Positions 1 through 20,633 of a stretch of 20,633 bases of DNA are shown here, one piece after another. Every line of letters starts with the position of its first letter. Positions within the stretch are counted from its first letter, which is position 1. The stretch comes from Myxococcota bacterium. Its GTDB lineage: Bacteria > Myxococcota > XYA12-FULL-58-9 > JABJBS01. The notes beneath the pieces were generated by a model that did not search any database, was not told where the DNA came from, and was given only the letters and a program-made list of their open reading frames with translations. Where the stretch lies: NCBI GenBank assembly GCA_036339465.1, contig JAYZAY010000023.1, positions 1 to 20,633 of the forward strand, read 5' to 3'. A program made the position numbers and the translations under genes.

Positions 1-167
1 CACACACACCCCGTTACCACAGCTCCATGTTGCAAGGGTGCCAGTTGATCACCCGTACCATCACCGCCAACGAGGTACACCAACCCCGCCGCAACTCCAC
101 CAAAAAAGACGCCAAAAATCGCGGAGACAATAATGGAGCCGATAGTAAGACGCTCTTGCATAACCAT
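1..167 (-). CDS. Hypothetical membrane protein, N-terminal part (runs off window start)
   Basis: Manual translation from ATG 167 (or 161): MVMQERLTIGSIIVSAIFGVFFGGVAAGLVYLVGGDG..., open to the window edge, hydrophobic helix; GGAAGGA upstream. Confidence 0.6.
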   Translation of the reverse strand, partial: MVMQERLTIGSIIVSAIFGVFFGGVAAGLVYLVGGDGTGDQLAPLQHGAVVTGCV

Positions 168-221
168 CGATACAGCATTCCTTCCTAAAAAGACAAGCGC
201 CCCAAACAAGAAGCAATCAAC

Positions 222-1214
222 TCACAGAAGCCGGGCGTAGTGGCTGTCCGAATCCACACTGGAACGGTCCATCTTGTAAGCTGGGTCTAGAAGTTCATCA
301 ATAGCAGCAGTCAGCACACCTCCGGCCCGCACCAGGGTATCCTCATGGGCCTGGGCGTCATTGGTGAATGGTCTAAACGTCTTTGGCAAAGAGTACCCCT
401 TAAACGTATCGTTCTGAGTAAGCATCTTTCCAATTCGGTAAACCACACGACCACCGCTTGGCCATGGACTGGCCCCAGGATAAATATTATCACATCCGTT
501 GGAACCCACGGGAACAACCGGTATTTCGTGCTTTAAAGCAAATTGTAACACCCCTGTTTTCGCCGACAATAGCCTTGTGGAACGAGTACCCTGAGGAAAA
601 ACCAGCAGATGCTTTTCACATTCATAAAGGGATTCGAGACTTCGCCGCTCCACCAATGCCATCACCCGGTCACACCATCGATTCATAAAACAAGCGTAGG
701 TCTCATTCGACGGAGAAAAATCACGACGTGCCTTTTCAAAAATCGTCGCAATTCCTTTTTCGATTTTCTGAGTCTCAGATGACCGCTCAATCTTAAGGTC
801 ACAAAGCTCCCGAAGAAGCCGGTACTCGTCCTTTTCCAAGCGTCGCCCTAGAGTCTCCTGAGCATCCTTAAGGATAAGATAGCCCCGACTCGGTAGTGGC
901 AAGTTGTTACACTGATCGAAAAACTGAGCCAAAATCTTATTCTGATAGTATTTAGCCTTGACCCAAGCCACGGTATATCTAGAACATTGCCGATGATGAA
1001 GCTCGTATTGTAATGGCCAATAGTTATATCGGTCGGTATGATTTAGAGCCAAAATGACACTTCGGTCCGCTGGAAGATTATCGAGGCCTTCCAAAACAAT
1101 TTCGGTCTTTTCTGGCCATCGGTACATAAACTTGAGCAGGCCCGCTACTCGCACCTGGCCCCGAGGAACTTTATTTAGGGGAACCCGTTCGATGTACGAT
1201 TCATCAATAAACAC
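222..1214 (-). CDS. Lysophospholipid/glycerolipid acyltransferase family protein (PlsC-like)
   Basis: LEGLDNLP..SVILALNHTD (block I region), VFPQGTRS (block III), IPVVPVG (block IV). Confidence 0.8.
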   Translation of the reverse strand: MFIDESYIERVPLNKVPRGQVRVAGLLKFMYRWPEKTEIVLEGLDNLPADRSVILALNHTDRYNYWPLQYELHHRQCSRYTVAWVKAKYYQNKILAQFFDQCNNLPLPSRGYLILKDAQETLGRRLEKDEYRLLRELCDLKIERSSETQKIEKGIATIFEKARRDFSPSNETYACFMNRWCDRVMALVERRSLESLYECEKHLLVFPQGTRSTRLLSAKTGVLQFALKHEIPVVPVGSNGCDNIYPGASPWPSGGRVVYRIGKMLTQNDTFKGYSLPKTFRPFTNDAQAHEDTLVRAGGVLTAAIDELLDPAYKMDRSSVDSDSHYARLL

Positions 1215-1356
1215 AACTGATCCTATCTTCAGAACTTAGAGATTAACTAAGGCAGTGCGCGCTCAGTAGTCCTAAAACCTGACCTCCCCCTTAATCTCTT
1301 GAACTGATTCCAGCAAGGCCTTGCCTCGTTTCACATTAAGAAACCAGCGATAAAAC

Positions 1357-2268
1357 TCATTTACCTGTTCCAGATTTTACCTGGAACCCAAGGAGAGAAA
1401 TATCTCGCCATATCAGAACAATGGGACCCTCTTTTCTGCTCAAAAAGAGTACGGCATGCAACCCAAAATACGAAGAACGATGGGGCCCTCTTTTCTGCTC
1501 AAAAAGAGTACGGCATGCAACCCAAAATACGATGTTCCCTGCGTTGACCAAAATGTCATGATGGTCGGCACCGAAAAAAAGAGCAGACCGGATAAAAGTG
1601 ACAGGTAAGGTGAGAGAGACATAAACTGGCGAGGGTCGCCGCCTTAAAACCCAGCCTTAGGAGCGGCCACTTCTTCAAGTTGATTGGACATCCAAACTCG
1701 CCCCACCAAACCCACCCTAGTAAAAGCGATTGCATCGATAACGTAGGCATTCAATCTAAGAAGCCTAAGAAAGGAGGATTGGCACTCGATGCAGTGATCC
1801 CAAAATGCGTAGACACCTTACCCAATAGAGTAAAGCTCAACCGAAGGGCCACAGTTCCGAGAACAACATGGCTATTCGCCCTGGATAACACCTTCAACGC
1901 GGCTGGTTCCCACAATTCACGCCGAGGAAAAGCGGCTTTGAAATTTCGCAGCAGCAAAGCTGTTGGCACCACAGCAACCAAGAACAGGCTTAACAAAGTG
2001 ACTAGACCCGCTCCAAGAACTGCCCAACCTATGGCGTAAAATAAAGAAATAGTCCAAAGTGGTATTGGAGACCGCCCCGAAGACGGCAACCTCCAGAAAT
2101 CGAAAAAGAAGGCTGCAATTGCCACAGTCGCCAGGGGTTCGAAGCAATCCAAGTGGCCTAAGAACGCAGTATCAACGATGCCGAGAAGGGGAGCAGCAGG
2201 ATTGCAAAAATATTGGGTGACGCAATTTCCAGAAAATCCCGCAAAAACAGGTACAAATCTCACTTCAT
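1357..2268 (-). pseudogene. Degraded MATE-family efflux transporter (DinF-like)
   Basis: DinF-like segments spread over different frames: FLRDFLEIASPNIF / NPAAPLLGIVDTAFLGHLD / VSNTTLDYFFI / GWAVLGAGLVT / ANSHVVLGTVALRLSF..FG...SAN; frameshifts, in-frame TGA at 1751-1753, apparent internal deletion. Boundaries approximate. Confidence 0.7.
1415..1532. repeat. 59-bp tandem duplication (2 copies, 2 mismatches)
   Basis: 1415-1473 and 1474-1532: agaac(a/g)atggg(a/g)ccctcttttctgctcaaaaagagtacggcatgcaacccaaaatacga. Confidence 0.95.
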
Positions 2269-2366
2269 GGTGTTTAATTAAGAACTAAAGCCACTCACCG
2301 CAACCGACTTAAACCTTAAACGAAAGAAAACCAGGAGAGAGACAAGGAGATTCGAAACAAGGCGGT

Positions 2367-3578
2367 CTAATTCTTCTTTTGGCTTTTTCCGCCCATCTTC
2401 GCAACCTTGGTGACCACATCTCGGGCCATCTTACCTGCAACGGTCTTTATTTTGGTTCCTTTTCCCTGCCACTTAGTCCCTGCCTCCGAACTAGATTTCC
2501 CGGCAGTTTTCACGGCTTTCTGGGTCGCTTTCGCGGCCACCTTCTTCGTAGCTGCCTTGGCCACCTTCTTCGTAGCTGTCTTGGCCGCTTTCGCGGTCAC
2601 CTTCTTCGCTGCTGTCTTGGTCGCTGTCTTGGCCACCTTCTTCGCTGCTGTCTTCGTCGCTGTCTTGGCCACCTTCTTCGCTGCTGTCTTGGTCACCTTC
2701 TTCGCTGCTGTCTTGGCCACCTTCTTCGCTGCTGTCTTGGTCGCTGTCTTAGCCACCTTCTTCGTAGCTGTCTTGGTCACCTTCTTCGTAGCTGTCTTGG
2801 CCACCTTCTTCGCTGCTGTCTTGGCCACCTTCTTCGTAGCTGTCTCGGTCACCTTCTTCGCTGCTGTCTTGGCCGCTTTCTTAGCACCCATCTCGGACTT
2901 CTTTTTGGCCGCTGCTTCAGCTTTTTGTTTGGCCAGAGCCTGCACCTGGCGTTTCGTTTCTAACGCTTCCTTTGCTTTGGATTTTTCGTCGGCTTTTCGT
3001 TTCGCCTCCGCAATTCTAGCTTCCTGCGCTTCTTCTTTGCGTTTCAATTCCGCAAGCTTCGCTGCTTCCCGAGCGGCGCGTTGCTCGGCATCTCTCTCAC
3101 TTTTGAGCTCAATCAAGAAATCCAGAACCTCTTGAACATGCTCCTCCACTCTATTCGGTCGCCAAATCGCTAAAACCTTCCCCTCTTCATCCACCAAGAC
3201 TGTGGTTCGACACCGTTGATCGGACATCCGTCCATACCAGGGCACATTACTCACCACACCATAAGCCTCCGCAACTTTCGAATCGGCATCCACCAGCATG
3301 GATAATCCCAATCCCAAGCTCTTTCTGAACTTCTCAAGCTCTTCTAATGGCTTATCCGAGATACCGAAAACCGATGTGCCCAATTTCTTGAAAGCACTTG
3401 CTTTATCTTGAAAGTCAAGAATCTCTCTCGTACAAGCCGGGGTTCCCTCTTCGATGTAGAAAACAAGAACAACAATCTTCCCAAGAAGATCCTCAAGTGA
3501 AACGGTGGTCCCACCACTTTCTGTGAGCCGAAATTGTGGTGCTTTAGAACCGAGTTTTAGGGTGGCTTGGGATCCCAT
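2367..3578 (-). CDS. bcp: BCP/PrxQ-type peroxiredoxin fused to a predicted coiled coil and histone H1-like Lys/Ala/Thr-rich tail
   Basis: APQFRL..GKIVVLVFY..TPACTRE..F, GISD, RTTVLVDEEGKV typical of BCP; then EQRAAREAAK helix and KTAAKKVA repeats. Start taken as ATG 3578 (ORF track starts at TTG 3629). Confidence 0.85.
   Translation of the reverse strand: MGSQATLKLGSKAPQFRLTESGGTTVSLEDLLGKIVVLVFYIEEGTPACTREILDFQDKASAFKKLGTSVFGISDKPLEELEKFRKSLGLGLSMLVDADSKVAEAYGVVSNVPWYGRMSDQRCRTTVLVDEEGKVLAIWRPNRVEEHVQEVLDFLIELKSERDAEQRAAREAAKLAELKRKEEAQEARIAEAKRKADEKSKAKEALETKRQVQALAKQKAEAAAKKKSEMGAKKAAKTAAKKVTETATKKVAKTAAKKVAKTATKKVTKTATKKVAKTATKTAAKKVAKTAAKKVTKTAAKKVAKTATKTAAKKVAKTATKTAAKKVTAKAAKTATKKVAKAATKKVAAKATQKAVKTAGKSSSEAGTKWQGKGTKIKTVAGKMARDVVTKVAKMGGKSQKKN
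2510..2880. repeat. Coding tandem repeat (24-bp unit with 12-bp inserts) encoding KTA(A/T)KKV(A/T)
   Basis: Repeated (g)gccaccttcttcg(c/t)(t/a)gctgtctt on the + strand, all in frame. Confidence 0.95.
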
Positions 3579-3658
3579 AGACCAGACGTTAACAGTGCTT
3601 TGATTCGGTTGCAAGTAACGGGAATTCAAAGTGTTATTTGGACCGAGACAAGGTGGCT

Positions 3659-4204
3659 CTAAAATTGCGACCTGGCTTTATCAAACAGGCCTAGGTGGGC
3701 CTTTGTCGCACCTCTATCTTCATCAACCCACTTCCTCAAAGCGTGTTTCACCGCACTGAAAGCGATTTCTTCCCAGGGAATTTCTTCGCGGTCAAACCAA
3801 CGCACCTCAAGAGATTCGTTGCCCGCTCCAAAATCATCATCATCCAGGCGAGCCAAAAACGTTAAATAAACCTGGTTGATGTGGATGACACTGTAGAGCG
3901 AGAAAAGCCGCTCTAGAGTCACCTGAGCCTGAGCTTCTTCCAAGGTTTCTCGAAGGGCTCCTTGCTCTGCCGATTCACCGTTTTCCATAAAACCCGCCGG
4001 GATTGTCCAATAGCCATACCTCGGCTCAATGGCACGCCGGCATAACAAAACCTGCCGTTCATTATGGACCAAACACCCCACAATCAATCTAGGATTCTCA
4101 TAGAAAATTGAGTCGCAACTAAAACAAATATTCCTCTCGCGGTTGTCTCCCTCAGGAACTTTCCAGGTGACATCTTTGGCGCCACATTTAGGACAATAAA
4201 TCAT
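3659..4204 (-). CDS. Nudix hydrolase with N-terminal zinc ribbon (ADP-ribose/FAD pyrophosphatase-like)
   Basis: YCPKCG..ICFSCDSIFYENP zinc ribbon; Nudix box GFMENGESAEQGALRETLEEA; start reassigned to ATG 4204. Confidence 0.9.
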   Translation of the reverse strand: MIYCPKCGAKDVTWKVPEGDNRERNICFSCDSIFYENPRLIVGCLVHNERQVLLCRRAIEPRYGYWTIPAGFMENGESAEQGALRETLEEAQAQVTLERLFSLYSVIHINQVYLTFLARLDDDDFGAGNESLEVRWFDREEIPWEEIAFSAVKHALRKWVDEDRGATKAHLGLFDKARSQF

Positions 4205-4498
4205 ATTACCTGTATCCAACGTCCTCTGTCCTGCGTGTAGGACCAACGACATACGACCTAGATGAACTGCGATGAAAGAGCCCCATCTCGTCAAGCAGAA
4301 TCACCATTAGGCTTTCGTTGCCTATATATAAAATAACAACATGAAACCTAAGCTCAATGCGACTTAAAAAAACAGAATCAAAGGATTCGGCACGATCCAG
4401 AATCCCAAAAAGAAGGAGGCTATCATTAAAAACACCCTGACTGGTTGCAACACCAAAAAGAGGACGCATGGTTGGCCTTGTCACCTAATCAGACCGCT

Positions 4499-6790
4499 CT
4501 AAGAAACCTTTGCCACCGATCGTTTCCCTTTGATTGATTTCGGTCTGTAGATCCCTCTTGGCTGGCTCCTTAAAAACCAATCTGGGGCAACCGGTCGAGA
4601 CAATAAGTATCCCTGTCCAAATTGACACCCCATTTCCCGCAAATGGTCTAGTTGAAACCAATGCTCGATTCCCTCCGCTACAACATTGAGTTTTAGGCTT
4701 TTGGCCACGGCCAGAATTGCTCTAATGATCTCACCAATTTCTTAATTTTGTCCCAAACGACTTACGAACGAACGATCGATCTTAAGTAAATCAATGGGAA
4801 AGGTGTGCAAGGCACTCAAAGAAGAGTAGCCCGTGCCAAAGTCATCCAAATGTAGGTGCACGCCCATATCGCGGAGGGCGGCAAGTCGTTTCTTCACGGG
4901 CCCCATATTTTGAAGAACCAAAGACTCTGTAATCTCCAAGCATAAACAGTCGCCATCGAGATTAAACGCCTCCAAAGCACCCACCACCTTCTGTACAAAA
5001 TCCTCGTGCATCAATTGTAGAGCCGAAACATTCACAGAAACACGCGGATAGTGAACACCGTCCCCACTTCTCTGCAAACGAGATAATTGAGCGCAGGATT
5101 CAAAGATAACCCACGTCCCTAAATGAGAAATCAAACCGGTTTCTTCCGCAATACTGATAAAGTTTTCGGGAGGAACAATTTGTCCCTTCCGATCCCTCCA
5201 GCGCACCAACACTTCTAGACTATGAATCTCAAAAGTCTCGATATCGTAAATTGGCTGCATGACGATATGTAACTTTTTCTCGTCAAGAGCACGTCTCAAT
5301 TCGTTTTCAAGCTCCAATCGATGAGCCACCTCAACCTTCATACGTTGGTCGAACAAACAATAACCCATGGTCGTGCTTTTTTTCGCTCGATAAAGGGCCA
5401 TGCTAGCCTCTCCGACGACCATCTCCGCACTTCTATGGTGGGGTGAAAATTGAACCAGCCCCATACTAATGGGAACATACACAACCTGTGACCCGATATG
5501 AATCGGCAACGAAAACAACTGCTTAATACGCGCAGATATCTCCATCAACCCCGCCGTATCCCTAACTCGAGGCAACAAGATGCCAAACTCATCCCCACTC
5601 AATCGACTAACCACGCCTTCCTCAAAAACAATATCCGAAAGTCGATCCGCCACCGAGCACAGAAATTCGTCCCCAACCACATGACCAAAGGTGTCATTGA
5701 CCAGTTTAAATCGATCAATATCCAATAGAATCACGCCACCGAGTCGTTGTCGACCCATGGAACGATGGCTTAATAATGTTGCGATAGAACCTAAAAAACA
5801 GGTTCGGTTGGGCAAGCCCGTAAGGGAATCGTGTTGGGCCTGAATTTTGAGTGACTGCTCGGAAACCTTTCGAACCGTGATATCAGAGATCGAACCCGCC
5901 ATTCGAACCGGGCGACCACCGGCAACCAAACAGGTCCCCCTCAATGATATCCAAGATTGAGTGCCGTCACTGAAAACAACCCTGCACTCATGTTCAAAGG
6001 AGTCACCATCGCCGGATACATGAAGTCCGATAGCATTGATAATATTCAACTGGTCCTCAGGGTGAACTTTTTGAAATGCGTCAAAAGGCTGCCCAAACTC
6101 GACTGCACTTTCCAATCCCAGCAACTCCGATGCCCGATCAGACAGGTAGAGCTTGTGGAGGTCAAATCGGTAATCCCAAATACCATCTCGCACACCGCGA
6201 ACCACCAGTTCATAGCGCGCCTGACTCTCCGCTAAAGCTTGTTCGTGTTGTCGCAAGTTGTCGCGCGCCATAGCCATCGATGCTAAATCTGCAAGAGAGG
6301 CGGCAAAAGTCGCATCGGAAGAAGTCCAAACCCTTGGACCCACTCCAACATGCTCATGACAAAGTACACCCACCACTTCACCATTCCTGCGAATGGGTGC
6401 ATCCAATACAGCTGTGATGCCCTCCGGAAGAAGATACGAGTCTTTAAACTCAGTCATAGATGAGTGGGTGCGCACATCATTGGCCACCACCGCCCGATTG
6501 GCATCCAAGGCCTCAAAATAGGTGGGGTAGCTCTGCCGGGTCAATACCGCACCTTCGACATAGGTCCCCAACTTTCGGCTGTAAAGGGTTTCGCAGGCGA
6601 TCACGCTTTGGGCATCATCATAAAGCCAAATACTTGCCCGTTCCGTCATGAGACAATCGGCCGCTACTTTAACCAAGGAGCGAAATGCGACGGCCATCGA
6701 AACCGTGGGCGCAGAGGTCTGCCGCGCTAAAAGAAGAAGCGCTTGCTGTTGTCGGCGATGTTGTTCCGATACAGGGATGGTCTCATCCAT
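4499..6790 (-). pseudogene. GAF-PAS-GGDEF-EAL c-di-GMP signalling protein interrupted by an in-frame TAA (4742-4744)
   Basis: GAF (SYLLPEGITAVLDAPI..GVLCHEH), PAS/PAC (DGIWDY..HPED..GSISDIT), HDSLTGLPNR/SGDEF, EVLVRW, DDFGTGYSS; same frame resumes after TAA with EIGEIIRAILAVAKSLKLNVVAEGIE..QGYLLSRP. May be expressed as a truncated protein (4742-6790). Confidence 0.8.
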
Positions 6791-7034
6791 GGGCGTGTGT
6801 TTCCCCCATACAACCACAGGCGATTGAATTGAATGTTCCTCAAAAACAGCACAAATCTAACTCTGTCGCTGTGTGTAATACTTCAGCACACCTTTGGAGT
6901 TTGGTAAAGGCTTTCATCGGTGTCAGTCCACTATCCTGGTGACCCTGCCCTCAAACGTTGCGTCTGCCCCTCATCTACGATAGCTAGCCGGGCAAAATAA
7001 TTAAAACCAAGCCACCGAAGGGGACTGGATCCGC

Positions 7035-7853
7035 ATGGAATTTCAGAACATTAAAATCGAGAAAAATCAGGAAATTGCCATCGCAACCCTCGACCGCCCC
7101 GAGAAAGCCAATGCCCTAAGCCAAAACCTTTGGAATGAAATTGGCGAACTCGCCAGGTGGGTTGACCGCCAACCGGATATTCGCGTGGTCCTCCTCGAAG
7201 GCGCCGGCAAACACTTCTGTGCAGGAATTGATTATCAATTGATCATGGAAATCGTTGGAAAAGTAGGCCCGAAGCTCGAAGGACACAAACAAGCAGCCCT
7301 GCTACAAATCATCGAAGATCTCCAGAGAGCATTCACTGCGATCGAGCAATGCCGCCAGCCCTTCATCGCCGCGATCCATGGTGCTTGTGTAGGTGGAGGA
7401 ATCGACTTGGTCACAGCCTGTGATATCCGATATGCATCCGCAGAAAGTCGGTTCTCTGTTAAAGAAATCGACCTAGCCATTGTCGCCGACATTGGCACCC
7501 TCCAACGACTCCCTCATCTGGTGGGTCAAGGCAATGCCCGAGAACTCGCCATGACGGGCCGAACCATCGACGCCCATGAAGCCAAATCCATGGGACTCAT
7601 TTCGGAAGTATTTAGCGATCCTCAAAGCCTGAGGGATGAAGCAATTAAGCGCGCCACGCTCATTTCGAAAAAATCCCCCCTGACCTTGAGGGGCATCAAA
7701 AAAGTCATGAACTACTGCCGCAACGTCTCCGTGGAGCAAGGCTTACAATATGTAGCAACCTGGAATGCGGGCATGCTCTTATCCGCCGATGCACAAGAAG
7801 CCTTAAGCTCACAGCTCGAAAAGCGGGAGTCGGTTTTCCAAAACCCGATCTAA
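7035..7853 (+). CDS. Crotonase-family enoyl-CoA hydratase/isomerase (delta3,5-delta2,4-dienoyl-CoA isomerase-like)
   Basis: HFCAGID, IHGACVGGGIDLVTACDIRY, FSVKEIDLAIVADIGTLQRLP; GAAGGGG RBS-like site upstream. Confidence 0.9.
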   Translation: MEFQNIKIEKNQEIAIATLDRPEKANALSQNLWNEIGELARWVDRQPDIRVVLLEGAGKHFCAGIDYQLIMEIVGKVGPKLEGHKQAALLQIIEDLQRAFTAIEQCRQPFIAAIHGACVGGGIDLVTACDIRYASAESRFSVKEIDLAIVADIGTLQRLPHLVGQGNARELAMTGRTIDAHEAKSMGLISEVFSDPQSLRDEAIKRATLISKKSPLTLRGIKKVMNYCRNVSVEQGLQYVATWNAGMLLSADAQEALSSQLEKRESVFQNPI

Positions 7854-8270
7854 AGCACCTAATTTATCCGTGGTGAGGTAATACCAAAGCGTTGAAATGG
7901 GCTGCATCACTGTGGGTCGCTTTTGACCGACGCGCCAATACAGCCAATAGAACCACAAAACTCTGTGTGTTAGAGTCAGCCAAAACGCCAAAACTCAATC
8001 CACTTGGAAAAAGTTCACGATGGCCTCATAGGTGCCAATTTTTGTAGGGCCTACATCACGCCACATATTATTTTAGGACTACGTTTCGAAATACCCTTAC
8101 GCCGATACTACCATCAAATTCCCACAAAACACCGCACCAATGGAGCCAAATCCACGAAGGCACAAGCAAGGGCCGGTAATTAGATAACAGAATTTGGTAT
8201 TAACATCTTGATGATGCTAAGAGAAGAAGTAAGCCGTCTAGCCCAAGCGATTCATAGAAAGGCAGCCACG

Positions 8271-8879
8271 ATGAAAAAATTGGAGAAAGGCTTTACCCTT
8301 ATCGAGCTTATGATTGTTGTCGCGATTATTGGTATTCTTGCCGCCATCGCCATTCCAAACTTTAATCGTTTTCAGGCTCGAGCCAAACAAGCGGAGGTGA
8401 GGACCAATCTCAAATCCATCTTCACAGCCAAGGTTTCTCAATTCTCTGAGTGGGGCAGTTATATGTGCATGGGTGATTGTTACTGTGGTTGGGCTGTGAC
8501 GGGTAAAACCCGCTACTCTTACGATTGTGACGACTCGGGTGCCTCCCCCACCGACAACAGCAATCCAGATCCATCTTACTTCAATTTCAATGGAACGAAT
8601 TCTGCCCCTACAGTACGAGATGTGCGAGGCGGAGCGACACCCTGTTCGCTTCCAGCAATCACGACAAGTACTCACTCATATTTCCAAATCGGAGCTTCGG
8701 CCAATATCGATAGTGACATATATTGCGATAAATGGGTCATTAACGGTGGTCATTCTGGGACGGCTCAAAACACTCGGGCCTACTTAGAAGGTACACCACA
8801 AAACTATGACAATGACGTCGACGGAGGCAAAAACTCCATAGAAAACTCCGTCCCAGAAGTCTTTGCTAGCACAGACTAG
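8271..8879 (+). CDS. pilA: Type IVa pilin (copy 1)
   Basis: [31 protein letters not shown] prepilin cleavage/methylation motif with E+5; start at ATG 8271 by alignment to copy 2; six Cys. Confidence 0.9.
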
Positions 8880-9153
8880 CGCTTCGTAATCGCCCTTAAC
8901 CCTCATTCCCTTGCCCCTGCAAAACCGACATCACGACACATACCATTTTCGAACTACATTTCGAAATCTCCGTTCACCTATCCCATCAAATACCCACAAA
9001 AAGATCTCACCAACGGACTCAATTTTCCGCTGGCACAGCCTCTCGTTATATTTTGCCTGCAAATTTGGTGTTTAAGACCTCATTGTGATAAATTCTTACT
9101 GAGATTATGGGTAGTACATCACCCAAACAACTTTAAGAAAAAGGTAGAATACG

Positions 9154-9756
9154 ATGGGAAAACTTGAAAAAGGATTTACACTTATCGAGCTAATGATCGT
9201 TGTCGCAATCATAGGGATTCTTGCCGCCATTGCGATTCCAAATTTTAGTCGTTTTCAGTCTCGAACCAAACAAGCGGAGGTAAAAACCAATCTCAAATCC
9301 ATCTTCACAGCCAAGAATTCTCAGTTTACTGAGCGAAGAAGCTACGTGTGCTTAAGTGATTGTTACTGTGGCTGGACTGTGGACGGTAAAACCCGCTATT
9401 CTTACGATTGTGACGACTCGGGTGCCACCTTCAGCGACGCCACAAACCCAGACACATCTTACTACTTGGGCACCACCGGCGGACCGAACTCTGATGCAAT
9501 AACACGAATAATACAAGGCGGAGGCCCATCCTGTGACGTTCCAACAATCACGCAAGGTACTTTCTTTTCCTTCCAAATCGGAGCTTCGGCCAATATCGAT
9601 AGTGACAGCTTTTGTGATGAGTGGGTCATTAACGGTGGTTTTAATACGGCGGCTGAAAACGCTCGGGTCTTGCAAGAGGGTACACCACAAAACTATAATA
9701 ATGATGTTGAGCTAGGCATGGGTGCTACACAAACCGCCGTCCCGGCTCTTTGGTAG
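9154..9756 (+). CDS. pilA: Type IVa pilin (copy 2)
   Basis: [39 protein letters not shown]-like site; paralog of 8271-8879. Confidence 0.9.
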
Positions 9757-9771
9757 CGATTAGTAATCGCT
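9755..9771. other. Perfect 8-bp inverted repeat overlapping the pilin-2 stop codon
   Basis: agcgatta-g-taatcgct; degenerate copy after pilin 1 (agcgcttcgtaatcgcc). Confidence 0.6.
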
Positions 9772-9797
9772 CTTAACCCTCAGACAACGCCTACCAA

Positions 9798-9889
9798 GGC
9801 AGAGCAGCGGCAGGCAGGGCAGGCAGAAAATAAGCAGCGTGATTATTGGCAGGGCAGGGAGGCAGAAAATAAGCAGCGTGGTTTTGGCG
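9798..9889 (-). repeat. Left-end repeat cluster of RAYT-like element
   Basis: Two copies of aggcagaaaataagcagcgtg (9821-9841, 9860-9880) among ggcag micro-repeats; their continuations match the reverse complement of the right-end unit. Confidence 0.85.
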
Positions 9890-10053
9890 CAAATTCCCGG
9901 TAAGATTCTGTGAATGACTGTGATTTATGGGAACAAGAAGCGGCGAGAATTGCCGTTTTTGACACTAAGAAAGCCAAGTTGACGCAGTGGTGGGTTTCCG
10001 TCACTAAATTCGGGTGATAATTTCGGGTTGTGGATACTTTCTAGATATAAACG

Positions 10054-11022
10054 CTAGCTATAGCAGGTTGGGCGCCACGCACCTGGTGGGAACTCTGGTT
10101 CGGTAAATCCTTCCTTAAATGCCTCAGCGGCAACTCGGTAAAGAGTTTGAAACTCCCAATACCGCCTTGTATATTCTTGGGTCACCCAGTGTCTTAAATC
10201 AGCCCAAGCGGTGATAACACGTTTTCTGTCCTTCCAAAAAGGCGGTGAGGGCGGTGTTTTTCCCTTGAAGATGCTTTGGGCTTTCACTCTTTTGACACCA
10301 AGGATTCTCTTTCCTTCCTGCTGCCTTCGGGTCTTTTCCTTATGGGTGATTTTCTCTACGCGGCTTTGCACAAAACTTTGGCGCTCAGTTTCTGGGGTAT
10401 CCTTCCAAGCGGGCAACACGTCTAAATTGAGTTCGCGTTTTTGGTAGAAATCCTTTCGCTTGATAGGCGGCGGGTTTTTGAGGTTTGATGCCTTGTTTTT
10501 CGCGATAGCGTATGCCGTGCCGTCAAACCAAACCCCTTTTCTCTTTTCGCCGTACATGAGTTGCTTTGCACCTTGGGCCCCAGGCCAATCTTGGGGTCTT
10601 TCAACCAGGTCTTCTTTGCTCCCTTGGGACAATAGATAGTCCAGACATTCGATTGTACTGTTTTCGGTCGGTAGGGCGGTGCTGGTAAAGCGACTGTTCC
10701 AAAATGGGCCAGGTATTCCATTTTGGTTGCCGATACGGACTGAAATTTCCCGTTTGATAGAACCGACAAAAGGTGAAAACTGACAACCGGGGCCTTGCAT
10801 CATAAGGTGAAAATGATTTGAAAGAAATACGTCGTAATAGAGCTTAATTTCAGGGTATTTCATCTTTGATTGGGCGACAATTCCCGTGATAATCTCCCTC
10901 ACTCCATCTTTGGGCGCCATCAGATAAAGCCCACCCCAGGTTTTGCTCATCACATGGTAGACACAGCTTGGGTCAATGTAGCGGACATGGTGTTTGATTT
11001 GGGGTTCGTCGAATGTGTACAT
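10054..11022 (-). CDS. Y1 HUH transposase, REP-associated tyrosine transposase (RAYT)-like, ~322 aa
   Basis: YHVMSK, FLSNHFHLMM (HUH), FWNSRF, DYLLSQGSKEDLVERPQDWPG (catalytic Tyr region). Start reassigned to ATG 11022; the first 61 codons of the track ORF are read-through of the repeat array. Confidence 0.85.
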   Translation of the reverse strand: MYTFDEPQIKHHVRYIDPSCVYHVMSKTWGGLYLMAPKDGVREIITGIVAQSKMKYPEIKLYYDVFLSNHFHLMMQGPGCQFSPFVGSIKREISVRIGNQNGIPGPFWNSRFTSTALPTENSTIECLDYLLSQGSKEDLVERPQDWPGAQGAKQLMYGEKRKGVWFDGTAYAIAKNKASNLKNPPPIKRKDFYQKRELNLDVLPAWKDTPETERQSFVQSRVEKITHKEKTRRQQEGKRILGVKRVKAQSIFKGKTPPSPPFWKDRKRVITAWADLRHWVTQEYTRRYWEFQTLYRVAAEAFKEGFTEPEFPPGAWRPTCYS

Positions 11023-11033
11023 GCTTAACCCAT

Positions 11034-11050
11034 CGCAAAAACCATGCCAA
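11034..11050 (-). promoter_or_regulatory. Sigma54 (-24/-12) promoter candidate for the transposase
   Basis: Minus strand TTGGCATGGTTTTTGCG = GG-N10-GC, close to YTGGCACGNNNNTTGCW; predicted +1 about 11023, next to ATG 11022. Confidence 0.6.
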
Positions 11051-11556
11051 TAACCGGTTGATGCTCTATGCCAATAACCACGCTGCGTGTTGAGTGCCTT
11101 GAGTGCCCCGTGTTGAGTGCCCCGTGTTGAGTGCCCTGCGTGTTGAGTGCCCTGCGTGTTGAGTGCCTTGAGTGCCTTGAGTGCCTCAATAACCACGCTG
11201 CTCATTTATTCCCTGTTGAGTGCCAAAAACCATGCCAATAACCAGCCAATAACCACGCTGCTCATTTATTCCCATTTATTCCCTTATTCCCTGCTCATTT
11301 ATTCCCTCATTTATTCCCCCTGTCGAGTGCCAAAAACCATGCCAATAACCACGCTGCTCATTTATTCCCATTTATTCCCCTTCCAATAACCACGCTGCTC
11401 ATTTATTCCTCAAAAACCATGCCAATAACCACGCTGCTCATTTATTCCTCATTTATTCCTCATTTATTCCTATTCCCAATAACCACGCTGCTCATTTATT
11501 CCTTTCCCATTTATTCCCCCATTTATTCCCATTTATTCCCTTATTCCCATTTATTC
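11036..11556 (+). repeat. Right-end scrambled repeat array built from fragments of a ~49-nt unit
   Basis: Unit tgt(t/c)gagtgccaaaaaccatgccaataaccacgctgctcatttattccc (intact at 11321-11369); by hand count 9x ttgagtgcc, 7x caataaccacgctg, about 16x atttattc. Confidence 0.95.
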
Positions 11557-11709
11557 GCCCCCCCCCATGAGTGAAAAAATCCGCAGGAGCAGTCTTGTTT
11601 GTCAATGGGGCTCGGACAAGGACATGCGGTGGAATCAAAGCATGCTTTGGCATGGTTTTGACCGAAGTGCCGTAAAACGATAGAACGTGTTTCATTGAGA
11701 AGGGGGGGG

Positions 11710-12486
11710 ATGAGCATGGGTGAGGACATCCTGTCGAAGTGGGTTTTGGTTGTGGGGGGAACCGGCGGTATTGGAGTCGCTATTGTTCGCAGTTTAGCTC
11801 AAGCCGGTCGGTCGGTACTTGTGGGGTACCATTCGTCTGAAGCGAAAGCCCAGGCCATTGTGGACGGTCTTTCGGCTCAAGGTCACCGTGTGAAGGCGGC
11901 ACAAATTCAGTTAAACGGCGAACGGTCGGCAAGTGACTATTTCGAATCTATCGTGGCCGAGCATGGCGCGGTGGGCAGTGTTGTTTCTGCCGCAGGAGCG
12001 GAAATCCACCAACCCTATATCATCGATGCTAAATTGAGTGCTCTTAGGAATGCGTTGGACATTGAACTCACAGGTTTTCTTGATTTGGCACAAGGGGCCA
12101 TTGGCCACTTTCGTTCGGAGAGCGGTGGCAATTTTGTGACGGTGACCAGTTCGGGCACCTATCGGTATCCGCCGGGAGATGTTTTGTCGGTGGTACCGAA
12201 GGCGGGACTCGAAGCCTTGGTTAGAGGTATCGCCAGAGAAGAGGGAAAGTTTAATATTCGAGCCAACGCGGTAGCTGTGGGTGTTGTTGAGGCGGGCATG
12301 TTTCTCAAATTGAAGCAATCCGGTCAGCTCGACAAAGCTTGGATTGAGGCGGCCCAAAGAAATATTGCTTTGAGGCGATTTGGTGAGGCAAATGAGGTGG
12401 CTAAAGTGGTGGCATTTTTGACATCCGAAGATGCTTCTTATGTAAGTGGTCAAACGATTCGAGTGGATGGTGGATATTCTGTCTAA
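11710..12486 (+). CDS. Short-chain dehydrogenase/reductase (atypical active site)
   Basis: VGGTGGIG Rossmann motif, NIRANAVA, SYVSGQTIRVDGG; SVVPK in place of YxxxK. Start ATG 11710 or 11716. Confidence 0.9.
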   Translation: MSMGEDILSKWVLVVGGTGGIGVAIVRSLAQAGRSVLVGYHSSEAKAQAIVDGLSAQGHRVKAAQIQLNGERSASDYFESIVAEHGAVGSVVSAAGAEIHQPYIIDAKLSALRNALDIELTGFLDLAQGAIGHFRSESGGNFVTVTSSGTYRYPPGDVLSVVPKAGLEALVRGIAREEGKFNIRANAVAVGVVEAGMFLKLKQSGQLDKAWIEAAQRNIALRRFGEANEVAKVVAFLTSEDASYVSGQTIRVDGGYSV

Positions 12487-12499
12487 GGGAGGTGATTTG

Positions 12500-14122
12500 A
12501 TGGGAACGGAATATTGGTTGGATAATGTGGGGACATATGTCGATTTATTGTCTCAGGCGACAGAGCATTACTTATCTAAAACGGCAATTGAGGACGGTGA
12601 ACATAGGCTCAGTTATGGTGAATTGAACGAAGCAGTTTTTAAGGCATCCAAAGCGTTTATTCATAGGGGCGTGAAGAAAGGCGACCCCGTCGCAATTTGG
12701 GCACCCAATATTTGGGAATGGGTAGTCACGGCTTTGGGGGCCCAAACCATTGGGGCGATTCTCGTGCCCATCAATACCCGATTCAAAGGTGGCGAGGCGG
12801 CGTATATCCTTGACAAGGCAAAGGTAAAACACGTTTTTGGGGTCCAAGGCTTTTTGGGGAATAACTATCTACAGATGTTGGCACAACACTATGGAGACGG
12901 TGACCTTGTACGGGGTGAGGCGAAAATTGAAGAGCGCTTTGATTCTATTGTCTCGCTTCGAGGGGACGCACCAACTTATGCAACCTCTTTTGATGATTTT
13001 ATTGAGAAAGGGGCTTTGGTGTCTCACGAAGTTGTCCATGCCGCCCGGCAATCGGTTACGCGAGATACCATCTCGGACTTACTCTTCACTTCAGGCACCA
13101 CGGGTTATCCGAAGGGCGTCATGACCAGCCATCAACAAAACCTCAAAGCATTTACGTGCTGGTCAGAGGTTGTGGGATTGACCGAAGGCGATCGATATCT
13201 CGTGATCAATCCATTTTTTCATGCATTTGGTTATAAAGCGGGTTGGTTGGCCTCTTTGATGCGTGGGGCGACGATTCTTCCGCATCCTGTTTTTGACCCT
13301 AAACAAGCCTTGGAGCGTATTGGGAAAGACCAGGTTTCTATGCTACCGGGGCCACCCGCGCTCTTTCAAACTTTTCTGGCTCAACCGAATCTAGCTGACT
13401 ATGACCTTTCATCGTTGCGATTAAGTGTCACGGGAGCAGCCAGTATTCCGGTGGAGCTGATTCAGCAGATGAAGGATGTGTTGAATTTTGACGTCGTGGT
13501 TACGGGCTATGGGCTTACTGAGGCTTGTGGGATTGCAACCATGTGTCGTGCGGGGGATCCCGCCGAAACCATTGCCAATACATCTGGGCGGGCGATACCG
13601 GGTTGTGAGGTTTTGGTGGTGGATGAGAAAGGGAAAGAAGTGCCCCGAGGCGAGCCGGGAGAAGTTGTTGTTAGGGGCTACAATGTTATGCAGGGCTACT
13701 TCGAAATGCCCGATGAGACGGCGAAAACCATCGATGCTGAGGGTTGGCTTCATACTGGAGATATTGGGGTGATGGATGAGGAGGGGAACTTGAGAATTAC
13801 CGATCGTCTCAAGGATATGTTCATTATGGGTGGTTTTAATTGTTACCCTGCTGAGATTGAAAATTGTATTTTGAAACATGGGGATTTGATGCAGGTGGCA
13901 GTCATTGGTGTTCCCGATGAACGGATGGGGGAAGTGGGTATGGCTTGGGTGGTTCGGAAACCTGGGGCCGATATCGACGAAGAGACACTTTCTCAGTGGT
14001 GTCGGGATAACATGGCAAATTACAAAGTTCCTCGCGATATCAGATTTGTGGATTCTTTACCCATGAATGCCACTGGCAAAGTCCAAAAGTTTAGACTTAG
14101 GGAGCAGGCCACCGTTGGTTGA
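12500..14122 (+). CDS. fadD3: Acyl-CoA ligase, FadD3 (HIP-CoA ligase)-like
   Basis: LFTSGTTGYPKG, GYGLTE, WLHTGD; DRYLVINPFFHAFGYKAGWLA resembles FadD3 family; GGAGGTG RBS before ATG 12500. Confidence 0.8.
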   Translation: MGTEYWLDNVGTYVDLLSQATEHYLSKTAIEDGEHRLSYGELNEAVFKASKAFIHRGVKKGDPVAIWAPNIWEWVVTALGAQTIGAILVPINTRFKGGEAAYILDKAKVKHVFGVQGFLGNNYLQMLAQHYGDGDLVRGEAKIEERFDSIVSLRGDAPTYATSFDDFIEKGALVSHEVVHAARQSVTRDTISDLLFTSGTTGYPKGVMTSHQQNLKAFTCWSEVVGLTEGDRYLVINPFFHAFGYKAGWLASLMRGATILPHPVFDPKQALERIGKDQVSMLPGPPALFQTFLAQPNLADYDLSSLRLSVTGAASIPVELIQQMKDVLNFDVVVTGYGLTEACGIATMCRAGDPAETIANTSGRAIPGCEVLVVDEKGKEVPRGEPGEVVVRGYNVMQGYFEMPDETAKTIDAEGWLHTGDIGVMDEEGNLRITDRLKDMFIMGGFNCYPAEIENCILKHGDLMQVAVIGVPDERMGEVGMAWVVRKPGADIDEETLSQWCRDNMANYKVPRDIRFVDSLPMNATGKVQKFRLREQATVG

Positions 14123-14197
14123 TATTCGAAGAGAGTTTAGCCAGGTACTTAAGTAACCAATCTTGGCGGATCTTTTTGTGACGTGAAGGAGAGTAGA

Positions 14198-15415
14198 ATG
14201 GAAGAAGTGGTTATTGTTGCAGGAACGCGAACGCCCATTGGTCGGGCATTCAAGGGCGCATTAAAAGAGCATCGACCCGACGATTTACTGGCCCATGTGA
14301 TCAATGGTGCCTTGGGTCAAGTACCGTCTTTGGAAACATCTTTGATTGAAGATGTGGTGGTGGGGTGTGCTCAGCCGGCCGGAGAAGCGGGCTACAATAT
14401 GGCAAGAGTGGCGGGGTTATTGAGCGGTCTTTCTGGGGCTGGTGGCACGACTGTGAATCGCTACTGCGCCTCTTCTTTACAGGGGCTTCGGATGGCCTAC
14501 CATGCGATTGCGGCGGGTGAACTCGAAGCGATGGTTGTGGCGGGAGTCGAAACAGTTAGTCGATTTGGTCAAGGAAAGTCCGATGGGATGCCCGACACCA
14601 AAAATCCCAAATTTGCAAAAGCTCAGGCCCGCAGTGAAGCGCGAAGTGGTGAGAATACAGAGCGTTGGCAAGATTCCAAAACCCTCGCAGACATCTATAT
14701 CTCCATGGGACAAACTGCCGAGAATGTTGCGCAATATGAAAATATTGGTCGAGAAGAAATGGATGATTTTGCGATGCGTTCTCAATCCCGAGCGGTGGCT
14801 GGCTTGGAGTCTGGTTTCTTCAAGAGCGAAATAACGCCTGTTGATCTGGGAGAAGGGGGGGGGCTGGCCCACGATGAATGTATTCGGCCAGGTACCAAGC
14901 TCGAAAAACTAGCAACTTTGAAGCCTGTGTTTAGACCCGATGGGAAGGTAACGGCTGGAAATGCATGTCCCCTTAATGATGGTGCGGTTGCATTGGTGGT
15001 GACCTCTCGAAGTTTTGCTCAACATCATGGTTTGAAACCCCGTGCCAAGATTATTGGTAGCAGTGTGTCTGGGGTGAATCCGGAGATTATGGGCTTGGGG
15101 CCTGTTTCTGCGACCCAGCGGTTACTCAAGCGACTGGGTAAGAATATGGGTGCGATGGATCTGGTAGAAATGAACGAAGCATTTGCGGCTCAGGTGATTC
15201 CTTGTGCCAAGCATCTTGAGATCCCCGGTGATAAGTTGAATATTCACGGCGGTGCCATTGCACTCGGGCACCCATTTGGGATGACCGGAGCACGTCTAAT
15301 CCTGACGCTTATGAATGGGTTGAAAGTTCGCGGTGGTCGATTTGGGTTGGCCACTTTGTGTGTGGGGGGAGGCCAGGGAATGTCCATGGTGATTGAAAAC
15401 CTCCAAGACGCTTAG
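14198..15415 (+). CDS. Acetyl-CoA C-acyltransferase (thiolase)
   Basis: TVNRYCASSLQ, NEAFAAQ, GGAIALGHPFGMTG, LCVGGGQG; AAGGAG RBS before ATG 14198. Confidence 0.95.
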   Translation: MEEVVIVAGTRTPIGRAFKGALKEHRPDDLLAHVINGALGQVPSLETSLIEDVVVGCAQPAGEAGYNMARVAGLLSGLSGAGGTTVNRYCASSLQGLRMAYHAIAAGELEAMVVAGVETVSRFGQGKSDGMPDTKNPKFAKAQARSEARSGENTERWQDSKTLADIYISMGQTAENVAQYENIGREEMDDFAMRSQSRAVAGLESGFFKSEITPVDLGEGGGLAHDECIRPGTKLEKLATLKPVFRPDGKVTAGNACPLNDGAVALVVTSRSFAQHHGLKPRAKIIGSSVSGVNPEIMGLGPVSATQRLLKRLGKNMGAMDLVEMNEAFAAQVIPCAKHLEIPGDKLNIHGGAIALGHPFGMTGARLILTLMNGLKVRGGRFGLATLCVGGGQGMSMVIENLQDA

Positions 15416-15424
15416 GAGGGCCAG

Positions 15425-15865
15425 GTGAACAACCAACTGCCTCGATGGATTTACCATATTGCCACAGAAAGTGACCTTACTTCTTTCTGTGACCACCCGT
15501 CCTACTATGAGCCTAGTGCCTTTGTTACCGATGGCTTTATCCATGGGGCCTTGGATTTGGATACCGTTTTTGGGGTTGCGGAAAGCTATTACGCCGAGCA
15601 ACTCAATCCCTTGGTGGTTTTAAGAATCGAGGTTTGTGAAGTGGATGCCATCATCAAATTGGAGGCGCCCATTCCCAAGGATGGCAAGCCCCAAGCCCAC
15701 CATAAGCCGGGCCGCCTTTTCCCCCACATCTATGGATTTTTACCCTTGTCTGCCATTGATGGAGGGGCGCTACTTCACTGTGTGGGGGGGGAATGGAAAC
15801 TTGAAGGCCACTGGGAACCACTGGCTTTGGTATTTGAGAGATTGGGCCTCAAGGGACTCCTTTAG
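15425..15865 (+). CDS. DUF952 family protein
   Basis: IYHI...DGFIH...FPHIYG pattern; AGGAGG RBS before GTG. Confidence 0.8.
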   Translation: MNNQLPRWIYHIATESDLTSFCDHPSYYEPSAFVTDGFIHGALDLDTVFGVAESYYAEQLNPLVVLRIEVCEVDAIIKLEAPIPKDGKPQAHHKPGRLFPHIYGFLPLSAIDGGALLHCVGGEWKLEGHWEPLALVFERLGLKGLL

Positions 15866-16134
15866 GGAGTTTTGGAGACTGACTCATTGGGGTTTAGAGG
15901 CCACCAAAGGTCTGGAGCGACTTTCTCTCGGCAGGGTGCAGAGTTGTGATATAACACAAAGGGTTTGATGGATTTTGTCTTTGGAGATGGGGGGGCTTGG
16001 GGTATGAATATCTGGCGAAGTACGCCCCATCCTGGAAATTGTATATTAGAGAAGAGGCAGCCATGACCTTTTTAAGTGAGTTTGGTTTGGTGCAGAGAAG
16101 ATGGTTTGGAGTTTGAATCGGAGTTGTAAATAGA

Positions 16135-18732
16135 ATGGCGCTACGGGATTTTGCAGGCAGTAGAATAGTTAGGTTCAATGCGTTCATGGAAAGGTTGCCG
16201 AGGTGGCTTATTGAGCGGAGATATTGGGTCCTCGTTTTTTTCGTTATTCTCACCACCCTTTCAGGTTTCGGATTGGCCAAATTAAAAATTGACCAATCCA
16301 TGGATGCCTTCTTTTCTGACCAAGACGATAGTGCTCAGGTATTCAAGATTTTTCGGCGCGTTTTTGGGGCTGCGGAAGATGTGGTTATTATGTACACCCC
16401 TAAAGACGGCGATGTCTTTTCACCGGCTTCACTGCGTGAAATTCAAAAGTTTGAAGAGGCATTTGCAGTTGTGCAAGGTAAAAACCCTGAGGTTTTGTCT
16501 CGGGTGACCAAAATCGAAACGCTCTTGTCTTTAGACACTCTCCAAAGTGACGGTGAAACCCTCATCTCTAGGCCGCTGATTGGTGAGAATCTTCCTTCGA
16601 CCCCAGAGGAAGTTGAAGCCATTCGCAAAAAAGCCATGGGAATCAAAGACCTCGAAGGAACGATGTATTCATCGGACTTTAAGTGGGGAATTGTGGTTGT
16701 TCGCACCGACTTCAATGCCCGTCTCACGGAGGTTGAAGGACAGGCTGAGATGAACGCAGAAGCCGTGGATGATGGTGAAGACGATTTTGATTTTGGTGCC
16801 GACGATGGGGTCGAGGTGATTCCGTTTTTAGAACGAGCCTACCGCGATGTGGAGTCCATTGAAGCCCCCCAATATATGGAGTTCATGTCGGCTTTTCGGG
16901 AGGTACTTGATCAACTGGGTTGGGAATACAATGAAACCGGTCCTAAGGCTGGTGCGCCGATTGATGCTTACCTGACTGGACAACCCTTCGCCATGGATTT
17001 TTTCAACCGAAAAATCTTTGGTGAGATGGGCTTGTTTACAGGAATGTCGGCCCTGATCGTTATTGTGTCTCTCTATTTTGCCTTTGGGGCGTGGAGTTAT
17101 GTTGCTTGGCCTTTGCTTATTATCATGCTCTCCCTGGTGTGGACCATGGGGGTTGTTGGTCATAGCGGTCTTCGGGTTACGATGATGGTCAATATTGTTG
17201 CATTTTTGAATTTGGCTGTGGGGGTGGCTTCGTCGATTCATATTTTAAACGCCTACCGGACCGCATTGGTGAAGACGAAGGATTGGAGGAAGTCCATTTC
17301 AGATGCCTATGGTCGGGCCGGATTTCCTGTCTTTCTCGCTGCACTTACCACCATTGCAGGGTTACTTTCCTTAACCAGTGCCCCTATTCAACCCATTCGA
17401 GAATTCGCCATTTATGGTTCTCTTGGGGTCTTTTTTACATTAGTAGGAACTGCTTTGCTTCTTCCCGCGTTGATGGCCTTTTGGTCAGATAAGGAAGGGA
17501 CCAAGGCGCAGAATAGGTTTAGGAAGATTGTCGATCAAAGACTGAACCACATGCTCGATTTTGCCGGTAAAGTGACAAAAGAGAAACCCATACCCATCAC
17601 CGTGGTTTTTCTCCTCGCGGCGGCATTTGCGGTGGCGGGTGTGACGCGTTTGAAAATCGATACCAATTTCACGGAAATGATTAAGGATGGGTATGGGTTT
17701 TCAGAGGTTATCACCAAAGTTGATGAGCATTTTGGAGGCACGGCGAATTTGGAATTTGTGGTGGATACTGGGAAGATGGATGGGATGAAGTCTGTGGCTA
17801 TCCTCAAGGCTATGGAACGATTTTCCGATGATGTTCTTAAACAACAATCCTATTATGTGAATCGCTCATTTTCCCTGGTGAACCTCACGAAGGAATCTTA
17901 TCAACGATTGACGGACAATCAATTAAGCAATCACCGAATTCCAGACACTGGTGATGAGGTGGCTCAAACTCTCTCCATGTTTGAGGCAGCGGATTCAAGT
18001 AATCGCGCTTTGGTTGTGGGTGACAACTGGCAGCTTGGTCGGATGACCTTTAGTGGCTTTTCTCGGGGTTCCTATGAATATCGAGAATTGATGGATTATA
18101 TTGAGTTGGCCAGTGAACGTGCTTTTAGCCCCCTGAGAAAAGAATTTCCAGCAATGACATGGCACGCCACGGGTAATCTCCCATTGACCATGCGTTTGGT
18201 GGAACTGATAACTATTTCGCAACTTCAATCATTTGCCATCGCCGTGGTTGTTATCTGTCTCTTGCTACTTTTGGTTTATGGCTCTTTGACATTTGGATTA
18301 TTGGCCATGGTGCCAAACCTATTTCCTCTTTTGATGCTTGCCGGGGCTGCGGGTTGGCTGGGGATCCCTTTTGATTCAGATACCCTTTTGGTGGTTCCCA
18401 TTGCGATCGGTATCGCAGTGGACGACACCATCCATTTTTTAACTCACTATCGTTCGGAATTACTGAGAGGCCTGGGTCAGGAGTTGGCCATAGACCGGAC
18501 CCTCTCGGAAGTCGGCCAGGCGATGACATTTACCACGGTTATTCTCGCCACCTCTTTTATGTGTTATGTCTTTATGATTTATAAGCCCCTAGGGACTTTT
18601 GGGATCCTATCTGCGATTTCAATCGGTTCTGCTTTGATTGCTGACCTGTTTATGGTTCCCGTACTGTTAAGAAAGTTTAAGCCCTTCGAAGATCAGGAGG
18701 TGGGTGTATGTGTTTCGGAAGTATCGGTTTAG
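16135..18732 (+). CDS. MMPL/RND-superfamily lipid transporter
   Basis: Two repeats of TM + large periplasmic loop + multiple TMs; GIAVDDTIHF, ALTTIAGLLSL, PIREFA, MVPNLFP. Confidence 0.9.
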   Translation: MALRDFAGSRIVRFNAFMERLPRWLIERRYWVLVFFVILTTLSGFGLAKLKIDQSMDAFFSDQDDSAQVFKIFRRVFGAAEDVVIMYTPKDGDVFSPASLREIQKFEEAFAVVQGKNPEVLSRVTKIETLLSLDTLQSDGETLISRPLIGENLPSTPEEVEAIRKKAMGIKDLEGTMYSSDFKWGIVVVRTDFNARLTEVEGQAEMNAEAVDDGEDDFDFGADDGVEVIPFLERAYRDVESIEAPQYMEFMSAFREVLDQLGWEYNETGPKAGAPIDAYLTGQPFAMDFFNRKIFGEMGLFTGMSALIVIVSLYFAFGAWSYVAWPLLIIMLSLVWTMGVVGHSGLRVTMMVNIVAFLNLAVGVASSIHILNAYRTALVKTKDWRKSISDAYGRAGFPVFLAALTTIAGLLSLTSAPIQPIREFAIYGSLGVFFTLVGTALLLPALMAFWSDKEGTKAQNRFRKIVDQRLNHMLDFAGKVTKEKPIPITVVFLLAAAFAVAGVTRLKIDTNFTEMIKDGYGFSEVITKVDEHFGGTANLEFVVDTGKMDGMKSVAILKAMERFSDDVLKQQSYYVNRSFSLVNLTKESYQRLTDNQLSNHRIPDTGDEVAQTLSMFEAADSSNRALVVGDNWQLGRMTFSGFSRGSYEYRELMDYIELASERAFSPLRKEFPAMTWHATGNLPLTMRLVELITISQLQSFAIAVVVICLLLLLVYGSLTFGLLAMVPNLFPLLMLAGAAGWLGIPFDSDTLLVVPIAIGIAVDDTIHFLTHYRSELLRGLGQELAIDRTLSEVGQAMTFTTVILATSFMCYVFMIYKPLGTFGILSAISIGSALIADLFMVPVLLRKFKPFEDQEVGVCVSEVSV

Positions 18733-19571
18733 CGGTAAGTCTTTCGTTTATTCTGCAGGCGCCACCGACGGGCCGCCAAATTATGGAGAAAGTTGATGCC
18801 GTAGAGGATGGCAAATCTGAGTTTTCGGTTCAAGTGATGATGAGTTGTGCTTTCCGGGTGGCTGGGTCGAAAAAGAAATGTAAGTCGAGACCTCGGAAAA
18901 AGGTTATTGAGAGTGTGCGTATGGATACGGGGGCCTCCGCCAAAGATACGGTTTCGGTGAGTTTTATTTTGGAACCTACTTCGGAAAAGGGGATGGCTTT
19001 CAAGCAATACGATCACGATGAAGCCCAGACCACATCTGAGCAGTGGATGTATATGCCGGCATTAAAGAAACTGAAACGAATCGTTTCGGCGCAAAGCTCA
19101 GGCCCGCGGACGGGGACTCTTTTCGGGTCAGAGATTGCCTACGAGGATATTGAGAAGCGTAGCCTGGATGATTATGATTATAAACTTCTTGGAGAAGAGA
19201 AGGTTTACGGAGAAGATGCTTATGTTATTGAATCGAGACCCCGCGACTCAATTAAGGGTAAGACATCTTACGGATTATCCAAACAATGGATTGGCAAATC
19301 CAGTTTTCGTCCTTTCAAAAGTGAACTCTACAATTTTCGTGGCCAACTGGTGAAAACTTTTCAATTCAAAAAACACGAGAAGGTCGACGGAATTTGGGTA
19401 ACACGTCAAATTGTGGTGGTGAATCATACCAACCAGCGCATGTCGATGATGGCCATGAAAAAGTTGGCTGTGAACCCCAATATTGATGAGAAGGTTTTCG
19501 ATGTTCGGGCATTGAACGACACAGCATTTAGAGAGAACCTACTGCGACCCATCCGTAGTGTGGCAAAATGA
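18708..19571 (+). CDS. Outer-membrane lipoprotein-sorting (LolA-like) periplasmic protein
   Basis: EQWMYMPALKKLKRI, LFGSEIAYEDIE, YVIESRP, VDGIWV; overlaps the MMPL stop. Confidence 0.8.
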   Translation: MCFGSIGLAVSLSFILQAPPTGRQIMEKVDAVEDGKSEFSVQVMMSCAFRVAGSKKKCKSRPRKKVIESVRMDTGASAKDTVSVSFILEPTSEKGMAFKQYDHDEAQTTSEQWMYMPALKKLKRIVSAQSSGPRTGTLFGSEIAYEDIEKRSLDDYDYKLLGEEKVYGEDAYVIESRPRDSIKGKTSYGLSKQWIGKSSFRPFKSELYNFRGQLVKTFQFKKHEKVDGIWVTRQIVVVNHTNQRMSMMAMKKLAVNPNIDEKVFDVRALNDTAFRENLLRPIRSVAK

Positions 19572-20633
19572 AATCCATTTTTTTTCTGGCTCTCCTTTTC
19601 TTTCCGGCTCTCGGGTTGGCTGATGATTTTGATTTCGGCGAGGACTATGAAGAAGAGCAAGAGTCTTGGTCTTTCCCTTTTCGGGGCACTTTCTCCTCTG
19701 GGGTTGGCTATCAAATCGGAGAACCACAAGGTCTGCCTCTCTTGGATCTAAGTACGGGGTTGGTATTGGATTGGAGTGGCGTTTGGGGGCAATTGGCGGG
19801 AGAGGGTGATGTTAAGGCAAATTTTTCCCATCTTCTTGCAGACCGAAGTCAGGAAACCATTGATACGTATACTGTGGTGCCTATTTTTCGGGAAATCTAC
19901 TATAGTTATGCATGGGCGTGGGGAAGCTTAAGGGCAGGGAAGTTTATGACTGTTTGGAGCTCCGGTGATCTTCTTCCATTGGTGGATGTCTTAACCGCAC
20001 AGGATCTCACCCAATCGTTTTTCGCGAAACCTGACCAAATCCGGATTGGTCAAGTGGGTATGCGTTTCGATTTCTATTTCGAGAATCATACCATCAATGT
20101 ATTGTGGCATGGCTGGCCGCAGTCGAGTCGTTTTGTGGATGGTGATCACCCGTATTCATTTCTTTCCGTTCCTTGTACTGATGTGGGCGAACCGAAGACA
20201 TCTTCGTGGCCCGACTGCAAGCGTGAAGGTGCGGTGATGGCTGGGCTACAACTTCCCATTGGTGAGATATGGGACCCAACGGAGTTTGCGCTTCGGTGGA
20301 ATTATAAGGGCCAAGCTCTTAGCTTTAGCGTACAAGGAGGACGTGTTTTTAGTCGTAATCCATCGATTGGTTTTGAAGTAAGTGGAGTTTCAGAAATTGA
20401 GGGGGCACCACCGGTTCTTTCGGCGAGATTCTCTCCTTATTATTTTGGCGCAATTACCTACACCCATGTTTTGGGTGCTTTGCTTTTTAAAGCCGAAGTC
20501 ATGGGCACTCTGGATGAACCCACGCCAATATTCTCCGGACAGGTTCCAGAGACGGTTCCCAAAGACGGAATTAAGGCAATGGTTGGATTGGACTACACCC
20601 ATGAAGATTGGGGCTCTTTTCTGGTGGAGTGTA
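19568..20633 (+). CDS. Putative outer-membrane beta-barrel protein (DUF1302-like), partial, runs off window end
   Basis: Not in ORF track. Manual translation from ATGA overlap: MKSIFFLALLFFPALGLA|DDFDFGEDYEEE...FREIYYSYAW..LRAGKFMTVWSSGD..VDVLTAQD; signal peptide and alternating aromatic strands. Confidence 0.75.
   Translation, partial: MKSIFFLALLFFPALGLADDFDFGEDYEEEQESWSFPFRGTFSSGVGYQIGEPQGLPLLDLSTGLVLDWSGVWGQLAGEGDVKANFSHLLADRSQETIDTYTVVPIFREIYYSYAWAWGSLRAGKFMTVWSSGDLLPLVDVLTAQDLTQSFFAKPDQIRIGQVGMRFDFYFENHTINVLWHGWPQSSRFVDGDHPYSFLSVPCTDVGEPKTSSWPDCKREGAVMAGLQLPIGEIWDPTEFALRWNYKGQALSFSVQGGRVFSRNPSIGFEVSGVSEIEGAPPVLSARFSPYYFGAITYTHVLGALLFKAEVMGTLDEPTPIFSGQVPETVPKDGIKAMVGLDYTHEDWGSFLVEC

Follow-up and report, generated by a model that had tools for sequence, protein, structure and literature searches.

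The irregular array of repeats beside an HUH nuclease gene in this Myxococcota genome is one of the two inverted, non-palindromic ends of a multi-copy mobile element. It consists of nested copies of that end, which nearly all begin at one fixed boundary and stop at many different positions, and the same stutter recurs at the other end and throughout the element family. In the reading favored here, which is given a probability of roughly 0.55, the stutter would arise from a nick at a fixed base about 12 nt outside a conserved core, short copying by a polymerase, and resealing of the enzyme-linked 5′ end.

The Element and Its Genomic Setting

The window, i.e., the whole stretch of DNA that was analyzed, is the complete contig C23 (20,633 bp) of a 4.17 Mb genome that is assembled in 102 contigs and estimated to be 92.8% complete. 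The mobile element spans positions 9798–11557 (1.76 kb), carries a single gene only, and is flanked by a type IV pilin-like gene at 9154–9756 and a short-chain dehydrogenase gene at 11695–12486. The pilin-like gene is the second of an adjoining pair on the plus strand (8208–8879 and 9154–9756, N_methyl plus Pilin_PilA), and the element lies directly after it. Elsewhere in the window, a 59-nt tandem repeat of two copies (96% matches) occupies 1415–1532. The features of the element are listed below, where A and B denote two types of outer tail.

9798–9888, plus strand: left (gene-distal) end with two core-bearing copies, the plus strand reading inward to the gene
9879–11097, no strand: interior common to at least one further copy of the element (unitig of run X1; identity with C31:1–125)
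10054–11022, minus strand: HUH/Y1 nuclease gene, 322 aa, with its start at MYTF
11023–11099, minus strand: innermost full right end with tail A, adjoining the start codon; order on the minus strand GGCACTCAACAC, core GCAGCGTGGTTATTGG, inner part ...GGCATGGTTTTTGCG
11100–11186, minus strand: seven truncated type-A copies of 8–17 nt, all from the A terminus and without the core (11186–11178, 11177–11169, 11168–11152, 11151–11136, 11135–11123, 11121–11109 and 11107–11100)
11187–11557, minus strand: six core-bearing type-B units (tail GGAATAAATGA) and short B copies
11558–11566, no strand: nine consecutive C (G on the minus strand) that close the array on its outer side and border unique DNA

Runs of C (G on the opposite strand) also stand at the unit starts within the array, where their length varies between 2 and 5. 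A frame of 383 aa that opens at 11205 is a mere read-through of the repeats into the 322-aa gene. The right array and the left end form 15 inverted pairs (9817–9883 with 11069–11508), with arms of 15–33 nt that are 79–94% complementary. The original prediction had portrayed the array as a special locus upstream of its own gene, a portrayal that has to be given up, as the array is one end of a multi-copy element whose downstream end stutters too.

Structure and Grammar of the Two Ends

Same-orientation fragments of one end unit had been predicted at this place, and they are present in the sequence, making up almost the whole of 11023–11557; the array, whose start had been set at 11036, begins at 11023 and adjoins the start codon of the gene (11022). 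The expectation that this is not a repeat of fixed period is borne out by Tandem Repeats Finder, which returns 16 overlapping rows over 11090–11560 with periods of 8–54 and up to 20% indels; a repeat finder also gives a 39-nt family of seven copies. The eight copies of the ttgagtgcc type were found again, with TTGAGTGCC occurring exactly eight times in 11090–11185 (its further occurrences in the window are one at 11216 and one at 5957), and CATTTATTCC occurs 15 times, always within 11203–11539.

The notion of one 49-nt unit survives in part: a core with its inner bases is shared, but it is joined to two different 12-nt outer tails, so that a single unit does not describe the array. Read on the minus strand from the outside toward the gene, a unit consists of the 12-nt tail, the core GCAGCGTGGTTATTGG (the complement of CCAATAACCACGCTGC), the inner part ...GGCATGGTTTTTGCG and the start codon. 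Tail A (GGCACTCAACAC) is confined to the zone 11023–11186 and tail B (GGAATAAATGA) to the zone 11187–11557, except for two type-A fragments (11214–11224 and 11325–11331) that are joined into the B zone. There are seven cores on the right side, and most segments have none; the short copies without a core follow one another immediately outside each core-bearing unit and, with few exceptions, have the tail type of that unit. A type-B 22-mer has six exact copies, all in the array and none elsewhere in the genome, and the outermost type-B copy is mutated.

The junctions were mapped by dividing 544 nt of the minus strand, from 11566 to 11023, into the fewest possible segments of two natural reference units. 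This parse assigned 524 of the 544 nt to unit fragments and left over 20 nt, in agreement with the predicted lack of unique spacers, and a CRISPR-like array is ruled out by this coverage, the irregular spacing and the missing unique spacers. The predicted clustering of junctions takes the form of one fixed boundary: 30 of the 33 segments start at offset 0–2 of the reference unit, while their stops are spread over 20 offsets. The fixed segment starts read ...GGAATAA or ...GGCACTC; on the complementary strand these are ...TTATTCC and ...GAGTGCC, after which the junctions had been said to cluster. The clear exception is the segment 11225–11244, and the other two nonconforming segments belong to the mutated outermost copy. 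A rule for the base that precedes the cut was dropped; G precedes 35 of 57 non-G starts, but a shift of the start by 1–2 nt fits equally well.

The polarity of the nesting was measured as an explained-prefix ratio, which is 0.84 inward versus 0.45 outward for the array and 0.93 versus 0.86 for the control, a coding tandem repeat of 368 bp (2515–2882) within the minus-strand frame 2367–3629. The periods of this coding repeat are multiples of 12 (24, 36, 48, 60, 72 and 84). Two other measures, the entropy of boundary 5-mers without a reference unit (3.63 vs. 3.91 bits) and a tolerant prefix count (13/17 vs. 9/17), proved too blunt, because the G run at the starts shifts the k-mers, and were superseded by the explained-prefix ratio and the reference-unit parse.

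At the left end, the predicted stutter of ggcag is present as GGCAG/GCAG partial copies within 9798–9888. Its two core-bearing copies (about 9822–9849 and 9861–9880) are inverted relative to those on the right, and each is preceded by such partial copies; Tandem Repeats Finder gives periods of 9 and 39. The left end is a mirror image of the right-end grammar on the opposite strand.

Six folds of the units on both strands gave z values of 0.13–1.24 against shuffled sequences; as single strands the units are unfolded, and therefore they do not qualify as REP hairpins. Scanned for promoters and terminators, the array has none on the strand of the gene, and the two sigma-70-like sites in 9700–11750, against 2.9 expected, are both on the plus strand.

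The Nuclease

The adjacent gene had been taken to encode an HUH enzyme, which is confirmed: its product is an HUH/Y1 nuclease of the TnpA_Y1 superfamily with a RAYT-like fold, though not a canonical RAYT. The metal site is N69-H70-F71-H72, with N69 and both histidines invariant among 19 aligned homologues, and the equally invariant Y129 lies in helix 120–131 of the structural model, 59 residues past H70, in alignment with the tyrosine of ISDra2 TnpA; the HUH-to-Tyr spacing given for Y1 enzymes is about 58–67 residues (PMC6006769). The tyrosine motif is Y129-LLS-QG, i.e., Y-x3-QG. A profile of the 19 homologues matches ISDra2 TnpA (E = 1.2e-4) and Escherichia coli TnpA_REP, 4er8 (E = 3.2e-3). 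The AlphaFold model of the 322-aa protein (pLDDT 86.9) matches 4er8_A with a Foldseek E of 1.2e-5 and a TM score (target) of 0.72, and with a VIA-align Z of 14.2 (rmsd 2.9 over 155 residues), followed by IS608 TnpA at Z 8.3; nuclease domains of parvovirus B19 NS1 match weakly (Z 6.0–6.2), which reflects the common fold only.

The N-terminal core of the protein, about 150 aa long, is RAYT-like, and the C-terminal part, of about 170 aa, is conserved as well. Pfam at E 0.01 placed no family, HTH included, on the 322 residues, and searches with the whole-protein model gave no separate structural match for the C-terminal 170 aa. The NCBIfam model for REP-associated tyrosine transposases (NF047646) scores 45.1 bits, under its cut-off of 80.

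Copies in the Same Genome

A protein search of the genome returned one intact gene and ten fragments, the latter on C22, C24, C56, C80 and C84. Judged by sequence identity, at least two copies of the element carry the same gene, because C31:1–125 is 100% identical to 9879–10003 and then continues into an end with a different outer tail, a 1219-nt unitig of run X1 covers exactly 9879–11097, and the ENA protein P0030 differs from the window protein at 0 of 322 residues in its body. The near-identical copies on C23 and C31 thus bear different outer tails on the same end. The read-through N-terminus of P0030 has 38 residues in common with the translated array and end on C80 and diverges further out; by the same comparison, the gene is constant between assemblies and the outer array is not, which points to turnover.

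The same grammar recurs, with different tails on a similar core, in arrays on C22 (two), C26, C31, C37, C56, C58, C63, C80, C84 and C88, many of them at contig ends, and every array in this genome that carries the core GCAGCG has its fixed start 11–13 nt before it. The 16-nt core has 28 sites in the genome at up to two mismatches, mostly clustered in arrays by gene copies or contig ends, and a 14-mer has 82 matches versus 56 in the reversed genome. On C22 (28300–30679), two stuttered upstream arrays are each followed by an N-terminal gene fragment (residues 5–94 and 5–37), and a partial copy there extends to and includes the start codon.

Among the 321 merged Tandem Repeats Finder regions of the genome, 11 are irregular, with three or more periods and indels of 12% or more; ends of the element family make up 8 of these 11. 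Of the remaining three, two are coding repeats and one is a regular array of two units on C34. In this last array (C34:8531–8999), regular units of about 25 nt alternate between two kinds (CGTCGGATG...GGTGG...); it bears no relation to the element family and is perhaps iteron-like.

Homologues in Other Genomes

A large protein collection yielded 22 homologues, of which 20 are on contigs of 3.8 kb or less, as would be expected of short-read assemblies with repeats on both sides of the gene. A genome search gave matches in 22 of 41 genomes, i.e., in the source genome and in 21 of 40 relatives; a search built on seven closer sequences added 78 further loci in metagenome-assembled genomes labelled Myxococcota/Myxococcales, Bdellovibrionales, Acidobacteriota/Thermoanaerobaculia and others, and a metagenome scan added two. 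The flanks of these homologues follow the same grammar with unrelated end sequences, for example with the cores GATCGACCAGGAAC, TTAAGCAGGAA and GGTGCCA.

For the survey of flanks, 162 flanks of 84 non-duplicate homologous loci were used; three loci had been left out as duplicates by their identical gene, one of which (L073) is actually a second copy on another contig. A strict array filter (a 6-mer that occurs four or more times, 38 nt or more explained, and a ratio no lower than 0.55) was passed by 25 flanks in 22 loci, with 14 arrays upstream and 11 downstream of the gene, including arrays on contigs of 0.3–0.7 Mb (L067, L068 and L069). The nested-prefix ratio is stronger inward in 20 and outward in 5 (two-sided binomial p = 0.004, which is overstated since the loci are related), and three of the five outward-scoring arrays (L025 upstream, L037 downstream and L100 downstream) still have a fixed start when viewed by eye.

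In a homologue of 69% identity on a metagenome contig (L122), the sequence restarts at gene nucleotide 893 after the downstream terminus, and L122:1381–1431 repeats 51 nt of the gene interior (L122:893–943). The repeat is read as a probable long partial duplication, or alternatively as an assembly loop.

Public Runs and Reliability of the Assembly

Part of the stretch occurs in 20 public runs of 10 studies, all of them marine or seawater and represented by contigs only. Among these, none bridges the array and none has an empty site; in four public runs, no contig spans the array and the contigs break there. Unitigs of X1 reproduce 11069–11151 and 11139–11240 exactly, and a unitig of X4, a run of another study, is identical to the 110-nt array piece 11339–11448. 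The existence of the nested junctions is safe, but the copy number is not, and the exact length of the array rests on short-read assembly. An array made up by assembly, in which short reads from a single unit or very few were wrongly strung together, is very improbable despite the 102-contig assembly, the breaks in four runs and the many homologues on tiny contigs, given that pieces of it are reproduced exactly in runs of separate studies, that the same grammar appears in many independent assemblies, including contigs of 0.3–0.7 Mb, and that proteins are called through such arrays.

The public runs also contain variant joints, from 11097 to 11168 and from 11097 to 11408 (with 29 nt on one side), as well as small indels in the B zone, all of which may derive from paralogues or other strains, or else reflect a second placement inside the array. 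The locus had been predicted to be actively generated and variable; the identity of the 110-nt piece in another study shows that it is not hypervariable, and the signs of ongoing change are hints at most.

Origin of the Arrays

The family and fold of the enzyme, the inverted ends, the fixed 5′ start and variable 3′ stop at both ends, and their recurrence across the family are established. Y1 HUH enzymes cut a single strand, hold its 5′ end via the tyrosine and leave a free 3′-OH (PMC3333891). In both ends of the element, the fixed boundary is a 5′ end on the inward-reading strand, which is the polarity of an HUH 5′-phosphotyrosine, and the same stutter flanks homologues with unrelated end sequences in other genomes. 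The fixed cut site and the involvement of the enzyme, both predicted originally, are thus plausible and comparatively well supported by the sequence pattern; the rolling-circle mode that was suggested with them is putative.

In the favored reading, the enzyme would bind the core and nick the inward-reading strand at a fixed base 11–13 nt outside it, thereby becoming linked to the new 5′ end, which comprises the tail plus the core, and leaving a 3′-OH on the flank. A polymerase would extend this 3′-OH and recopy a few to tens of bases, occasionally hundreds, and the displaced 5′ strand, capped by the protein, would be protected from trimming. The enzyme would then join the 5′ end that it holds to the new 3′ end or, in trans, to a 3′ end of the same kind made elsewhere, and one daughter would gain, after replication, a copy that starts at the cut site and stops where synthesis stopped. 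Repetition at each unit that retains a core would build the nested array; runs of short copies would lie outside core-bearing units because only units with a core can be cut again. Two observations fit less readily: the type-B units outside type-A units, with type-A fragments outside a type-B unit, are not explained by a simple model in cis, and the different tails of the near-identical copies on C23 and C31 are not predicted by it. The mixed A/B joins suggest resealing onto 3′ ends from another end, in trans, or a former neighboring element.

Ordinary replication slippage, or template switching mediated by microhomology, in a stretch rich in repeats and in A+T, with no part for the enzyme, is unlikely as a full account, even though it draws on several features of the junctions. 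Most of them are ambiguous by 1–3 nt, mostly in G or A runs, one of them (11244/11245) is a plain 11-nt tandem duplication whose start is not at the terminus, and the innermost left unit has a microhomology deletion relative to the C31 copy. However, slippage gives no reason to restart at one base that is the edge of the inverted-repeat homology, nor for the mirrored polarity at both ends or at ends of unrelated sequence elsewhere (20 vs. 5), nor for the concentration of irregular arrays (8 of 11) at ends of the element family. A switch of the polymerase guided by microhomology at an enzyme-made nick is possible, and it is inseparable from resealing by the enzyme because of the 1–3-nt ambiguity of the junctions.

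The two tail types in one array and the multi-copy nature of the element raise the alternative that related elements, whole or aborted, inserted repeatedly by existing ends and were then reduced by deletions to a graveyard of ends. In line with this, a degenerate type-B-like end of opposite orientation lies at 11630–11662 on the plus strand, about 70–90 nt outside the array, and may be what is left of a second element that pointed away from the gene; its 13-mer TTGGCATGGTTTT (11647, plus strand) is specific to the family, as all seven of its genome matches are ends of the element family and the reversed-genome control gave 0. The coreless copies of 8–17 nt, however, cannot be insertions of an element, and their tail matches the unit just inside, which leaves self-targeting a distinctly improbable origin of the stutter.

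It is similarly doubtful that selection keeps the array as a set of binding sites that titrate or position the enzyme, or that drive or regulate the downstream gene. Its position against the start codon and its seven cores would suit such a role, but most segments lack the core, arrays are also gene-distal (11 of 25 in other genomes), the strand of the gene has no sigma-70-like site in the array, and the patterns of copies vary between related copies.

Beyond the favored reading of nick, short copying and resealing, the arrays could be in vivo footprints of an undescribed Y1 HUH transposition pathway with copy-out from both ends, a proposal that is made tentatively and is more doubtful than plausible. 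Each inverted end would be nicked on its own inward strand, and the 3′-OH of the flank would prime synthesis with strand displacement that enters the element from both sides. The two strands set free in this way, each capped by the protein, would be complementary and could pair into a free double-stranded copy. Under such a pathway, the short nested copies would be aborted initiations that were resealed, and the long ones (C22, and about 490 nt in L122) would be later aborts.

Relation to Known Systems

The element appears to be, as its closest known kind, a small TIRtron-type mobile element, in which one HUH/tyrosine nuclease gene lies between inverted non-palindromic ends. RAYT-like genes with inverted non-REP flanks were named TIRtrons, and their enzymes TIRYT, by Di Nocera, De Gregorio and Rocco in 2013 (PMC3733652). 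As in the element described here, a RAYT-like HUH/Y1 gene is placed between inverted repeats of a kind other than REP hairpins; these TIRs can occur as small families, dimers or clusters, and the text contains no enzyme biochemistry (PMC3733652). Nested co-terminal partial copies such as those found here are not described in that text, figures and supplements aside, and the GGGGWSAS common to many TIRs (PMC3733652) is missing at the present ends. Quentin et al. (2018) assigned TIRYT to subclass 2.1 of class 2, with the tyrosine motif Y---NP, and noted TnpA_Y1 subclasses without REPs and with C-terminal domains (PMC6006769); the class 2 motif differs from the Y129-LLS-QG of the present protein. 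Subclass 2.1 is also characterized by a C-terminal extension of HTH-like type.

The best structural match belongs to the REPtron of E. coli (TnpA_REP, 4er8), the gene of which is likewise flanked by inverted copies of its own site (PMC3333891). Its flanks, however, are palindromic REP hairpins with a 5′ GT[AG]G, whereas the present units do not fold; a GTGG is found within the core, with no stem after it. REPtron repeats are dispersed and of high copy number, whereas the units here are not dispersed and are mostly clustered in arrays. Also unlike a REPtron, the gene is multi-copy with decayed paralogues, and its NF047646 score is below the cut-off. The idea of an enzyme that reshapes its own flanks is not new, because Ton-Hoang et al. 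(2012) reported in vitro cleavage and rejoining of its repeats by TnpA_REP, with recombination products that contain a further REP, and proposed local amplification (PMC3333891).

Transposases of the IS200/IS605 family (IS608 and ISDra2 TnpA) have the same catalytic core as the present enzyme, and cleave at a fixed distance from a recognized site with a 5′-phosphotyrosine link (PMC3333891). IS200/IS605 elements carry subterminal hairpins and lack inverted ends, are cut twice on the same strand and encode a transposase of about 150 aa, whereas the present element has inverted ends, no hairpins and a 322-aa protein. Each of its ends would resemble a "left end" on its own strand, an arrangement that single-strand peel-and-paste does not seem to accommodate. 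HUH initiators of rolling-circle and hairpin replication (plasmid Rep, parvovirus NS1/Rep) share the logic proposed here, namely a nick, extension of the 3′-OH with displacement, and resealing; in contrast to them, the element lacks a replicon, an origin hairpin and a helicase domain, and its short abortive copies would be fixed in the chromosome.

Implications

To our knowledge, nobody has shown how or whether TIR-flanked RAYT-like genes move, common as they are. Subclass 2.1 alone is present in 14.9% of strains (Quentin et al., 2018; PMC6006769). A polarized co-terminal stutter as a feature of a whole family was not found in the RAYT, TIRYT and HUH literature searched, in text taken without figures and supplements; within those texts, the stutter is an undescribed and recurrent property of this element family. 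It accounts for the occurrence of such genes on tiny contigs in short-read metagenome assemblies, and it provides a sequence-only marker for recent activity of the enzyme. From a polarized scar at both ends that is shared by the family, one can predict in concrete and testable form where the enzyme would cut (to within about 2 nt), on which strand, and that short DNA synthesis would take part. If the copy-out pathway were true, the arrays would give the cut site, strand and polarity of an uncharacterized class of enzymes directly from genome sequence.
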